The notes under the pieces: generated by a model
The model's input: only the letters and a program-made list of their open reading frames with translations
What the model was told of the DNA's origin: nothing
The model's database searches: none
Position numbers and translations under genes: made by a program
Shown: positions 1 to 64,000 of the stretch, in pieces
How the letters are laid out: every line of letters starts with the position of its first letter
How positions within the stretch are numbered: the stretch's first letter is position 1
From: Candidatus Udaeobacter sp.
GTDB taxonomy: Bacteria; Verrucomicrobiota; Verrucomicrobiia; Chthoniobacterales; UBA10450
Assembly: GCA_036499375.1 (NCBI GenBank)
Contig: DASYDV010000023.1
Span: 33,075-97,074 of the forward strand
Reading direction: 5' to 3'
Length of the DNA stretch: 64,000 nt

Positions 1-2312
1 TCCTCGTAACATCCAGCAATCGGCAGAGCAGCCAGGGCGCGAGTCGCGCCATCGATATCACGCCCGCACACTGCTCCTTCAAGCCAAAGTTCCGCCATGT
101 TTTTGCCCTCGCGCGGATCTTCAGCCACGATCGTTTCCACCGTGGAGCGCAGTGGCCGCGGATCAGCATGCCAGCGGAGTTCTATTGCCGCGCGAAACGC
201 ACGGGTGTTTGCATCTTTAGGATCAACCGCGATTGCGCGGTCCAGGACCCCCTCGGCATCTGCATACCGGCGCAGACAGAGGTAACTATTAGCAAGTTGC
301 TGAAGCACGTTCGCGTTTCGCGGGTCCAACTCGACAGCGCGCTCAAGATTTTTCGTCGATTCAGTCCAGCGTCCCTGTCGTCGATCGATATAACCGGTCA
401 AAACAAAGACAAGCGGCTCGTTAGGCAAGCTCTTCTGTGCAAGGCTAAGTTCCCTGCGGGCGCGGTCGTAATCAAGATAACCCCAATACAAATGTCTGGC
501 CAGCGCGAGATGCGCTTCGCCTGAATTGGGGCGCAGGCGAGTAAGTGATTGGATCGCCGCGTCGGCCAAGGCCAACCGCGCAGGAGTATGATCAATACCG
601 CTGAAGTAGAATTGATCATATGCCAACGCGACTTGGTAGTAGGCAAGCGCAAAGTTTGGATCGCGTTCGATTGCCTCGTTCAGCAAGCGTACGGCCTCTG
701 ACAGACTCTCCAGTTGAGGCGTACTAAAGCCCGAGGCGGTGATGAGCGTCTTGGCATGAATGTACAACTCGTACGCTGCCAGATCAGCCGTTGGTTTTTC
801 TCCGATGGCCGCTTTTTCAACCGGAGAGATTTCGGCTTGAAGCTGCGCGACGATTTTTCCAGCCACCTCACTTTCGATTGCGAAGACGTCCGCAATATCG
901 CGGTCGTACCGTTCGGCCCAAACCTGGCTGTCAGTACGCGCATCGATCAACTGTGCGTTGATGCGCACCCGCCCCCCAGTGCGTTGGACGGTGCCTTCCA
1001 ACACGTGTGCAACGCCGAGCGCTTTCGCGATCTCACGCAGATTGCGGTTGGCACTGCTTTTGTACTGCAATGTCGAAGTACGGCTGATGACTTTCAGATC
1101 AGCAACTTTGGTCAATCCCGTGAGGATTTCATCCTGTACGCCATCAGCGAAGTAAGCATTCTGTTTCTCGTTGCTCAAATTTTCGAATGGAAGAACAGCG
1201 ATGGATTTTTCCCTAATCGCCGGCACATGTGCCACCGGTTGAGCTTGCCGAGTGGACGCTCCGAAATACACGCCCGCCAACACGAGAACGGAAGCTGCCG
1301 CGAGGCTGGCAATAAGCAGCGGCTTCCTGCTTGCAGGCTTGGCAAAACTCGCACTTATTCTCGCCTGCCCTGGCGGAAGCTGGAGCCGTTGCGCAACTTC
1401 AACTGCCGATTGCGGACGTCGCGATGGATCTTTTGCGAGGCAAGCCGCGACCGTGTCTTCGCAAAGCTTTGGAATGGATGCCTGCTCGATGTCGAATTCT
1501 TTGCGCCGCTCCGTCATCGAAGGAGCGACTCGCTCGCAAATCTGCCGATCGATGTTGCCCGAATAGAATGGCGGTTTGCTCGTAAGCAGTTCGTAGATGG
1601 TTGCGCCTAACGAGTAGATGTCGTCGAGATGTGTGCCGTGTTCGCCGCTCAACTGCTGCGGGCTCATGTAAACGAGCGTGCCGCTTCGGCCCTGTTCCGC
1701 GGTTAATCGACTCGCCGAATCAGCAAGACTACGCGCGATACCAAAATCGGTGATCTTCAGGTCGCCTCGTTGATTCACCATCAGGTTTGCTGGCTTCAAA
1801 TCACGATGAATGACCTTCGCGCGATTGTGCGCATAATCGAGAGCATCGCAGAGCTGACTCACCCAGGTAGAGATTTCGTCCGGCTCGAAGACCCTCTGCT
1901 CCTTCTCAGCTCGCAAGTTCGATAGGGTTTCGCCATCGACGTACTCCATGGAAATGCACCCTGAGCGTTCGTCGTGCACGAAGTCGTGAATCCGAACGAT
2001 GTGCGGATGCGTCAGTTCCAGGCAGCGCTTTGTCTCACGCTTGAGTTGATCCAACATCGCACGATCTCGAATCATCAAGTCGGGAAGAAACTTCAGCGCG
2101 ACGTCGCGCTGCAGCTCTTCATCGCGTGCCAGCCACACGATCCCCATTCCGCCTCGGCCGAGCACCTTGATTAGCGTGTAGCGGCCAAAGACTACTTGCC
2201 CATCAGCAGCATCGAGCGCCGTTTGCAGAAGGCAACCTGGGCAGCCTCCCTCAGGCGCGTCGGCCGGGATTTCGGTTCCGCACTTTCCGCAAACTCTGAT
2301 TGCATTGTTCAC
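1..2312 (-). CDS. Ser/Thr protein kinase with N-terminal zinc-ribbon, TM segment and C-terminal TPR repeats (3' end runs off the window)
   Basis: Absent from the ORF track because there is no stop codon inside the window. The reverse-strand translation from GTG at 2312 reads VNNAIRVCGKCG..CPGCLL. It then shows GRYTLIKVLGRGGMGIVWLA (Gly loop), VALK, VIHRDLKPANL (catalytic loop) and ITDFGIA. A TM-like stretch KPLLIASLAAAASVLVLAGVYFG lies at about 1261-1330, followed by IAVLPFENLS and TPR-like repeats in 1-700. Confidence 0.85.
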   Translation of the reverse strand, partial: MNNAIRVCGKCGTEIPADAPEGGCPGCLLQTALDAADGQVVFGRYTLIKVLGRGGMGIVWLARDEELQRDVALKFLPDLMIRDRAMLDQLKRETKRCLELTHPHIVRIHDFVHDERSGCISMEYVDGETLSNLRAEKEQRVFEPDEISTWVSQLCDALDYAHNRAKVIHRDLKPANLMVNQRGDLKITDFGIARSLADSASRLTAEQGRSGTLVYMSPQQLSGEHGTHLDDIYSLGATIYELLTSKPPFYSGNIDRQICERVAPSMTERRKEFDIEQASIPKLCEDTVAACLAKDPSRRPQSAVEVAQRLQLPPGQARISASFAKPASRKPLLIASLAAASVLVLAGVYFGASTRQAQPVAHVPAIREKSIAVLPFENLSNEKQNAYFADGVQDEILTGLTKVADLKVISRTSTLQYKSSANRNLREIAKALGVAHVLEGTVQRTGGRVRINAQLIDARTDSQVWAERYDRDIADVFAIESEVAGKIVAQLQAEISPVEKAAIGEKPTADLAAYELYIHAKTLITASGFSTPQLESLSEAVRLLNEAIERDPNFALAYYQVALAYDQFYFSGIDHTPARLALADAAIQSLTRLRPNSGEAHLALARHLYWGYLDYDRARRELSLAQKSLPNEPLVFVLTGYIDRRQGRWTESTKNLERAVELDPRNANVLQQLANSYLCLRRYADAEGVLDRAIAVDPKDANTRAFRAAIELRWHADPRPLRSTVETIVAEDPREGKNMAELWLEGAVCGRDIDGATRALAALPIAGCYE

Positions 2313-2323
2313 GGCCGCTTTTC

Positions 2324-2644
2324 CTAGCAGAGCGTTTTGAACCGCGGATTGTTCCGGAGCAGCGCAGGAGTGAGCGGTATACTTTCAGCCAGCGCACCAT
2401 AATACGGTATCGAGAGTAGTTTCTGCAATCCAGCGATGGCGCGGTCGTTCGCGAGCAGTTTCGGATAGCCCACAACGTCGATCAACAGCGCGTGTCCAAT
2501 CTCCGGTTGGAGGTCGGACGTCGGTTCCGCGGGCGAGTGTTGCGGGTTCACCGGTTGAGATACAATATGGGCGCAGCAATTTAGGGCAAACACGTGCGGC
2601 ACAAGCAGAAACGTTGTGTCGAACGAGATCGAGATCGTCCGCAT
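2324..2644 (-). CDS. hypothetical protein (106 aa)
   Basis: ORF lying between the HTTM gene and the kinase on the same strand. It has a hydrophobic, Cys-containing N-terminus. The stretch HALLIDVVGYPKL faintly resembles the start of a nucleotide cyclase domain. No confident family assignment. Confidence 0.3.
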   Translation of the reverse strand: MRTISISFDTTFLLVPHVFALNCCAHIVSQPVNPQHSPAEPTSDLQPEIGHALLIDVVGYPKLLANDRAIAGLQKLLSIPYYGALAESIPLTPALLRNNPRFKTLC

Positions 2645-2664
2645 TCCTTTCCATCCAAATCATT

Positions 2665-3585
2665 CTACGAACCAACTTTCTGCGGCCGTAGGCTGATTGT
2701 GCAGCGCTCCAAGTGACTAAGTCGAGGAGCGAATGCCGCCACATTCAAAACGATCATGACGAATGCGAAGAGATACATCCCCATGGCAAGGCCAATGCCG
2801 GCATGCATAGCACAAATGCCAATCAACCAAATTTTTCTCGATTTGCTGTGCCAGATAAAAAATGGATATCCGATTTCCAATAGGCAAACAAACATTCCCG
2901 CGACTGGGAACACGTATCTCCATCGCACGAGTATCTCAGGATCGATCACGTTGAACGGCGGGCGGATGAGCGCGCGCCACACACTCGATCCGTCCCACCA
3001 GCCGCTACCGAGGCATTTGGTCAGGCCGCTAAAAAAATAGACAACGCACAAATGGAGTTGAAGGACGCGCCGCCAAAATCCTAAAAACTGCGGATGCTTC
3101 GGTTCCAAGGTTCGGAGTCGCCAATCGAGCGAGAACCGGTCGGGCAGCGGCGATAACATCAGGTAGAACAGGCCGATGGTCATGAAATTATCCATTCCAT
3201 AGGAAACGAAGCCTCCGCTTTTCGCCGCGCACAGGTGTAAAAGCCACGCCGCAATGGCCGAGAAGCGGCAGGAAACTCCGACAAGCAGGGCACAACCAGA
3301 AGCAAACAAACAAAGCCATGCCAGAAACAGCACCCTCTCTTCGCGCACGCCGAGTTGCGCCGCCAGAGCAATAAACCACCCGAGTCTCGGGACAAAATGG
3401 CTTTCCAGAGAGAGCAGCGCTTCCGCCAGGTTGCGTGCAGTTCCCGAAAGCAAATAGGTCCAATCGTTTTGAAGAGAGAGGGAGTAAAGCGTTACCTCCA
3501 GACCAAGGCCGATCCGTAATACAGTCAACCAACTATCCGTCTGGGCTGGGAACAAAAATTCGAGCAGCCGGGTCTTGACGCGCAT
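2665..3585 (-). CDS. HTTM-domain (vitamin K-dependent gamma-carboxylase-like / SdpB-like) polytopic membrane protein
   Basis: 306 aa with multiple TM helices. N-terminal WLTVLRIGLGLEV and central LQLHLCVVYFFSGLTKCLGSGWWDGSSVWRAL match the HTTM pattern (FRI..G, vY..aG..K...W.dG.a) as I remember it. Confidence 0.5.
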   Translation of the reverse strand: MRVKTRLLEFLFPAQTDSWLTVLRIGLGLEVTLYSLSLQNDWTYLLSGTARNLAEALLSLESHFVPRLGWFIALAAQLGVREERVLFLAWLCLFASGCALLVGVSCRFSAIAAWLLHLCAAKSGGFVSYGMDNFMTIGLFYLMLSPLPDRFSLDWRLRTLEPKHPQFLGFWRRVLQLHLCVVYFFSGLTKCLGSGWWDGSSVWRALIRPPFNVIDPEILVRWRYVFPVAGMFVCLLEIGYPFFIWHSKSRKIWLIGICAMHAGIGLAMGMYLFAFVMIVLNVAAFAPRLSHLERCTISLRPQKVGS

Positions 3586-3590
3586 CTGGC

Positions 3591-4157
3591 TTAGTGATTG
3601 TTCGTTTTGGCAGGCGCGTTCTCGAGACTGAAATCGTACGCGTACAGGAACTCATATGATTCTCGTTTTCCCTCCTTGAACTCGCGTGCGGTCGGTAACC
3701 TGATCGATCCCACTATCGCGCGAACACTCTCAACGTCAGGATGCTCGCGCCAGACGGATTGCGCCAGCGTCTTCACCAAAATTTCCCGCAAAGCGTCGTA
3801 AGGGGTGCGCCCGATGTTATCCAGTAAACCGGCTATTCGCAGCCCGGCCGCTGCGCTGCTAACCGACGGCAACTCATATTCTACTCGTCCTTTCCCGTAG
3901 TGTAACTCGAAGACGAGTCTGTAACCGCCCGGCACGTTTGGCGCAAAGTATCCGTAACCGGTTTCGATCCCGGCGAGCTGCACATACGTGTTGAGCGCCT
4001 CGCGCACTGGACTCGACGCCGGCAGCTCTTGGCCGAGCGCAGTGGAAAGAGCCGTCTCCGCTTTTTGGGAGAAATTCTTAAATGAAACAGGAAGAATTGT
4101 TGGCCCCTCCGCCACCACGCGGAACGTGTCGCGACAGGAAACCGAAACGATCAGCAA
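3591..4157 (-). CDS. hypothetical protein, HTTM-associated partner (188 aa)
   Basis: Ends 6 nt upstream of the HTTM gene on the same strand. Contains GYGYFAPNVPGGY. The annotated start is TTG. The in-frame upstream stretch WVFRHKYAYTAGLTLHF looks like the first half of a TM helix but has no ATG/GTG/TTG, so the start is uncertain. Confidence 0.4.
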   Translation of the reverse strand: MLIVSVSCRDTFRVVAEGPTILPVSFKNFSQKAETALSTALGQELPASSPVREALNTYVQLAGIETGYGYFAPNVPGGYRLVFELHYGKGRVEYELPSVSSAAAGLRIAGLLDNIGRTPYDALREILVKTLAQSVWREHPDVESVRAIVGSIRLPTAREFKEGKRESYEFLYAYDFSLENAPAKTNNH

Positions 4158-4244
4158 AAAATGCAGGGTGAGCCCCGCCGTGTACGCATACTTGTGGCGG
4201 AAGACCCATCCAGTTTTCAGAAGCGACCTAGATAACGGCGCTGC

Positions 4245-4742
4245 TTATTTTTTGAGCGCGTCGAGAACCGCGATTATGTCACCTGGATAAGGAGATTGAA
4301 CCCTGTACGTAAGGTGAGGGTCGTTAACGGCGGATTCTCCAGCCGCTATGTTGTCCGCGGCCCTGGATTTTGTGACCTTGACAGTCCTGATATTTCCCGG
4401 AAAGGGAGAGGGGCAATCGTACTTCGAGCAATCGTTATCGTTATAAGAGTAGTCCCGACTGGGTTCATCGCCAGGGTTCTTGATAACGCAGATGCAATAA
4501 CTCGCTCGCTTATCATTGTGGCTACGAATTTGTTTCAACGCGTTCTCGAAGCTAGTCTGGTCCTTCCACTCAACGTAAATCCTTTTTTCTCTGACACCTG
4601 GCAGCTTACGTCCAATCTCGAGGTAGGCATAACTTGTCGTGTTGAGGATGGGTGGAAATGGAAAATTGCAGCAGCTGACGACCACAACCGTCACAATCAC
4701 GCCTAATACAACAAACCGGAATGTTCCAGATAGCGTCTTCAT
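4245..4742 (-). CDS. putative lipoprotein, Cys-rich, unknown function
   Basis: N-terminus MKTLSGTFRFVVLGVIVTVVVVSC has a lipobox-like VVSC. There are seven Cys in the mature part. No family recognised. Confidence 0.45.
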   Translation of the reverse strand: MKTLSGTFRFVVLGVIVTVVVVSCCNFPFPPILNTTSYAYLEIGRKLPGVREKRIYVEWKDQTSFENALKQIRSHNDKRASYCICVIKNPGDEPSRDYSYNDNDCSKYDCPSPFPGNIRTVKVTKSRAADNIAAGESAVNDPHLTYRVQSPYPGDIIAVLDALKK

Positions 4743-4921
4743 GGCGACAGCTGTTTTGACTCAGTGGTCGGGACTTATCAAGCATAAAGTTTCGGAATGC
4801 TGACTGTGCGTGCTTCCCTTTCACGCGCTCACGCATCAAACCGGCCAGCCGCCTTCGCGAGCTTCGGCGTGCCAGGCAGGCCGGTTGCTACAGGGATTGC
4901 GCTGCGCGACGTTGCGGCTGC

Positions 4922-6745
4922 ATGAACACAGTCTGGCGCGTTTTTGGTTATTTGAAGCGATATCCGTGGATGGCCGCGGGCACGTTGACCGCCGCGATTC
5001 TGAGCACGGTGATGGTGATCGTGTTCCCGAGCGTCACCAAATGGATCATTGATGACGTGGTGCGCGCCAACCGGCCGGACAAATTGCTGCCGCTGATTCT
5101 GTTCGCCGCTGTCGCTTTCCTCGTTCAACACCTTTTCAATTCGCTCCGGATCATTCTGAACAACACATTCGAGCAGAAGGTCATTTTCGATCTGCGCAGC
5201 GATTTGTATTCGCATATTCAACTCCTGCCGTTGCGCTGGTTTGATAATCGCGCCACGGGCGATCTGATGACGCGTGTCATCGAGGACGTGAACTCGGTCG
5301 AGCGGGTGTTGATCGATGGAATCGAGCAAGGCGTCGTAGCAATTCTGCAAATCGTGATCGTGCTGACGGTGATGTTTTATTGGAACGCGAAGCTGGCATT
5401 GTTTGCGCTTGTCCCGTTTCCACTGCTCGTCGGGGGTGCGCTCGCATACACGCTCACCGCGCATCGACGATATCGAGTACAGCGGCGCGCTGCATCAAAC
5501 ATTAATGCGTTGTTGCACGACAATCTTGCTGGAATCCGCCAGATCAAAAGCTTCGCGCGCGAACGCGAGGAGCACGCGCGTTTCAATCGGGCAAGCGATC
5601 AACTGCGGCACGCTACCCTGGTGGTAATGCGGACCTGGGCGATTTACTCGCCGTCGATGTCGATGTTTGAAGCGATCGGCGCCGTGCTGGTGCTTGGATT
5701 TGGCAGTCACGCCGTTTTGACAGGTACCATGCAGATCGGCGATCTGGTCGCGTTTCTGCTGCTGATGGCCTTTCTGTACGATCCGGTCAGCCGACTGCAT
5801 CAGCTGAATCAATTGGTGCAGGCCGGCCGCGCGGCGGGCGAACGGGTGTTCGACATTCTGGACGAAGCAACCGAACCGGGCTTTGGAGCTTTACAAGCGC
5901 AGACATCGCTGCGCACTCCAAATACGCGCATCATCGGAGACATTCGATATCACAACGTGAGCTTCAGTTATGTCGAAGGTCTGTCTGCGCTCAGGCACGT
6001 TTCATTTGATGCGCCGCCGGGCACGACGACGGCGTTGGTCGGCGCCACCGGCGCGGGAAAATCGACTCTGGTGAATTTGCTGGTGCGCTTCTATGAGTTC
6101 GACTCCGGCCAAATCTACGTCGATGGCAAACCGATTCGAGATTACGACCTGTGCACGCTGCGCGAAGCCGTCGGCGTAGTGACACAGGAAAGTTTTTTAT
6201 TCAACGGATCCATTCGTGAAAATCTTTTGATGGGCAAACCCAAAGCGTCTGAGGCGGAATTATGGCGCGCCGTGGACGCTGCGAACGCGCGGCAGTTCAT
6301 TGAGCGTTTGCCTGACGGTCTACAAAGCGTGGTTGGCGAGCGGGGCGTAAAGTTGAGCGTGGGCGAAAAACAACGGCTTTCAATCGCACGGGCGCTACTG
6401 AAGGACCCGCCTATTTTGATTCTTGATGAAGCCACTGCCAGCGTGGATACAGCAACGGAACGATTGATTCAGGAGGCGCTGGAACATCTGATGGCGAACC
6501 GCACATCGATTGTGATTGCGCATCGGCTTTCGACAATCGTGCGTGCCGACCAGATTCTGGTACTCGATCATGGCCAAATTATCGAGCGGGGCACACATGA
6601 GGAATTGCTCGCGCTCGATCGAAAATATGCGCAGCTATGCCGGCAGAGCTTGCTGGAGTCTTCGCCCCGGGCGGAGGTAGAACCCCGGGCGGAAGTAGTC
6701 ACGTCTGAAGTCCCGGAGACGGAACAGGAGCGATTGTCGGTCTAA
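4922..6745 (+). CDS. ABC exporter, fused permease/ATPase (MsbA/multidrug type)
   Basis: 607 aa. Six-TM N-terminal half, Walker A GATGAGKST, signature LSVGEKQRLSIARA, Walker B ILILDEATASVD and an H-loop AHRLST. Confidence 0.9.
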   Translation: MNTVWRVFGYLKRYPWMAAGTLTAAILSTVMVIVFPSVTKWIIDDVVRANRPDKLLPLILFAAVAFLVQHLFNSLRIILNNTFEQKVIFDLRSDLYSHIQLLPLRWFDNRATGDLMTRVIEDVNSVERVLIDGIEQGVVAILQIVIVLTVMFYWNAKLALFALVPFPLLVGGALAYTLTAHRRYRVQRRAASNINALLHDNLAGIRQIKSFAREREEHARFNRASDQLRHATLVVMRTWAIYSPSMSMFEAIGAVLVLGFGSHAVLTGTMQIGDLVAFLLLMAFLYDPVSRLHQLNQLVQAGRAAGERVFDILDEATEPGFGALQAQTSLRTPNTRIIGDIRYHNVSFSYVEGLSALRHVSFDAPPGTTTALVGATGAGKSTLVNLLVRFYEFDSGQIYVDGKPIRDYDLCTLREAVGVVTQESFLFNGSIRENLLMGKPKASEAELWRAVDAANARQFIERLPDGLQSVVGERGVKLSVGEKQRLSIARALLKDPPILILDEATASVDTATERLIQEALEHLMANRTSIVIAHRLSTIVRADQILVLDHGQIIERGTHEELLALDRKYAQLCRQSLLESSPRAEVEPRAEVVTSEVPETEQERLSV

Positions 6746-6798
6746 CAAGTCGGCTGCAACCAGGGACACACCATCATGGGTCAGGCAAGGCGCCTGGG

Positions 6799-7347
6799 TT
6801 ACGACAGATCGCTCAGCAAGAGGTCCTGATATTTTCGTTCCAACTCCGCATAACGTTGCTCGGTCTCCGCAGAAGCCCGGCGTTCCTCCTGGAGGGTTTG
6901 TTCAAGATCGCGAATTCGTTCCTGAAGACGAATGGACATTTTTGCAATGGCTGGGCCCACTGGATCGCCAAGTTGAATTTGTATTTGATCGTCATCAATT
7001 TGTGAGAGCGCTTTTTCCCACAGGTCCGGCATTTGCCGGATTTGACGACGAGTACCGTCACAGGTGTTGATGACGAAAGTTTCGCCGTCAATTTCACCGA
7101 GCCGAATAAACTCCTTTAATGCGCCGAGCGTGGTAGGTCCGTAATAATGTTCTGTTGTGAGCTCGACCAGCCAGTCCATGCCGAGCTGCGGGAGCATCGA
7201 CGCTTTAGTCCAAGTCTGCTGATCATTTGAGAGGGTGTCGTGTGGCGCGATGTGCGCGGCAGCTGCCCAACGCGCGATTTGATCGAACTGCACCGGGCCG
7301 AAGGTGCTTCCGTCCTCGTCCTTGCGGAGAAACCACCTTTGATTCAC
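6799..7347 (-). CDS. GYF_2 (DUF4339)-like domain protein with C-terminal coiled coil
   Basis: Two W....dG...GP.....l......G-type units (WFLRKDEDGSTFGPVQFDQIARW and YYGPTTLGALKEFIRLGEI). Heptad-like C-terminus. GTG start. Confidence 0.45.
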   Translation of the reverse strand: MNQRWFLRKDEDGSTFGPVQFDQIARWAAAAHIAPHDTLSNDQQTWTKASMLPQLGMDWLVELTTEHYYGPTTLGALKEFIRLGEIDGETFVINTCDGTRRQIRQMPDLWEKALSQIDDDQIQIQLGDPVGPAIAKMSIRLQERIRDLEQTLQEERRASAETEQRYAELERKYQDLLLSDLS

Positions 7348-7365
7348 GGGAGATTCGATTGCCAG

Positions 7366-7833
7366 TTAGGGCGGCGTGCTGGAAGCGGAAGCGGCAGGCG
7401 ACAGCGTCGGAATAACAATCGTCTGACCCGCCTGTAGTTTACGGCCGTCTTCGATGTGGTTAGCGTTTTCCAAGTCGTCCACAGTCACTTTGTACATCTT
7501 GGCGATTGATGTAAGCGTCTCCCCGCGCGCCACAGTGTGGCTGTTACCCGCAACGGCGGGGTGCGATGTCGAGAGGGACGGAGCGGCGCTAGCCGGCGTT
7601 GGCGCTCCTTCGCCGATCATTACGCCGGGACGAACATGAGAGAGTTGTTGCTCCAATTTTAGGATTTCCTGAGAAAGCGCGTCGATTTTCGCGTTTTGTT
7701 CGTCAATTTTCTTTGCAAGGGCTTCCAGTTGCGCCACCTGATCCGATTTCGTCCCATCCGGCGCCGGGGTCTGGGCAGAAGCAATGCAAAGCGCGAAAGC
7801 GCTTATCGCGCACAAAATGGCACTTACTTTCAT
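7366..7833 (-). CDS. secreted LysM-domain protein with coiled coil
   Basis: The internal ATG at 7833 gives the signal peptide MKVSAILCAISAFALCIASAQ. C-terminal LysM: HTVARGETLTSIAKMYKVTVDDLENANHIEDGRKLQAGQTIVIP. The longer track ORF (to 8091) overlaps the UBact gene and lacks a signal peptide. Confidence 0.75.
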   Translation of the reverse strand: MKVSAILCAISAFALCIASAQTPAPDGTKSDQVAQLEALAKKIDEQNAKIDALSQEILKLEQQLSHVRPGVMIGEGAPTPASAAPSLSTSHPAVAGNSHTVARGETLTSIAKMYKVTVDDLENANHIEDGRKLQAGQTIVIPTLSPAASASSTPP

Positions 7834-8037
7834 CAAAGCGAGACTTTGCCACCACCAGTTTTGTATGACAAGCGCCTTCGCCGCATTAAACGGTAAATAG
7901 TTGATGCGTTGAACAGGAAAATCAGATGCAACGTTATGACGATTTACGCTTGAGGAGAGCGACAGAAACTCGAATTGAAAGCGTGAACCCGCGAAGCGCA
8001 CAGCTTGCGTTTCCAACATTTGCTCGTACGTTTTTTT

Positions 8038-8214
8038 ATGCCTGAGCGCATTCAAAAGCCGGTTGAACCGGCTCCATGGGGACCTAAACAAGGCGATGGC
8101 GGGGGGCCGCGTTCGCCGGACATTTCGCGGCCGGACACAAAGGATCTCTTAAAAAAAATGCGCAAGGTCGATCCCAACCAGTCCAAGCGCTATCGCCAGC
8201 GCACCGGTCAGTGA
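8038..8214 (+). CDS. UBact-type prokaryotic ubiquitin-like protein (Pup homolog)
   Basis: 58 aa from the ATG at 8038: MPERIQKPVEP...DTKDLLKKMRKVDPNQSKRYRQRTGQ. The sequence looks disordered and ends in RTGQ, matching the published UBact C-terminal signature R[T/S]G[E/Q]. The stop overlaps the start of the proteasome beta gene. Confidence 0.7.
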   Translation: MPERIQKPVEPAPWGPKQGDGGGPRSPDISRPDTKDLLKKMRKVDPNQSKRYRQRTGQ

Positions 8215-9038
8215 TGGAGGGTTCACAGCTGGGATTCGACCAGAATTTTTCTGGTGCAGTTGGCGACTTTCCTTCGCTCTTGCGACGCAAAGGTCTGCTT
8301 GCTCCGGCTGTCGCCGGTCCGATGCCACAGAAGGCGATACAGCAACAGACGTGGCAACCAACCGAGGCGACCACGATTCTGGCGTTCAAGTTTTCCGAGG
8401 GCGTTCTGGTAGCAGGCGATCGGCGCGCGACTGCAGGCAATACCGTTGTATACGATCGCGCGGACAAAGTTTTGGAGATCGACCGGCACTCAATCATGGC
8501 CATCGCTGGTGTGCCTGCGACCGCCTGGGAAATGGCGCGCGTGCTCGAGCATTCACTCCAATATTTTCGGCGCACTCAACTGCAGGAAATGAGTGTTGAT
8601 GGAAAGGTGCGCGCTCTCTCAAAACTGTTGCGGGACAATTTTGGATTCGTCATCCAGGGCATCGGCGTAGTAGTGCCCATCTTCGCGACTTACGACGGAA
8701 ATTCCAAGCCGGAGGCGCGCCTCTATTTTTACGACGCGATGGGCGCACAATTTGAGGCGACGGATTACGCGGCAACTGGATCGGGCTCGCCGGCGGTGCG
8801 CGGCATTCTCTATTATGAAAACAATTGGGGCGCGAAGGCGCTGCACAAACTAAAGGAAGAGGAAGCAATATCGTTGACATTGCGTGCACTCGACACTGCG
8901 GCTGAATCGGATACCGCGACGGCGGGCGTGGATCGCAGCGGAAAAATTTATCCCGTGATAAAAATTGTTTCGCGCGAAGGCATCACAACTTTGCCAGAGA
9001 GCAAAATTGCCGCGGTGTTCAAGGAAATGGTTGCATGA
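8211..9038 (+). CDS. prcB: 20S proteasome beta subunit (PrcB-like) with propeptide
   Basis: About 55-aa propeptide, then TTILAFKFSEGVLVAGDRRAT (catalytic Thr position) and typical Ntn-hydrolase beta-subunit spacing. Overlaps both the UBact stop and the prcA start. Confidence 0.8.
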   Translation: MMEGSQLGFDQNFSGAVGDFPSLLRRKGLLAPAVAGPMPQKAIQQQTWQPTEATTILAFKFSEGVLVAGDRRATAGNTVVYDRADKVLEIDRHSIMAIAGVPATAWEMARVLEHSLQYFRRTQLQEMSVDGKVRALSKLLRDNFGFVIQGIGVVVPIFATYDGNSKPEARLYFYDAMGAQFEATDYAATGSGSPAVRGILYYENNWGAKALHKLKEEEAISLTLRALDTAAESDTATAGVDRSGKIYPVIKIVSREGITTLPESKIAAVFKEMVA

Positions 9039-9814
9039 TCGAAGAGCCGTATCGTTGGGTCGAAGCGATCGCCAACCGGCGCGAATACATCGAAGGGCAA
9101 CTCGCTCCTGGTAGTCCTATTGCAGCGCTCGGATTTCGCGACGGCATTCTATTTCTTACGCTCGGACAGACGCGTCAGAAACTTTTCGAGATTTACGATC
9201 GGATCGCGATGGGAGCGATTGGTCACCCGGGGGACATCGAGCGGTTGCGAATGGCGGCGATTGAACTGGCGAGCGCGGAAGGTTTCGCGCGTTCGGCGGC
9301 GGATGTTTCATTGCGGCGGCTTGCGCACTATTCGCTCAGTCCTGTCATGAAAAGCGCATTCGAACAGGTGTACGGTCCGCCGTATCTGGCGCGAATGCTT
9401 TTTGCCGAGGTGGGTGCGCGTCCAGAGGATGATTTGTTTTTGCGAGTCGAATACGACGGCGAAATCGCGAGCAACAGCGCAACCTATGCGCGAGTGCGAC
9501 AGGATTTTGCCGTGCTAGGCGGTACGCGACAATCGGGCGAACTGATGGAAGCATTTCTGAAAACCGAGCATAAACCGGATAGTAGCTTTGAAGCGGCGGT
9601 AAAGTCGGCGCTCGACGCATGGAGCGTCGGGCACATGTTGTTGCAAGACAGTGACGCAAAGGAACTGCCCAAGCGCGACGCCATTAAGCAGCATTGTCGG
9701 GAACAACTCGCCATGGCCGCCATCGAGGCAGCAGTGCTGGAACGCGCTGCTACAACGACAATTCGTTACCGTTCGTTCTCAGATAACGAATTGCGCTCGT
9801 TCATTACCGATTAA
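9035..9814 (+). CDS. prcA: 20S proteasome alpha subunit (PrcA-like)
   Basis: 259 aa. The start overlaps the prcB stop (ATGA). Proteasome-fold pattern GSPIAALGFRDGILFLT...IYDRIAMGAIGHPGDIE, with no N-terminal Thr nucleophile. Confidence 0.7.
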   Translation: MIEEPYRWVEAIANRREYIEGQLAPGSPIAALGFRDGILFLTLGQTRQKLFEIYDRIAMGAIGHPGDIERLRMAAIELASAEGFARSAADVSLRRLAHYSLSPVMKSAFEQVYGPPYLARMLFAEVGARPEDDLFLRVEYDGEIASNSATYARVRQDFAVLGGTRQSGELMEAFLKTEHKPDSSFEAAVKSALDAWSVGHMLLQDSDAKELPKRDAIKQHCREQLAMAAIEAAVLERAATTTIRYRSFSDNELRSFITD

Positions 9815-9848
9815 GTTGTGAAGACAACTTTTCTCGCGGAGATCACAA

Positions 9849-10643
9849 ATGAAACAGACCCTCCGGAATGTACTGGCAGTTGCTGGCTTATTGTTGATGA
9901 CTGCCTCTTTTATCTGGATGGCGCTTTATCAAAGCAAGCTACCCGGGTCCAGAAGACAATCGAAGGCAACACCGCCAACGTCGCCCAAACCATTTACAGC
10001 CGTCGTTCTTGATCCAGGCCACGGCGGTACGGACTCCGGCGCAATGTGTGGCGGCGTCATGGAGAAGGATCTGACGCTGGATGTCGCCCGCCGTGTCGAT
10101 CGCCTGTTAGGCTCGGAAGGGGTCGCCACGTTGATGACACGCATCGGGGACACTTACGTCTCGCTGGCGGACCGCGCAGCGCTTGGAAATCGGGTGAGAG
10201 ATAGCATTTTTGTCAGCATTCATTTCAACGAAGATAACAAAACAGTCGCGACCGGCGTGGAAACCTATTACGCTGCGCATCAGATCACTTCACCCTCTGT
10301 TCTCGCTTCCTGGCTGCCGTTTTTGATGCGAGCGCCGTCGGCCTCCCCGAAGCTGGAAAGCCAAAGCCTTGCCGGTTTCATTCAGGAAGCGTTGGTGGCA
10401 CGGACCCGCTCCGTCGACCGCGGGACGCAAGCCAAACAATTTTTTGTGATCGCGAACGTGACTTCTCCCGCGGTGTTGATTGAGGGCGGCTTTCTTACCA
10501 ACAAGGATGATGTTTCGAAACTGGCCAGCGAAGATTATCGCGACCAACTTGCGGCAGGTGTGGCCGGCGGGATTTTGCGGTACCGTGAAGCGGTGAGTGA
10601 GCGGAACTCACCTTTGGCAACAACAGACCCGGGAGAGCGCTGA
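9849..10643 (+). CDS. N-acetylmuramoyl-L-alanine amidase (Amidase_3, AmiC-like)
   Basis: Signal/TM N-terminus, VVLDPGHGGTDSGA, VSIHFNE, and a GGFLTNKDD tail. Confidence 0.85.
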   Translation: MKQTLRNVLAVAGLLLMTASFIWMALYQSKLPGSRRQSKATPPTSPKPFTAVVLDPGHGGTDSGAMCGGVMEKDLTLDVARRVDRLLGSEGVATLMTRIGDTYVSLADRAALGNRVRDSIFVSIHFNEDNKTVATGVETYYAAHQITSPSVLASWLPFLMRAPSASPKLESQSLAGFIQEALVARTRSVDRGTQAKQFFVIANVTSPAVLIEGGFLTNKDDVSKLASEDYRDQLAAGVAGGILRYREAVSERNSPLATTDPGER

Positions 10644-10679
10644 ATAGGCTAACGAATGTCGTCGTCGAATGAGTTAGGA

Positions 10680-11423
10680 ATGAAAATCAAAATCGCTGCG
10701 CTGATCTTCATTGGATCCATCGCGCTGGTGCGCGCGGATCAAGTGACCGAAAGCGTGCAGCAGGCTTTGAAGGACCAGGGCTTCTACTACGGTGAAATCA
10801 ACGGCGAAACGAATACGACTCTGACGGCAGCCATTCGGCGGTATCAGATTCGCAATGGGCTTCAAGTTACCGGCGAACTCAACGATGAGACGCTGCACTC
10901 ACTTGGGATTAAGTCTTCCGGCGGCCCACGACAAACGATCAAATCTGGGTCGCCCACTCCTCCCGCGGCTTCTACGTTGGACGAATCAGCGTCCAACGAA
11001 GCCGAAAACGCAACTCCTGCGCCGCCAGTTCAAAATTTTGGCAACGCCCCGCAAGGTCAACAGGTTTATCCATCAACACCCACGGGTCCGGCGACTTCAC
11101 CAGGAGCGGCGTTCGCCGGCACTCCATTTGAGAGCGCTCCTCCCGTGGTGCAACGCAATGTGGTCGTCTCCGCGCAGATAGCGCTGGCGCGCTATGGGCT
11201 ATATCGGCAACAGATTGACGGAATCTACGGACCAGCAATGGAACTTTCGCTGCGCGCTTATCAGGCGCGAACGAGACTTTCGGTGACCGGCCGACTCGAT
11301 TTGGAAACGCTCGCGGCGCTGCGCTTGTTGCCCGGCCCCCGCCAACGTTATTACGATCCTTACCATCAGCATAGGCGTCCTCCGCCCGGCCCACCGGTGC
11401 CCGGTCAATGGGTCCCTGACTGA
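10680..11423 (+). CDS. peptidoglycan-binding (PG_binding_1) repeat protein
   Basis: Signal peptide MKIKIAALIFIGSIALVRA from the ATG at 10680 (the track ORF starts at 10656). Two PG_binding_1-like units (LKDQGFYYGEINGETNTTLTAAIRRYQIRNGLQVTGELNDETL and LARYGLYRQQIDGIYGPAMELSLRAYQARTRLSVTGRLDLETL) separated by a Pro/Ser-rich linker. Confidence 0.7.
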   Translation: MKIKIAALIFIGSIALVRADQVTESVQQALKDQGFYYGEINGETNTTLTAAIRRYQIRNGLQVTGELNDETLHSLGIKSSGGPRQTIKSGSPTPPAASTLDESASNEAENATPAPPVQNFGNAPQGQQVYPSTPTGPATSPGAAFAGTPFESAPPVVQRNVVVSAQIALARYGLYRQQIDGIYGPAMELSLRAYQARTRLSVTGRLDLETLAALRLLPGPRQRYYDPYHQHRRPPPGPPVPGQWVPD

Positions 11424-11521
11424 TTGTTTGATGCGGGCAATTGTGTCCGCGAAATTCTCAAGCGCTCCTCGGTCAAGGGTCATCGTATCGTGCGACAGAA
11501 ATTATCCTCATCAGGAGTGAC

Positions 11522-12340
11522 CTACTTTGGATTGTCGAAATGCACTGACAACAGTTCGGCAAAAACTGTGCCGACGAAAATCTGTGCCTCGATCCGAAGA
11601 ATGAGCCGTTCGGCATCGTCGGAAACCCAGATTGTGGCGCGACGAAACTTCTTGTGCGGCTCCAATTCGAGATGCTTTCCGATGCGTTTCAGACGCAGAT
11701 CAAGCTTGATCGCGTTATAAGTGCCGGCGCGCACGGAGATTTTTTCCCGCCCGAGTACAGTGACAGTGGTGAGGTAGGCATTTGAGGCCGGGTAAACTGC
11801 GAGTCGATAAACGCTCCCTTGTCTAAGCGGCTGACTCCGCAAGTAAAGCGCCGCCGAGTGCAGATCGAACAGGTCAGGGAAGGCGAACTGCTTTGTCTTT
11901 GTTTCGGTACCGCTGCCATGGCCTTCTGTTCGTGCTCGAGTCACTCCGCTGTTCGTAAAAGTTAGATGGGTAACGATTCGCTTTGATCGATAATTCTCTG
12001 TTTGTTGGGCTTCGATCGGGGTCAGGGTTTCGGCGTTTGCCAGCGCGCGATGGTTCACATCCAGTTTCCATAATGCCCGGACCAAGCCAGTGGTTCGGCC
12101 CGTGCCTTCGAGCTGAAATCTGTCGTTCGAGGGCCTGGTGAAGTGAACCTCGCCGGTGGCTGCGGTCAATCCAGACCACCCGAAACGATAAGACACTTGC
12201 AGCGGGCGTAGCGCTGGAAAATTCCCAGCTGGCTCCTTGCTTAGCGTCCCCTGCCAATTCGCCGCCAGTAAAGCAGTGGAAGACGCGAGCAAGATTGCGC
12301 TCGCGCATATCGTTAGTCGAGATCTGCTTGGAAAAAACAT
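11522..12340 (-). CDS. DUF3108-like secreted protein
   Basis: The ATG at 12340 gives the signal peptide MFFPSRSRLTICASAILLASSTALLA. The body (DLHSAALYLRSQPLRQGSVYRLAVY...ATIWVSDDAERLILRIEAQIFVGTVFAEL) matches my recollection of DUF3108. The longer track start (12403) would overlap the terminator hairpin at 12401-12435. Confidence 0.55.
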   Translation of the reverse strand: MFFPSRSRLTICASAILLASSTALLAANWQGTLSKEPAGNFPALRPLQVSYRFGWSGLTAATGEVHFTRPSNDRFQLEGTGRTTGLVRALWKLDVNHRALANAETLTPIEAQQTENYRSKRIVTHLTFTNSGVTRARTEGHGSGTETKTKQFAFPDLFDLHSAALYLRSQPLRQGSVYRLAVYPASNAYLTTVTVLGREKISVRAGTYNAIKLDLRLKRIGKHLELEPHKKFRRATIWVSDDAERLILRIEAQIFVGTVFAELLSVHFDNPK

Positions 12341-12400
12341 GGTTAAGGAGGTTCGCGGCTGCTGACGACGCGGCGTGCAGTACCTTATTTCATCCGTACA

Positions 12401-12435
12401 CAAAAATACACGCGAGTGTAGCCCGCGTGTATTTT
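12401..12435 (-). terminator. rho-independent terminator downstream of skp
   Basis: Perfect 13-bp stem (aaaaatacacgcg / cgcgtgtattttt) with a 9-nt loop. T-rich on both sides. Begins 21 nt after the skp stop. Confidence 0.6.
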
Positions 12436-12455
12436 TCAGAATGCTGCGGCGAGTC

Positions 12456-13097
12456 TCAGGGCTTCCGTGGTCTTGCCGCCGGGCTGACAGAAGCGGCTGT
12501 CGCAGGTTTCTTAGTGGAAGCGGTAGCTCGGCCGGGTTTGTTTAGCGTCTCGATGATTTCGCCGGTGAAATCGACGTTCTCTGGCGCATAGAGGATCACG
12601 GGGACGCCATTGATGCTGACCCCCGATTTATCGAGAACAAAATCAAGGTTTTTGGCTTTGACCTTCTCCATTACGACATCGGTAATTTCCTTTACGATTC
12701 CCTCTCGCATTCGCATCAACTGCTCTTGCAACTGCCGTTCTCGGGTCTGGCGGAAATCACTGATCTCTCGTTCCATGCTTTTGATGTTGGCGATCTTGTC
12801 ATCGCGATCTTTGGCCATGCCTGTTTTCTTGTCGGCGCTCAATGCCGGAGACTCAAGTTGTTTGTTAAGGTTATTTATTTCGTCGAGCGCCTTTTTGTAA
12901 GCTTCCGCGCGGTCATCGTATTCCTTCTTGGCGGCGTTCTTGGCGTCGTTGATCTTTACCTCGGCTTCCTTGGTTTTGTTGTATTCCTTGAACGCCCGTT
13001 GCATATCAACCGTTCCAATTTTGGATGTGCCCTGTGCAAACGCCGCCATCGGAAGAGCCAGCGTCAGCGCAGAGAGTATTGACAGAGACTTTTTCAT
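12456..13097 (-). CDS. skp: OmpH/Skp periplasmic chaperone
   Basis: The ATG at 13097 gives the signal peptide MKKSLSILSALTLALPMAAFAQ. Then IGTVDMQRAFKEYNKTKEAE and a long Lys/Glu coiled-coil region. Lies immediately downstream of bamA. Confidence 0.8.
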   Translation of the reverse strand: MKKSLSILSALTLALPMAAFAQGTSKIGTVDMQRAFKEYNKTKEAEVKINDAKNAAKKEYDDRAEAYKKALDEINNLNKQLESPALSADKKTGMAKDRDDKIANIKSMEREISDFRQTRERQLQEQLMRMREGIVKEITDVVMEKVKAKNLDFVLDKSGVSINGVPVILYAPENVDFTGEIIETLNKPGRATASTKKPATAASVSPAARPRKP

Positions 13098-13153
13098 AAA
13101 AACAGAGGATACGGTTGCCGGAATCGCGTTAGACTGCAACCACATATATTCGT

Positions 13154-15484
13154 TCAAAATTGATAACCTACGTTGAAGTTGAAATGGCCGCCGCCGTTAT
13201 ATCCGTCACGCATCACTGGATATCCGTAATCGAGGCGTAGTGGCCCGATCGGCAAATCAAGCCGGAGTCCAACACCGATATCGGAAGCGAGATGGTTGAA
13301 CCCGAAAGACCACGCGTCGCTATTGACGAAGCCGGTGTCATAAAAAATTGCCCCGCGCGCTTTTACAATGATTGGGAAAGTCCATTCAACCGTTGCCCGC
13401 GCCATTGATTGGCCGCCGGTGGGCTCACCTTGCTCCTGCGGGCCGACTTCGCGAAATGGAAAGCCGCGGAGGTTGTTCGAGCCGCCGAGATAAAGCCGCT
13501 CGAAAATCGGTACCTCGTTCCCGTTACCCCATTGGCTCACCGTCGCAATTTCGCCATTAAGCAGCAAGATTGTATCTTTCGGCAGTGAAAAATATTGAGA
13601 CCCTTCGAGGTCCAATCCGTAAATCTGGGTATCGCCTCCAAGAAAACCCCCGGCAATAGAAGGCGAAAACGTAATGCGTCGCCCGCGGTGTGAGAGCAAA
13701 GGATTGTCGCGCGAATCAAACACTACGCTGCTATACACCTTGCTTTCAGTAAACGTGCCCTTCTGGGACTGAATAAAGTCAGGCGCGGAGGACGCCACGT
13801 TAAAAATCTCAATGTCCTGCAACGTATATCCCAGCGTGCCGTACATGTATGAGTTGATCGGCTTGCGCAGTTCGAACAGGAACCCGTAGTTCCGTTGATC
13901 GTAGTCAGCGCTCAAGTAATTTGCCTCGTTGTAAAAGGCCTGACCACTCAGCGAAAGGCGCCGATCGAGGAAGTAAGGTTCCGTAATGGTAAGAATAAAA
14001 TCTTTACGCTCCGTGCCGTACTGGATTCGCAGGCGAAACTTTTGGCCACCGCCCGTGAAAGAAGGCCAGTTGAGCAGGTCGAAATTGCCCTGAGTGAGTT
14101 CCGCGAAACCCACCAACTTATCCACGGTGCTGAAGCCGCCTCCGAAGCTGAGTGAACCCGTGCGTTTTTCTTGCACCAGAATTGTCAGATCTTTGCGCCC
14201 CGGAATGTCTGTCTCTTCGGGATACGTCTCGACCTTTGCGAAGTAACCCAGGTTCTCCAAACGTTTCTTGGTCGTGTCTACACGAACAGTGTTAAAAACG
14301 TCTCCCGGAGCGACGAGGACTTCGCGCCGGATCACCTTGTCTTTGGTGCGTGTGTTGCCCTCAATATTGACGCGGTTCACAAAGGAGCGGCTGCCCTCCT
14401 CGATGTTGTAATGCACGTCGATCAGGGCCGGCCCGGCAGGAGTGCCTTCGGGTGTAACCACCAGATCGACGTAGCCACCGCTGCCGTATGCATCAGCGAG
14501 CATCTTGGCATCGTCTCGGAGTTGTTTTGGCGAATAGAGGCTCCCTTCTTTCATTTTCAACAGTTTGCGAATTTTCTCTTCGCTGGTCGCCTGATAGCCC
14601 GAGACGGTCAGCTTGCGTACGTGATACTGTGGCCCTTCCACGATCACGATAGTGATGATCATGGGGCCTTTCGGAGTGCGTTCCTTGCGCACCTCTTTTA
14701 TTCCCACGTCGATAAAGCCATGGTCTTGATAGTACTCGCGGATTTTGTCGAGGTCCTGTTCCAACTGGACTTCATCGAGGCGTCCGGTTTTATCCACGAA
14801 ATAAATGAACGTTCTGCCACGAGTTTTCATCTGTTTGCGCAGTACCCGTTGGCTGATGTGCTCATTTCCCTCGAAACGGACCTCGCTCACCGCTCCCTTG
14901 GCGCCTTCGTTCACCGTGAAAACGATGCGGGCCGTGCCACGTTTCTCATCGATTGGATCGATACGAAATTGAACGCTGACGTCGGTGAATCCTTTTCCCT
15001 GATAGATGTCGATGATTTTCTGGCGCGCGTCTTCCAGTTGCTGTTCGTCAACCGCCTGGTTGAGTCTGACCTTGATTTCCTTGCGCAGCCTTTTCGGGCT
15101 GACGTGGTCGGCGCCTGTGATTTCGATCTCACGGATAATCGACCGCGTCTGCACGGCGACGATAACCTTCACACCGTCGCCTTCAGGCTGCGCAAAGATA
15201 CGGACGTTTCGAATGTACCCGGTCTTGTAAAGCGCCTTGATGTCCTCCTGTAAGATCTCGTTCGAATATCGCTGACCAATCTTTGTGCGCATCTGCGCCA
15301 GAATGCGTTCCTTGCTGATCGTTGCGGGCCCGGTGTACTGCACGTCCATGGAACGAATGACGGGAGGCCCCGCGGGCGCTTGAGGAGCTTGTGCCCGGGC
15401 AATTACAGCCCCAAAGAGCGCGCAAATAGATGCGATCCAAATCGCAAGCGGCGGGGGGCGCATCCATCCATAAAAACGTTCCAT
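13154..15484 (-). CDS. bamA: outer membrane protein assembly factor BamA
   Basis: About 780 aa. Signal peptide, five POTRA-like repeats (e.g. IRSMDVQYTGP, IREIEITGADHVS, VSEVRFEGNEHIS), an Omp85 beta-barrel and a terminal NFNVGYQF. Start candidates are ATG 15484, ATG 15463 and GTG 15505. Confidence 0.9.
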   Translation of the reverse strand: MERFYGWMRPPPLAIWIASICALFGAVIARAQAPQAPAGPPVIRSMDVQYTGPATISKERILAQMRTKIGQRYSNEILQEDIKALYKTGYIRNVRIFAQPEGDGVKVIVAVQTRSIIREIEITGADHVSPKRLRKEIKVRLNQAVDEQQLEDARQKIIDIYQGKGFTDVSVQFRIDPIDEKRGTARIVFTVNEGAKGAVSEVRFEGNEHISQRVLRKQMKTRGRTFIYFVDKTGRLDEVQLEQDLDKIREYYQDHGFIDVGIKEVRKERTPKGPMIITIVIVEGPQYHVRKLTVSGYQATSEEKIRKLLKMKEGSLYSPKQLRDDAKMLADAYGSGGYVDLVVTPEGTPAGPALIDVHYNIEEGSRSFVNRVNIEGNTRTKDKVIRREVLVAPGDVFNTVRVDTTKKRLENLGYFAKVETYPEETDIPGRKDLTILVQEKRTGSLSFGGGFSTVDKLVGFAELTQGNFDLLNWPSFTGGGQKFRLRIQYGTERKDFILTITEPYFLDRRLSLSGQAFYNEANYLSADYDQRNYGFLFELRKPINSYMYGTLGYTLQDIEIFNVASSAPDFIQSQKGTFTESKVYSSVVFDSRDNPLLSHRGRRITFSPSIAGGFLGGDTQIYGLDLEGSQYFSLPKDTILLLNGEIATVSQWGNGNEVPIFERLYLGGSNNLRGFPFREVGPQEQGEPTGGQSMARATVEWTFPIIVKARGAIFYDTGFVNSDAWSFGFNHLASDIGVGLRLDLPIGPLRLDYGYPVMRDGYNGGGHFNFNVGYQF

Positions 15485-15666
15485 ATGTCCGAGGCGCAGC
15501 CCCACGCAAAAACGAACCCACGCAGGACAGGCGCTATATCGGAAATAAGATGGTAATCGTCAAGGCGAGATTTTTCACACAATTTCGACGGTCCACCTCT
15601 TGATTAATCCGCAGTTCGCTCTGTACACGAGATATAGTCCCCAATTTATCCGGCATGCTCGGCTCT

Positions 15667-17019
15667 TTAACGAGGCTTCCTCGTCAGCGTGATAGTTAAT
15701 CCCTGCACCGCTGCGATCTCGGCTTCCTCGCCTTCTTCGATCGGCGCGTCGCTGACGGCGTTCCAGTATTCGCCTTCAATAAATATCCTGCCGTGGCGCG
15801 AATCGATCGGCGTCAGGGCTGTCACGGTTTTTCCGATGAGCGTTTCTTTTCCCACCTTGACCGGCAACAATTGGGCGCGCAGGCCTTTTCCGATTACGAA
15901 AGCAAAAAACCCGGCGGTGACCAGTGTCGCAGGAATAATGAGACTTAATGACAAGCGAAAGAGGGGATCAGCGCGATTAAAAAGCATGAGCGATCCGATC
16001 AGAAACGCGATGATCCCACCGACGGTGAGCACGCCGTGTGTGGGAGTGTACAGATCAAAGATGAAAAGCAGCAGAGCCAGCCCGATCAGCACTAGTCCAG
16101 CCACGTTCACTGGCAGGATGGCCGCAAGATAAAGCGCCAGAATTAACGCGATCGCTCCTACCACGCCGGGAAGAATTGCACCGGGTGAAGTCATTTCACC
16201 AATGATCCCATAGATCGCTATCAGCATCAGGATGAACATGACCTCTGGTCGCCAGAGTTTTTGAAAAACGCGCTCCGCGGGCGACATCTTTATTTCGGTC
16301 ACTTGTGCGCCGGCGGTCTTCAGGGGTTTGCCGTCCACGACGCGCCCATTCAATTTTTGCAGCAGATCGGGCGTATCTGTGGCGATTAAATCAATAACTT
16401 TCAATTCCAGGGCTTTTTGCGCCGTGATTGAAGCACTTTCCTTTACCGCGGACTTGGCCCATTCAACGTTGCGCTGGCGCTTGCCGGCGATGGTCTCCAT
16501 GTAGCTGACGGAAAAATTCTCAAGCTTCTGCTTCATCGTTTCGTCCGTTTTTTCTTCGCCGCCGCTCGGAAAACCGCCGATCGAGACAGGGTGCGCCGCG
16601 CCGATCGTCGTGGCCGGTGCCATCGCCGCGATACTGGCCGCAAGCGTAATGAAACAGCCTGCACTCGTAGCAGTGGCGCCGGTGGGCGCGACATAAACGA
16701 CGATGGGGACTGGAGAGCCGAGGAAGCTTTGCACAATTTTCTGCGTCGAATCGAGCAGGCCGCCCGGCGTGTTCAGTTGGATAACGAGGCACTGCACGCT
16801 CTGCGTTTTGGCTTCGTCGATGCTTCGGGAAATGTAACTCGCTGTGGCAGGCCCGATCGCTCCGTCAATGTTGATAAAAGCAACCTTTTCCGCTGCAAAA
16901 CTTGTCGCCGCGACCGTGCATGCGAACCAGAAAATCGCGATGGCAACGCAAATCGAAAGGCGACCTCTGCGAGGCGACGCTCTGCTACCACGTTCGAGAT
17001 CGCTCGTCAGGCGTCGCAG
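15667..17019 (-). CDS. NfeD-family membrane-bound ClpP-class serine protease (long form)
   Basis: Contains IQLNTPGGLLDS, ATSAGCFI, a multi-TM middle region and a C-terminal NfeD OB-fold (GRIFIEGEYWNAVS). The track ORF starts at GTG 16797. The conserved N-terminus (signal-like LSICVAIAIFWFACTVAATSFA, then KVAFINIDGAIGPATASYISRSIDEA) continues in frame upstream with no ATG/GTG/TTG. I place the start provisionally at CTG 17019. Confidence 0.7.
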   Translation of the reverse strand: MRRLTSDLERGSRASPRRGRLSICVAIAIFWFACTVAATSFAAEKVAFINIDGAIGPATASYISRSIDEAKTQSVQCLVIQLNTPGGLLDSTQKIVQSFLGSPVPIVVYVAPTGATATSAGCFITLAASIAAMAPATTIGAAHPVSIGGFPSGGEEKTDETMKQKLENFSVSYMETIAGKRQRNVEWAKSAVKESASITAQKALELKVIDLIATDTPDLLQKLNGRVVDGKPLKTAGAQVTEIKMSPAERVFQKLWRPEVMFILMLIAIYGIIGEMTSPGAILPGVVGAIALILALYLAAILPVNVAGLVLIGLALLLFIFDLYTPTHGVLTVGGIIAFLIGSLMLFNRADPLFRLSLSLIIPATLVTAGFFAFVIGKGLRAQLLPVKVGKETLIGKTVTALTPIDSRHGRIFIEGEYWNAVSDAPIEEGEEAEIAAVQGLTITLTRKPR

Positions 17020-17079
17020 AGCTCCGCCTACCGTCCGTGTCGTTCTTAGAGATCCCGCCGCGTGAGCGTCCGTAGGAGA

Positions 17080-17565
17080 TCACACTCCTTTCATCGGCTG
17101 AAGCTTGATGGCAAGATCTTCTACTTTTGGCTGCACGATCTTCTCGTAATCGCGATAACTCATTTTGATCGCGTCAGTGTGAGTGCCCGCCTCGAACACG
17201 ATGTAGTCCTGTTCCGCCAGATCTTTGTCCACATAGGTTGTTAGGCCATAGAGATTCCCAAACGGCGGCATCGCCCCAATCACAGACTCGGGAAAGAGTG
17301 ACTTGAAGTCCTGTTCCTTTTCAAGCGACACAGGTTTGCCGGTTACTTTCTCGACCTTCTCCAGATCGATCCGGTGATCTGCCGGCAACACCATCATCAA
17401 ATGTTGATCGCCAGATTTTATCATGACCACTTTCGCCTGATGCCGTCCTTTGACGTGCTCGGCTTCAGCGATCCGTTGCGCCGTCACCGCCTCAGTGTGG
17501 TGAAGGACCTCGTACTGCACTTTGTTTTCATTTAAACAATCGATCAGTCGTTTCGGTATTTCCAT
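17080..17565 (-). CDS. YbaK/EbsC-type aminoacyl-tRNA editing (deacylase) domain protein
   Basis: 161 aa from the ATG at 17565. Contains HHTEAVTAQRIAEAEHV..KVVMIKSGDQHLMMVLPADHRIDLEKV...GAMPPFGNLYGL, matching the YbaK-like pattern. Confidence 0.7.
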   Translation of the reverse strand: MEIPKRLIDCLNENKVQYEVLHHTEAVTAQRIAEAEHVKGRHQAKVVMIKSGDQHLMMVLPADHRIDLEKVEKVTGKPVSLEKEQDFKSLFPESVIGAMPPFGNLYGLTTYVDKDLAEQDYIVFEAGTHTDAIKMSYRDYEKIVQPKVEDLAIKLQPMKGV

Positions 17566-17626
17566 AATCGCCTCCGATAGAAAAAGTATCACTTTCCGGC
17601 GCCATCTCTACTGTTCCAGGGGACGG

Positions 17627-19024
17627 TTACTCCTTATCTTCGCGTCCGAAGACTACGGTCACGATCAAGCCCAACACGGTGACTACCGCCACCATTCCCA
17701 GGACCGCCGTAACGCCGAATTTTCCTTTTAAAATTGGCAGGACGAAAACTCCAAGGGTCGCGCCGATCTTCGCGAAACCCGCTGCGAAGCCGCTGGCGGT
17801 GCCACGCAACTGCGTCGGAAAAAGGATTGGCGCCAGGGTAAACGTGGTCGCGTTAGGCCCGGCGTTCATTAACAAGTTGAACAGGATGAATCCTGTAAAC
17901 ACCAGCGGAATGTGCAGACCGGAATTCGTTAGGTGAACGGCGATCATAAGTATCAGCATGCCGAGGGTCATGCCTGCAAAACCAATGGCTTGCATCTGGA
18001 TGCGTCCGAATCGTGGGACTGCCCAGATTCCGAGAAGAAAACCGAAGAAAAGAAACAAATCGATTGCCGCAGTTCCTTTGGTATTGGCGAAGTCGCTGGA
18101 GATGACGTCACCTGTGTGGATGGCGGTGGTGATCGCGCCGAGGATAATCGGGGTGAATAGCCCAACACCGTAGGTGGCAATATCCATTAAAAACCATGGA
18201 ACTCCCACCAGCACCGTCCGGGCACGATAAGGACGCGAAAACAGAACCGCGATGCTGGGTGCCTGCGGTTGTGTCGCGGCAGCTGCAAACCTTTTTCTTC
18301 CGGCGTTGCTTGTAAGTTGCAGCACCTCCGCTCGCTGCTGGGGCATAAGCCGGATGAAAGCTTCTGCCGCTTCGGCAAATCTACCGCGAGTCATCAGCCA
18401 ATGCGGACTATCCCGTTCGGATAAACGTAAAAAGAAAAAGAGAACGGCGATGGCGCCTTCGGCTGCGAGGAAAAACCTCCAGTTCTGAGTGCCCTCTGCG
18501 TTTTTCAACAACAGCAGAGTAATCGCTGCTGCGAGCAACATGCCGACCGACTGACAGGCGATCGTGGCGACCATCATTCGCGCGCGACTGCGTTTGGGCA
18601 CCACTTCCGACAGGTAACTGCTGCTCACCGGGAAATCGACGCCGATGCCAACCCCGACAAGCAATTGGCCAGCAAAGAGCATTGCAGGTCCGGTCGCGAG
18701 CGCGCTAGTCGCGGCGCCGGCTGCAATAATTATCATATCTGTAAGCATCAAACGCTTGCGGCCAAGGCGATCCGCTGTAGGGCCGCCAATTCCCGCGCCC
18801 AAAACCGCGCCGAAAACGAGGCCCGCGCCGATCAGACCAACGACGTCTGGTGTGATATGAAACTGCGCGATGATGAGAGGCATCGCCACGCCGAGAGCGA
18901 AAATAGCGAAGCCATCAAGCAACGTGCCACCGGTACAGAGGACCCAAAGCCATCGCTGGAGAGCTTTCAGCGGCGACTCGTCCAACAGCAACGTCAGGCC
19001 TTGGGATGGAGTGACTTCGACCAA
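17627..19024 (-). CDS. MFS transporter (sugar-porter-like)
   Basis: 12-TM profile with GPTADRLGRKR and PKRSRARM loop motifs. The TTG at 19024 sits directly after the PPK2 stop. The longer track ORF (to 19183) overlaps PPK2. Confidence 0.8.
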   Translation of the reverse strand: MVEVTPSQGLTLLLDESPLKALQRWLWVLCTGGTLLDGFAIFALGVAMPLIIAQFHITPDVVGLIGAGLVFGAVLGAGIGGPTADRLGRKRLMLTDMIIIAAGAATSALATGPAMLFAGQLLVGVGIGVDFPVSSSYLSEVVPKRSRARMMVATIACQSVGMLLAAAITLLLLKNAEGTQNWRFFLAAEGAIAVLFFFLRLSERDSPHWLMTRGRFAEAAEAFIRLMPQQRAEVLQLTSNAGRKRFAAAATQPQAPSIAVLFSRPYRARTVLVGVPWFLMDIATYGVGLFTPIILGAITTAIHTGDVISSDFANTKGTAAIDLFLFFGFLLGIWAVPRFGRIQMQAIGFAGMTLGMLILMIAVHLTNSGLHIPLVFTGFILFNLLMNAGPNATTFTLAPILFPTQLRGTASGFAAGFAKIGATLGVFVLPILKGKFGVTAVLGMVAVVTVLGLIVTVVFGREDKE

Positions 19025-19026
19025 TG

Positions 19027-19890
19027 CTACTTTTTCTTGATCTTGCCCGATTTCTCCTCGTCGATCGCCTGATGGTATTTGCGGCGAATTTCCGCCAGAT
19101 TTACGGTCGGTTTTGGCAATTGCATTTTCATTTCTTCCATCGCGCGGGTGATGATCTGGGAGATGGACAAATCGCGAAACCACTTGTGGTTCGAAGGAAC
19201 GATGAACCAGGGAGCGTGCTCAGTGCTCGTTTTACTGAGCACATCTTCGAACGCCGCGATGTAATCCTTCCAGTAGTCGCGCTCCTTATAGTCGGATTCG
19301 CTGATCTTCCACTGGCGCGTCGGGTCATCGAGTCGCTTCGCGAACCGCGCGAGCTGTTCCTGGTTTGAAATGTGCAGGAAAAATTTGAGGATCGTGGTGT
19401 TGTTTTCAGTAACGATGAGCTTCTCAAAATCGTTTATCTGATCGTACCGTTTCGACCAGACTTTTTCCGGCACCAGACCGTGCACCCTCACCACCAGCAC
19501 ATCTTCGTAGTGAGATCGGTTAAAGATTGCGACTGAACCTTTGGCCGGCACATGCGGATGCACGCGCCAGAGAAAATCATGCGCCAGCTCCTTTGCTGTC
19601 GGTTGCTTGAAGTTGGATGCAACACATCCAGAGGGATTCATCCCACTCAAAACGTGGCGAACCACGCCGTCTTTGCCGGCGGCATCCAGTCCCTGCAAAA
19701 CGATGAGAAGAGAGTGCTTGTTCTCGGCATACATCAGATACTGCAGTTGCTCCATTTTCTGCAGATTCTTCTGAATCTCTGGCAAAGCTGATTTATGTGA
19801 TTCGTGCTTTCCATGATAGCTCGGATCGAAATGTTTCAGCCGGATCTTGGAGCCCGGTTTTACGATCAATTTTTTCATGTGATTCGACAT
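19027..19890 (-). CDS. ppk2: polyphosphate kinase 2 (PPK2) family protein
   Basis: ATG at 19890 preceded by GGAGGAG. Contains LLIVLQGLDAAGKDGVVRHV (P-loop), FNRSHYEDV and a PPK2 lid region. Confidence 0.85.
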   Translation of the reverse strand: MSNHMKKLIVKPGSKIRLKHFDPSYHGKHESHKSALPEIQKNLQKMEQLQYLMYAENKHSLLIVLQGLDAAGKDGVVRHVLSGMNPSGCVASNFKQPTAKELAHDFLWRVHPHVPAKGSVAIFNRSHYEDVLVVRVHGLVPEKVWSKRYDQINDFEKLIVTENNTTILKFFLHISNQEQLARFAKRLDDPTRQWKISESDYKERDYWKDYIAAFEDVLSKTSTEHAPWFIVPSNHKWFRDLSISQIITRAMEEMKMQLPKPTVNLAEIRRKYHQAIDEEKSGKIKKK

Positions 19891-19906
19891 GGTTACTCCT
19901 CCAGGT

Positions 19907-22474
19907 TTATCGTGGTGTCTCTGGCTGGCCTGTGGAGGAAACACGCAGTGGCTGGAAGAGCGATCTTCGCCACGAACGGTCAGGATCGAGAATTCCATAA
20001 AGTCCCAGCTTCACCACATCCTGCACGATCATCCACGCCAGATTATAAACCCACACAAAGCCGATGATTCCCCACGGTAGCGCGGGCACCAGCCAGCCTT
20101 GGCTGCACATGAACACCGCTGCGATTTGGGTCGCGACAATGGCGAAGAAAAGCCTCGCGCTGGGATATGGCGGCTTCCACAACGTGCCTCTTGTGCGCGT
20201 CACAAATAACATGAGATGACCGCCGGCAACGAGTTGCAGAAACATCATTGTTTGCAGCTGGGGATTATCCAGATGATGAACGGTGTCGCCGAGATAAAGC
20301 AGGCCGAAACTTTGAATAACGCCGAGCAATCCCAGCACTGATGAAATCACCAGCACCTTGTCCAATTCCCATTTCACCGGCTGCGGCGGCACGGTGGCGT
20401 TGTCGAACGCGATAGTCATGATTGGAACATCATCGAGAAGCGCGAGCGCGATCAACATGATCGCTGTGAGCGGAAAGAAATGATAATAAATCGAGGCCAG
20501 CACCACAAACACCATGATGGCGATCGTCATGGCAATTCGATACAACACGTAGCTCGTCATCCGCTCAAAGATCCGCCTCGCCTCCGCAATCCCCTCGATG
20601 ATCACTGATAAACCGGGTGCGGTCAGGACCAGAGCTGCCGCTGCCCGCGCCGCTTCCGTCGCGCCGGAAACGGCAATGCCCACGTCGGCCTGTTTCAGCG
20701 CGGGCGCATCGTTCACACCGTCACCGGTCATGCCGACGATGTGTCCGTTCTGCTGCAATATTTTTACAATGGCATATTTGTGTTCGGGAAAAACCTGGGC
20801 AAAACCATCCGCCGCGTCGATCTTCTCCGCAGCATTCAGGGAAATTTGCCCTTTTGTTACGTCGCCGGGGAAAAGTTCCGTTGCCGGCTGGATGTTTGTC
20901 CCCATGTCCAGTTCCGATGCAATTTGGCGGGCGATAGCGACGTTGTCGCCGGTAACCATTTTCACTTTCACCCCATAGGCGCGAGCACGTTCAATCGTGC
21001 TCTTCGAATCGGGGCGCGGCGGATCCAGTAGCGGCAGAATTCCCAGGAACGTCCAATCGTCACTGCCGTGAGCAACAGCGACACCGATGGTGCGGTAACC
21101 CCGACTGGCGAGACTGTCCACGGTCTGCTGCGCTTTCTCCAAATCGGCGCCCGCAAGTTTCGTCAACGCCAGAATTACTTGTGGCGCACCTTTGCTAACG
21201 CGAAAGACTTGGCCGGATGCATCCTTAACTGTCGCCTCCGTACGTTTACGCACCGGATCGAACGGAACATACGCTTCCTGCTGATAACTCTTGAGGACTG
21301 ATTGGTCTCTAAGGCCAGCCAATATGGCAAGATCGATCGGATCGTTATCGGCTGCGCGCGAGGCCAGCGATGCCATCAAAATCAATGTGTTCGCATCAGT
21401 TCCAGTCCAGGGTTGTGCTTCGCCCAGGGTCAGCTTGTTCTCGGTCAACGTGCCGGTCTTATCGGAACAGAGCACATCGACGCCTGCCAATTCCTCGATC
21501 GCTTCCAAGCGGGAAACGATTGCCTTGCGCTTTGCCAGCATGCGGGCACCCAGGGCCATGGTCACCGACAGAACAGCCGGCATCGCTACAGGCACCGATG
21601 CCACCAGAAGAATGAGGACAATTTCGGCCAACCTTAAAAGCACAGCCCGATCGTAATGGCCACGCATATCGAAAAGGCGAGCAGCCACCAGGATCACCAC
21701 TAATACCAGTGCCAGAATGATCAGAAAGTTGCCGATCCGCATCACAGCTCGCTGAAAATGCGAAACGCTTCCCGCGCTGGCGACCAGCTTTGCCGTACGT
21801 CCAAAAAACGTGTTCGCGCCGGTGTCAGTAATTACAGCCGTCATTTCTCCCTGCTTAACGACCGAGCCTGAGTACGCTTCTTCGCCCGATTTCTTGCTGA
21901 CTGGCAGCGATTCTCCGGTAAGCGCGGATTGGTCGATGCTGATGTAATCGCCCGCGATGAGCTTGCAATCAGCGGGAACGACGTCGCCGAGATATAACCG
22001 GACAATGTCTCCGGGCACTAGCGTTCTGGCATCGATCTGCTCCCATTTTCCATTGCGCAGTGCGCGCGCTTTTAATGCCAGCGAACTCTTTAACGCCTCG
22101 AGCGCATTGGAAGCTTCATGTTCCTCCCAGAAGCCGAGCACCGCATTGAACAAAAGAAGGGAGGTGATGATCGCGAAATCGCCCCAGTCGCCCACCACGA
22201 AGGCCATCAAAGCCGCGGCCTCGATCATCCACGGGATCGGCCCCCAGAAATAACCGAGCAGCTCGCCAAATGCGCTCTTCTCTTTTTCCACGAGCGCATT
22301 TGGCCCGTACCTCTTCAAACGCTCTTGGAGCTCAGCGTCAGTTAAACCGGCCTTGGGATCAGCTCCCAAATTCGTCAGCGTTTCAGCGATCGTTTGGCTT
22401 GCGGTCCCAATGACGTCCGATGCTTGCATGAATTCCCGCCGCGGCAGGTCAACAGTGATAACTTTCCGCAGCAT
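19907..22474 (-). CDS. P-type ATPase, type IIIA plasma-membrane H+-ATPase-like
   Basis: 855 aa. Contains ALTGESLPVSK, CSDKTGTLT, MVTGDNVAIA and MTGDGVNDAPALKQADVGIAV. The N-terminal region (LKRYGPNALVEKEKS...FWGPIPWMIE) resembles fungal and plant PMA/AHA pumps. Confidence 0.85.
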   Translation of the reverse strand: MLRKVITVDLPRREFMQASDVIGTASQTIAETLTNLGADPKAGLTDAELQERLKRYGPNALVEKEKSAFGELLGYFWGPIPWMIEAAALMAFVVGDWGDFAIITSLLLFNAVLGFWEEHEASNALEALKSSLALKARALRNGKWEQIDARTLVPGDIVRLYLGDVVPADCKLIAGDYISIDQSALTGESLPVSKKSGEEAYSGSVVKQGEMTAVITDTGANTFFGRTAKLVASAGSVSHFQRAVMRIGNFLIILALVLVVILVAARLFDMRGHYDRAVLLRLAEIVLILLVASVPVAMPAVLSVTMALGARMLAKRKAIVSRLEAIEELAGVDVLCSDKTGTLTENKLTLGEAQPWTGTDANTLILMASLASRAADNDPIDLAILAGLRDQSVLKSYQQEAYVPFDPVRKRTEATVKDASGQVFRVSKGAPQVILALTKLAGADLEKAQQTVDSLASRGYRTIGVAVAHGSDDWTFLGILPLLDPPRPDSKSTIERARAYGVKVKMVTGDNVAIARQIASELDMGTNIQPATELFPGDVTKGQISLNAAEKIDAADGFAQVFPEHKYAIVKILQQNGHIVGMTGDGVNDAPALKQADVGIAVSGATEAARAAAALVLTAPGLSVIIEGIAEARRIFERMTSYVLYRIAMTIAIMVFVVLASIYYHFFPLTAIMLIALALLDDVPIMTIAFDNATVPPQPVKWELDKVLVISSVLGLLGVIQSFGLLYLGDTVHHLDNPQLQTMMFLQLVAGGHLMLFVTRTRGTLWKPPYPSARLFFAIVATQIAAVFMCSQGWLVPALPWGIIGFVWVYNLAWMIVQDVVKLGLYGILDPDRSWRRSLFQPLRVSSTGQPETPR

Positions 22475-22602
22475 TCAAGACCAGAAAAATTTTCGTTCCG
22501 CAGTTGTAGCCGGCATCGATGATGCCGGCCAGATCGAACAATGGTTCGAGGCTCCAAATAAAAACACCGCCGCGACTGTCGTCTCGCGCGAACAAATTGT
22601 GT

Positions 22603-22836
22603 ATGCCTGTATGCGAAGTTTGCGAGAACGATTATGACAAGGCGTTTAACGTCGTGGTTGCTGGGAAGCATCACACGTTTGATAGCTTCGAGTGCGCGAT
22701 CCACGCGCTGGCGCCTGCCTGCCCGCACTGCAACTGTCGGATTGTTGGCCACGGTGTCGAAGCGGATGGACAAATTTTCTGTTGCGTCCACTGCGCGCGT
22801 ACGGCTGGCAAAACGCAGTTAAAAGACCGCGCCTGA
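22603..22836 (+). CDS. small Cys/His-rich putative metal-binding protein
   Basis: 77 aa from the ATG at 22603: MPVCEVCENDYDKAF...FDSFECAIHALAPACPHCNCRIVGHGVEADGQIFCCVHCA. Ten Cys are arranged as CxxC-type pairs. Confidence 0.45.
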   Translation: MPVCEVCENDYDKAFNVVVAGKHHTFDSFECAIHALAPACPHCNCRIVGHGVEADGQIFCCVHCARTAGKTQLKDRA

Positions 22837-22877
22837 GAAGCTGTCGAAGCCCGCGCGCTCGAGACGGCTGTAGCGTC

Positions 22878-22934
22878 CGCTGTCCTCAGCGGAGATCCCA
22901 ACGGTCCGCCACGTCCCATGCGCTGAGGACAGCG
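22878..22934. repeat. 14-bp perfect-stem hairpin (cgctgtcctcagcg / cgctgaggacagcg)
   Basis: Read directly from the sequence. 29-nt loop. Lies in the intergenic region between the Cys-rich gene and sodC. Confidence 0.6.
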
Positions 22935-23029
22935 CACACCACAACGCGCGCTGTGGACGCCTTAACCAAAACTGGAGATCACTTTGATGCGGCTGGAGTA
23001 AGTGCGAATTGCGAAATAGAGATGTCCAT

Positions 23030-23581
23030 ATGAATTCTCTTCGAGCTTCGTTCATCGGTCTGACGGTTCTTTTGGTGGCAGGTTCAATCGCGCTGGCGCA
23101 AACACCTGTTGCAAAATCGGCGGAGTCAGCAAAAGGGATTGCGGTGCTTCATCCCACCGCGGGCAACAAAGTGAGCGGCACCGTCACATTCACGCCAGTC
23201 GCCGATGGCGTGCGGGTGCACGCAGAGATCACAGGCCTTACACCTGGAAAGCACGGCTTTCACGTCCATGAATTTGGCGATTGCAGCGCGGCCGATGCCA
23301 GTTCCGCCGGCGGCCATTTTAATCCCACCCATAAACCGCACGGCGGTCCGGAAGCAGCCGAACGGCATGTGGGCGACATGGGAAATGTGGAAGCTGACGC
23401 TTCCGGCAAGGCGAAGTTGGATTATGTGGACCATCATATGTCGCTGACGAATGAGCAGACATCGGTGATCGGGCGCGCGGTCATAGTCCATGCAAAAGCG
23501 GATGATTTGAAGTCTCAGCCATCCGGCGATGCAGGTGCGCGCATTGCCTGCGGCGTCATCGGCTGGGCAAAAACCCCGTGA
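23030..23581 (+). CDS. sodC: periplasmic Cu,Zn superoxide dismutase
   Basis: Signal peptide MNSLRASFIGLTVLLVAGSIALAQ, then GFHVHEFGDCS, GGHFNP, HVGDMGN and ARIACGVIG. Confidence 0.9.
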   Translation: MNSLRASFIGLTVLLVAGSIALAQTPVAKSAESAKGIAVLHPTAGNKVSGTVTFTPVADGVRVHAEITGLTPGKHGFHVHEFGDCSAADASSAGGHFNPTHKPHGGPEAAERHVGDMGNVEADASGKAKLDYVDHHMSLTNEQTSVIGRAVIVHAKADDLKSQPSGDAGARIACGVIGWAKTP

Positions 23582-23586
23582 CGTTT

Positions 23587-23653
23587 GGAGTTCCGCCTTC
23601 AGGCGGCCGAATGTGTGCGAGCGCGAAGGCCTGCCGCGTAAACGCGGAACTCC
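23587..23653. repeat. REP-like hairpin (ggagttccgc ... gcggaactcc), 'RLKAELQ' family
   Basis: 10-bp stem enclosing 47 nt, directly after the sodC stop. A related agttccgcc..ggcgg motif occurs at 55548-55585. Confidence 0.55.
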
Positions 23654-23727
23654 GAACATCAATCTCTGTGCTAGACAGAGCAGATTTCATCTGATCAAAT
23701 TACTCAAAACCATCGCCCTGCACGCTT

Positions 23728-24126
23728 ATGCCACGATTATCTAAAATTGAACTGTCGCCCGATAACGGGTGCGTCATCGACATGAAATGGAGCCTGGGGC
23801 CGTTGAGCTATCACTCTTCCGGCGCCGGCAAGGTCACAGTGGAACCGAACAAGGAAATTATTCGGTTGCCCGAACTGGTTCTTTACGATCACGTCGGTTT
23901 TAAAGGCTCCTACGCCCGCACGAACTTGAGTTTCCACTACGTCGGCGATTACTGGAACGACCGGATGAGCTGCGTGATCGTAGAGAGCGGCGTATGGCGA
24001 TTTTATCGTGACGATTATTATAAGGGCCCGTATTGGGATCTCGGCCCCGGTTATTACGAGAGCTTCTTCGCCGAGAAAGGTCCCGACGACGTCGTCAGCT
24101 CATTTCAGTGCATTGCGCTGACGTAG
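23728..24126 (+). CDS. single-domain beta/gamma-crystallin-like protein
   Basis: Two Greek-key signatures: YDHVGFKG...NDRMSCVIV and YRDDYYKG...DDVVSSFQCI (pattern Y/FxxxxY/FxG ... S). No signal peptide is seen. Confidence 0.55.
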   Translation: MPRLSKIELSPDNGCVIDMKWSLGPLSYHSSGAGKVTVEPNKEIIRLPELVLYDHVGFKGSYARTNLSFHYVGDYWNDRMSCVIVESGVWRFYRDDYYKGPYWDLGPGYYESFFAEKGPDDVVSSFQCIALT

Positions 24127-24279
24127 GGTAGCGTACGCGTCTCGCGTGCTGGCGAAGCCGTCTCGGGTTCGCGAACTTTTATTCTGTCGATTTCTGTGCG
24201 GAAGGACAGCGCACTTCCACGCAGCGCAACTTTGAGGAAAGATGGTTTCGGCGCGACGCCGAAACCAACACGCCAGAGG

Positions 24280-24482
24280 CACGTTCTAAGGACATTGCTG
24301 ACACTCTCTAACGGTGCGTGCCCGTCGCTTTCCCCCCTAGAGGAAGGCATTTTTGATTTGGCGAGACCCCTTAATTCCAGAGGGAAAAGAGGGGTCGCGC
24401 CAAAGCAAAAATGCCGGGGAGTACATGCGCCAATTGCGACACCTTTCAGAGGGAAAAGTGTCAACAATGTCCTTAGAACGTG
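24280..24482. repeat. about 200-bp long-palindrome MITE-like element
   Basis: The outer arms cacgttctaaggacattgctgacact (24280-24305) and agtgtcaacaatgtccttagaacgtg (24457-24482) are reverse complements at 25 of 26 positions. Nested inner arms lie at about 24347-24371 and 24391-24415. Confidence 0.6.
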
Positions 24483-24495
24483 CCAGACGCGTGCG

Positions 24496-25458
24496 CTACC
24501 GGGCATTGGCGGCGCACGCCGCGAGATCAGCAACTTCCCCGGCGCAGCCGCAGGAAAGAGTGAAGCCGGCGCCGCCGTGGCCGTAATTGTGAATGACGGC
24601 GCGGCCATCGCGCAGGCGATCGCGTTCGAGGCGCACGCCTGATCTTCGGAACGGGCGCAGGCCAACGCGCTCGGCAAGCACGCGCGGCTCATCGATGTTC
24701 AGCACTCGGCAGCACTCGGCGACAATTCGCGATGTTGTCCCGGAATCAGCCGCAAGAATGTCGCTGAGTTCGTTTGTTCCACCGAAGACGCAATCGTTCG
24801 TCCGGGGAATGGCGTACATTAATGGCGCATCATCACAGACTACTGCGCAGGAAAGACCGTCGATTCTTGGGACGATTGCCACCTGACCGCGATGCGGCTC
24901 GAGATCGGCATCCTGCACGAGTTCACGCGCGCCAATTCCTGCGCAGTTGATGACGAGATCGAATTCGCGATCGATATCTTCGAGTTTTTCGAACCGGACG
25001 CTCGCATGGATTTCGCCGCCAGCCTCCAGAAAACGCGCGACGAGATAATCGAGATAAATCGTTGTGTCCGTGAGCGGAACGGTGATTGCATAGCCGCTCG
25101 TAAATCCACGGGATTCCTCGACTTCGCTGGGAATGACGGAGTCCCCGAGTGGGATCGCCCAATCGGGAATTTGAATTTCGCCGCTCCGCGAAAATTGGCG
25201 CAGTTCGATCATTGAGACGCCGGTCGCGGGCGTACGCGCAAGATCGGCGAGCAGGTGGTAGGTCGCGAGCGCCCAGGGGATGACCTTCTCGGCTGGCTCG
25301 ACATGGTATGGAAACCAAACGGCCGCCGCGGCACCGGACGTCGTTTGTTGTCCAGTCTCTTTCGCGAAGATCGCCGTCTGATATCCGCGCTCAGCGAAAA
25401 CAACGGCACAGGTCAGGCCGGAGACGCCAGCGCCGATGACCGCGACACTTCGATCCAT
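24496..25458 (-). CDS. FAD-dependent D-amino-acid oxidase family protein
   Basis: VAVIGAGVSGLTCA (dinucleotide fold) and C-terminal VIHNYGHGGAGFTLSCGCAGEV, typical of DAAO-type enzymes. Confidence 0.8.
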   Translation of the reverse strand: MDRSVAVIGAGVSGLTCAVVFAERGYQTAIFAKETGQQTTSGAAAAVWFPYHVEPAEKVIPWALATYHLLADLARTPATGVSMIELRQFSRSGEIQIPDWAIPLGDSVIPSEVEESRGFTSGYAITVPLTDTTIYLDYLVARFLEAGGEIHASVRFEKLEDIDREFDLVINCAGIGARELVQDADLEPHRGQVAIVPRIDGLSCAVVCDDAPLMYAIPRTNDCVFGGTNELSDILAADSGTTSRIVAECCRVLNIDEPRVLAERVGLRPFRRSGVRLERDRLRDGRAVIHNYGHGGAGFTLSCGCAGEVADLAACAANAR

Positions 25459-25465
25459 TCCAAAT

Positions 25466-25535
25466 GGTAGGGACGGATCACCGAGCCGTCCGCAAAATTC
25501 TTTTAAGCGCGGCGCGCCGGCGGTCGCGCCCTACC
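25466..25535. repeat. REP pair of the GGTAGGGCGCG family (inverted dimer)
   Basis: ggtagggacggatcaccgagccgtccgc and the reverse complement of gcgcggcgcgccggcggtcgcgccctacc face each other across an AT-rich spacer. Single copies occur at 27567-27596 and 47550-47593. Confidence 0.6.
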
Positions 25536-25583
25536 GCGAATGAACGTGCCAAATCCGCAAGTAGCGTCTAAGATTGATTCGCA

Positions 25584-26675
25584 ATGGTTTCGCTTAACCG
25601 AGATGCGTTGACGGAAAAAATCCTCGCGGGTGCGCGGATTTCCACAGACGATGCGCTGCAACTATATCGCTGGCCGTTGGAAGAATTGGCTGCGCTCGCG
25701 AATGCGCGGCGCGATTTGGCAAAAGCCAAGAGCTACGAAGGACGCGGCCGCGAGATCGTCACCTACATCGTCGATCGCAATATCAATTACACGAATGTCT
25801 GCAACGTTTACTGCAAGTTCTGTGCGTTTTATCGCACTGAGCGCGACGAAGATCATTACGTGCTCAGCTTTGAGCAGCTTGACCAAAAGCTGGATGAACT
25901 CACCGCCGCCGGTGGCGTGCAGATCCTGATGCAGGGCGGGCATCATCCGAAATTGCAGTTCGAATGGTACATCGATCTTTTGCAGCACATCCGCGAAAAA
26001 TATCCGCACATAAACATTCACGGATTCAGTCCGCCGGAGTTTCAACATTTCGCGGAGACGTTTCAGATGTCATTACGAGATGTGATCTCGGAATTTAAGA
26101 CGGCGGGGCTCGGCTCGATTCCGGGCGGCGGTGGCGAGATCCTTGTCGACCGGGTCCGCAAAAAAATCTCGCCTTTGAAAATCAACAGCGACGAATGGCT
26201 GGAGGTGATGCAGATCGCACACGAGCTCGGATTAAAATCGAGCGCCACGATGATGTTCGGTCACGTGGAGACGATTGAAGAACGCGTCGAACATTTGCAA
26301 CGGATTCGTGACCAACAGGATCGCACTGGCGGATTCACTGCGTTTATTTGCTGGACGTTTCAGCCGCTGCATACCGTTCTTAAAGTGAAGCAAGCCACTG
26401 GCGTCTCCCAATATTTGAGGATGCAAGCACTGGCGCGGATTTTCCTGGATAACGTTGAGAACATCCAAAGCTCCTGGGTTACCCAAGGCCCGGACATTGG
26501 CCAGATCGCCCTGAGACACGGCGCAAATGACTTCGGCTCAGTGATGATGGAAGAAAATGTGGTCAGCAGCGCGGGCACAACATTTCGGCTGGATGCGGCG
26601 CAAATCGAGTCGCTGATCCGCGGCGCAGGTTACGAACCGCGCCGGCGCAATAATTGGTACGAACTGTTAAATTAG
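25584..26675 (+). CDS. radical SAM enzyme of the futalosine menaquinone pathway (MqnC/MqnE family)
   Basis: YIVDRNINYTNVCNVYCKFCAFYR (CxxxCxxC), QGGHHP, SIPGGGGEIL and ATMMFGHVETIEERVEHL. I cannot separate MqnC from MqnE by eye. Confidence 0.8.
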   Translation: MVSLNRDALTEKILAGARISTDDALQLYRWPLEELAALANARRDLAKAKSYEGRGREIVTYIVDRNINYTNVCNVYCKFCAFYRTERDEDHYVLSFEQLDQKLDELTAAGGVQILMQGGHHPKLQFEWYIDLLQHIREKYPHINIHGFSPPEFQHFAETFQMSLRDVISEFKTAGLGSIPGGGGEILVDRVRKKISPLKINSDEWLEVMQIAHELGLKSSATMMFGHVETIEERVEHLQRIRDQQDRTGGFTAFICWTFQPLHTVLKVKQATGVSQYLRMQALARIFLDNVENIQSSWVTQGPDIGQIALRHGANDFGSVMMEENVVSSAGTTFRLDAAQIESLIRGAGYEPRRRNNWYELLN

Positions 26676-26686
26676 AGGAGACTATC

Positions 26687-27469
26687 ATGGAATTAATTGA
26701 AGCCTTTCCGCGATTGCTCAGCTGGGCCGTGCCCATCATCGTTCTTGCCGTCATCATATTGCCGCAGGCCATTCGTGTTCTGCGCGAATACGAGCGAGGC
26801 GTTATTTTCCGTCTCGGGAAATTACTTGGCGCAAAAGGGCCGGGCGTAATTTTCCTTATACCAATCGTCGATCGGATGGTGCGAATGGATTTGCGAGTGG
26901 TCACCATTAACGTCGAGCGCCAGGAAATGATGACGCGCGACAACGTCCCGGTCAGCGTGGATGCGGTGGTTTATTTCCGCGTGGTCGATCCGCAATCTGC
27001 GGTCGTAAAAGTGGAGAACTTTCTCAAAGCAACCTCGCTCATCGCGCAGACCACGCTGCGGAGCGTAATCGGTCAGGCGCCGCTGGATGATTTGCTTTCC
27101 CAGCGCGAGTCAATCAATCAAACGCTCCAGGACATCATCGACAAACAAACCGAGCCGTGGGGCGTCAAAGTCACTGCGGTCGAGGTCAAGGACGTGGTGT
27201 TGCCCGACACGATGAAGCGGGCTATGGCCAGGCAGGCCGAAGCCGAGCGCGAACGCCGCGCCAAAGTCGTCAATGCCGAGGGCGAATTTCAGGCCGCGGA
27301 AAAAATGGTGCAGGCAGCCGAGATGATGAGCAAGCAGCCGATTGCGCTGCAACTGCGCTTCCTGCAAACCATGCGCGAAATTTCCAGTGAACGCAACACC
27401 ACGACGTTTCTCCCAGTCCCGATCGATTTGTTTGCGCCATTTAAACAGAACAATCCGCCGAAGTCGTAG
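26687..27469 (+). CDS. SPFH/Band-7 (stomatin-like) membrane protein
   Basis: ATG at 26687 preceded by GAGGAG. N-terminal TM, then REYERGVIFRLGKLLGAKGPGVIFLIPIVDRM and a coiled-coil AEAERERRAKV. Confidence 0.85.
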   Translation: MELIEAFPRLLSWAVPIIVLAVIILPQAIRVLREYERGVIFRLGKLLGAKGPGVIFLIPIVDRMVRMDLRVVTINVERQEMMTRDNVPVSVDAVVYFRVVDPQSAVVKVENFLKATSLIAQTTLRSVIGQAPLDDLLSQRESINQTLQDIIDKQTEPWGVKVTAVEVKDVVLPDTMKRAMARQAEAERERRAKVVNAEGEFQAAEKMVQAAEMMSKQPIALQLRFLQTMREISSERNTTTFLPVPIDLFAPFKQNNPPKS

Positions 27470-27607
27470 AGCGAAAAAACGTCTAACTCCGATAAATCGC
27501 GAGCAGGCCCTCAACGCCGAACATCCAACGCCAAATTGGCGGATACTCCCCCAACCGAATTTCAATGGTAGGGCGCGATCGCCGAGCGCGCCGGGGACGA
27601 AAATTTG

Positions 27608-28354
27608 CTAGTTTCTTCGCGCCAGAACCTGGGTGATTTGCTGCCGAAAAAGTCTGGCGCCGCCGGAAGCTGGCTGGCGAACGCAGTGCGCATTGACTCC
27701 GAGTTGTTCCAGCTGCGCGGCAGCGATTTTTCCCAGTGCGAACACCTGATCGCATGGAAACAAGTCGAGAAAAACCTCGAGCACAGGCAGGCCAGCGGCT
27801 CGCTCCGACTTGTTAGGCATACGGTTGCTCAACAGCCCTCGGCGCGGATCGAACGAATGCCACGGGAACGCATTCCATAAGACGAACTCGTCTGGCAGCA
27901 TGCCAATCTTCAGCAACGCGCCCCAGACAATCGTCGCCGTCGGTTCCGAAAAACCATCCGGACATATACGAGGTTTGCTAGTGCGGTGTGGCTGGATGCC
28001 GTCAAGAATTTGTAACGGCGGTCTCTTAGCGCCGTGACTCGCACGATCACGCCGGCTTCGGAGCTCGGAAAGCGCCGCTACAATCTCGGGCTTCTTACCC
28101 AGCAGTATTCGCTCGGAAGTCATTGCGATTCCACTGAAATGGCCGCCGCGATATCCGAGCGCTTCACCGACGATCGCGAGTTTCGCTTTTGGCAGACGTT
28201 CTCGCAGATAGGTGCGCAGTTGTTCGCGCCGAATCGCCGACGCAGTCGGTCCGAAATCGTTTTGCTCATCCACTTCCCACCACGGATTGAATACCGCGCC
28301 AGAAGGCGACCTTTTAAACAGTCGCAGAAAGTCGTGCAGCTCGTTATGGGACAT
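27608..28354 (-). CDS. uracil-DNA glycosylase superfamily protein
   Basis: LAIVGEALGYRGG resembles UDG motif A (GEAPG-like). A late VRQPASGG resembles motif B. Divergent from fpg. ATG at 28354 (the track start is TTG 28372). Confidence 0.5.
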   Translation of the reverse strand: MSHNELHDFLRLFKRSPSGAVFNPWWEVDEQNDFGPTASAIRREQLRTYLRERLPKAKLAIVGEALGYRGGHFSGIAMTSERILLGKKPEIVAALSELRSRRDRASHGAKRPPLQILDGIQPHRTSKPRICPDGFSEPTATIVWGALLKIGMLPDEFVLWNAFPWHSFDPRRGLLSNRMPNKSERAAGLPVLEVFLDLFPCDQVFALGKIAAAQLEQLGVNAHCVRQPASGGARLFRQQITQVLARRN

Positions 28355-28383
28355 CCCTTCAACTAAGTGCAAACGTAAGCGCG

Positions 28384-29172
28384 ATGCCAGAGCTGCCCGA
28401 AGTTGAAACGTTCAAAAAATACCTGGACAGCACGTCGTTGCATCAGCGGATCACCAGCGTGGAGGTGCGCGACGCGTATGTTTTACAAGGTATTTCCGCT
28501 CGTGAACTGGCGCGTCGAGTAGAAAGCCATCGTTTCGAACATAGTCGGCGGCACGGCAAACATCTGTTTGTGCGCGCCGATGACGAGCTGTGGTTGCGAC
28601 TGCATTTCGGTATGACCGGCTCACTTCACTATCTCAACGGCGATGAAGAACCGCCGAAAACTGCGCGAGTGCTTTTTCACTTTGCCAAAAACAGTCACCT
28701 GGCTTTCGATGATCAACGCAAGTTCGGCGAGATCGGCTTGATCAAAAACGTAGATGAATATCTCAGGAAACGCGGCATCGGCCCAGACGCGCTCGACATC
28801 AGTTTTTCGCAATTCAAATCGATATCACGAACGCATCGCGGCGCTGTGAAAGCGATTTTGCTTAACCAGAAGTTGATCGCTGGGATCGGCAACCTTTATG
28901 CCGATGAAATTCTTTTCCGCGCAAAGATGCACCCGGCCACGGAAGCGGCCAGTTTGAGTGAAAAGACTCTGAGCCGGTTATTTCGTGCAAGGCGCTATGT
29001 GCTGGAAAAAGCGGTTGCGTTGAAAACCGATTTCGATCGTTTGCCGAAGTCATGGCTCCTGACGCATCGTGGAAAGCAGGGCAAATGTCCGCGCTGCGGC
29101 CGCAAGTTGAAATCAGCAACGATCGGCGGACGCACTTCATGGTTCTGCGCGCATTGCCAGAGGCGAAAGTAA
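28384..29172 (+). CDS. mutM: formamidopyrimidine-DNA glycosylase (Fpg/Nei family)
   Basis: N-terminal MPELPEVE, H2TH region LLNQKLIAGIGNLYADEILF, and the C-terminal zinc finger CPRCGRKL...FCAHCQ. Confidence 0.85.
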   Translation: MPELPEVETFKKYLDSTSLHQRITSVEVRDAYVLQGISARELARRVESHRFEHSRRHGKHLFVRADDELWLRLHFGMTGSLHYLNGDEEPPKTARVLFHFAKNSHLAFDDQRKFGEIGLIKNVDEYLRKRGIGPDALDISFSQFKSISRTHRGAVKAILLNQKLIAGIGNLYADEILFRAKMHPATEAASLSEKTLSRLFRARRYVLEKAVALKTDFDRLPKSWLLTHRGKQGKCPRCGRKLKSATIGGRTSWFCAHCQRRK

Positions 29173-29173
29173 G

Positions 29174-29903
29174 TCAGCGCACCATTTCCAGAAGGGTGAG
29201 TGCGTTTTTCGGCGCGGCGCCTTCGGCATCATTGTCGAAGTAGACGTGCACGTCCCGGTTTTCACTGAGCCACCCGCGGACCCGCGTCGCCCAATTTGTA
29301 AGCGCGGGCTTGCTGTAGCTCGATGCGTATTTCCGGGTGTGCCCGTGTAAACGGATGTAAACGAGATCCGTCGTTACGCGATCCCACATCGGCCAGTCGG
29401 GCGCATCGGACATACAAGCGGCGACCGCATGTTTCGTCAGGCATTCAGCGACTTCGTCATCAAACCACGTTTTGTGGCGGAATTCGATAGCGTGCCTTGT
29501 GCTGTTCCAATGCCGCAGCGTTTGCAGGAATGTTTCCAGCCGTTGGACGTTTTTCCTAAAAGTTGCGGGAAGCTGCCACACCACGGCAACCAAACGCTCA
29601 CCAAGCGGCGCTGCCGCATCCCGACAATGAATCACCGGTTCTTCGACGTCGAGCAGCTTTTTGTTATGCGTGACGTAGCGATGTCCTTTGATGGCGAAGG
29701 CAAATCCGTCCGGCGTTTGGTCTCGCCATTTCTCGAACGTGCTTTGCGGCTGGAGCCTGTAAAACGTGCCGTTCACCTCGATTGAGGTGAAACGTTCTGC
29801 ATAAAACTGGAGCCAATCGTTTCTGGGGCGTGTCGCCATAGAAATCCGTGCGCCAGCTTTTGTAATTCCAACCGCTGGTGCCGATGTATGCTTTGCCTGG
29901 CAT
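29174..29903 (-). pseudogene. DUF72 family gene interrupted by a 1-nt frameshift
   Basis: The N-terminus MPGKAYIGTSGWNYKSWRTDFYGDTPQKR (frame of ORF 29664-29912) joins WLQFYAERFTSIEVNGTFYRLQ (frame of ORF 29174-29839) if one base near 29816 is removed. Both halves match the DUF72 pattern. Confidence 0.7.
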
Positions 29904-30044
29904 CACTTGCAATGAAACATTCGGTGTTTCATTTGGTTCGACTTTTCTTCGATCCTCACTTCGCGTTGTTTGCGTAGATTCGTCCGTGGTGGTTGAATTG
30001 CTGTTTCAACTTTATCCATGGCTGGTTGCCGGTATTCTGGATGG

Positions 30045-30455
30045 ATGAAGTGGAGTTCTGTTGCCCTTTTGATTTCGATTATTCTCGGTGGTACTGCATT
30101 CAATAGCCCGTCGGCAGAACCGAGTTGGACGGGCGAGTACGCGGACAAGAACTTTCTCAACGGTCAGGCCGTTTTCGAATTAAGCATCCAACAATCTGGA
30201 AACGCCGTCCAAGTCTCGTTCCATGCCGCTTACGATGACGCGCATGGCGCAGCGCCCGATGGCGACGGGCACGCAAAAATCAGCGGCAAGAACAAGCTCG
30301 CGTTCAACTGGGAAGATAGTTTTCGCAATTCAGGAACAGGCACGATCACGCGTGCCGACGACGGGATTATCGTGTCAATGAAAACCACGCACGTCGTGGA
30401 ATCGCGTTGCCTGGTGTTCTATGGGCAGAACATGCCCCTCAAGTGGGTGAAGTAA
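30045..30455 (+). CDS. secreted hypothetical protein
   Basis: Signal peptide MKWSSVALLISIILGGTAFNSPSA. No family recognised. Confidence 0.4.
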   Translation: MKWSSVALLISIILGGTAFNSPSAEPSWTGEYADKNFLNGQAVFELSIQQSGNAVQVSFHAAYDDAHGAAPDGDGHAKISGKNKLAFNWEDSFRNSGTGTITRADDGIIVSMKTTHVVESRCLVFYGQNMPLKWVK

Positions 30456-30458
30456 CAA

Positions 30459-31020
30459 TGTGGGAGGGGCCTTAGTGTCCCGACTGAGTATTACTGTTCA
30501 TCAAGCAACCAAGGCCACGGCTGTGTCACTAAGTGTGTTTGTCTCGCGCTACTGGCATGCCAATCATCAGGTTTTTCAACCAATCCCTTCACAACGGGAT
30601 TCTGTTCGATATAACGAGCGACAAACTCGAACTGCTTCGAGGTCTTTACGCGAGTGTCGTAGTAGCTATCCTGCCAGGATGTCTTGTGACTCGTCAGGAG
30701 CTTGCTCGTTTTGCCGCCGACAAAGCTCATCAAATCGTGCATAAATTTTGGTAAGTCCACGACTCGCGCAGAGCAAACAATCCATGCCAATGATCTGGCA
30801 TTACAACGAATGAGCGGAGGTAAATTCGCTCGTGTGTAACAGCAAAGCCTAAAGCAGAGACGACGATTTCGCGCGCCGCTTCATCTAAAACTGGTTTTTT
30901 CGGAAGCAGGGATTTTGTAATAAAGAACGTTGCGGGCGTATCGACCAGTCGGTGAAGGCGCAAATTGTGGGAGTGAGCACCAACTTTCATACCCGTCGGG
31001 GCGCTAAGGCCCCTCCCACA
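30459..31020 (-). mobile_element. RAYT (REP-associated tyrosine transposase) unit flanked by 26-bp inverted repeats
   Basis: The left arm tgtgggaggggccttagtgtcccgac (30459-30484) and right arm gtcggggcgctaaggcccctcccaca (30995-31020) are near-perfect reverse complements bracketing the transposase gene. Confidence 0.7.
30491..30990 (-). pseudogene. IS200/IS605-like Y1 transposase (RAYT), frameshifted
   Basis: ORF 30730-30990 carries the HUH-type motif VVMPDHWHGLFAL. ORF 30491-30790 carries LPKFMHDLMSF...WQDSYYDTRV...YIEQNPV (catalytic Tyr region). The frames switch near 30755-30757. Confidence 0.7.
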
Positions 31021-31035
31021 TTCGGATCGATTCGG

Positions 31036-32835
31036 CTACACCATTGGGCGGAAGCGGCCGACGACTTCCTGCAGGCGACCGGTGATCTGGCCTAACGAAC
31101 ATACTTCGGCTGCGTCCAGGAGAGCGGGAAAAACATTTTCACCGCGCTCCGTGACGTTCGCCAGTTTGTCCAGTGCGCGCTTGGCTTTGTCGGCGTTTTT
31201 CTTTTTGAACTTACGAAGCCGGTCGACTTGCAACTGCTGTCTCGCTCGCGGCGTCCGCGCCAGTTTGACGTCCGGAGATTCGTCGTCGCCTTCGCGGTAG
31301 CGATTCAACCCTATGATCGGGCGCGTTCCGTCGTAAATTTGTTGTTCGTAGCGGTGCGCGGCGTTTTGGATCTGGCTGCGCTGATATCGCTCTTCCACCG
31401 CAGGGAGTACGCCGCCGAGCCGTTCAATCTCACGGAACTCGTCGAGAATCGCCGTTTCCACGGCGCGCTCGACTGCTTTCATCCCGGGCGAACCGCTCAG
31501 CATGTTCATTGTGTGTTTGAAAATCCCCGATTCCTCCAGCAGGATTGCCTGTCCGTGCGCGGCGAGTCGTATCCATTCCTGGCTCGGCGTGGTAAACGGT
31601 TCGTCCGCGCTGTTGGAATGACACGAGTTCGTGGCGTTCATGTAAGCCAGCATCAATTCTGCAGCGGTGCGGGTGAGATTATTTTTGAACTCGGCGGCGA
31701 TCAACGAGCGGCCGCTGGTTTGCGTGTGCAATTTCAAAAGCTGCGCTCTTGAACCTGCACCGAACACATCGCGCATTCCGATTGCCCAAATGCGGCGGGA
31801 CACGCGAGCAAGCGCGATATACTCCGCGTCGAGTCCGCAATCGAGAAAGAACGAAAGCCGCGGCCCGAATTGATCGACCGGAATGCCACGCGCTGCGAAC
31901 ATTTCCGCATAAGCGAACCCATTTGAGAGCGTGTAAGCGGCCTGCTGCACCGGAGTCGAACCGGCTTCTCCGATGTGATAACCACTGATCGAAATTGGAT
32001 ACCAGCGCGGCATTTCCCCCGTCGTGAACTCCACCATGTCGGTGAGGAACCTCAGGGACGGTTCAATCGGGAAAATGGTTTCGTTCTGCGCCTGGACTTC
32101 CTTGAAAATGTCGGCCTGAACCGTGCCGCGCAATTTCGGAACAACCTTTGGGCCGAACCGGCGTTTGGCCGCCGCAATGTACATGGCCATGATCATCGGC
32201 GCCGGACCACTGATGGTCATCGAGGCAGAAAAATTCGGCGAACCGAGATCGAATCCATCATAAAGACGCACCATGTCTTCGACCGTGTCGATCGCCACGC
32301 CGCCTTCGCCGATTTTTCCGAAAACGCCATCGGCATCGCTATCCAGTCCATAAAGTGTCGGCCCGTCGAATGCCGTGCTAAGGCGATGGGTGCGCTGGTG
32401 GCGCGTTAGATAGTGGAACCGCTCGTTCGTATCTTCAGCCAGCATCAAACCGGAGAACAAACGCGTTGGTTCTTCCGCTTGCGGAATTGGTTTTTTGCCG
32501 ACGGTACCGCCGTTCTTTTCAAAGCTCTCGATCTCCCGGATCGGTTCGAGATACATCTCCGGATATGCGGCATTTAAATACGGAAACTGGCCGGGTAAAC
32601 CTTCGCCAAAAATGTAGCGCGCGATCTCGCCCGGCTCGTCGATTTCTGGTAACGCAAGACGCGGCAGGGGCAGACCAGTCGGTGTGCGTGTAACCGGGAT
32701 TTTTGCTTTGATATCGTTCCAACGGCCAAGCAGATCGCGTCCGAATTTCGCGTCGGTGCGCGCCTTCTTTACCTGATCAAGAACGAATTTGTTATGATTT
32801 TCGACCGATTCGACGACTTGCCCGAGCTTACTCAT
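31036..32835 (-). CDS. acyl-CoA mutase substrate-binding (TIM-barrel) subunit, IcmF C-terminal-half-like
   Basis: 599 aa with an AAGGAG RBS. Contains LPGQFPYLNAAYPEMY, STAFDGPTLYG, MTISGPAPM and ISGYHIGEAGSTPVQQAAYTL, typical of methylmalonyl/isobutyryl-CoA mutase large domains. No B12 domain. Confidence 0.8.
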   Translation of the reverse strand: MSKLGQVVESVENHNKFVLDQVKKARTDAKFGRDLLGRWNDIKAKIPVTRTPTGLPLPRLALPEIDEPGEIARYIFGEGLPGQFPYLNAAYPEMYLEPIREIESFEKNGGTVGKKPIPQAEEPTRLFSGLMLAEDTNERFHYLTRHQRTHRLSTAFDGPTLYGLDSDADGVFGKIGEGGVAIDTVEDMVRLYDGFDLGSPNFSASMTISGPAPMIMAMYIAAAKRRFGPKVVPKLRGTVQADIFKEVQAQNETIFPIEPSLRFLTDMVEFTTGEMPRWYPISISGYHIGEAGSTPVQQAAYTLSNGFAYAEMFAARGIPVDQFGPRLSFFLDCGLDAEYIALARVSRRIWAIGMRDVFGAGSRAQLLKLHTQTSGRSLIAAEFKNNLTRTAAELMLAYMNATNSCHSNSADEPFTTPSQEWIRLAAHGQAILLEESGIFKHTMNMLSGSPGMKAVERAVETAILDEFREIERLGGVLPAVEERYQRSQIQNAAHRYEQQIYDGTRPIIGLNRYREGDDESPDVKLARTPRARQQLQVDRLRKFKKKNADKAKRALDKLANVTERGENVFPALLDAAEVCSLGQITGRLQEVVGRFRPMV

Positions 32836-32855
32836 GAGTTACTCCTTTACGCATC

Positions 32856-32966
32856 GTCATTCCGAGCGAAGTCGAGGAATCCCGTAGCAAAACCGAAAAT
32901 TATCGCGATCCCGTGGCGGAATCTTCGCGCCGCTCCGCGGGATGTCTCGACTTTACTCGACATGAC
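32856..32966. repeat. 111-bp MITE-like element with about 23-bp imperfect terminal inverted repeats (GTCATTCCGAGCGAAGTCGAGGA family)
   Basis: The left end gtcattccgagcgaagtcgagga (32856-32878) matches the reverse complement of the right end gtctcgactttactcgacatgac (32944-32966) at 17 of 23 positions. Related copies lie at 53025-53187 and, in frame, at 25108-25138. Confidence 0.6.
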
Positions 32967-32974
32967 AAATCCGA

Positions 32975-34177
32975 TTATCGGCGATTTGAGATTAACTCAA
33001 ACAACCGGTCCACGCCAGCGTCGCGGTGTCGTTTTGCAACCGTGTCTACCAAGTGCTGGTCGCGCCCGCCTGCGCCAAGGCTACGGCGGGCAGGCCGATT
33101 TTGCTCAAGACGTTGCTCGATTTCTGAGTGTGCGGTCCGTGCGCGCTGGAGATCGCTCTTGTTCACGACCACGATGTCGGCGAGATCGAGCATAACGATT
33201 TTCTGCAATTGCAACCGGCTGCCGTAATCGGGATTCATCACCAGCACGGTCGAATCGACAATTCCATTTTTTCGAAACGGCATGGCCTCCTGTCCGGTGC
33301 CCACGGTCTCGATGATGACCTGATCGAAATCCGAACGTGCCAGCAATGCGAGGCAATCGTGCGTCGCCGGCGAAAGCCCGCCGGCCTGTCCGCGCGTGGC
33401 CATGCTGCGCATGAAAACGCGATCATCCTGCGAATTGATCATTGTCGCGCGATCGCCCAACAGTGCGCCTTCACCGATCACGCTGGGGTCGTGCGATAAA
33501 ATGGCGATCCGGTCTTTCGGATTTCGACTGAGAAAACGCAGCACCAGCTCATCGATCAGCGTTGTCTTTCCCGCGCCGCCTGGCCCGGTAAAACCAATTA
33601 CGGATGTTTGATGTTCGATGTTTGATGTTTGATGTCTCTTTTCCGATTTGGGCGTTGAACGTTGGATGTTGAGCGTTGAACGTTTTCTGCTTCCACTCGC
33701 GTGCGCTTCTTCAATCTTTGTGAGCTTGTGTGCGAGTTCCTGGTCCGGTGACTTGGCAAGCGGTCTTTTCGCTCGTGGTTTGCCATAACGGCGATGGACG
33801 AATTTCACCATCTCATCGAGCGATGTGCCGGCGAAAAAAATTTCGTCGACGCCTTTACGTCGCATCATCGCGGCGTCGCCCTGGGTGATGGTGCCGCCGC
33901 CTCCGCCAAAAACCTTGATGTCGTCAGCGCCTTTCCTGCGTAAAAGATCGACAACGGCTGCGAAAAATTCGATATGCCCTCCGTTGTAACTCGAGATGCC
34001 AATGGCGCGCACGTCCTCCTGAATTGCTGCGCGCACGATATCGCCGACCGACCGGTGATAGCCAAGGTAAATCACTTCGATGCCATGCCGGATGAATTCC
34101 AGGTTGATGGTGTTAATCGCGCTGTCGTGCCCGTCGCAAATAGGGACAGCAGTCAGTATCCGGATTGGTGAAGCCAT
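32975..34177 (-). CDS. B12-binding domain fused to MeaB-like G-protein chaperone (IcmF N-terminal-half-like)
   Basis: The ATG at 34177 gives MASPIRILTAVPICDGHDSAINTIN (a DxHxxG-type cobalamin motif). Later come the P-loop GFTGPGGAGKTT, DRVFMRSMATRG and VVVNKSDL (NKxD). Confidence 0.8.
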   Translation of the reverse strand: MASPIRILTAVPICDGHDSAINTINLEFIRHGIEVIYLGYHRSVGDIVRAAIQEDVRAIGISSYNGGHIEFFAAVVDLLRRKGADDIKVFGGGGGTITQGDAAMMRRKGVDEIFFAGTSLDEMVKFVHRRYGKPRAKRPLAKSPDQELAHKLTKIEEAHASGSRKRSTLNIQRSTPKSEKRHQTSNIEHQTSVIGFTGPGGAGKTTLIDELVLRFLSRNPKDRIAILSHDPSVIGEGALLGDRATMINSQDDRVFMRSMATRGQAGGLSPATHDCLALLARSDFDQVIIETVGTGQEAMPFRKNGIVDSTVLVMNPDYGSRLQLQKIVMLDLADIVVVNKSDLQRARTAHSEIEQRLEQNRPARRSLGAGGRDQHLVDTVAKRHRDAGVDRLFELISNRR

Positions 34178-34323
34178 TTGTCCAAAGAGATAACAACAAA
34201 TCTGGAGCGCAGGAAAACGGAAAACCAAGTGAAATCTAATTTCTTGGTTTCCGGCTTTCCTGAGTCAACTTGCTCGATATGCCCCGATCCGTTGAACTCT
34301 ACCGGCAAAAATAGCGAAGCCGT

Positions 34324-34794
34324 ATGAATAACTGCCGAGCGCTTCACGCAATCTTGACGGCTGGTCTGGTTGTTGGTGTTTTGGATATCGCATCCGCGTT
34401 TGTCATTTGGTGGCAACGCGGCGTCGCAATACAGCTTGGATTGCAGGGAATCGCGGCTGGGTTGCTCGGCGCCAAATCGTTTGAAGGCGGAATGGCAACA
34501 GCCGTCCTTGGCCTGGCACTCCATTTTTTCGTTGCCTTTGTGGTCGTATCGGTTTTTTACCTGGCGAATCGCAGGATGCCGTTTTTGACAAAACAGCCGT
34601 TTGTTTGGGGCGTCCTTTATGGGATCGGCGTTTACCTTGTGATGTATTGGATCGTGTTGCCGTCGGCATTCTCAACGTTTCGACACCGGCTTTCTAACGA
34701 GTTGCTCGAGCTTGCCATTCACATCTGCTTGATCGGTTTGCCCACCGCATTCATTGTGCGCCGGTACTCTGAACCGACGGACCAATCGTCATGA
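34324..34794 (+). CDS. four-TM membrane protein, unknown function
   Basis: 156 aa with four clear hydrophobic helices. Its stop overlaps the start of the SDR gene. Confidence 0.5.
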   Translation: MNNCRALHAILTAGLVVGVLDIASAFVIWWQRGVAIQLGLQGIAAGLLGAKSFEGGMATAVLGLALHFFVAFVVVSVFYLANRRMPFLTKQPFVWGVLYGIGVYLVMYWIVLPSAFSTFRHRLSNELLELAIHICLIGLPTAFIVRRYSEPTDQSS

Positions 34795-35546
34795 GCGATC
34801 TACTGGATTTCACCGGAAAAATTGTGCTCGTCACGGGCAGTTCGCGAGGGATTGGCGCGGAGATGATCAAGGCGTTCGGGCAACGCGGCGCGCAATGCGT
34901 AGTGAATTACGTCGCCGACGCGCAAGGGCAGAACAAGACCGACGCCATGAACGCAGCGGCAGAACTTGGTGAACCGCTCGTAATCGAGTGTGACGTCACG
35001 CAGCCGCAGCAAGTCGAAGCAATGATGCAACAGATACACGAGCAGCGCGGGGGGCTCGATGTTCTGGTGAACAATTCCGGGATCATCAGTGATCGCACCA
35101 TCAAGAAGTTATCGCTGGACGATTTCGAGAGCGTGATCCGCGTTAATCTCATCGGCACCTTCGTGGTCACTCAAAAATCCGCGGCGATCCTGCGCACTGG
35201 CGGCCGGATCATCAACCTTTCATCCGTGAGCGGTCAGATGGGATTATTCGGACAAGCGAATTATTCGTCGAGCAAGGCGGGGATCATTGCGCTCACGAAA
35301 GTTTCTGCGCGCGAGTTTGCGCGCCAGAACATCACCGTAAACGCCATCGCGCCCGGCTTCATCGATGTTGGAATGAGTAAAGGTATGCCGGAGGAAGTGG
35401 CCCAAAATTTCATTAAACAAATCCCGCTGGGTCGTCTCGGAGACGTCAGTGAGATCGTCAACGCGGCCTTGTTCCTGGCGTCGCCGATGGCGAACTACAT
35501 CACCGGTCACGTGCTCAATGTGAACGGCGGATTCTACATGGGGTAA
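34791..35546 (+). CDS. SDR-family oxidoreductase (FabG-like 3-oxoacyl reductase)
   Basis: VLVTGSSRGIGAEM (TGxxxGIG), NNSG, and YSSSKAG (YxxxK). Confidence 0.85.
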   Translation: MSDLLDFTGKIVLVTGSSRGIGAEMIKAFGQRGAQCVVNYVADAQGQNKTDAMNAAAELGEPLVIECDVTQPQQVEAMMQQIHEQRGGLDVLVNNSGIISDRTIKKLSLDDFESVIRVNLIGTFVVTQKSAAILRTGGRIINLSSVSGQMGLFGQANYSSSKAGIIALTKVSAREFARQNITVNAIAPGFIDVGMSKGMPEEVAQNFIKQIPLGRLGDVSEIVNAALFLASPMANYITGHVLNVNGGFYMG

Positions 35547-35582
35547 TCCGGCCTTGTCCGCCGTAGCCTTGGCGAAGGAGAA

Positions 35583-35798
35583 TCAGTCCAACTTCTGCAC
35601 GAGCAACCAGACCAGAGCCGACAGCATCGCTGCGAATACTGATAACACGAGCGTCACGCGCTTGGTCTGCCGTATCTTGAAAGCCGGCTTGGGAATATCG
35701 TCGTGAATCTGGCTGGCCTCGAACAATTTCATCAGGGCAAAAGCGACGACAAAGCCTACGGCAGCCCATTTGAGACATCCCAAAAACATATCGAGCAT
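35583..35798 (-). CDS. small two-TM membrane protein
   Basis: 71 aa with two hydrophobic segments. No family recognised. Confidence 0.35.
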   Translation of the reverse strand: MLDMFLGCLKWAAVGFVVAFALMKLFEASQIHDDIPKPAFKIRQTKRVTLVLSVFAAMLSALVWLLVQKLD

Positions 35799-35930
35799 CC
35801 CGGGCAGACCGTAGCGCAGCCTGGTGCGACCCTCAAGCCCGTTGCTGGCATTGTAACCGCAACGCCTGTCAAGCGATCACAGGAAATGATGGCTACATGG
35901 CGGGACCCTGCGCGATCGAACCGCACAAAA

Positions 35931-36326
35931 TCAATCCGACGTCGAATTCAATTTGGCTGCGATGCTTTGCAGCGCATCGGCCAACGTCCCGAAGGTTGTG
36001 ATTTCGATCTCCGGTGCGTAATGGAATTGCGAAAGAATATTCAGACCAATGTCCTTGTGCGGGTCTGGCATCACACGCGCGACGGCGGCAACGCCTTTCT
36101 CGGTAAGCGTTTCCATGATTTTAGCAAGGTGAGGTGCTGCCCCGGAATCCATCGAGTCGAGCCAGCGGAAATCCACCAGAACGCGGAACCCGGGCGTCAC
36201 ATCGTGCAACAACTCGCGCACCCGCTCCGCGACTGCCTTGACTTGCTGCGGCGTGACGCGTTGTGCGGCGCTGATCACAAGCAGGCGTTTCGACTGATCG
36301 AGATCAACAGCATACATACTTCGCAT
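35931..36326 (-). CDS. STAS/SpoIIAA-like domain protein (tentative)
   Basis: 131 aa. The pattern LLVISAAQRVTPQQVKAVAERV...FRVLVDFRWLDSMDSGAAPHL is reminiscent of STAS_2/DUF3478-type domains. Confidence 0.35.
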   Translation of the reverse strand: MRSMYAVDLDQSKRLLVISAAQRVTPQQVKAVAERVRELLHDVTPGFRVLVDFRWLDSMDSGAAPHLAKIMETLTEKGVAAVARVMPDPHKDIGLNILSQFHYAPEIEITTFGTLADALQSIAAKLNSTSD

Positions 36327-36352
36327 TCGCGTGCGACAGTCCCAGACAGCCG

Positions 36353-37210
36353 CTATGGCGCGTTTTGGAAAAACGCATTTTCAAACGTTGGTTGAAAAGC
36401 GCCGGGGTCTGTGTCGCTGATTTGAAATCGTGGACTGATTTCGGATTGCGTCGCACAATACATTTCCACCTCGATCCTGCCGCACTTCTCCAGCGAGGCG
36501 CGCACCGTAGCCAGCGCAAGAGCCGGTGTATTACAATCCCGGCTCAAGTGTCCGAGTACGACACGCTCGATGTTTCCTGATAATAGTTCCTCGATCACGC
36601 CAGCCGCAGCCGTGTTCGACAAATGGCCGTGGCGCGACTGGATCCGCTGTTTCACCGGCCACGGTCGATGGGCATCGTTCTGCAAAAGTTTTTCGTCGTG
36701 ATTCGTCTCGACCACAAGCGTTCGCACCTGTCGCAACCGTTCGACGATCATCTTGGTCACATAACCAAGGTCGGTGATAAAACCGAGACTGCCTGAGCCC
36801 GCGTGAAACACGAACCCGATCGGGTCCACGGCGTCGTGCGGCACGGGGAATGTTTGCACTGTGATGTCGCAGATAGAAAATTCCGCGCCCGTCGGGAAGA
36901 GCCGCCAATTACGGCATCTCTCTGCGAGACCACTGGACCGAAGCGCCTCAGCGGTGAGCCCGTTACAATAAATCGGCAGATCAAATTTGTGGCAGAGAAC
37001 TTCGAGGCCGCAGATGTGATCGCTGTGTTCGTGTGTAAGAACAACGCCATCGAGCTGCTCAGGAGTTACGCCGCATTGCTCCAGGCGCAACACCACTTGC
37101 CGCGCGCTCAGTCCGCCATCAACAAGGATCTTGCAGTGATCGGTTGCAACCAGCGCACTGTTTCCCGCGCTTCCGCTGCCAAGCATGGTCAAGCTGAACA
37201 CGGGTCCCAA
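36353..37210 (-). CDS. MBL-fold metallo-hydrolase
   Basis: LGSGSAGNS, VLTHEHSDH (HxHxDH), a later VPHDA and HGHLSN. TTG start. Confidence 0.8.
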   Translation of the reverse strand: MGPVFSLTMLGSGSAGNSALVATDHCKILVDGGLSARQVVLRLEQCGVTPEQLDGVVLTHEHSDHICGLEVLCHKFDLPIYCNGLTAEALRSSGLAERCRNWRLFPTGAEFSICDITVQTFPVPHDAVDPIGFVFHAGSGSLGFITDLGYVTKMIVERLRQVRTLVVETNHDEKLLQNDAHRPWPVKQRIQSRHGHLSNTAAAGVIEELLSGNIERVVLGHLSRDCNTPALALATVRASLEKCGRIEVEMYCATQSEISPRFQISDTDPGAFQPTFENAFFQNAP

Positions 37211-37360
37211 GATAGTCGTTTCGTTTCAACTCGCGCAAATGGAAATCGATAAAGGTAATTTCCAGAGCGAGACAATCGCATGTGAGAGTAACAATCATCT
37301 TGCACAGGCCTTGCCTTTTGGTTCAGAATCCGCGTCGCATTCCAAACGAAAGGATCGCTT

Positions 37361-38173
37361 ATGCCAACTGGAGCGTCTCTCCACATCGGTCTCAACGCTG
37401 TCGACCCAAAACAGTACAGCGGCTGGGACGGACAACTTACTGCCTGCGAGTTCGACGCGAACGACATGCAGGCGTTAGCTAAAAAACAACGCTTCACAAA
37501 GGTGACCAAGCGACTGACGAAAGCGGCAACACGCAATCAGATGTTGGCCGATATCAAAGCGGCCGCGGCGAAACTAAAACGGAACGACATTTTCTTTCTC
37601 TCTTATTCGGGCCATGGCGGCCAGGTGCCGAATACCGGGAACGATTTCGAGCCGGACGGGTTTGATGAAACGTGGTGCTTGTACGATGGCGAACTGATCG
37701 ATGACGAGCTTTATGCAGCGCTGAATCAATTCGCCGCGGGTGTGCGAATTTTCGTGCTGTCGGACAGTTGCCATAGCGGCACGGTTCTGCGCGAGGCGCA
37801 TTTCTCGGCCCTCGGCCTGGCTCCCGTCCGTCCCCGGATGATGCCGCGAGACGTTGCGCTGCGCGTTTACATGGATCACCAGAATTTCTACGACAAACTG
37901 CAACAACGCGGCGCCGACCCGCGTACGAAGATGCGCGCCACCGGGGTTTTGATCTCCGGTTGTCAGGACAACCAAACAAGCTCGGACGGCGACCGAAACG
38001 GTTTGTTCACCGAGACGCTGCTTGCTGTTTGGAAAAATGGAAAATTTAAGGGGGATTATCGCGGGTTTCAGAAATCGATCGTGAAACTGATGCCGCCCAC
38101 GCAGACGCCGAATTATTTCACCATCGGACCCGCAAACTACGGTTTCGAAAAACAGAAACCGTTCACGGTTTAA
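37361..38173 (+). CDS. caspase-family (peptidase C14) orthocaspase, stand-alone
   Basis: 270 aa. The p20-like part has FFLSYSGHGG (His85, codon 37613-37615) and FVLSDSCHSG (Cys137, codon 37769-37771). The p10-like part has ISGCQDNQTSSDG. Confidence 0.8.
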   Translation: MPTGASLHIGLNAVDPKQYSGWDGQLTACEFDANDMQALAKKQRFTKVTKRLTKAATRNQMLADIKAAAAKLKRNDIFFLSYSGHGGQVPNTGNDFEPDGFDETWCLYDGELIDDELYAALNQFAAGVRIFVLSDSCHSGTVLREAHFSALGLAPVRPRMMPRDVALRVYMDHQNFYDKLQQRGADPRTKMRATGVLISGCQDNQTSSDGDRNGLFTETLLAVWKNGKFKGDYRGFQKSIVKLMPPTQTPNYFTIGPANYGFEKQKPFTV

Positions 38174-38178
38174 TCGAA

Positions 38179-39993
38179 ATGAAAATTCTCCTGGTTCACG
38201 GAGTCGGCCACCAGGAGCGCCCGGACAATCAGCCATGGGAAGAACCCTGGGAAAAAGCGATCAGCGCCGGCATCCAGTATTTCGATCCTGCCTCTGTGCC
38301 AACGTACGAGCGCTTCGATTACGATAGTTTGTTCTCGGGGAAGATTAATCTTCTCACCGACGTTGGCGCTGCAGCGAACCTCGGGTTCGCGCCCGTCGGA
38401 GCCGCCATCGAAGATGCAGCTCAGACCGTTTCCGGGTGGTTCCGCCCGAGACGGGGCTTATTGGATTTTGCGAAACCCGCCGACGGTTGGCACGCGGGGA
38501 TGGTCGCCGAGTGGGACCAGAACGCACAGTTGCGTGCTGCGTTGCGCAAACGTTTGATCGAGCGAATCGACACGTTCAATCCGGACGTCATCATGGCGCA
38601 TAGTCTGGGGAGCATCATTTGTTACGACGCGTTTTCGAATGAGGACAAAAATGGTTGCGCTGGGCGGTATTTCGTTACGTTCGGCTCACAAATCGCCAAT
38701 CCGTTTCTCAAAGCCGCGCATTTCGGCAACAAGATCGCTGGTGTTAAGCAGAAATACTGGTTTCATCTGTTTAACAAAAGCGATCCGGTCCTTGCTCATC
38801 GGATTGTCGATCCCGTTCCGAACTTTGAGGAAATTTCCTGGGACGACCGTGTCGCCGGTCATGATGCGATAGTCGATTTAGATAAGTTTCCCGGGCACGC
38901 CGGTTATCTCCAACGGGATTTGACGCGGCAAGACGTGTATCGCGTTCTCGCGCAACGACCGGGCGTGCGCGCCCTCGCAAGGCGAAGCACCCAATTCCAG
39001 AGCACGGTGCAAAAACGCCGGCGACGCGCATTACTTATCGGCATCAACGACTATCCCGACCCAAGCTCGCGTCTGGAAGGCTGCGTAAACGACGTCTTTC
39101 TTATGAGCAGCGTTTTGCAGGAAATCGGATTCGACGCGGAAGATATTCGAGTCGTGCTCGACGAGCGCGCCACTGCCGCGGCGATTCGCGAACGGATCGA
39201 CTGGTTGCTGGACGGCACGGCCGATGGTCACGAGCGCGTCCTTTATTATAGCGGCCATGGCGCACAATTGCCCGACTACAACGCGGCGGAACGAATCGAT
39301 CATGTGGATGAATGCCTGGTGCCGTACGATTTTCATTGGACACAGGACAGCGCCATTACCGACGACGATTTTCTGCGGTACTACAGCGCGCTTTCATACA
39401 GCGCGAAGTTTTTCGCCGTCTTCGATTGCTGCCACTCGGGCGGCTTGACCCGGGATGGCGCGAGGAAGATTCGCGCAATCACTCCGCCGGACGATATCCG
39501 GCACCGAATGCTTCGCTGGAACCAAGCGGAACAAATGTGGGAAGAGCGCGACCTGCGGAACCTCAACCCCGATTTCGGTGGTAGCCGCGAGGTTCGCCAA
39601 AAATATATGGGACGCAATGGCAGCACGAAAAAACTCGGCACCGCAATGAGCCTGCGTGAAGAACAAACCGCGACGCAGTATCGAAAGGCGCCACGCGAAC
39701 GTCGCGGCCCGTACATGCCCGTGGTCCTCACGGCGTGTCAGGAGGATGGCTACGCGTATGAATATCACCACGGAACGATCAGCTATGGAGTGTTCACGTA
39801 TGCGCTGGCCAAGGAATTTCGCAAAGCGCAGGCGGCACGCGCGGCCGATCTGTCGTTCAACTCGCTGAGCAAACGCGTGAATGCGACGATGAAGACACTA
39901 CGTTACGATCAAGTCTCTGGCGTCAAAGGACCGAAAGAAACCTGTCGCGCGCCGGTATTGGGATTGCCGCCAAAAAAAGCGCGCTCTCGTTAG
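38179..39993 (+). CDS. alpha/beta-hydrolase (GxSxG esterase/lipase-like) fused to a caspase-family (C14) domain
   Basis: 604 aa, starting 5 nt after the previous stop. N-terminal half: ILLVHGVGH, IMAHSLGS (Ser142, codon 38602-38604), NKSDPV, GHDAI. C-terminal half: ALLIGINDY, LYYSGHGA (His360, codon 39256-39258), AVFDCCHSGG (Cys418, codon 39430-39432), LTACQEDGYA. Confidence 0.8.
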   Translation: MKILLVHGVGHQERPDNQPWEEPWEKAISAGIQYFDPASVPTYERFDYDSLFSGKINLLTDVGAAANLGFAPVGAAIEDAAQTVSGWFRPRRGLLDFAKPADGWHAGMVAEWDQNAQLRAALRKRLIERIDTFNPDVIMAHSLGSIICYDAFSNEDKNGCAGRYFVTFGSQIANPFLKAAHFGNKIAGVKQKYWFHLFNKSDPVLAHRIVDPVPNFEEISWDDRVAGHDAIVDLDKFPGHAGYLQRDLTRQDVYRVLAQRPGVRALARRSTQFQSTVQKRRRRALLIGINDYPDPSSRLEGCVNDVFLMSSVLQEIGFDAEDIRVVLDERATAAAIRERIDWLLDGTADGHERVLYYSGHGAQLPDYNAAERIDHVDECLVPYDFHWTQDSAITDDDFLRYYSALSYSAKFFAVFDCCHSGGLTRDGARKIRAITPPDDIRHRMLRWNQAEQMWEERDLRNLNPDFGGSREVRQKYMGRNGSTKKLGTAMSLREEQTATQYRKAPRERRGPYMPVVLTACQEDGYAYEYHHGTISYGVFTYALAKEFRKAQAARAADLSFNSLSKRVNATMKTLRYDQVSGVKGPKETCRAPVLGLPPKKARSR

Positions 39994-40040
39994 GATGTAA
40001 CCGCCTCGCTGGGCGAGGCTGACCGCGGTCAGGGCCCCGG

Positions 40041-40499
40041 TTACAGGGGTTCTCCCGTTAACGCGTCGACAAATTCCCGAGGCGTTTCCGCGCTTAGCAA
40101 ATTTGAACGGATCGTCTCATTCTGCGTCAGTCGCGCCAGGGTGCCGACAACGATGAGGTAATCGCTGAGCAGCCGTTCGGGAACGCTGATCACGAATATC
40201 AGATGGGCGCGCGGTTGATTTTCGCTGAATGAAATGCCCGCGCGGCTGCGTCCGACCCCGATTACAATTTCATCAACCAAATCGGTGCGCGCGTGTGGAA
40301 ACGCGACGCCGTGTTCGACTACACTCGGGTGTGTCCGTTCGCGGGCGAGCACCTGTTCGAGAAAAGCCTCAGGGTTGGCGATTTTTCCGGTGTGCGCAAC
40401 CAGCTGCACGATCTCGCGAATGGCATTCGCAGGTTTTCGGGAGCGCAACCTGAGGATTACCTGTTGTTCGTGTAGTAGATCTGGAACGGCGATAGGCAT
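40041..40499 (-). CDS. ptsN: PTS EIIA type-2 domain protein (PtsN-like)
   Basis: 152 aa. GVAFPHAR (phosphorylatable His context), IVIGVGRS, and a typical EIIA-2 length. Confidence 0.7.
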   Translation of the reverse strand: MPIAVPDLLHEQQVILRLRSRKPANAIREIVQLVAHTGKIANPEAFLEQVLARERTHPSVVEHGVAFPHARTDLVDEIVIGVGRSRAGISFSENQPRAHLIFVISVPERLLSDYLIVVGTLARLTQNETIRSNLLSAETPREFVDALTGEPL

Positions 40500-40561
40500 T
40501 TTGGGCGGAGAGATTTATTGGATTATGCACCAAACCCAGTTATCCAGTTAAAGAACAAATT

Positions 40562-41281
40562 GTGGCGACTCCAAACACAGCCGTGCCCCAAAAAGAGGAG
40601 CGGACAGTCTCCTTCCAGCGGAGCATTTACGATCCGGGCTATGTCAACGCAATGTCGCATTTCTATCGAGGTGAGATGAGTCGGATCATGGTGTGGCGGC
40701 AACGACTGGATGTCACCACGAACTGGGCCATCACCAGCAGCACTGCCATTATCACAATTGCGTTTTCCACGCGCGAAGTGCCGCACATCATTTTCTTTTT
40801 TAACCTGGCCATTGTTTGGGTTCTGCTCTGGATCGAGGCACGTCGGTACCGTTTTTACGACGCATTCCGCGCGCGCGTCCGCATGCTGGAAGCACATTTT
40901 CTTGTCCCGATGGTCATGGAAAATCGCGACTTGCTTCAGGGCGAATGGAAAAAGCTCGTTTGCGAAGATTTAATTTTGCCCTGTTTCAAGATCACGAAGC
41001 TGGAGGCGATCGGGCGCCGGTTGAAACGCAATTACATTTTCATTTTCATCCTGATCCTGATCGCGTGGCTGACAAAAATCTTTTTGCACGCCACCGCGCC
41101 GATCACCGACATCGTGTCGTTTTATCACGCGCTGCACATCGGTCACATCCCATCATGGTTCGTGGCGTTTATTCTTGTGAGCACATTCGTCATCGTGATT
41201 TCGATCACCATTTACGTCAGCAAACACTCCTCCGGCGAAATCTCCGAGTTCGGCACACACCGCTCGCTCTGGCGCATTTAA
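40562..41281 (+). CDS. DUF2270-like integral membrane protein
   Basis: HFYRGEMSRIMVWRQRLDVTTNWAITSS followed by several TM helices. GTG start. Family assignment is from memory. Confidence 0.5.
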   Translation: MATPNTAVPQKEERTVSFQRSIYDPGYVNAMSHFYRGEMSRIMVWRQRLDVTTNWAITSSTAIITIAFSTREVPHIIFFFNLAIVWVLLWIEARRYRFYDAFRARVRMLEAHFLVPMVMENRDLLQGEWKKLVCEDLILPCFKITKLEAIGRRLKRNYIFIFILILIAWLTKIFLHATAPITDIVSFYHALHIGHIPSWFVAFILVSTFVIVISITIYVSKHSSGEISEFGTHRSLWRI

Positions 41282-41320
41282 GGCGTGCGGTCGTCAAACC
41301 CATCGTGTTACAATGCTGGT

Positions 41321-41716
41321 ATGAGGACTTTAACCAGCTACATCAGCAGATTTCTTCTGATTCTTATCTTCTTGTCTGGAGTCTCCGTTGGCAATGCTGC
41401 GGGTCAGCCGGGTGGTCGTCTGGTTGTCATCAGAACCGCCAACTTCGGCTGGAACCTCGCCGCCAATCTAAAAATCGACGGCCGAACCGTGATGAACATT
41501 GTTCAGGGTCGCCGCTACGACCATTTCATGCCCGCGGGCCGGCATGTCCTGACGATTTCAGCCGTTCCGAATACCGAATTACGTCAGCCAGCCTCGATTA
41601 CCGTCAACGTGCAGCCAGGCCGAACTTATATTTTTACCGCGGGCTGGAATGGGGATCGTGTTTATCTTCGTCCGACCACTTTGTCTCCCGCAGAGATGGC
41701 GAAACTGGGACTTTGA
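41321..41716 (+). CDS. secreted hypothetical protein
   Basis: ATG at 41321. Signal peptide MRTLTSYISRFLLILIFLSGVSVGNAAG. The body looks beta-rich. Confidence 0.4.
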   Translation: MRTLTSYISRFLLILIFLSGVSVGNAAGQPGGRLVVIRTANFGWNLAANLKIDGRTVMNIVQGRRYDHFMPAGRHVLTISAVPNTELRQPASITVNVQPGRTYIFTAGWNGDRVYLRPTTLSPAEMAKLGL

Positions 41717-41722
41717 GAAGCG

Positions 41723-42016
41723 CTATTTAATCTTCGCCAGGATCCCTTCCATCTCATTGCGGCGAAACGCGCGCAATGTCTGGGCTTTCACGTTGCCGAG
41801 TGAGCCCGTCTTGAGTATGAACGCGCTCATCGTTTCGTCATCCGGCGCCTCCAAAACGACAACCGCATCGTAAGCGCCCATCGTCCAATATTCCTCCACG
41901 ATCTTCATTCCCATTTTCTCGGCTTCAGCCATGGCAGCGTCGCCGCGTTTCACTGTGTCTTTGATATTTCGAATCCCCTGGTCTTGAAACTGAATCAAAC
42001 AAACATAACTAGGCAT
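41723..42016 (-). CDS. GYD-domain protein
   Basis: 97 aa. YVCLIQFQDQG...EEYWTMGAYDAVVVLEAPDDETMSAFILKTGSLGNV fits the GYD family pattern. Confidence 0.7.
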   Translation of the reverse strand: MPSYVCLIQFQDQGIRNIKDTVKRGDAAMAEAEKMGMKIVEEYWTMGAYDAVVVLEAPDDETMSAFILKTGSLGNVKAQTLRAFRRNEMEGILAKIK

Positions 42017-42134
42017 AATGTGTTACTCCTTTGATGTAATTGTGGATTGAAATGGTACTGCCAATCCTTGCCTGCGCAAAAAACAGAGGAGATTTGTTCA
42101 TGCCATTTGCTACAACCAGAATAAGACGCTAACA

Positions 42135-42633
42135 ATGGAATCGAGCGAAGCTCTTGGCATTGCTGCGCAGATCGCGGTCGCATTGGCCGGTTTTGCCGGC
42201 GTGGTCGTCGTTTTTCGTCGGGAATCCGTCCATGAATGGTCGGCCGTCGATAAGCTCCGGTTGCGGCTTTTGCTCGGCAATTCCCTCGTGCCGCTGAGCC
42301 TTTCCATGTTAGGAATGTTGTTACTTACGGATCACACGCATTCCGGCCGGAATTTGGCGATGGTGCAGCGTTACCGGCTTTGTGGTTTCTTTGATCTTCG
42401 CCGTTACGATGACTAAAGACTTTCGTCGTTTGGATATGCGACAGATCCAGCGCGAACGCGCCACGCCCTTCGTTTTTTATCTATTCGGAATGTTCGGCAT
42501 AGCAGCAAACATCTTGCAACTGTACAACGCTGCCTTTCTTGGCGCATTCTGGCCGTTCTTTACCGGTATTATCTTCCAGATTATCACCGCGCTGTTTCAG
42601 TTTGCGCGAATGATCCTTCTGCTGCCTGAATGA
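42135..42633 (+). pseudogene. membrane protein paralog of 44763-45263, interrupted by a 1-nt frameshift
   Basis: ORF 42135-42416 (MESSEALGIAAQIAVALAGFAGVVVVFRRESVHEW...MLLLT) and ORF 42382-42633 (...ILQLYNAAFLGAFWPFFTGIIFQ) align with the N- and C-halves of the 44763-45263 protein. The frame changes at the extra g near 42330. Confidence 0.6.
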
Positions 42634-42661
42634 ATCGGCAACACCGAGTCCCGGGATAAAG

Positions 42662-43543
42662 TTACTCGGTTGGTTCGGTGTCGTGAAGGCGACCGTAATC
42701 GACCGTGAGCCTGCCACCGCCGTGCTCTGTATAGATTTCGACGAAACGATGTCCAAAGAGAATATCGCGCCAGGTGTAGTCCTGTTGCGTTTGAACCGCC
42801 GCTGCAATAACGGGATCGACGCCTACTACTGAAACGAAGAAAAGTGCGCGACTGTTTTCCAGCGATTCGGGTGTCGCGCCGTATAACGGACTCGTTTCAT
42901 CGATCACGTGTCGGAGAGTTAACGCTGCCGGGAAAACAGTCAACCGATCGAAATGCAATTTCAGGTCGTAAAAGTATCTGAAATCGCCGCCTTCGATCAA
43001 GGGCTCATCACGAGAAAACATGATCCGAAATTCCGCCTCGACCATGCTGTGATGATTTTCGTTCCCTACGCGCACCATTAGCGTCGGCTTGCCGTTCAAC
43101 GGCGCGATGACAATCGGCCTGCTAAACGCCACTCGCGCAATCGGACGCGAAAATCGGACAAAAATCAGCCCGGTCATGACTGCGAGCAAAAAGAGGCCGC
43201 TCATGATCTCGATGGTGGTAATGATGTGGCCGTAAAGCGTCTGCGGGTACATGTGGCCATAGCCTACGGTGGCCAGTGTTTGTACACTGAAAAAGAAGCA
43301 ATCAAAAAACCTGTGCCCGCCAGTGCTGCCGGCAATACTGCCCTGCTGGAAACTGTAAAGCGCGGCGAAGAGAAGATTCAGGGCGATGTAGAGCGTGGCG
43401 GCGACCGCGGCAAACTGTGGCCAACGTAAACTCAGCAGCCAGCGATAAACATCGCGCCATCGCCACGCATCAGTATTGACTTTAACGAACTCAACCTGGC
43501 CCGAACGAACGGAAACGGGAGTAGGTTTCCCCTTCATGCTCAT
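42662..43543 (-). CDS. inward-rectifier-type K+ channel (KirBac-like)
   Basis: Two TM helices flank FFFSVQTLATVGYGHMYP (TVGYG selectivity filter). An Ig-like cytoplasmic C-terminal domain follows, as in KirBac. Confidence 0.8.
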   Translation of the reverse strand: MSMKGKPTPVSVRSGQVEFVKVNTDAWRWRDVYRWLLSLRWPQFAAVAATLYIALNLLFAALYSFQQGSIAGSTGGHRFFDCFFFSVQTLATVGYGHMYPQTLYGHIITTIEIMSGLFLLAVMTGLIFVRFSRPIARVAFSRPIVIAPLNGKPTLMVRVGNENHHSMVEAEFRIMFSRDEPLIEGGDFRYFYDLKLHFDRLTVFPAALTLRHVIDETSPLYGATPESLENSRALFFVSVVGVDPVIAAAVQTQQDYTWRDILFGHRFVEIYTEHGGGRLTVDYGRLHDTEPTE

Positions 43544-43554
43544 CTAATCTGCAG

Positions 43555-44169
43555 TCACTTCGGCAATTGGTCGATAAACTCGGCGATGGCCTTAAAGATT
43601 TGTCGATTGATATCTTCCTGGGTTTCTCTTGTCGCCTGAAGTTGGCGCACCCGCACACGCAGGGAATGATCGCCGCCGTCGACGACGTGCAAAAAGTTTG
43701 GCGCTTTCATTTCGGCTCGAACCGTCTGCAGAAGATCGAGCGGACATAACGGATCTCGCGCGCCTTGCACAAACAGGATGGGCACAGTCAGCGCGCGCAG
43801 AACTTCGTCGCGGAGTTTTGTACGGTCGCCCATTGCGCAAAGCGGGTACCCGAGACAAACAAGGCCGGCCACCTTTTCCTCGAGCGACACGTGACAGCCT
43901 ACCCGGCCGCCCATGCTCTTGCCGATTAGGACTGTCGAGTCCGGTTGATGTTTCTCTCGGGCGACTTCCAATGCTTTCCGATGCGCCGCGATCAATTGCG
44001 GCAACGAATCGGGTCGTTTCCGTCCTTCGCGCATGTAGTCATAATCGAACGTCTCGACGATACCAATCTCAAATAAACGCTGCTTCCAATTTTGCATCCA
44101 CGGATGCGACGAAGGCGCACCCGCCCCTGGAGTGAAAAGAATTAAACGCCGGCTCATGGGAACAATCAT
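43555..44169 (-). CDS. alpha/beta hydrolase (dienelactone hydrolase/KANL3-like)
   Basis: 204 aa. LILFTPGAGAP, IGKSMGGRV (GxSxG), ARDPLC and GGDHSL. Confidence 0.7.
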   Translation of the reverse strand: MIVPMSRRLILFTPGAGAPSSHPWMQNWKQRLFEIGIVETFDYDYMREGRKRPDSLPQLIAAHRKALEVAREKHQPDSTVLIGKSMGGRVGCHVSLEEKVAGLVCLGYPLCAMGDRTKLRDEVLRALTVPILFVQGARDPLCPLDLLQTVRAEMKAPNFLHVVDGGDHSLRVRVRQLQATRETQEDINRQIFKAIAEFIDQLPK

Positions 44170-44233
44170 AAGCGATCACCGGGATTCACTGGGCGACGAC
44201 GAAACAGCTTTCGAGCTCGCTGCAACGAAATGG

Positions 44234-44608
44234 TTAGGCCTCGGATTCGTGGCAAACCACTTCGATGTTGTGCCCGTCCGGACCAATGACGAAAGCTGCA
44301 TAGTAGTTCGCGTGGTGTTCCGGGCACAGACCAGGCGCACCATTGTCTTTACCACCCGCCTCCAGAGCCGCGCGATAGAAAGCTTCGACTTGCTGGCGGT
44401 TCTCGGCCGTGAACGCCAGGTGAAGATGCGCCGGTTTCTCCTCGGTTTGGTGCATGCACAATGAAGCCTTACCCTTTGGGCTAAGCTCGACACCGTACGT
44501 CGGCGGCCCCTCCGAGACAACAGCTACGCCGAGCGGTTCGAGTGCCTTGAGGAAGAACGCTTTGCTCGCTGCATAGTCGCTGACTCCGAATTTGACGTGG
44601 TCAAACAT
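44234..44608 (-). CDS. VOC (glyoxalase/bleomycin-resistance) family protein
   Basis: The ATG at 44608 gives MFDHVKFGVSDYAASKAFF...HLAFTAENRQQVEAFY...FVIGPDGHNIEVV. Confidence 0.8.
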   Translation of the reverse strand: MFDHVKFGVSDYAASKAFFLKALEPLGVAVVSEGPPTYGVELSPKGKASLCMHQTEEKPAHLHLAFTAENRQQVEAFYRAALEAGGKDNGAPGLCPEHHANYYAAFVIGPDGHNIEVVCHESEA

Positions 44609-44638
44609 GAGTTTTCCTGACGTGTGGGCCTGCGCGAG

Positions 44639-44761
44639 GCTTAACGAGAACAAGATCAGCCACCGCTGGCGAGAGCGAGCTTAATCTGCAATTGAAGTGT
44701 TGAAGTCATGTAAAACTACGCTTCAGAGCGGCCAGCGGTTGGCTGCATCGCCCGGTTAGAT
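44639..44761 (-). other. attC-like recombination site (copy A)
   Basis: Read on the minus strand: ATCTAAC-cgggc-gatGcagccAaccgctggc ... gccagcggtggctgatc-ttgttctc-GTTAAGC. The ends fit RYYYAAC and GTTRRRY. The 17-bp stem has two bulged bases on the RYYYAAC side. It starts 1 nt after the stop of the upstream ORF. Confidence 0.6.
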
Positions 44762-45378
44762 GTCATTTGATAACGGACCGCGGAGGAAGAACAAGCCGCA
44801 CGAACTGCAACATCGCAGCCATGAGATGGACGAAGATCGCGGCAAAGAATGGCCAAAACCTGTTCAGCACTGCGATGTTGTAAAGTTGCAGCAAAAGTGT
44901 CGAGATCCCGATCGCAAACAATGGATAAAACAAGATTTTGGGCACGCCTTTGAATTCGTCGGGACTAAAGCGGCGCGGCGTTCTGAAATTTATGATTGCA
45001 AACGGCACTTGGAAAGCCGCGGCAAACGCACTGCACCATTGCCAGATCGAATTCGGCGGGGGCTTGATCGTGAGCAACAACATTCCAAACAACGAATAAG
45101 CGAGCGGAAAGATGGAATTGTTGAGCAGCAAGTGTAGGCGATACCGGTCGACGGGCGACCATTGGTGCACCGATTCAGGTCGAAAAACGACCACGATGCC
45201 GGCGAACCCGGCCAGGGTCACCGCCACCTGAGCGGCGATACCGAGAGCTTCATTCGGTTCCATTGCCTCTGCGATTAAAAATGCAACTGATGTCGCGATC
45301 AAACCTTAAAGCTCAGGATGTTAGAAGGGATCTGGTCGGGGACTGCGTTTTGGGATTATGTGATCGCGCTACATCTAA
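44645..45378 (-). mobile_element. putative integron-type gene cassette (one ORF plus its attC)
   Basis: Bounded by the G/TT positions of the two attC-like sites. The cassette begins TTAGAT, and its own attC inverse core is ATCTAAC, the exact complement expected for a cassette. Confidence 0.5.
44763..45263 (-). CDS. membrane protein of unknown function (cassette ORF; paralog of 42135-42633)
   Basis: The ATG at 45263 gives MEPNEALGIAAQVAVTLAGFAGIVVVFRPESVHQW..., co-linear with the start of the paralog. Four to five TM helices. Confidence 0.55.
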   Translation of the reverse strand: MEPNEALGIAAQVAVTLAGFAGIVVVFRPESVHQWSPVDRYRLHLLLNNSIFPLAYSLFGMLLLTIKPPPNSIWQWCSAFAAAFQVPFAIINFRTPRRFSPDEFKGVPKILFYPLFAIGISTLLLQLYNIAVLNRFWPFFAAIFVHLMAAMLQFVRLVLPPRSVIK

Positions 45379-45496
45379 CGAGACCAAGCTCAGCCACCGC
45401 TGGCGGGAGCGAGCTTCGCTACGGAGTTTAATGTTGAAATCATGTGAAAGCTAAACATCAAATCGGCCAGCGGTTGGCTGGAGCGCATGGTTAGGC
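45373..45496 (-). other. attC-like recombination site (copy B)
   Basis: Read on the minus strand: GCCTAAC-catgc-gctCcagccAaccgctggc ... gccagcggtggctgagc-ttggtctc-GTTAGAT. Same architecture as copy A. It begins about 20 nt after the stop of the serine hydrolase gene. Confidence 0.6.
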
Positions 45497-45516
45497 CGTT
45501 AGAGCTGGCCAGCCAG

Positions 45517-46911
45517 CTATTGCCTGTGCGCGGACAGCGCTTTCTTTCCATTCGGCGGGTAGATGAGAAAACCAGTGATGTGGTCTCCAGCATCGCTCTG
45601 GAAGGTGATGCGCAGCGGTAATTCGGCGGCAAAGAAATCGCGGTGGGTTTCGGGATGAATGTGTAGCTTGGGCAGTCCCCAGTCGGCCGGCGATTCGATG
45701 GTAAGGAAGTTGTCTTCGCGCGCCACCGTAAATGTTCCTTCGCCTTTGATTTCGTAGCGACCAACGTATCGATCCAAGACGACCGGATCTATCGTGATCT
45801 CGGTGTGTGAAGTTTTAGCGGCGGTTTTTAACGGACTGTCTGGCCGTAATAGGTGTCGCGCGATGTCATCAATGCTGCCGTTTTGATTGGAAAGCACGAC
45901 CACGCCGATGCGCTGCTTCGGGTCGAAAGCAATGGAGCTTGCGAAGCCAAACGTGCCGCCGTCGCGATAGATAATCTCGCCATCGCCCTTTCCGACAATG
46001 CTCCACCCGAGCGCCTGTTCTTCCGAACCACCGGTCGGGCGGCGCGCCTCGAGTGTGAGTTTGATGGCGACAGAGAGAGGCGAAGCCTGCAAGCTCATCG
46101 CCGCCGAGAGCAGTTTCCCGAGATCGTTGGCTGTCGAGTAGAGCCCTCCAGCTGCCGGCATGAGCGAGTAGATCGCCAGGGAGGAAACGCTCGGTGCCGG
46201 CTTTAACGCGGCGTCATGACCTTGCGCAGCATCGGATCTCATCTTCTGCGAAACTATGAAACCTGTATTCGTTAGGCCAAGCGGCGCGATAACGCGCTTG
46301 TTCATCAAATTTTCGAAGTTGTCTCCAGCGCGTGCGGCGAGCGCTTCACTCAAGATCCAATAACCAATGTTCGAATAATCCCATTGGGTTCCTGCATCTC
46401 GTGTTGGCTGATAGTTGGCGACGTAACGGGCGAGATCGGCGGGCGAGTATTTCGCCGCGGCTGGATCATTCAAGGGAGGAGCGTTTTCCGGCATGAACGG
46501 CAGGCCCGAAGTGTGCGTGGCTAGATCGAGAAGAGTCATCGGGCGATTGTTTCGCGTGCGAACGCTGAGGCTGGGCGGCAGGTATTTTCCAACCGGATCG
46601 GCAAGTGCCGCCTCGTTTCGCTGCACCATATCGGCGAGCACTAGCGCGGTGAACACTTTGGTGACGGAGCCGATTTCAAAAACCGTGTCGCCATCGAGGG
46701 CCCGAGGGTCTCCTTCGCGTCGATGGCCATGAGATATCAGTTGTTCGCCGGCCGGGGTGACGATCTTAACGATAATGCCGACACCATTCTCGTTCTTTCC
46801 AACGCGATCGCTTAAGATTTGCCGAATGGCATCGTCGGATGGTAGCTCGGCTGCGAAATCCGTTGCCATGGAGTAGAAGATGGCGATTGAGATCAAAACG
46901 AAGCGTTTCAT
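45517..46911 (-). CDS. class C beta-lactamase-related serine hydrolase with C-terminal extra domain
   Basis: Signal peptide, then FEIGSVTKVFTALVLADMV (SxxK) and a YSN-like WDYSNIGY. About 100 extra C-terminal residues. Confidence 0.8.
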   Translation of the reverse strand: MKRFVLISIAIFYSMATDFAAELPSDDAIRQILSDRVGKNENGVGIIVKIVTPAGEQLISHGHRREGDPRALDGDTVFEIGSVTKVFTALVLADMVQRNEAALADPVGKYLPPSLSVRTRNNRPMTLLDLATHTSGLPFMPENAPPLNDPAAAKYSPADLARYVANYQPTRDAGTQWDYSNIGYWILSEALAARAGDNFENLMNKRVIAPLGLTNTGFIVSQKMRSDAAQGHDAALKPAPSVSSLAIYSLMPAAGGLYSTANDLGKLLSAAMSLQASPLSVAIKLTLEARRPTGGSEEQALGWSIVGKGDGEIIYRDGGTFGFASSIAFDPKQRIGVVVLSNQNGSIDDIARHLLRPDSPLKTAAKTSHTEITIDPVVLDRYVGRYEIKGEGTFTVAREDNFLTIESPADWGLPKLHIHPETHRDFFAAELPLRITFQSDAGDHITGFLIYPPNGKKALSAHRQ

Positions 46912-47228
46912 AGGCCTCCCGGGTTATTGTTGAGATGCGGTCGTCGGTGCGCTTGGATTCAGAAAAGTTAGCGAAAGCAGACGTCGTAACCGGCAGGGGC
47001 AAAGGCGGGTAAAACCGATTTCATGTCCGCCCCGAGCGTATCGACGGCGAATCGGCCAGACAACCCGAAAAAGTTAATGGAACAGCGCGTAAAAGCTCTG
47101 CTCACGCGCCAAGGGTGACATTCATTTGATGCAATACCTTTATGTGCTCATGCGCAGTTTGGATTCAAGAAACGCCGACACGGTTTCACGCGACGTGATA
47201 TTCGCCGGTTGTTTTTTGGCGTTGTCCG

Positions 47229-47470
47229 GGTCGCCTCGCCCTTTGTAAAGGGAGAGGGGGGAGGCTGAGGGATGATTTCGGTCGTGGGCATCGTCGTGTA
47301 TGCGTTGTTGCGGTTCCCGCGTTGGAGACGGTCTGCCCTCCGGCCGCGGGAATCCAACGGCCCGAGGGCGAGCCGTCTCCCATCGGGGACAAGTTGTGGC
47401 CGATTGTCGATAGACGTTAACGCTGACCCATCACCTTAATCCTCTCCCCTTCAGCAACGGGAGAGGCGAC
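47229..47470. repeat. inverted pair of hairpin REPs (ggtcgcctcgccctttgtaaagggagagg / cctctccccttcagcaacgggagaggcgac)
   Basis: Copies at 47229-47257 and 47441-47470 are in inverted orientation about 180 bp apart. Further stems (ttcccgcg..cgcgggaa, ggagacgg..ccgtctcc) lie between them. Confidence 0.55.
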
Positions 47471-47643
47471 TCGTCCCGGTGGCAGGCGATGCGCCTGTCC
47501 TACAACATATCTTGATCGTGTTTTGGTTCCGTCGCCCAAACACTGCTACGGCGCGCCCTCGCCAGGGCGAGCAAGCTGTGGTCGCGCCCTACCAAAACAT
47601 TTCCTGCTTTCCTGATTCAGTCCGCGTTCGTTCGCGTGTCGTG

Positions 47644-48939
47644 CTATTGAACGGTGACCACCGTGCCGACTGGAACTTCGGAGTAAAGTTTCTCGGCGGC
47701 GTCCCACGGCAATCGAATGCAACCATGCGACGCCGGATAATTCGGCACGACGCCGGCGTGCATTCCAAAATCAAGACAGCTTAGTCGCATGAAATACGGC
47801 ATCTCGACGTGGTAAATCGTGGAACGATGGTTGCGCTCTTTGTTGGTAATGACGAATTCGCCCGTCTTCGTGGAATAACCATTCCGCCCGGTGGAGCATC
47901 GCGCGTGGTAGATCGGCACGCCGTCTTTCACTAAAGCGACCCTTTGTAGCCCCAGAGAAATTTCGATCCGCAGCTTGTCCGGGGCCGGCCCACCACCGAG
48001 AAGAATTTGGGCGGACCGCCAGTGTCCGGTCTCAGCGGCAACATCCAACGCCGACATTTTGTTCCGGGTCGTTAGGCGGCTTCGGTTGGCTCCGGCATCC
48101 TGCAGCGCGCGCAAGTAATCCACCTGGCCGAGAGCGGCGGCGAGCATCAGCATGGTCACGTTGCGGTCGTCTTCAATGTAACTGCGCAATTTATTCGGCA
48201 GCAGCGCCAGGAAATCTTTGTCGCAATGCGATGGCAAAACGGTATTCGGGTCTGCTCCGCAATCCAGCAGCGTCGCAAAAAGGGCGGAGTTGCTGCTGGC
48301 GACCGCATATGCAAGATACGGCACTTGTTTCCCTTCGGGTGTCGGCGGCGTCGCTTGTTTGGTGAGGAGCACCCGGATTTCATCCTTCTTTCCGGCCTGA
48401 AGCGCTCTAGACAAAGCACGCCGCGTGCTGGCCGTCCACTCCTGTGCCGGAGGCAAGCGCTGGAGCACGGCTTTAATGATCTCCGGATTTCCGCCGTCGA
48501 GAGCAAAACCGAGAAGATCCTGTCCGTCCGTGCACGGAGTTTCGGGATGGAGATTGGTTGAGCGCGCCAGGAGCAACCCAAACATTTCCGAATCTCCGTG
48601 CATCGCTGCCGCCATTAACGGCGTGAAACCGTTTTTGTCGGCAAAGTCAGTCGCAGCTCCGGCATCGAGAAGCCGGCGCGCCGTTTTCCAATCCTCTTGC
48701 GACGCCGCGATCAACAGCGGTGTGCGGCCTTGCGCGTCGCGTCCATTTGGATCGACGTGTTCCATCAGACACAAGTCGATGAGGGAATCGCGCTGAATCG
48801 TGACGGCCCGCACCAGTTCGTCCGGCGAAACCGTGATGCGCGCGGGAGGTTCTGGCCCGATGCCCAATCCCCACAAAAGAATCAAAACCAGAGCTACAAC
48901 GCCCGCTCGTAAGACGAATCGCCTCTTAAACCTGCGCAT
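47644..48939 (-). CDS. ankyrin-repeat protein fused to an L,D-transpeptidase (YkuD) catalytic domain
   Basis: The ATG at 48939 gives MRRFKRRFVLRAGVVALVLILLWGLG (TM/signal). Ankyrin units are present (GRTPLLIAASQEDWKTARRLLDAGA, NGFTPLMAAAMHGDSEMFGLLLA, and others). C-terminal YkuD: FGMHAGVVPNYPASHGCIRL. Confidence 0.8.
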   Translation of the reverse strand: MRRFKRRFVLRAGVVALVLILLWGLGIGPEPPARITVSPDELVRAVTIQRDSLIDLCLMEHVDPNGRDAQGRTPLLIAASQEDWKTARRLLDAGAATDFADKNGFTPLMAAAMHGDSEMFGLLLARSTNLHPETPCTDGQDLLGFALDGGNPEIIKAVLQRLPPAQEWTASTRRALSRALQAGKKDEIRVLLTKQATPPTPEGKQVPYLAYAVASSNSALFATLLDCGADPNTVLPSHCDKDFLALLPNKLRSYIEDDRNVTMLMLAAALGQVDYLRALQDAGANRSRLTTRNKMSALDVAAETGHWRSAQILLGGGPAPDKLRIEISLGLQRVALVKDGVPIYHARCSTGRNGYSTKTGEFVITNKERNHRSTIYHVEMPYFMRLSCLDFGMHAGVVPNYPASHGCIRLPWDAAEKLYSEVPVGTVVTVQ

Positions 48940-49120
48940 GGGGATGGTTGGATCGCCAATTATACGCCTTCCGCCAAGTAATCTGGCATGGCTGCGACTG
49001 AACTTCGAGTAGGTCTTTGAGTACGTCCGACACGGGGTCCCGACCGAATTGGGATCGCGAACCGGAATTGGACGCACCCGGTTGAACGTTGCATGTTGGG
49101 CGGTGTCAAAATTCCAACCT

Positions 49121-50590
49121 ATGCGCTTGTCCATTTTTGCCCTGTGCCTCGCGCTGAGTACTTCGTTTGCTGCGCAGCCGGAGGCCGTGCCCAGTTCTCC
49201 TGTTCCGCTGAATTCATCTGCGGCCGAAGCGGGCAAGGATGTTGTTCACCAGTTGAATAACGCTTTCGCTAAAGTCTTCGAAACCGTGGCGCCCGGCGTT
49301 GTCATCATTGAGACTTCCAAGAAGAGCGAAACCAGCGACAGCTCGCCTCTTGACGATCTGTTCTTTCAAGGCGCGCCGGATGAAAACAATCCGCGCCGGA
49401 ATCCGGGCACCCCACGACCCGTCCAAAGCGAAGGCTCCGGCTTCATCGTGCGGTCGGATGGTTACATCTTCACCAACGTGCACGTGATCGAGGATGCGGA
49501 CAAAATCGACGTCAAATTACAAGACGGCCGCGAGTTTCCGGGGCGAGTGGTGGGCACGGACGAGAAGACGGACATCGCCGTCGTCAAAATTGATGCGAAA
49601 GATCTGCCGGTGGTTCCACTCGGCGACAGCGATACCGTGCGCGTCGGTCAATTTGCGTTCGCGATCGGCGCGCCGTTCAAGCTCGACTACACATTCACCT
49701 ATGGCGTGATTAGCGGCAAAGGCCGGAGCAAATTGCTTCAGTCAAGCGGCTACTCTATTTCGGATTATTTGCAGACCGATGCGTCGATCAATCCGGGTAA
49801 TAGTGGCGGACCGCTGTGCGACATCGACGGCAAGGTGATCGGGATGAACACGCTGATCAACGGAATGAACCGTGGCCTGGGCTTTGCCATTCCTATCAAC
49901 ATGGCCAAAGACATCGGTGGCGAACTCATCGCGGGACATAAAATCGTGCGGCCCTGGCTGGGCATTCGCATCGAGACGCTCGGCGACGACCCGACGATCC
50001 GCGACTTGTTTAAAGGCGCTGACAAAGGCGTCGTAGTCCGCACAATCGAGGCGGACGCGCCGGCTTCTAAAAGCGATCTGCGTCCGTTCGACGTGATCAC
50101 GCAGGTCGATGGAACCTCGATCAGCTCCGATTCACAGTTGCAGCACGAAATTTTGAAAAAGAAAGTCGGTCAGAACGTCGACCTGACCGTTTGGCGCAAG
50201 GGCCAGTCAATGAAAGTGCCTGTGAAAACCGGCGAATTACCCGACGAAATTACGCGCACATCAAATCAGCCGGTTCAACCAAGCGAACCCAAACCGCAGG
50301 ATGTTGGCAAATTTGGATTGCAGGTGCAGGAACTGACGAAGGAGGTTGCAGAGCGCCTGTATCTCCCGACACACGAAGGCGTGATTGTAACCGACGTGGA
50401 AGACAATAGTATCGCCGCGGCGCAGGACATTCAGCGCGAGGACGTGGTTACCGAAGTGGACGGCAAACCAGTCACGAACGTGAAATCTTTCCGTGACGCG
50501 CTCAATAAAGCCGATCCGAAACGCGGCGTGCTTCTTTATCTCGACCGCAAAGGCAGCAAAACTTTCGCCGTGCTCAAAGCCGGCGGGTGA
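49121..50590 (+). CDS. htrA: periplasmic serine endoprotease DegP/HtrA (two PDZ domains)
   Basis: Signal peptide MRLSIFALCLALSTSFAAQ. Catalytic residues in FTNVHVI (His), TDIAVVKI (Asp) and GNSGGPL (Ser). Two PDZ-like regions follow. Confidence 0.9.
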   Translation: MRLSIFALCLALSTSFAAQPEAVPSSPVPLNSSAAEAGKDVVHQLNNAFAKVFETVAPGVVIIETSKKSETSDSSPLDDLFFQGAPDENNPRRNPGTPRPVQSEGSGFIVRSDGYIFTNVHVIEDADKIDVKLQDGREFPGRVVGTDEKTDIAVVKIDAKDLPVVPLGDSDTVRVGQFAFAIGAPFKLDYTFTYGVISGKGRSKLLQSSGYSISDYLQTDASINPGNSGGPLCDIDGKVIGMNTLINGMNRGLGFAIPINMAKDIGGELIAGHKIVRPWLGIRIETLGDDPTIRDLFKGADKGVVVRTIEADAPASKSDLRPFDVITQVDGTSISSDSQLQHEILKKKVGQNVDLTVWRKGQSMKVPVKTGELPDEITRTSNQPVQPSEPKPQDVGKFGLQVQELTKEVAERLYLPTHEGVIVTDVEDNSIAAAQDIQREDVVTEVDGKPVTNVKSFRDALNKADPKRGVLLYLDRKGSKTFAVLKAGG

Positions 50591-50594
50591 CCCT

Positions 50595-50677
50595 TTGTAG
50601 CCACCACGGCCCTTTGGGCCGTCTTGGGTTTACCTGAAACAGCGCAAGACAGGACCGGCCACGGCCGGTGGCTACAA
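50595..50677. repeat. REP-type palindrome (ttgtagccacc ... ggtggctacaa) after htrA
   Basis: The outer 11-bp arms enclose the smaller stem acggccctttgggccgt. It could also act as a terminator. Confidence 0.55.
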
Positions 50678-50693
50678 GTTTAGCAAATGGGCG

Positions 50694-50915
50694 TCAGGTT
50701 TTTCGGCTGCTGACGATTATCAGCACGATTCCGCCGACCAAACAGATCCCGCCCAGCACAGGCGGAAGCGGGATAGTCTTTTGTTTTTCCGCGGTCGCCT
50801 GAATCGGGCCGAGGTCCAGCACCTTCTCACGCTTCGTGTACGTGATGCCGCCCCACGCGAGCGCAATCACGCCAATGACGATCAGAATGATGCCGACAAT
50901 ACCGGCTGGTTTCAT
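50694..50915 (-). CDS. small two-TM membrane protein
   Basis: 73 aa with two hydrophobic helices. No family recognised. Confidence 0.4.
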   Translation of the reverse strand: MKPAGIVGIILIVIGVIALAWGGITYTKREKVLDLGPIQATAEKQKTIPLPPVLGGICLVGGIVLIIVSSRKT

Positions 50916-50925
50916 CGCCGGGATG

Positions 50926-51075
50926 TTATAAGGGGCGGCGGCCTGAGAGCAATTGAATGATCAGCACCACAATCGCGATCACGAGCAGGATATGAATGAA
51001 CCCGCCGAGCGTATATGAGCTGACCAATCCAAGCAGCCACAGAACCAGCAAAATAACGAATATTGTCCAAAGCAT
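50926..51075 (-). CDS. lmo0937-family small membrane protein
   Basis: The ATG at 51075 gives MLWTIFVILLVLWLLGLVSSYTLGGFIHILLVIAIVVLIIQLLSGRRPL, which matches my recollection of the lmo0937 family almost motif for motif. Confidence 0.6.
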   Translation of the reverse strand: MLWTIFVILLVLWLLGLVSSYTLGGFIHILLVIAIVVLIIQLLSGRRPL

Positions 51076-51152
51076 AAGGTTGTTCCTTTCGGTTAAGTTG
51101 TACGTATCTTCGCACGAGCCACTTCCGTTGCGCTTATGCAGAACAAAAATTT

Positions 51153-52967
51153 CTACAACTTCTCTAACGCAGTCCGCAGGTTCCACCCGTTCGCTTCCAG
51201 CAAACCATGGGCGGATTCATAATCGCGTTGGGTCAGCTCGGCTAAAACCCGCACAGCGCGGTCGCGCAATTTCGTGCTCGTGGTGTGTAGATCGACCATG
51301 AGATTTCCGCGCACTTTGCCAAGTCCGATCATCGCGCCGGTGCTGATGATGTTCAGGGCAACCTTCGTCGCGGTCCCTGCCTTCAATCTGGTTGATCCAG
51401 TCAGGATTTCGGGTCCCACCGGCAGGGTGATTACGAGATCGATGTCTGTAGAGGCAGCCGTGCCGGCTGCAATTCCCTGATTTGCAGGCGATACGCCTGC
51501 CACTACAGCGGACACGTGGGGGTTACACGTAAGCAACATCGTCTTTGCACCTAACGAGTGCGCCTGCGCAAGCGCACCGAGCACAAAAGGCGTCCGCCCG
51601 CTGGCTGTAATTCCAATGACAACATCGGCAGCCGTCACACCGCGTTCATCTACCGCCAATGCGCCGGCGCTCTCCTCATCTTCCGCGCCTTCCACACTCC
51701 GATGCAGCGCCGCAGCTCCGCCGGCAATTACTCCCTGCACAAGGTGCGACGGCGCGCCAAAAGTGGGCGGGATTTCGCTCGCATCGAGTACGCCGAGTCG
51801 CCCGCTACTTCCGGCGCCGACGTAAAACAACCGGCCACCGTTTCGAAGCGATTCAGTAACTATTTCAATTGCACGAGCGAGATCCGCGTCGGCAGCACGC
51901 AATGCTTCCTGAACGAATGTTTCCTCTTCGATAAAGATATTAACCAGTTCGGAAGCGCTCATTTTTTCCAGATTTTCAGAGCGCGGGTTGCGCTGTTCCG
52001 TGAGCGCAATCCGAAAAGCTTTCGGGATGGTTTCGGTTTGCGATGGCCTCAGATGAAACGAGGCATGGTCGTGCGCTTCCGCTGCAATCCATGCGGCGCC
52101 CAATTCGGGAGCTCGCTCAGCAGTCGCTACGCGGACATCGGGAAGATTCTTCTTCAACCTGCGGCGAAACGTGTGCGCGTAAATTGAGTCGCGGAAAAAT
52201 AGACCGCCCATCAGCACCACTTTTGGCGCGAGCAAATGAAGACGGTCGGCCACCGCCTCGGTGTATTCGCACAGAACCCGTGCGCCTTCTTCGATGATGT
52301 CTATGACGCGCGCATCGCCGCTGCCTGCCGCCTCGAATACGACCGGAGCGAGCATGGCGATTTCCATCTTGTCCGCCGTTTGCGCCCAGCGAACGAGTTC
52401 ATCGAGATTGTTCAATGAGAGCGCGTGCAGGATTTTCGCAGTGAAATCTATCTCGGCGCGATTCAAGTCGTATTCGCGCAAGATCAGACGGAGCGCCTGG
52501 ATAGAAAGAAAATAGCCGCCGCCGGTGTCCCCCAGGATATGTCCCCATCCGCCTGCTCTCTCGATCCTATCGCCGCGTCGTCCAGTCACCGAAGAACCAC
52601 TTCCCGCGTTGACGACAATGCCGTCACCATGATCAAGCGCCGCTGCCAGACCCGAATCGCGGTCGCTGCCTATCACGATTTTGGCCTTTGGCCAGATCTC
52701 GAGACAGATTCGCTGAAGCAAGCTGCGGTCTTCGTCTGTCCCGCAGCCGGCGAGGAAAACGCCCGCGCGATCGATTTGCTTCGGAAGCTCTGCAAAAATC
52801 GTGCGCAGCCGACCGGGCTCGGTGAGCCGAAAATTCGATGGCGGCAGTTTTCCCTGTTCCAGGATCCGAAATTCGGAGCTGGACGTATCGGCTGCCGTTT
52901 CTACCAGCACCCAGGCGGTCTTTGTTCCGCCGCCTTCAACCCCGAGGACGCGCTCAGCGGGTTTCAC
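51153..52967 (-). CDS. murQ: fusion of a BadF/BadG/BcrA/BcrD-type ATPase (N-acetylglucosamine kinase-like) with N-acetylmuramic acid 6-phosphate etherase (MurQ)
   Basis: N-terminal half: VLGVEGGGTKTAW. C-terminal half: ALTEQRNPRS, FYVGAGSSGRLG (SIS domain), GITASGRTPF, TGSTRLKAGTATK. I favour the GTG at 52967 (MKPAERVLGVEGGG). The track ORF extends to 53318 only by reading through a MITE-like element. Confidence 0.75.
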   Translation of the reverse strand: MKPAERVLGVEGGGTKTAWVLVETAADTSSSEFRILEQGKLPPSNFRLTEPGRLRTIFAELPKQIDRAGVFLAGCGTDEDRSLLQRICLEIWPKAKIVIGSDRDSGLAAALDHGDGIVVNAGSGSSVTGRRGDRIERAGGWGHILGDTGGGYFLSIQALRLILREYDLNRAEIDFTAKILHALSLNNLDELVRWAQTADKMEIAMLAPVVFEAAGSGDARVIDIIEEGARVLCEYTEAVADRLHLLAPKVVLMGGLFFRDSIYAHTFRRRLKKNLPDVRVATAERAPELGAAWIAAEAHDHASFHLRPSQTETIPKAFRIALTEQRNPRSENLEKMSASELVNIFIEEETFVQEALRAADADLARAIEIVTESLRNGGRLFYVGAGSSGRLGVLDASEIPPTFGAPSHLVQGVIAGGAAALHRSVEGAEDEESAGALAVDERGVTAADVVIGITASGRTPFVLGALAQAHSLGAKTMLLTCNPHVSAVVAGVSPANQGIAAGTAASTDIDLVITLPVGPEILTGSTRLKAGTATKVALNIISTGAMIGLGKVRGNLMVDLHTTSTKLRDRAVRVLAELTQRDYESAHGLLEANGWNLRTALEKL

Positions 52968-53024
52968 GATGGTGTATGCATAGCTGCTTTGCAGGAATTT
53001 GAAAGCCTGTTGCTCTTTATCGCT

Positions 53025-55388
<2,364 letters not shown>

Positions 55389-55419
55389 ACGACGATTACC
55401 CAGAGCGGCTTCGCCGCAA

Positions 55420-55642
55420 CCCGCCTTTGCCAGGCTTCGACGTGGCAGGCCGAAGTTCAGCCCGCGAATGACGCGAATGAACGCGAATAGGAAAAGCGCG
55501 AGGAACGGCGGTTTCACAACCGTCGAAATTCGAGGTTGGGGCAAATGGGTTTCGAAGTTCCGCCCCGCCTCAGAGGCGGGGCGGCCTTCCTTTGATTTGC
55601 GTCAATCCGCGCCTGCCACGCCGTAGCAGAGCGAAGGCGGGT
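55420..55642. repeat. REP cluster: inverted copies of the CCCGCCTT..GGCAGGC family flanking a GC hairpin and a CGCGAAT tandem motif
   Basis: cccgcctttgccaggcttcgacgtggcaggc (55420-55450) pairs with the reverse complement of gcctgccacgccgtagcagagcgaaggcggg (55612-55642). Also present: hairpin ccgccccgcc-tcaga-ggcggggcgg (55561-55585) and gcgaatgacgcgaatgaacgcgaat (about 55463-55490). Confidence 0.55.
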
Positions 55643-55722
55643 GATTCGCGGGCAGAAAAATTTTGGCCAGGTGCCTGGTAATGAGGACACCGAAACTAGG
55701 CGCGCGCGACGCGTGCAGTACC

Positions 55723-56775
55723 CTACGGCGAGGGCGAAGCGTCGTCGTCGAGCGACATGGGAATTACCCCTGGGATTATGCCCGGAGAGGCGAGCAACAT
55801 ACCGGTCTTGCTGTCTGGATGCATAGCCGCCCGCACATGGAAAGTCCGTCTCTCGTCACCACGCATTACCGTGACCGGCACGACGTCGCCGGCTGTGACG
55901 TAAAATGAAGCATCGAACACATCCTCGGGTTCGGTTATTTTTTTCTGCCCAAGTTGCAGGAGAATATCGCCCGGCTTGATCCCAGATTGAGCTGCCGGTG
56001 TATCCTTAACGACCTGGGTTATTTCCACTCGCGACCCTGCCGCAGGTTTAGGCGCCTCCGAAAACTGATTTACGCCGATCCAGCCGTGTCGCGCTTCTCC
56101 AAAGCGAACAAAGTCGCTGCGAATTTTCTCCGCAGCTTCGATCGGCACAGCGTAACAGGCGGAATTATTTTCCAGACCGCTAACGACAATTCCAACCACT
56201 TCCCCTTTCATGTTCAACAGCGGAGCGCCGGCCTCGCCGCGCTGAGTGGGAGCGTTTACACGCAAATGGACTGTAGAAAAATAGCGGCCGAGACATTTCC
56301 GATCGAAGCCCGCGATCATGCCGAAGGTCGGTGTTTTCGGTAAATCCAAAGGATAACCGATCGACACGACGGGAGTCGTCACTTCCAGTTCATCCGATTT
56401 ACCAACCGGGAGAGCGGGCGTGGTTTCGTCCACTTTCAGGATGGCCGTCCCGCTGCGGATGTCTGCCAAAAGCTGGCGCGCAGGATACTTTTTGCCATCG
56501 AACTCCACGGAAAAATTGCCCGCTTCGCCTCCGACGGTATATGCGGTGTAAAGTGTTCCCGTCGGATCGATGAAAAATCCGGTGCCGCAAATCTCGCTGT
56601 GTTCGTCGACGCCGTGAATCTTCACCACCGCCCTGGCGGCGCGCTCGAAAATATCTCTGACCTGATGACTAATCGCCGAGGCGGATTGATCCTGTGCGAA
56701 GAGCAAGCCTGCCCCTGAACAGAAAACCAGCGCGATCGTGATCGCGCTGCGCTTAGAACCTGAAAGAGGGCTCAT
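55723..56775 (-). CDS. HtrA/DegS-like trypsin-fold + PDZ protein with degenerate catalytic triad (pseudoprotease)
   Basis: Signal peptide, trypsin-fold region and a C-terminal PDZ (GIKPGDILLQLG). Aligned by eye to the HtrA at 49121: TNVHVI becomes TAYTVG, TDIAVVKI becomes SGTAILKV, and GNSGGPL becomes GEAGAPL. Confidence 0.7.
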   Translation of the reverse strand: MSPLSGSKRSAITIALVFCSGAGLLFAQDQSASAISHQVRDIFERAARAVVKIHGVDEHSEICGTGFFIDPTGTLYTAYTVGGEAGNFSVEFDGKKYPARQLLADIRSGTAILKVDETTPALPVGKSDELEVTTPVVSIGYPLDLPKTPTFGMIAGFDRKCLGRYFSTVHLRVNAPTQRGEAGAPLLNMKGEVVGIVVSGLENNSACYAVPIEAAEKIRSDFVRFGEARHGWIGVNQFSEAPKPAAGSRVEITQVVKDTPAAQSGIKPGDILLQLGQKKITEPEDVFDASFYVTAGDVVPVTVMRGDERRTFHVRAAMHPDSKTGMLLASPGIIPGVIPMSLDDDASPSP

Positions 56776-57241
56776 AACTCACTGGGACGCTATCGAGCAC
56801 ATAGCGTGGCGGGGCGGCTCGGTGAGTCTGAATGGTTTGATGAAAACTGCGAACCGGCTGCGTCCTGAAAATCTGGGGAGCGACCGGAGATGCGAGATTC
56901 CATTCTTCGTCGGCATTCACCGGCATTGATAAAGTCAGCGGACTCTGGCTGGCGACGCGAGCCGTCTCGGGTTGCTGATAAACTTTCAGTGAGAAGAAAG
57001 CGGCGCAGAGAAGCACTGCCGCGACAGCACTGGGATATGAGGCGAGCGATCGCATATCCAGCTGCGACATGAAACCTTGGGCGCGCTCGAGACAAATCCG
57101 CCAAAGCGGCTGGCGCAGCAATTCATCGCGCTGCCGGCGATGGAATTCGTGCAGGAAGTTTTCGAAGTAACCGGGAGGCGGTTGTTCGTAGCGCTTCAGC
57201 CGAAGCAGTCTCGCGATTTCGTTGTCGTTAAACTCGTCCAT
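56753..57241 (-). CDS. putative anti-sigma factor (single-pass membrane protein)
   Basis: Starts 12 nt downstream of the ECF sigma gene. Cytoplasmic N-terminus, one TM (YPSAVAAVLLCAAFFSL) and a periplasmic tail. No sequence family recognised. Confidence 0.45.
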   Translation of the reverse strand: MDEFNDNEIARLLRLKRYEQPPPGYFENFLHEFHRRQRDELLRQPLWRICLERAQGFMSQLDMRSLASYPSAVAAVLLCAAFFSLKVYQQPETARVASQSPLTLSMPVNADEEWNLASPVAPQIFRTQPVRSFHQTIQTHRAAPPRYVLDSVPVSYEPSFRF

Positions 57242-57252
57242 TTTTGCCCCCG

Positions 57253-57849
57253 TTACGACACAGGATTTTTCCGAAATTCCTCCAGGTAATTTTGCAATTG
57301 CCGATTCGCGTAAAAGAGCCTCGAACGTACTGTTCCTTCCGAAACGTGCAAGATTTTACTGATTTCTGCATGAGGCATGCCCTGGATATGGAACATGGTA
57401 ACAACTGCTCTGTGATCATCAGACAATTTCATCATAGCCTCGTTCAATCTTCGCTGGAGCTCTGAAAGGTCGGCTTCGCGCACCGGGCTGCTGGTCGCCG
57501 TCGCTTCCATGAATTCCTTATCGTTTTGGATGCTCGCGTCCACATCATCGAGGCTCAATTGAAATCGGCGCCCGCGTTTTTTGAGAAAATTCAAGGTCAT
57601 ATTGACCGAGATCGAATGAATCCAGGTGTAAAACGAGGATTTGCCGCGGAAGCCACGGATGGCCTTGTAAGCTTTGGCGAAAATATCCTGTAAAAGGTCG
57701 TTCGTGTCCTCGTGGTTGGAGGTCATGTTGTAGACCAGCCCGTAGAGACGTGGCGTATATTTGAGTACCAAATCGTCGAACGCGCTAGCGTCGCCGGCTT
57801 GCGTTCGCTTCACCAACTCCTGATCTGGGTCGCTTCTTGGCTGATCCAT
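57253..57849 (-). CDS. ECF-type RNA polymerase sigma-70 factor
   Basis: The ATG at 57849 gives MDQPRSDPDQELVKRTQAGDASAFDDLVLKYTPRLYGLVYNM (region 2) and a C-terminal HTH, GMPHAEISKILHVSEGTVRSRLFYA (region 4). Alternative ATG at 57939. Confidence 0.8.
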   Translation of the reverse strand: MDQPRSDPDQELVKRTQAGDASAFDDLVLKYTPRLYGLVYNMTSNHEDTNDLLQDIFAKAYKAIRGFRGKSSFYTWIHSISVNMTLNFLKKRGRRFQLSLDDVDASIQNDKEFMEATATSSPVREADLSELQRRLNEAMMKLSDDHRAVVTMFHIQGMPHAEISKILHVSEGTVRSRLFYANRQLQNYLEEFRKNPVS

Positions 57850-57956
57850 CGCCTGACGCTTAGAATTAGCACGCGCCTCCAGACCCGACGATAACAAATC
57901 GGTAATGCGACGAGCCGGTAAAACAAGTGCCTGATCCATTTTACGTCGTGCGCCGA

Positions 57957-58652
57957 TCACCGCCGGTCGCGGATCGACATCAACCAGAGCAAATTGCCCA
58001 GTGCCGCAATGAATGCCGCAATGTAAGTAAGTGCGGCGGCGTTCAGGACATTGTTTACGCCGGCGGTTTCCTGACCCGGCTGTATGATCCCCATTTCTCG
58101 CAAGATGATTTTTGCCCGGCGGGATGCATCGAACTCTACGGGTAAGGTGATCAATTGAAACCCCAGCAGAATCAAATAACACCAGATGCCGAGCGTAATC
58201 AGACCGGTGATCCTGAAGAACAAACCACCGATAATGATGAACGGCAGCATCTGCGACGCGATCATTGTGACCGGCACAATCGCCATTCGGGCCTTCAACG
58301 GGGCATAGGCTTTTGCGTGTTGAATCGCGTGCCCGGTCTCATGCGCAGCAATGCCCAGTGACGCCACCGAGGGCGTGTTATAAACGTTGCTCGACAGATG
58401 CAGTTGCTTCTTGGTCGGATCGTAATGATCGCCGAGAAAATCGTTCGTCTCCACGACGTCAACATCATGGATTTGTGCTGCCTGCAGAATTTCCCGCGCG
58501 CACTCTGCGCCGGTAATGTTTGCACTCGCGCGCACTTTGCTCCACCGGCTAAATGCGCTGGTCACCCGAATCTGTGCCCAAATGCCAATGATTAACGGGA
58601 CGCCGATGTAAAGCAGCCAGTGAGATCCCAAACCAAAACCGTATGAATACAT
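57957..58652 (-). CDS. putative neutral zinc metallopeptidase (Zn_peptidase_2, YugP-like)
   Basis: N-terminal TM, DHYDPTKKQLHLS, HExxH as AAHETGHAIQH, and C-terminal TM helices. Confidence 0.75.
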   Translation of the reverse strand: MYSYGFGLGSHWLLYIGVPLIIGIWAQIRVTSAFSRWSKVRASANITGAECAREILQAAQIHDVDVVETNDFLGDHYDPTKKQLHLSSNVYNTPSVASLGIAAHETGHAIQHAKAYAPLKARMAIVPVTMIASQMLPFIIIGGLFFRITGLITLGIWCYLILLGFQLITLPVEFDASRRAKIILREMGIIQPGQETAGVNNVLNAAALTYIAAFIAALGNLLWLMSIRDRR

Positions 58653-58799
58653 GTGCGAAACAAATTTAACCCGGAAATGCGACCTGTCACTTCGCCGGGT
58701 AGAAATTAGACGCTCGAATGCCTCAGGCGTTCATTTCCAAGGTAGCGACATCGCGCTGCGATGTCCGGTCCGCGCAGCGCACCGACCCTACCAAATCAC

Positions 58800-59933
58800 T
58801 CAAATCTCCAGTTGCTTTGGAAAACGCGAGAGAATTCTGCAACCTGTTTTCGTCACAACCACCACGTCTTCCTGACGCGCTCCGCCAATCCCGGGGTAAT
58901 ACAGGCCCGGCTCCACTGTGAGCACCTGGCGATCTTTCAGGAAAACCTTTTGCAAGCGCGGATGCTCGTGGATTTCCAGCCCGAGTCCGTGTCCAGTTCC
59001 GTGGAAAAATCCGACCCGGCGCCCTTTGCGCACCTCGGTTGGGAAACCACGACGAGCGAAGAATTCCTGGATGGCCTTGTGAATTGTCATGCCGTCAACG
59101 CCGGCTTTGATTCGATTGAGCGCCAGCGCTTGACCCGCTTTTACAGTCTCCCAAAGCTTGCGTTGCGCCTCGCTCGCCCGGCCGCGCAACACTGTGCGGG
59201 TCATATCGCCGAAGTATCCGGTCTTCGCGTCGCGTGGGAAAACGTCGAGGATGATCAGCGAATCCGCGTACAATGGACCGTGACCACGCTCGTGCGGGTC
59301 GCAGGCCTGATCGCCACCGGCGACAATCGTTCCATTTGGCACACCGCCTGCGCGCAAAACTGCGGAATCAATTTCAGCGCGCAATATCTCCGAGGTGAGC
59401 GTCTTTCCGTTCCACCGCAATCGTTTTCCCGAACCCGGTTTTGACGCTTTCAAAACTTCAATTCCACGCTTGAGTCCAGCTTCTGTGATCCTCAAGGCGC
59501 CTCCCATCATCTCGATTTCCTTGTCCGACTTGGCTTCACGTTGCGGCCAAAAAAGTCCGTCTGTCGCGCGAACACGGATTTTGTTTGCGACAAGTTCTTC
59601 AGCGTAACCGAGCGGAAAATTTGCCGGCACAACAGCTGATTTCACACCGCGCTTTTTCAGAAAGTGGGCCAGCACTTTCTCGTACGGAGGCGCTTTTTTT
59701 GATTTTCCCTGCGCCTCGCGTTCGAGCTCACTGAACATGACGAATTCCTGTGCGTCAGCTTGTTTGCGGCCGCGATCGATTTCCAAATCACTCAGGACCA
59801 GTGTGCGCCTGCCGTTACGCTGCAGAAAAATGAATGGGTCCGGGGCCCAAAACTTCGTCGCATACAGCATGTCTGGATCTTGCTCGCTCGCCGCGACCAT
59901 AAGCCGCGCGGGTTTGGTTTTTGTTTTGCTCAT
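58800..59933 (-). CDS. M24-family Xaa-Pro aminopeptidase
   Basis: The ATG at 59933 gives MSKTKTKPARLMVAAS. Pita-bread fold motifs: YFGDMTRT, HGTGHGLGLEIHE, VLTVEPGLY and ARQEDVVVV. Confidence 0.8.
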   Translation of the reverse strand: MSKTKTKPARLMVAASEQDPDMLYATKFWAPDPFIFLQRNGRRTLVLSDLEIDRGRKQADAQEFVMFSELEREAQGKSKKAPPYEKVLAHFLKKRGVKSAVVPANFPLGYAEELVANKIRVRATDGLFWPQREAKSDKEIEMMGGALRITEAGLKRGIEVLKASKPGSGKRLRWNGKTLTSEILRAEIDSAVLRAGGVPNGTIVAGGDQACDPHERGHGPLYADSLIILDVFPRDAKTGYFGDMTRTVLRGRASEAQRKLWETVKAGQALALNRIKAGVDGMTIHKAIQEFFARRGFPTEVRKGRRVGFFHGTGHGLGLEIHEHPRLQKVFLKDRQVLTVEPGLYYPGIGGARQEDVVVVTKTGCRILSRFPKQLEI

Positions 59934-60084
59934 TGTGGCAACTACTCTTTTCCGATGATGTCGGTGTATCAACTTCTCATTAACAGCCTGCTTTAGCTGG
60001 GTGCCTGCAAAAATCGCCGAGCGGTTTCCTGCGTCGCTGCGGCCGACGCGACCGCACTGGAGCGCGCTGTTGGTGAGAGCGCCG

Positions 60085-63000
60085 TCAGCTTCTGCGGACT
60101 TCCAGTTGTTTTCGCAAAATCCAATGGAGCATAACAAGCAAAACAAGACTGGAGACGACCAGAACAAAGGTGTCGAAAGTAAACACGCCAAATTTGATTC
60201 CGAAGTAACGCTTTTCCAGGCCGAAGAACACATTGGGCTTACTGCCCCGGCGATAATCGTTCTGTTCCATCTCAGCCCGCGAGATCAGGTCGGAGACTTT
60301 CTGGTTCACGTAGAGTTGGTCCGCTGTGACCGGCCCGTTCGCTTCCTTAAACAATGAGCGATCGAATCTCTGTTTTCCGGCAATCACCGGATCGACCAGC
60401 TTCAAGTATCGATCGATCTCTCGGGCAGAACGTCCTTCCAATCCCGAAAGCAACGCCAATATATCTTTTAGATCGTTGAGGTGCGCGCGTTGCGCAGGCG
60501 TGTCGGCTTTAGGCGCAAGCCTTTGAATTTCATCGTTCACATGATCCTGTCGCTTCGTCAGCGGGTTGAGCTTGGCCTGGGCGACGATCATTTCTTCGTA
60601 CGACCAGCGCATGGCGATGAACTGGCAGACCAGCGGGACCTGCAGCTTGCTCTCGGTCTTTTTCGTCTTTTCCGCGTTCGGATGTTCGGAAAACCAGTGC
60701 GAAAAGGAGTAAACCAGACCGAGGTTCCGGTTCATGTCCTCGTATTTGATGAGGGCGCCCCCCATTATGATCTGTGGAATTAAAACCAGCGGGACAATAT
60801 TGGCCGCCGTTTTCGGGTCTGCGACCAGCGACGAGATAACCAGTCCCAGTGCTATGCCACTCATGGCGGTGAGGAACATGATCGCCAGGTCGATCCAGAA
60901 CATGCCACGGATTTGGAGAACGAAATTCCCGATCAGCACGAAAAGGACGCATTGAACAAGCGCGAAGAAGCCGAGTGTGGTCGTCTTTGAGATGACGTAG
61001 TACGACAGTCGCACCTTAATGTTGCGTTCGCGTTGCAGCACTGGCCGATCCCGGATGATGTCATCAGCACTGTTGGTCAGGCCCAGAAACATCGCGACGA
61101 TCAGACCGAGAAATAAGAACGTCGGAATATGATAAGCCGAAGCGAAATCGTACGTCCCCGTTTCAGAGTATCGCAGGATTGTACCAATCAACAGCGCCAG
61201 CACAGGTGAAACGCCGATTGTGATCACCAGGTTTGCGCGGTTTCGCAATTTGCTAATGAAAGCACGCCGCAGCAGGGTCCGAAATTGCGTCCATTCGTCG
61301 TGCCACCGCAACGGAAGCCGCTTCTTTTGGACCGGTGCCACGGCCAGGGAATCCGCCTCTTCCTGGTGCAGGGCGACTTGCTTGACGTCCTGGATTAATC
61401 GAAACGCCTCATATTTATCGCGCCAAAAATCCGGCGCATAACGGCGCGCCGCCACGAGCTGGCCACGGCTGTTTTCCTCATAAATGACGTCGCCGCTCAA
61501 ATCGCGCAGCGGCGTCTCGAGGACATCGAAAATGAATTCCGGCCGGGTCGTTCCACACGAAGGACAGGCACCCAGTTCGGCGCCGAATTGGTGTTGATGT
61601 TCCGCTTCGGCGAAGTAGCGCAGCGCGTCCGAAGGCGTTCCGAAAAAGACGAGCCGCCCACCCTTGTCGAGCAAGATCACCTTGTTAAACATTTGGAAAA
61701 TTTTCGAGCTTGGCTGGTGAATCGTAACGATGACGATTTTGTTGTGCGACATGCTCCGAATGATCTCGATCACGTGCTCGGAGTCTTTCGACGAGAGACC
61801 GGAGGTTGGTTCGTCAAACAAATAGACGTCAGACATCCCGATCATATCCAGGCCAATGTTGAGCCGTTTCCGCTCGCCGCCGCTCAGTGTCTTTTTTTCG
61901 GGACTTCCGACGACTGCATCCCGGCGTTCGCTCAAACCCAGCTCAATAAGCTTTGCATCTAACCGCCTCACCCGATCGCGCCGCGAGAGGTGCGGTGCGC
62001 GGATCGCCGCCGCGAACTGCAAATTCTCGGCGATCGTGAGGTGCTCATCGAATGCGTCCTGTTGGGGCATATAACTGACGTACTGCTTCAGGACATCGAG
62101 GTTCCGATAAAGGGATTGTCCGTTGAGCAACACCTCGCCGCTGGTGGGCTGGAGCTGCCCGGCAAGCACTCGCATCAGCGTGCTTTTTCCCGCACCGCTT
62201 GCCCCCATCACGCAAACAAGCTCGCCGCGGGTAATGTTGAAGGAAATTCCATCGAGGCCAATCTGACCTTTACCAAAACGGTGGGTGATTTCGTTGAGTT
62301 CGAGGGTGCGAATGATGTTTCGCTCCTCCTCGATGATGCGCTCCAAAAAATTGCACCGCAGGACCTGTCCAACATCGATGCGAATGATGTCGCCATCTTT
62401 GAGCTTGGTCGTTGTGCGGACCGGATCGTCGCCTACCATGATCGGACGGTCCGCTTCGATGACTTCCAGGGTGCCAACTCGCTGATCGTAATCGCAAAAA
62501 ATCTTCAGCAGCATGTCCCCGGCCGTGCCGGGCGAAAGCAAAATGTCGTCCGCTTGCAGCCGGCTCGGATCATTCGAGACCAAATATTCCGATTTCGACG
62601 CCTTCAGTTGGAAACGTCCGCCCAACGCGCGCGCGCGACGACGCAGATCGTTCAAATCCAACTCGGTGTCGTTATGGAAAACGACCTTGTCTTCCAGTGT
62701 CGCATCGACGTGAGTGCCGGCCCTGAGTCGCACTCCCTTGAGCTCCGCATCGATATCGCGCAACGCCTTCACGCGCACGTTGAGTCCAAACGTGACTCGC
62801 AGTGCACTTTCCCGCGTTCGCGATCGCTCCAACTGCACCTGCTCTGCGTCCTTACTTACCCGGATAAAAATTTCCGGGAGCGAGACGTTCTTCTTCGCGT
62901 TGAAATATTGCGCCAGCTCCTGATAGCTGAGTACCTGGTCCCCGATCAAAATGCGCTGACCGGGATAAATTCGACAAAAGCCGCCGCGCGCCAAGGGCCT

Positions 63001-63693
63001 GCCGCGCACCGAGACGTTCTGGCTGCTGTAGTTTTTCAAAAGAATGAGATCGTGGTAACGAAAAGCCATCAACCGATCTGCTTCGGTCAGGCTCTTGAGA
63101 GTGATGTCGGACTTGCTGTTGACTCCGAACGAGAGCGACTCCAGCGGCGACGCGCCATGCTGATAGATTGATGGGTCGGATTCTTCTGACGCGTTAAGCT
63201 GGTAAACGATATCGATCGCTTGTGCCGCCATGCCCATTTGCGACATGAACGAATAGAATGCGACCACCTGTTCCTGCTTCAGGCCTGCCTGGGAGATCAG
63301 ATCGTACAGTTGGACTCCGAGCATGATCTTGCGCTCGGTGCTGAGCTGCAGGCCAAGTTTTTGCGCCATCGCAGCGAGGTCCTGCTGCTCGTAAAGCGCC
63401 TGCCGGAACAACTGTCGCAACTCGGAATAAACCGCCTCCGGATAGTCATAACGCAGGAAGCCGAGGCTCGAGTCGATCTCTTCCTCCATGATCACGCCGT
63501 CGGCCTTCGTGAAACTCGCCAGGACCTGAATCAACAACGGCAGCAGGTTCGGTCCTTCGGAAACGCTTCGCGGTTTGCGCAGAGCGCGACGCATCAGACG
63601 CCGGCCAGTTCGTCGTACGCGATATGCAAGCGGGATAACGCGTTGCATGGTGCGATCGATTTTATCGGCCACCGATGAAACCAGCTCTGTCAT
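60085..63693 (-). CDS. large ABCG-type (ABC-2) transporter with N-terminal TerB-like domain and FHA-like modules
   Basis: 1202 aa. N-terminus: LLIQVLASFTKADGVIMEEEID (TerB/DjlA-N-like). Two to three degenerate FHA-like stretches follow. Walker A GASGAGKST, signature LSGGERKRLNIG, Walker B VYLFDEPTSGLS, then a six-TM ABC-2 domain. Confidence 0.8.
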   Translation of the reverse strand: MTELVSSVADKIDRTMQRVIPLAYRVRRTGRRLMRRALRKPRSVSEGPNLLPLLIQVLASFTKADGVIMEEEIDSSLGFLRYDYPEAVYSELRQLFRQALYEQQDLAAMAQKLGLQLSTERKIMLGVQLYDLISQAGLKQEQVVAFYSFMSQMGMAAQAIDIVYQLNASEESDPSIYQHGASPLESLSFGVNSKSDITLKSLTEADRLMAFRYHDLILLKNYSSQNVSVRGRPLARGGFCRIYPGQRILIGDQVLSYQELAQYFNAKKNVSLPEIFIRVSKDAEQVQLERSRTRESALRVTFGLNVRVKALRDIDAELKGVRLRAGTHVDATLEDKVVFHNDTELDLNDLRRRARALGGRFQLKASKSEYLVSNDPSRLQADDILLSPGTAGDMLLKIFCDYDQRVGTLEVIEADRPIMVGDDPVRTTTKLKDGDIIRIDVGQVLRCNFLERIIEEERNIIRTLELNEITHRFGKGQIGLDGISFNITRGELVCVMGASGAGKSTLMRVLAGQLQPTSGEVLLNGQSLYRNLDVLKQYVSYMPQQDAFDEHLTIAENLQFAAAIRAPHLSRRDRVRRLDAKLIELGLSERRDAVVGSPEKKTLSGGERKRLNIGLDMIGMSDVYLFDEPTSGLSSKDSEHVIEIIRSMSHNKIVIVTIHQPSSKIFQMFNKVILLDKGGRLVFFGTPSDALRYFAEAEHQHQFGAELGACPSCGTTRPEFIFDVLETPLRDLSGDVIYEENSRGQLVAARRYAPDFWRDKYEAFRLIQDVKQVALHQEEADSLAVAPVQKKRLPLRWHDEWTQFRTLLRRAFISKLRNRANLVITIGVSPVLALLIGTILRYSETGTYDFASAYHIPTFLFLGLIVAMFLGLTNSADDIIRDRPVLQRERNIKVRLSYYVISKTTTLGFFALVQCVLFVLIGNFVLQIRGMFWIDLAIMFLTAMSGIALGLVISSLVADPKTAANIVPLVLIPQIIMGGALIKYEDMNRNLGLVYSFSHWFSEHPNAEKTKKTESKLQVPLVCQFIAMRWSYEEMIVAQAKLNPLTKRQDHVNDEIQRLAPKADTPAQRAHLNDLKDILALLSGLEGRSAREIDRYLKLVDPVIAGKQRFDRSLFKEANGPVTADQLYVNQKVSDLISRAEMEQNDYRRGSKPNVFFGLEKRYFGIKFGVFTFDTFVLVVSSLVLLVMLHWILRKQLEVRRS

Positions 63694-63826
63694 TTTGATT
63701 GTCGGAAGCGAATGTTAAGCGAAACCGCGAAGCGACGCAATGCAAGGTGGCACTGACTACTCGGCGCTAGACGTGCTGTCGGCAGACTGAAGGCCTGATC
63801 ACCGGGGACGCTAAGGACGCCTGTGC

Positions 63827-64000
63827 TACAGCACCTGGTCCCATTTGCTCTGATCTTTGAGCATGATCTCACGGAGGAGACGAATAGGCGGCATGCCGTG
63901 ACTGAGCAGCTCGTTATGGAATTTTTGCAATGTGAAATCGTCGCCTTGCTGCGCTTTGTAATCGTCGCGCAACTTCAGGATCTCCAATTTGCCCAGCGTG
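63827..64000 (-). CDS. DUF885-family protein, C-terminal fragment (5' end outside the window)
   Basis: The reverse translation ends TLGKLEILKLRDDYKAQQGDDFTLQKFHNELLSHGMPPIRLLREIMLKDQSKWDQVL*, which resembles the DUF885 C-terminus. Confidence 0.55.

Follow-up and report, generated by a model that had tools for sequence, protein, structure and literature searches.

An alpha/beta-hydrolase-metacaspase fusion beside a small metacaspase in Candidatus Udaeobacter looks like a sensor-less version of caspase-hydrolase modules

Introduction

What two adjacent caspase-family genes might do together, when one of them also encodes a hydrolase-like domain, is the question raised by a locus of Candidatus Udaeobacter, a soil Verrucomicrobium. 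The original prediction had pictured a proteolytic cascade in which one caspase licenses the other and a membrane-attacking hydrolase is released or activated, with abortive infection or programmed cell death as the hypothesised result, and had not recognised the arrangement as a described system. The pairing itself is known: Kaur, Burroughs, Iyer & Aravind 2020 described alpha/beta-hydrolase-caspase pairs in NTP-dependent conflict systems, some of them with two caspase domains plus the hydrolase (PMC7159879), and the Evans et al. 2025 preprint characterised LcHydrolase as a zymogen that is activated by caspase (LcCaspase) cleavage at Arg|Gly, with cuts at R73|G and R117|G (PMC12642450). Here we ask how the Udaeobacter pair relates to these systems. 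Positions are those of the window, the whole stretch of 64,000 nucleotides that was analysed, and gene 1, gene 2 and their parts lie on its plus strand.

Results

Gene 1 (37361..38173) and gene 2 (38179..39993) are co-oriented, with a 5-nt gap between the open reading frames called in the window, exactly as predicted, and an AAAGGA motif is found upstream of the gene 1 ATG. The flanks also proved to be as described, with an MBL-fold gene divergent upstream of gene 1 and a PTS EIIA-type (ptsN-type) gene convergent downstream of gene 2. The suggestion that the pair is a self-contained insert does not hold, since its GC content equals that of the flanks, no tRNAs were found in the window and the neighborhood is syntenic in about 20 Udaeobacter genomes, with the conserved order MeaB-SDR-STAS-MBL-gene 1-gene 2-EIIA-DUF2270. 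Vertical, syntenic inheritance is unusual for defence or programmed cell death cassettes. The MBL gene encodes a generic, insertion-free Lactamase_B_2 protein and is not kept with the pair outside Udaeobacter.

A defence-island setting has to be abandoned as well. The flanks are housekeeping genes for which PADLOC returned no meaningful matches, and we found neither mobile-element marks nor an immunity gene at the locus, nor gasdermin, Pepco or EACC1 genes; domain searches of gene 1, gene 2 and the flanks detected no STAND, VMAP, vWA, MoxR or WD40 sensor. The Udaeobacter locus is a syntenic core locus, vertically inherited and outside any defence island. Since dN/dS is low for gene 1 and gene 2 (0.06 to 0.11 across eight orthologue pairs of the Udaeobacter clade), both genes are functional and under strong purifying selection.

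Gene 1 encodes a stand-alone metacaspase of 270 aa that belongs to the GSU0716 family; it has p20-like and p10-like parts but lacks a prodomain. It matches Pfam PF00656 (Peptidase_C14) over residues 17-237 (E 2.9e-21, 76.7 bits), and gene 2 does so over residues 281-582 (E 2.2e-30, 106.5 bits), both above the gathering cut-off of 21.4 bits. The gene 1 protein also aligns over its full length (residues 1-270 against 1-277; phmmer E 3.5e-96) with PDB 3BIJ, "GSU0716", which we take to be an orphan structure, now 18 years old. Catalytic His85 (nt 37613-37615, in SGHG) and Cys137 (nt 37769-37771, in DSCHSG) lie exactly where they had been placed, as do His360 (nt 39256-39258, in SGHG) and Cys418 (nt 39430-39432, in DCCHSG) of gene 2, so that motif positions and Pfam matches agree that both proteins carry intact C14 His/Cys dyads. 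These dyads are conserved among the homologues of each protein, the identity between gene 1 and the gene 2 caspase domain being only about 26%.

The 604-aa product of gene 2 fuses an alpha/beta-hydrolase-like domain to a metacaspase-like C14 domain (39019..39924, aa 281-582), whose closest solved relatives are AtMC4, AtMC9, TbMCA2 and Yca1 (E 8e-20 to 9e-14). Between the two lies an interdomain linker (38965..39018, aa 263-280) that is helical at 263-279 in the full-length AlphaFold (AF2) model (pTM 0.55) and ends in a polybasic K279-R-R-R-R283 run abutting the first caspase strand; nearly all homologues have a basic (K/R)-x-(K/R)-R stretch ahead of ALLVGIN. The p20-p10 linker of the caspase is about 90 aa long and disordered, with low pLDDT in segments 420-445 and 481-512 of the full-length model. 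In metacaspases, the S1-pocket pattern GC-x-x-D together with D-x-C-H-S-G predicts Arg/Lys specificity, and the acidic cluster found alongside it points the same way, possibly also to Ca2+ control. Because this S1-pocket pattern is found in both gene 1 and gene 2, and metacaspases are the nearest solved relatives, both caspases probably cleave after Arg or Lys.

The N-terminal domain of gene 2 (38179..38964, aa 1-262) had been predicted to be a live serine hydrolase of about 260 aa, and here too the named motifs are in place: LVHGVGH at aa 5-11, with the oxyanion His7-Gly8 (nt 38197-38202), and AHSLGS with the nucleophile Ser142 (nt 38602-38604). Homologue alignments add candidate triad residues, Asp202 (nt 38782-38784) and His228 (nt 38860-38862); the columns of HG, Ser142 and Asp202 show no variation, that of His228 hardly any. 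In the AF2 model of the domain (pLDDT 79.4, pTM 0.80) strands run at 2-6, 42-46, 137-141, 164-168, 193-199 and 216-221, and HG7-8, Ser142, Asp202 and His228 come after successive strands in canonical alpha/beta-hydrolase order. Foldseek with this model retrieved an Archaeoglobus fulgidus lipase (E 8.5e-5), a DDHD domain (E 1e-3) and, weakly, a T6SS lipase, all at low TM-scores of 0.36 to 0.42. For this domain the HMM check that had been proposed came back empty, with no Pfam family at E<=10, Abhydrolase_6, DUF676 and PGAP1 included, and NCBIfam, PADLOC and PDB sequence searches with the domain gave nothing meaningful. On account of the model, the lipase matches and the conserved catalytic columns, the domain looks like a minimal alpha/beta-hydrolase fold and a predicted serine hydrolase.

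Profile comparison connects this domain with stand-alone, plasmid-encoded hydrolases of Streptomyces. A 322-aa protein of Streptomyces longwoodensis is matched over its full length (hhalign 98.7%, E 3.6e-16) and is followed downstream by genes for a VMAP-M2 protein whose N-terminus is caspase-like, a MoxR-like AAA protein and a WD40 protein, while a 230-aa protein of Streptomyces atratus (97.3%, E 1.7e-11) adjoins a caspase-STAND-WD40 giant. The matched motifs are HG, xHSLGx, (T/S)xGS, NxxDxV and the His. Judged from these alignments, the gene 2 hydrolase is homologous to stand-alone hydrolases beside caspase-fused VMAP/STAND sensors and belongs to the same superfamily; going by published descriptions, the Streptomyces proteins would in turn fit the pairing of Kaur et al. 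and the LcHydrolase family. The arrangement is thus not of an undescribed kind, the pairing having been reported in 2020 and characterised in 2025.

Two conserved arginines stand out as candidate cleavage sites. The lid/insert loop of the hydrolase (38389..38481, aa 71-101), which is modelled at low confidence (pLDDT below 50 in both the N-domain and full-length models), carries an F-R-x-R-R92|G93-L-x-D motif as a predicted protease site, with R92-G93 at nt 38452-38457. This motif is present in nearly all of 68 full-length homologues, and the Arg is found in 23 and the Gly in 21 of 29 family members; a second conserved basic residue, before W104 in most homologues, is lost in Udaeobacter. R432|A433 (nt 39472-39477) lies in the p20-p10 linker, 14 residues past Cys418, within a conserved R-(G/A)-x-x-PPDDIRHR motif that reads RG in 49 and RA in 17 of the 68 homologues. 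That R92|G93 would be cut is an analogy drawn from LcHydrolase and its R|G sites (PMC12642450). hhalign does not align R92-G93 with the RG dipeptides of the Streptomyces protein, and the full-length AF2 model gives no sign of the R92 loop docking on the caspase domain. Taken together, the conserved Arg-Gly motifs in the lid loop and the caspase intersubunit linker suggest, at the sequence level, proteolytic licensing.

We observe the hydrolase-C14 fusion in at least 273 of about 185,000 species, patchily distributed across many phyla. Orthologues of gene 2 in Udaeobacter measure 603-609 aa, homologues elsewhere about 570-640 aa. In nearly all homologues, hydrolase and C14 domain are fused in cis. 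The N-domain family comprises a few hundred to 2,700 representatives, some of them fused to another cysteine protease, Peptidase_C1, and others with the core extended by PLC-like phosphoesterase or PLD-like domains, which fits a modular protease-effector with lipid-directed activities. Frameshifted copies occur in Bradyrhizobium japonicum and suggest that the gene is dispensable or costly.

The homologue survey bears out the pairing only in part. A GSU0716-type small caspase adjoins a gene 2 homologue in only five lineages, in either gene order and at gaps of 3-61 nt (Udaeobacter with its relative L002, L029, L035, L048 and L079), and in L002 the pair is kept despite a changed genomic context, but no small caspase is encoded within about 8 kb of 53 of the 57 distant homologues. 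The gene 1 family itself counts more than 7,700 proteins, mostly living without gene 2, and its members also occur alone in metabolic neighborhoods; a second cysteine-protease gene nevertheless lies beside the GSU0716-family gene in seven of nine sampled metagenomic or MAG contexts. The pairing with gene 1 is therefore facultative, and gene 1 is not required by the gene 2 family. Most gene 2 homologues stand alone in diverse settings that are not defence-related, with no conserved neighbour across the 57 distant loci and no sensor genes (STAND, VMAP, vWA, MoxR) nearby. Defence genes are not enriched around them: the 135 neighbours in 37 loci include one HamA as the one clear case, three PDC-S05/MADS-like ATPase matches as the few ATPase-type candidates, and three caspases.

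Discussion

The explanation that we prefer, with moderate confidence, sees in the two genes a "protease plus latent hydrolase" module that has no sensor, with a cleavage-licensed hydrolase and gene 1 as its partner. Gene 2 would combine in a single chain a lipase- or esterase-like hydrolase (Ser142-Asp202-His228, HG) and an Arg/Lys-specific metacaspase. Activation by Ca2+ or stress is a trait of eukaryotic metacaspases, and the metacaspase or metacaspases of the pair might be activated in this way. They would then cut after conserved arginines, at R92|G93 in the lid loop, at the polybasic interdomain junction and at R432|A433 in the intersubunit linker, and the freed or opened hydrolase would attack an ester substrate, most likely a membrane lipid, with growth arrest or cell death as the putative outcome. 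Gene 1 would most likely act as partner protease, either as initiator or amplifier or by joining the gene 2 caspase domain in a hetero-oligomer. The protease-licenses-hydrolase logic of the original prediction agrees, by analogy, with experiments on the related hydrolase family (PMC12642450).

Several features of the locus would suit two housekeeping or stress proteases that do not kill the cell and that work in protein quality control or in regulated processing, roles that have been reported for yeast Yca1, with the N-domain as an ordinary esterase/acyl-hydrolase or substrate-recruiting domain and the adjacency arising from shared regulation. The core syntenic position, metabolic flanks and strong purifying selection, the absence of a sensor, immunity gene and mobile-element marks at the locus, the mostly solitary homologues in non-defence surroundings and the lone GSU0716-type genes among metabolic genes all speak for this reading. 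We consider it possible but doubtful, given that the N-domain is homologous to conflict-system effector hydrolases, is patchily spread over many phyla and is repeatedly fused to alternative proteases and PLC/PLD-like domains, that the Arg-Gly motifs are conserved within disordered loops, and that frameshifted copies occur in B. japonicum. An exported or inter-bacterial toxin resembling lipase effectors, instead of an intracellular suicide or regulatory enzyme, is highly improbable: the T6SS lipase effector that Foldseek matched weakly and the PLC/PLD-like fusions, which are reminiscent of polymorphic toxins, are outweighed by the lack of a signal peptide or secretion-system marker in both proteins (N-termini MKILLVHG for gene 2 and MPTGASLHIG for gene 1) and of conserved immunity, T6SS or T7SS neighbours.

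The role of gene 1 is a separate matter. Gene 2 could be a complete self-activating unit and gene 1 functionally independent, their adjacency in Udaeobacter being a lineage-specific accident of paralogous protease clustering; the many distant homologues that lack a small caspase, the far larger gene 1 family and the low identity between the two caspases would all be expected then. Yet tight co-oriented adjacency recurs in five lineages and both orders, where chance would place two C14 genes side by side at about 1e-3 per locus (a rough estimate), the pair persists in the changed context of L002, and most sampled GSU0716-type genes adjoin other cysteine proteases, which makes independence unlikely in our judgement.

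Returning to the cleavage-licensed module, a bolder version, which we offer as speculation and think quite unlikely to be right in full, is a two-tier metacaspase cascade that is self-contained and has no sensor. In it, metacaspases of the GSU0716 type would serve a range of cysteine-protease-fused effectors as their general partner or initiator proteases (C14-hydrolase here; Peptidase_C1, CHAT-DUF7379 and C14-FGE elsewhere), and the Udaeobacter pair would be a chromosomal, vertically inherited executioner of cell death or membrane remodelling, set off by a physiological cue (Ca2+ influx or damage, for example) and not by a phage sensor, as a bacterial counterpart of damage-activated plant metacaspases.

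Because no Pfam, NCBIfam or PADLOC model covers the hydrolase domain, these proteins of about 600 aa are labelled merely "caspase family protein" or "hypothetical", and the link to protease-activated hydrolase effectors closes an annotation gap for the species that encode them, at least 273. The fused, sensor-less form may be a minimal or ancestral version of the module, and as a single-chain system it is useful for studying how the hydrolase is opened by cleavage and which substrate it attacks. The recurrent adjacency of GSU0716-family genes to a second cysteine protease provides a concrete functional hypothesis for the structure 3BIJ. Candidatus Udaeobacter is known from soil metagenomes, and regulated self-lysis or membrane remodelling, if true, would be ecologically relevant.

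Among known proteins, gene 1 shares with GSU0716 of Geobacter sulfurreducens, classed as a "bacterial type I metacaspase without prodomain" by Choi & Berges 2013 (PMC3734836), its full-length alignment, size, intact dyad and p10-like region, and differs in being translationally coupled to a hydrolase-metacaspase fusion. The gene 2 caspase has the acidic DxxDECxVPxD...DD cluster and the GCxxD / DxCHSG pattern in common with eukaryotic metacaspases (AtMC4, AtMC9, Yca1, TbMCA2) and cyanobacterial orthocaspases, and its long p20-p10 linker resembles that of type II metacaspases, whereas, unlike the eukaryotic proteins, it is bacterial, hydrolase-fused and devoid of prodomain or zinc finger. With trypsin-MBL, caspase-MBL pro-nuclease, Pepco, EACC1 and gasdermin modules, the proposed mechanism would share a latent effector licensed by site-specific proteolysis, although their effector folds differ from the gene 2 hydrolase.

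The closest likeness is to the systems of Kaur et al. 2020 and LcHydrolase, in which, as in gene 2, a homologous hydrolase (likened by description in the case of LcHydrolase) is coupled to a caspase-family protease and a conserved Arg-Gly lies in a flexible insert that precedes the lid helix. LcHydrolase has two Arg|Gly sites that bracket a small middle fragment and serve as its cleavage sites, against the single conserved R-G of the gene 2 hydrolase. Those systems place hydrolase and caspase in neighbouring genes and include a sensor, whereas the Udaeobacter pair is without VMAP, vWA, MoxR, STAND or WD40 and fuses the two in one polypeptide, with a clearly metacaspase-like caspase and its long p20-p10 linker; it is also chromosomal, syntenic and outside a defence island, and has an extra GSU0716-type stand-alone metacaspase as partner. 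The locus is a distinct variant of a known pairing, fused, sensor-less, non-island and accompanied by that small metacaspase, and it looks like a pared-down form of the modules whose hydrolase lies dormant until a caspase cuts it.

The gene pair and its metacaspase domains

Gene 1 (37361-38173, +) and gene 2 (38179-39993, +) are open reading frames of 270 and 604 amino acids that lie in the same orientation with a gap of 5 nt, and both match Pfam Peptidase_C14 far above threshold (2.9e-21 and 2.2e-30, respectively). Translation of the window ORFs and these matches reproduce both genes and all motifs and residue numbers of the original prediction, namely His85 and Cys137 in gene 1, and His360, Cys418, LVHGVGH (residues 5 to 11) and AHSLGS (with Ser142) in gene 2. 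The family of gene 1 is very large (>7,700 matches returned, many of them 270 to 278 aa long and 58 to 61% identical across phyla). Its product aligns from one end to the other with PDB 3BIJ (E = 3.5e-96), the "uncharacterized protein GSU0716" from Geobacter sulfurreducens, a protein that has been assigned to the bacterial type I metacaspases, with a p20 and a p10 part and without a prodomain (PMC3734836).

The caspase domain of gene 2 (residues 281 to 582) is metacaspase-like as well, with AtMC4, AtMC9, TbMCA2 and Yca1 as its closest solved relatives (E = 8e-20 to 9e-14). Both proteins show the GC-x-x-D and D-x-C-H-S-G pattern together with an acidic D-E-C/W-x-x-P/Y-D cluster, features that are typical of metacaspases and would predict Arg/Lys specificity and possibly Ca2+ control. 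In the AF2 model of full-length gene 2, the p20-p10 linker spans ~90 aa and is poorly ordered. It carries, 14 residues past the catalytic Cys, the nearly invariant motif R-(G/A)-x-x-P-P-D-D-I-R-H-R. Of 68 homologues, 49 have RG as its leading dipeptide and 17 have RA, the window among the latter (R432-A433); in caspases, this is where the intersubunit linker is canonically processed. A polybasic stretch (K279-RRRR283) adjoins the first caspase strand at the interdomain junction. Polybasic C-terminal tails, with up to 12 K/R among the final 20 residues, are present in 18/68 gene 2 homologues and might bind membrane or nucleic acid; the tail in the window (39970-39993, PPKKARSR) is only modestly basic.

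The N-terminal hydrolase-like domain of gene 2

Residues 1 to 262 of gene 2 (the N-domain) returned nothing in Pfam, NCBIfam, PADLOC or PDB sequence searches, and the Pfam families proposed for it in the original prediction (Abhydrolase_6, DUF676 and PGAP1) found no match. The claim that this is a live serine hydrolase is borne out at the level of prediction, since invariant motifs, the fold model and fold matches to lipases all point to it. Alignments of 26 to 34 relatives show that His7-Gly8, the xHS142LGx elbow, G169-S-Q, W194, N199 and D202 are invariant and H228 nearly so. The AlphaFold model (pLDDT 79.4, pTM 0.80) has a six-stranded alpha/beta fold in which HG, Ser142, Asp202 and His228 sit after successive strands, in the order found in alpha/beta-hydrolases. 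The best Foldseek matches in the PDB were a lipase from Archaeoglobus fulgidus (E = 8.5e-5) and the phospholipase-type DDHD domain of Nir2 (E = 1e-3), followed by a weak match to a T6SS lipase effector, all with low TM-scores (0.36 to 0.42).

A family motif, F-R-x-R-R92|G93-(L/F)-x-D, lies in a lid loop (aa 70 to 102) that is disordered in both AF2 models, with the Arg conserved in 23/29 and the Gly in 21/29 members, and most members outside Udaeobacter have a basic residue directly ahead of a conserved W-T-A-G-M helix. Nothing in the full-length gene 2 model (pLDDT 71, pTM 0.55) indicates docking in cis, and the pLDDT of the R92 loop does not rise relative to the isolated domain. The hydrolase lid loop and the caspase linker share an R|G-type dipeptide, which would fit a single Arg-specific protease licensing both.

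Distribution and modularity of the fused family

An exhaustive search with the N-domain profile yielded 2,719 cluster representatives at E ≤ 1e-3; at the stricter limit of E ≤ 1e-30 there are 253. The top matches are mostly ~600 aa long. Across 80 genome loci, we observe that the N-domain is almost always joined to this particular caspase domain, a stand-alone version being rare (locus L071). The family spreads over Verrucomicrobiota, Planctomycetota, Alpha-, Beta- and Gammaproteobacteria (with fusions in Bradyrhizobium, Hoeflea, Roseibium and Pseudoxanthomonas), Desulfuromonadales/Geomonas, Bacteroidota and others; no viral homologues of the N-domain were found in IMG/VR. A papain-like Peptidase_C1 takes the place of the caspase in some variants (proteins P0221, P0227, P0239 and P0240), and in other proteins the core is extended by PLC-like phosphoesterase (PF04185), PLD-like or FAD-oxidase/ALO domains (N-domain-caspase proteins with extra domains: P0306, P0342, P0350, P0309, P0292, P0361 and P0376). 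The fused family thus has a modular pattern, and the added PLC and PLD domains suggest that its substrates are lipids or phosphoesters.

In Bradyrhizobium japonicum (P0024, P0033 and P0042), the gene is frameshifted within or ahead of the caspase domain. Such sequences occur on many contigs, one of them 10.9 Mb long, and the B. liaoningense copy (L080) is intact, which suggests that the gene is pseudogenized in some strains.

Genomic context and inheritance of the Udaeobacter locus

The pair is flanked in the window by housekeeping genes, arranged as originally described: an MBL-fold gene upstream (Lactamase_B_2, 285 aa; 36353-37210, -) is divergent to gene 1, and a PTS-EIIA-type gene downstream is convergent. 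Beyond the MBL gene lie a STAS-like gene, an SDR gene and a MeaB/B12 gene, and past the EIIA gene a DUF2270 gene. A profile scan with one genome per species recovered N-domain copies with 84 to 88% identity from Candidatus Udaeobacter and from MAGs of uncultured Verrucomicrobiae, which assigns the window to this group of soil bacteria, and the order MeaB-SDR-STAS-MBL-(variable)-gene 1-gene 2-(variable)-EIIA-DUF2270-K channel is syntenic in ~20 such genomes. The GC content of the pair equals that of its flanks, the window has no tRNAs, PADLOC gave no meaningful match on the flanking proteins, and dN/dS is 0.06 to 0.10 for both genes (eight Udaeobacter-clade orthologue pairs); we therefore regard the pair as a vertically inherited core locus. 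The GC content, the synteny, the lack of tRNAs and the dN/dS values speak against the original view of it as a self-contained insert. Some MAGs have split ORFs, which differ from genome to genome and may be assembly errors.

In several Udaeobacter genomes, extra unrelated genes occupy the intervals that separate gene 1 from the MBL gene and gene 2 from the EIIA gene. They encode a secreted protein of 1118 aa and a PLP-dependent enzyme with a Tat signal (L013, 3663-7019; L010, 9913-11301). The region is a mild hotspot of gene gain around a constant pair. Further downstream in the window, inverted paralogues of a small multi-pass membrane protein (42135-42633, +, and 44763-45302, -) bracket a segment with K-channel, dienelactone-hydrolase-like and glyoxalase genes. 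The copy at 42135-42633 is broken in two by what looks like a frameshift: an ORF of 93 aa corresponds to the N-terminal part of the intact copy (179 aa; 74% identity), and one of 83 aa to its C-terminal part (45% identity).

MBL pro-nucleases that are activated by a protease and paired with caspases have been described (PMC12642450, PMC12799240), and the neighboring MBL gene (36353-37210) was considered as such an effector. Its product covers the Lactamase_B_2 profile end to end without insertion and shows only generic similarity to the Avs1a and LmuA models, in the N-terminal part. The gene is missing beside the pair in L002, from a more distant relative, and at all distant loci, so its association with the pair is confined to Udaeobacter. 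Being generic, insertion-free and not traveling with the pair, it is unlikely to be a protease-activated effector and is probably unrelated to the pair.

Linkage of small caspases to a second protease

Gene 1 lies directly upstream of gene 2 at every Udaeobacter locus, with a gap of 3 to 5 nt where the ORFs are intact, and in L002 the pair is kept in another genomic context (70% identity for gene 1, 6-nt gap). Among 57 distant gene 2 loci, four have a tightly linked and co-oriented small caspase, either of GSU0716 type with 55 to 56% identity (upstream in L035, downstream in L079) or more divergent (downstream in L029, upstream in L048). This adjacency far exceeds chance, and the link is facultative, since the other 53 loci have no small caspase within ~8 kb. 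Across phyla, gene 2 homologues have no other conserved neighbor. PADLOC on 135 of their neighbors (37 loci) identified one HamA, three PDC-S05/MADS-like ATPase-type proteins and three caspases, and there is no consistent defence island around them. In four loci (L030, 6240-7595; L040, L050 and L067), the immediate upstream neighbor is an ORF of 381 to 451 aa without a Pfam match, and in four others (L042, 9794-10810; L043, L070 and L082), an astacin-like metalloprotease that carries a PPC domain is encoded directly downstream.

Seen from gene 1, relatives in a metagenome and MAG sample adjoin another cysteine-protease gene in 7/9 distinct contexts and are solitary in 2/9, the partners being N-domain-C14, C14-FGE-sulfatase, short C14, Peptidase_C1 with an EEP-family protein, and DUF7379-CHAT. 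Plasmid copies of the GSU0716-type gene are mixed: one Bacillus plasmid has a solitary copy, and Rhizobium leguminosarum pRle248d (L098) has a fused 636-aa version amid C1, trypsin-like and EEP genes. We take these contexts to reflect a functional link of GSU0716-type metacaspases to a second protease that is real, though not obligatory.

On Deltaproteobacteria-type contigs (L089, 6001-8826; L090, L091 and L095), a GSU0716-type caspase gene is followed by a 305-aa Peptidase_C1 gene; in L089 to L091, an endonuclease/exonuclease/phosphatase-family gene also follows. A response-regulator/AraC gene lies upstream. GSU0716-type caspase, Peptidase_C1 and EEP may form a recurrent multi-protease module. 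In a Flavobacteriales MAG (L094, 5001-9391), a gene 1 homologue is followed after 21 nt by a gene for a 1190-aa DUF7379 and CHAT (caspase-like) protein, whose DUF7379 part has a nucleophile-elbow-like T-H-S-R-G-G; hhalign of DUF7379 against the N-domain matched the nucleophile elbow alone (probability 0.5%), and PDB and literature searches gave no further link between them. This locus may be a second, independent pairing of a small caspase with a protein that joins a candidate hydrolase-like domain to a caspase-like protease.

Proposed function

The reading with the best support, which we hold at about even chances, treats the pair as a "latent hydrolase plus metacaspase" module that lacks a sensor, with gene 1 as partner or initiator protease. 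In such a module, the activated metacaspase or metacaspases would cut past the conserved arginines in the lid loop, at the interdomain junction and in the intersubunit linker, and these cuts would unleash the lipase/esterase-like hydrolase. The anatomy given in the original prediction is right, and the cascade that it puts forward, with one caspase licensing the other and releasing a hydrolase, is a reasonable idea. The core-genome, non-defence context favors the main rival explanation, a non-lethal role in stress or quality control, which we regard as possible but less likely.

Comparison with known systems

The original prediction did not recognize the arrangement as described, yet hydrolase-caspase pairing is a known kind of system (Kaur et al. 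2020, PMC7159879; Evans et al. 2025, PMC12642450). Kaur et al. report some cases in which two caspase domains occur together with the hydrolase (PMC7159879). In the Lysobacter capsici pair, the hydrolase is a zymogen that the caspase cuts at two sites, Arg73|Gly and Arg117|Gly, and the cut LcHydrolase fragments are toxic, the substrate of LcHydrolase being unknown (Evans et al. 2025, PMC12642450).

When plasmids were searched by tblastn with the N-domain, weak matches appeared in Streptomyces, two of which were examined further. One is a 322-aa protein encoded immediately 5' of a VMAP-M2 gene, a MoxR-like AAA gene and a WD40 gene; the N-terminus of the VMAP-M2 protein has caspase-like GHG/DTCYAG motifs, identified by eye only, and BLASTP of gene 1 or of the caspase domain of gene 2 against this protein showed no similarity. 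The other, of 230 aa, adjoins a 1693-aa caspase-like-STAND-WD40 protein. With the N-domain family profile, hhalign aligned the 322-aa protein over its full length (98.7% probability, E = 3.6e-16) and the 230-aa protein with 97.3% probability (E = 1.7e-11), with the HG, nucleophile, acid and His motifs aligned in both. From these comparisons, the N-domain is a homologue of caspase-adjacent hydrolases which themselves fit the published effector description; its link to LcHydrolase runs through the account that Evans et al. give of that protein's family and contexts. Relative to these systems, and within the literature searched, three features are new: an architecture that is fused and lacks a sensor, the breadth of this architecture, and a partner of GSU0716 type.

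Follow-up and report, generated by a model that had tools for sequence, protein, structure and literature searches.

Paired attC sites mark the probable remnant of a sedentary chromosomal integron in Candidatus Udaeobacter

Two elements of the window (the whole 64,000-nucleotide stretch of Candidatus Udaeobacter sp. DNA that was analysed) are identified from their sequence as genuine attC sites, bounding a mobile gene cassette in the remnant of a chromosomal integron without an integrase. The locus is very probably a CALIN that arose by decay in situ of a sedentary chromosomal integron of Candidatus Udaeobacter, in an interval flanked by an Ank-YkuD gene and an abhydrolase_11 gene. To be complete, an integron needs a functional intI, an attI and one or more attC sites. 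The window holds two intact attC sites, one decayed attC and no attI, and of intI it keeps only the start codon and about 21 codons (47023-47085). [quoted passage not shown] 2016; PMC4889954). Here the two intact sites were spaced 734 nt apart and followed by the third, decayed site, and apart from the stub no IntI match was found in the window or in 81 kb of its contig. The original prediction had offered either a CALIN or the distal part of a sedentary array; the former stands, with intI and attI lost in place, and the latter is contradicted by the intI stub.

The first site, attC A (44639-44761, 123 nt, minus strand), has the end boxes R'' ATCTAAC and R' GTTAAGC, and attC B (45373-45496, 124 nt, minus strand) has GCCTAAC and GTTAGAT. 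The two were 83% identical over 162 alignment columns that include unrelated flanks. Matches to the family profile described below were strong (E 1e-30 for A and 2e-33 for B), scores that are partly a matter of construction, as the seed pattern of the profile came from the copies in the window. Both copies fit the core and inverse-core consensus (RYYYAAC and GTTRRRY), the R' of A being a one-base variant of GTTAGRY found in 1 of 372 family copies. A 5-nt spacer follows the 5' box, and the stem of 17 pairs carries two bulged bases, both on the 5' (inverse-core) arm and none on the other. The first bulge is a top-strand A (bottom-strand T) in both sites; the second reads C on the top strand of B (bottom-strand G) and G on that of A (bottom-strand C). 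Site A starts 1 nt past the stop codon of the ORF 44763-45263, and site B 20 nt past that of the ORF 45517-46911. The original prediction had read from the letters two alignable elements of about 123 bp at these positions, minus-strand ends of the integron type, the spacer, the 17-bp stem with its bulges on the inverse-core side, and a start 1-20 nt after co-oriented ORFs, and all of these were recovered.

Sequence and profile scans returned A and B as the only full copies in the 64 kb, and the exact 12-mer core was likewise confined to them. At up to two mismatches the core pattern had 17 matches in the window against 7.4 ± 2.5 expected. Weak attC-like matches at 27764-27819 (E 0.04 window-wide, within an ORF) and 29868-29879 were judged to be chance. 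Rfam gave no match at gathering scores over the whole window or at E up to 1 around the site; a sub-threshold match to Chlorobi-RRM overlaps B. The tRNA scan of the window was empty, no sigma-70 promoter-like site was called in 44100-47700, and terminator-like sites in that region occurred at chance level with none on the attC sites. The slight dips in GC (0.50-0.52 at 41600-43000 and 44600-45500) were not diagnostic of a compositional anomaly. Single-strand folding z-scores of the elements were modest (-1.0 to -3.3).

Comparison with other genomes assigns A and B to an attC family of about 123 nt in Chthoniobacterales and Candidatus Udaeobacter. An exact-pattern scan of genome contigs returned at least 119 stretches, almost all from MAGs of Chthoniobacterales or Udaeobacter, and the family profile found 525 non-overlapping copies lying in co-oriented arrays. 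A single orientation was kept in 117 of 118 loci, the remaining one containing both, and in relatives the median spacing was 566 nt, an 8-kb stretch holding as many as 16 copies. A genome-wide scatter of the element as a REP had been named beforehand as grounds for giving up the attC reading; the copies were not dispersed and stood in the relatives at cassette spacing. Over 372 copies the end boxes matched RYYYAAC in 97% and GTTRRRY in 92%.

The stem with two one-sided bulges is backed by covariation. An attC is expected to be an imperfect palindrome whose unpaired centre separates an R-box stem from an L-box stem, with the structure better conserved than the sequence. Compensatory changes occur in 14 of the 24 base pairs of the consensus structure; 95.4% of cells were paired, shuffles reaching 82.4% and slid controls no more than 38.5%, and compensatory cells numbered 318 against 102 in the control. 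On the top strand the bulges occupy columns 19 and 26 of the 5' arm and are separated by 6 pairs. Extrahelical bases on the R''-L'' arm mark the recombinogenic bottom strand of an attC. In 100 copies, column 26 was always A and column 19 was G in 80 and C in 17, identities that depart from the canonical G and T. The unpaired centre is asymmetric, with 5 nt on one side and about 8 nt on the other.

The end boxes also behaved as expected of a cassette array. With crossover at G|TT, the R' end belongs to the next cassette and matches the R'' of that cassette. Indeed, R' was complementary to the R'' of the following copy in 166 of 193 adjacent pairs, compared to 51 ± 6 in shuffles, and matched the R'' of its own copy in 74 of the 193. 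Put another way, the two ends of one copy were fully complementary in 35-38% of copies, against 86% for an end and the next copy. The window pair follows the same rule, the R' of B being complementary to the R'' of A, so that the predicted complementarity between the start of the cassette and its own inverse core was borne out and found to extend across the family. The attC features examined in sequence and structure were present: the boxes, the palindromic structure, bulges on one arm, the position behind ORFs and in arrays, the G|TT crossover and, as described below, association with integrases.

Three cassettes survive in the window. Read on the minus strand, these are a beta-lactamase-like cassette ending in B, a complete cassette of 734 bp ending in A, and a VOC cassette whose attC has decayed. 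All three recur in other arrays (related loci are referred to by L numbers), and for the VOC cassette and that of the 734-bp segment the homology with copies elsewhere breaks at the G|TT crossover. Identical gene order was found in two samples among contigs encoding identical proteins; a third such contig breaks inside attC B. In one source the identical protein is assigned to Candidatus Udaeobacter sp.

The first cassette carries a 464-aa serine hydrolase ORF of the beta-lactamase family (45517-46911, minus strand; PF00144, E 2.4e-61), with homologues of 79-87% identity between or before attC sites in the arrays L127 and L126. Its 5' untranslated leader (46912-46990, minus strand) has GGAGG before the ATG and is conserved in L125, L126 and L127; neither the 5' boundary of the cassette itself nor the attI core is present. 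A candidate attC remnant upstream of this gene (GGGAGGCCTATG compared with GTTAGGCCTATG) had no profile match and proved to be the conserved leader with its ribosome-binding site.

The complete cassette (44645-45378, minus strand) lies between two G|TT crossover points. Its homology with L140 and L152 runs from G|TTAGAT to past the GTTA of its attC, with different neighbours at each locus. Its cargo is a predicted membrane protein of 166 aa (44763-45263, minus strand) with no Pfam family. This protein has 856 homologues, for which Chthoniobacterales is the sole taxon named by any source, and the family seems confined to that order. A conserved core gene at a distance of about 2.5 kb is paralogous to that of the 166-aa protein (44-55% identity).

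The third cassette starts at 44644 and carries a 124-aa ORF of the VOC/glyoxalase family (44234-44608, minus strand; PF00903). Its product is 92% identical to that of a cassette between two attC sites in L044, where DNA homology begins at the crossover, and a 94% identical copy lies in a different cassette order in L152. An 11-mer overlapping the VOC stop codon had been suggested as a possible attC remnant. Comparison with L044 and L152 upheld the suggestion and identified the remnant as the VOC cassette's own decayed attC (44170-44239, minus strand), with the 11-mer (ATGGTTAGGCC, 44230-44240) as its 5' box. The homology with L044 extends through GGCCTAACCA and breaks down beyond it, at the intact attC of L044. 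Only the R'' GCCTAAC, which overlaps the stop (44233-44239), and a handful of bases more can still be recognised in the window, and the family profile gave no match there, the most permissive setting included. The original prediction had counted the VOC protein, the beta-lactamase-like hydrolase and an alpha/beta hydrolase as cassette cargo. The first two are cargo and the third is not; the alpha/beta hydrolase and a Kir channel gene, both considered as former cassettes, are conserved flank genes.

These flanks define the locus. On the left is an Ank-repeat/YkuD L,D-transpeptidase gene (47644-48885, minus strand; Pfam Ank_2 and YkuD), whose orthologues (79-87% identity) anchor 80 related loci in which the variable region always starts past Ank-YkuD. 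On the right is the abhydrolase_11 gene (43555-44169, minus strand; PF20408), orthologues of which (75-87% identity) delimit the variable interval in 15 relatives, the interval being empty in five. From flank to flank the interval measures 3.5 kb in the window and 850-6566 nt in the relatives, which hold 0-4 attC sites and differing cassettes; the absence of variation among related strains would have spoken against the original prediction, and the variation found was wide. Downstream of Ank-YkuD, a conserved non-coding spacer (47150-47643) had blastn matches in the majority of the 80 orthologous loci, among them L200 with its intact intI. The adjoining 62-nt block (47088-47149) was common only to the intI-deleted relatives L140, L188, L181, L177, L134 and L165, and had no detectable IntI similarity.

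The state of the locus in relatives ranged from a full intI through intI fragments and arrays without intI to nothing at all. At orthologous loci, L200, L154 and L166 had a full-length intI and L159 a frameshifted one, and about 13 others retained fragments or remnants of about 20 aa; other relatives displayed every stage of decay of the platform, ending at the empty site. Two IntI lineages of about 60% mutual identity occupied the same interval in opposite orientations in different relatives. These comparisons of 80 orthologous loci show that the stretch bounded by Ank-YkuD and the alpha/beta hydrolase is the integron platform of the lineage.

Integron integrases also adjoined arrays of the family. 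By tblastn, IntI1-like genes (48-55% identity) were found in nine array loci and partial IntI1 matches in three more (L010, L008 and L003). The three integrases scanned (L030, L043 and L007) scored 458-493 bits with TIGR02249, against a cut-off of 265. The gene was co-oriented with the array in L043, L092, L057, L110, L115, L154 and L166, and divergent, the classical orientation, in L200, L030, L007 and L041.

Against this background a short intI 5' stub was recognised in the window (MSAPSVSTANRPDNPKKLMEQ; 47023-47085, plus strand). It consists of a start codon and about 21 codons, points away from the cassettes and lies 112 nt upstream of the ATG of the first one. A profile of the stub block matched the intI 5' end of L200 (E 2e-10) and also the N-terminal intI fragments of L167, L169, L178, L179 and L189; the stub aligned with the intI start regions of L030, L200, L007 and L041, and tblastn with an IntI N-terminus returned it at E 6e-5. 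Being short and 36% identical to one relative, the stub is supported mainly by DNA-level homology with the relatives. No further IntI similarity was found beyond it. A supposed C-terminal IntI remnant in 47080-47420 (LMQYLYVL, noticed by eye) had Smith-Waterman scores no better than those of shuffles, and tblastn searches of the window with IntI1, VchIntIA and three IntI proteins from Chthoniobacterales returned noise only up to E = 50. In 81 kb of the 116-kb source contig there was neither an intI nor a further attC. The attI-like core common to L007, L030, L041, L140, L188 and L200 was absent from the window. The initial claim that no tyrosine recombinase is visible in the 64 kb thus survives in that no IntI match was found, and is to be amended by the stub of about 21 codons.

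A history can be proposed from these remains. The ancestor would have had intI beside Ank-YkuD, directed away from the cassette array. IntI would have recombined folded single-stranded attC sites at G|TT, both with each other and with attI, and such recombination would have inserted, excised and reordered cassettes. In the window's lineage, deletions would then have taken away intI except for the stub, together with attI and the first cassette's 5' end, in an order that, like the present inactivity of the array, is inferred. Having neither IntI nor attI, the array could presumably no longer capture cassettes; as A and B are structurally intact, an outside integrase might still excise 44645-45378 as a circle.

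The preservation of A and B next to a decayed VOC attC is at odds with uniform neutral decay, and could reflect either a recent loss of intI or continued use of the sites by an integrase elsewhere in the genome. Under the latter explanation, a second integrase would excise and re-insert the cassettes in trans, and selection for recombination would account for the upkeep of A and B, in which all conserved features persist and pairing is complete. In some related genomes integrons are found at loci lacking Ank-YkuD, implying more than one platform position in the order, and integrases do act on the cassettes of CALINs in trans (Cury et al., PMC4889954). However, the 81 kb of contig contain no intI and the arrangement was the same wherever identical proteins were recovered, and continued use of the array is considered unlikely, if still of some weight.

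A wider proposal concerns the platform itself, as one fixed ancestral locus of Udaeobacter at which integrons were repeatedly gained, swapped and lost, with cassettes perhaps made locally. Such cassettes might be made from host genes, given the nearby core paralogue of the 166-aa protein and the seeming confinement of its family to Chthoniobacterales. We regard this proposal as quite doubtful; if true, local cassette-making from host genes would bear on the question of where cassettes originate.

The remaining explanations dispense with decay in place. Insertion of the cassettes by a distant integrase at a secondary, attG-type site, in a locus that was never an integron platform, would fit the lack of either an attC or an attI upstream of the first cassette, and such insertions are documented (10.1101/2022.09.11.507474). 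This is made very improbable by the intI stub just upstream of the first cassette and by the relatives that have a full or fragmentary intI and the attI-like core at the exact locus. That the pair is the far end of a large sedentary integron whose integrase lies further along the chromosome, or was split off by rearrangement, would explain a window without an integrase and accords with the length of some related arrays (at least 15 attC sites in 8 kb), but it is scarcely credible where conserved housekeeping genes flank both sides of an interval of 3.5 kb, the stub marks the integrase-proximal end, and no further attC occurs in the 81 kb. The chance that the elements are REP- or MITE-like dispersed palindromes or terminator hairpins merely resembling attC is negligible: they are imperfect palindromes just past stop codons with modest folding scores, but their copies are clustered in co-oriented arrays at cassette spacing beside intI, their end boxes pair with the next copy rather than their own end, no T-run follows the stem, no terminator-like site falls on them, and no Rfam family matches.

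Decay in situ of a resident integron is the preferred reading. The kind of element is not new, since integrons and CALINs are well known and Verrucomicrobiota are already among the listed integron hosts (PMC4889954, PMC8618304). The literature search found no paper tying Udaeobacter to integrons in substance. New here are the definition of an attC family and of a platform locus in Candidatus Udaeobacter and other Chthoniobacterales, and a clear natural series in which a CALIN arises through loss of intI and attI in situ. One gene of the beta-lactamase family and one of the VOC family appear to circulate as cassettes in these soil bacteria, which bears on soil resistome surveys. The 123-nt repeats break short-read assemblies, many contigs ending within a copy, and the arrays should consequently be under-represented in MAGs.

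The superintegron of Vibrio cholerae is likewise sedentary and chromosomal, with homogeneous VCR attC sites of about 120 nt in which loop and stem are conserved, and with many small cassettes of unknown function. The window differs in having two intact sites only and no integrase. Compared with VCRs, the second bulged base of the present family is mostly C, not G, on the bottom strand, and the asymmetry of the unpaired centre noted above is a further difference.

Like other CALINs (PMC4889954), the locus has at least two attC sites within 4 kb, no integrase nearby and cargo mostly of unknown function. Loss of intI is one origin of CALINs proposed by Cury et al., who found recognisable intI pseudogenes near 15 of 279 CALINs only, about 5% (PMC4889954). 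Unlike in most of these, the origin in the window is traceable, owing to the intI stub and to relatives with intact, fragmentary or absent intI at the same locus. In inverted-integrase integrons, intI lies on the attC strand (PMC13323075); the relatives with co-oriented intI named above are of this type, whereas the stub in the window is divergent, as in L200, L030, L007 and L041.

A further parallel is with the chromosomal integron of Xanthomonas downstream of ilvD, for which Colombi et al. (bioRxiv 10.1101/2025.06.18.660453) describe repeated, lineage-specific inactivation of intI. Both systems have a fixed, vertically inherited position, an intI that is intact or inactivated according to lineage, and differing arrays. 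The Udaeobacter locus differs in belonging to another phylum, in its Ank-YkuD and abhydrolase_11 flanks, in its different attC family of about 123 nt, in the two IntI lineages found there in opposite orientations among relatives, and in the completely empty site of some relatives.

Two elements with the layout of attC sites were found at 44639-44761 (A) and 45373-45496 (B) by direct reading of the sequence from 43000 to 47500, with the end boxes ATCTAAC...GTTAAGC and GCCTAAC...GTTAGAT, respectively, on the minus strand, as originally predicted. All genes near A and B lie on the minus strand, in the order Ank-YkuD (47644-48885), a beta-lactamase-family hydrolase (45517-46911), attC B, a 166-aa protein with no Pfam match (44763-45263), attC A, a VOC/glyoxalase protein (44234-44608), abhydrolase_11 (43555-44169) and a Kir-type channel; the wider surroundings are housekeeping genes, such as those for DNA ligase, HtrA, BamA, TatC and TsaD. 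The window corresponds to positions 35764-99763 of JGI metagenome contig Ga0376653_0000370 (116,444 bp), and a hydrolase identical to the beta-lactamase-family one is assigned by one source to Candidatus Udaeobacter sp. Element A begins 1 nt past the stop of the 166-aa ORF and B 20 nt past that of the 464-aa beta-lactamase-like ORF, in keeping with the predicted placement 1-20 nt after a co-oriented ORF. Aligned with 20-nt flanks, the two elements were 83% identical, the similarity ending at both end boxes, and they were the only full copies in the 64-kb window. Folding of both strands gave a long stem with two extra bases on the arm adjoining the RYYYAAC box (R''), the one-sided bulging expected on the inverse-core side. 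The proposed complementarity of the cassette start to its own inverse core was also seen, as B ends in GTTAGAT and A begins with ATCTAAC.

Elsewhere in the window, TGCCTAACAAGTCGGAGCGAGCCGCTGGCC at 27764-27819 (-), inside a 254-aa ORF, weakly matched part of the attC profile's 5' half (E 0.04 window-wide), probably by chance. A short repeat, CGTCATTCCGAGCGAAGTCGAGGAATCCCGT, was present three times (25108-25138, 32854-32885 and 53167-53189) in both orientations with 97-100% identity; it has no relation to the attC family and resembles a small REP-type element.

The family of A and B was searched for in one genome per species with a pattern of the two stem halves, CCAACCGCTGGC N45-75 GCCAGCGGTGG. 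At least 119 stretches matched, nearly all from Chthoniobacterales, Udaeobacter or 'Spartobacteria' MAGs, and the matches had the whole architecture in common with unrelated flanks. A profile built from 104 matches, seeded from the window's own copies A and B, detected at least 525 non-overlapping copies in the 8-kb stretches listed; these counts are lower bounds, and the stretches are fixed 8-kb pieces that do not cover the spacing between arrays within a genome. The possibility of an artefact of the search pattern was ruled out by the many further copies with different stems and compensating changes. Nor is the element a high-copy REP dispersed through genomes, as in the stretches listed the copies were clustered (up to 16 per 8-kb stretch, median spacing 566 nt) and co-oriented in 117 of 118 loci.

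Among the matches listed, 372 full-length copies had a modal length of 123-124 nt, with a minor class of 96 nt; 97% started with the R'' box RYYYAAC (RYCTAAC) and 92% ended with the R' box GTTRRRY (GTTAGRY). The consensus structure of 100 diverse copies comprised an R-box stem of 7 bp, an unpaired central region (5 nt on one side, about 8 nt on the other) and a stem of 17 bp. Cells were paired in 95.4% of cases, compared with 82.4% in shuffles and at most 38.5% with slid partners, and compensatory cells numbered 318 (102 in shuffles). On the top strand, the 5' arm carried two bulged bases: A in 100 of 100 copies at one position and, at the other, G in 80 copies and C in 17. The polarity of this asymmetry is as expected with the bottom strand as the recombining one. 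Recombination at G|TT assigns the last bases of R' to the next cassette. Indeed, among the matches listed, R' was complementary to the R'' of the following copy in 166 of 193 adjacent pairs (shuffles 51 +/- 6, maximum 73) and to the R'' of the same copy in only 74 of 193, and the pair A/B obeys this family-wide rule.

The family also included attCs of lesser length (about 96-108 nt and about 69 nt), with both profile arms kept and much shorter loops; short copies lie at 4520-4588, 6507-6576 and 8280-8348 of the related locus L126. The loops (e.g. window 44680-44715 and 45415-45450, and most members in L003-L121) showed sub-family conservation and nearly always contained CATGA or TATGA. The loop ATG starts a short frame of 17-21 codons stopping in GGCTGA of the 3' arm or the TAG of GTTAG (e.g. 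MKQFSMFAALAPASGGSAPSR), which may be a mere by-product of shared ancestry. Many short-read contigs begin or stop within an attC copy (L002 6290-6322, L022 1-124, L047 1-106 and others), indicating that the arrays fragment assemblies; attC arrays are likely under-represented in MAGs.

Among the stretches listed, tblastn with IntI1 and VchIntIA identified array-adjacent genes of 48-55% identity in nine loci, and three further loci gave partial matches. Three of these integrases were scanned and scored 458-493 bits against TIGR02249, 'integron integrase' (cut-off 265 bits). The integrase was directed away from the cassettes in L030, L007, L041 and L035 and co-oriented with them in L043, L092, L057, L110 and L115.

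Sequence comparison shows that A and B lie among genes that are mobile cassettes. The VOC protein was 92% identical to that of a gene flanked by two attCs in L044; the DNA homology ran from the crossover after GTTA through the stop codon and GGCCTAACCA, and collapsed where the intact attC sits in L044. This identifies the 11-mer at the VOC stop, suspected earlier of being an attC remnant, as the R'' of a decayed attC, and the window array comprises two intact attCs and one decayed one. The beta-lactamase-like gene had homologues of 79-87% identity in quite different contexts, flanked by two attCs (L127), followed by an attC within an array (L126), or preceded by partial attC-like matches only (L125). 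Copies of the 166-aa gene with 88-89% identity were found in L140 and L152, the cassette homology starting at G|TTAGAT and stopping after the GTTA of its own attC; its neighbours differed in each locus, and in L152 it is preceded by VOC, the opposite order to the window. Of the neighbours predicted to be cassette cargo, the VOC and beta-lactamase-like genes thus lie between or near attCs elsewhere, whereas the alpha/beta hydrolase (abhydrolase_11) belongs to the conserved flank. Overall, the reading of A and B as attC sites bounding a cassette was correct.

In L125 (8589-9829, 10001-11395), the beta-lactamase-like copy (81% identity) stands amid housekeeping genes, which may make L125 a second locus where a cassette array is decaying in situ. 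On the opposite strand at 42135-42633 (+), 2.5 kb from the cassette, the window encodes a protein paralogous to the 166-aa product (44% identity); its gene is split into ORFs of 93 and 83 aa and therefore may be frameshifted, and the copy in relatives is apparently intact as part of the conserved flank. The 166-aa family has 856 homologues, Chthoniobacterales being the only taxon named by any source.

Orthologous loci (80) were fetched with the Ank-YkuD protein (79-87% identity). The conserved flanks were HtrA and Ank-YkuD on one side and abhydrolase_11, Kir, the 166-aa paralogue (opposite strand), GYD, DUF2270 and PTS-IIA on the other. Consistent with the predicted variation among relatives, the interval from Ank-YkuD to abhydrolase_11, 3,475 nt in the window, ranged from 850 to 6,566 nt in the 15 loci spanning it whole; five of these had 850-868 nt and no attC, and the remaining loci had 0-4 attCs. 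Directly after Ank-YkuD, intI was full-length and divergent in L200, full-length and co-oriented with the cassettes in L154 and L166, frameshifted in L159, fragmentary in L195, L167, L169, L178, L179, L189, L171, L198 and L186, and reduced to C-terminal remnants of about 20 aa in L140, L136, L134, L181 and L188. These loci identify the interval as the integron platform of the lineage.

Depending on the relative, this same locus holds one or other of two IntI lineages, which share about 60-63% identity with one another and 72-73% with the L030 type or the L043 type and face opposite ways with respect to the cassettes (L200 12273-13256 (-) versus L154 5915-6898 (+) and L166 5048-5989 (+)). The direction of the integrase is commonly regarded as a trait of deep clades.

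Remains of the platform were identified in the window. The conserved spacer after Ank-YkuD (47150-47643) is followed by a block common only to relatives that have lost intI (47088-47149) and by an intI stub at 47023-47085 (+), homologous to the opening codons of the intI gene (MSAPSVSTANRPDNPKKLMEQ versus MKAILSPTQTRNKPKLLDQ in L200; profile match to L200 E 2e-10, tblastn E 6e-5). No IntI similarity was detectable in the window beyond this stub, which joins the conserved leader of the beta-lactamase-like cassette directly at about 46990. The attI-like core common to relatives (...CCGTATTTAATTGCCGAATAATTCG...CTTCTCGTTAGRY, with divergence beginning after its GTTAG), an exact 16-mer of which adjoins intI or its remnant in L007, L188 and L200, was absent from the window. 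A search of 81 kb of contig Ga0376653_0000370 found neither intI nor further attCs; the claim that the window has no integrase therefore held for the gene itself but missed the surviving stub.

The original prediction had left a choice between a CALIN and the distal part of a sedentary integron. The intI stub and the missing attI argue against a distal part, and the sequence evidence identifies the locus as a CALIN that most likely arose when intI and attI were lost in situ from a sedentary chromosomal integron. The array would no longer capture cassettes, and 44645-45378 could still be excised by an integrase supplied in trans. A second JGI sample (3300036806) showed the identical arrangement, and a Logan contig with an identical hydrolase breaks off within attC B; because the arrangement was identical wherever recovered, current activity is unproven.

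The conserved spacer also contains an inverted repeat seen by eye, GTCGCCTCGCCC...GGGAGAGG / CCTCTCCC...GGGAGAGGCGAC (47228-47262 and 47440-47476), and two pieces of 45-50 nt (47425-47469 and 47545-47594) that match unrelated array loci (L027, 87%; L119, 96%).

No paper making a substantive link between integrons and Udaeobacter or Chthoniobacter was found in the searchable literature; Verrucomicrobia are among the integron hosts in Cury et al. 2016 (PMC4889954), and a review lists Verrucomicrobiota among integron-bearing phyla (PMC8618304). CALINs and their possible origins were described by Cury et al. 2016, who found intI pseudogenes near just 15 of 279 CALINs (PMC4889954). The kind of element is thus already known, and the window locus adds a further case to it. 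Its closest analogue is the Xanthomonas integron downstream of ilvD, in which intI inactivation has recurred across lineages (10.1101/2025.06.18.660453).
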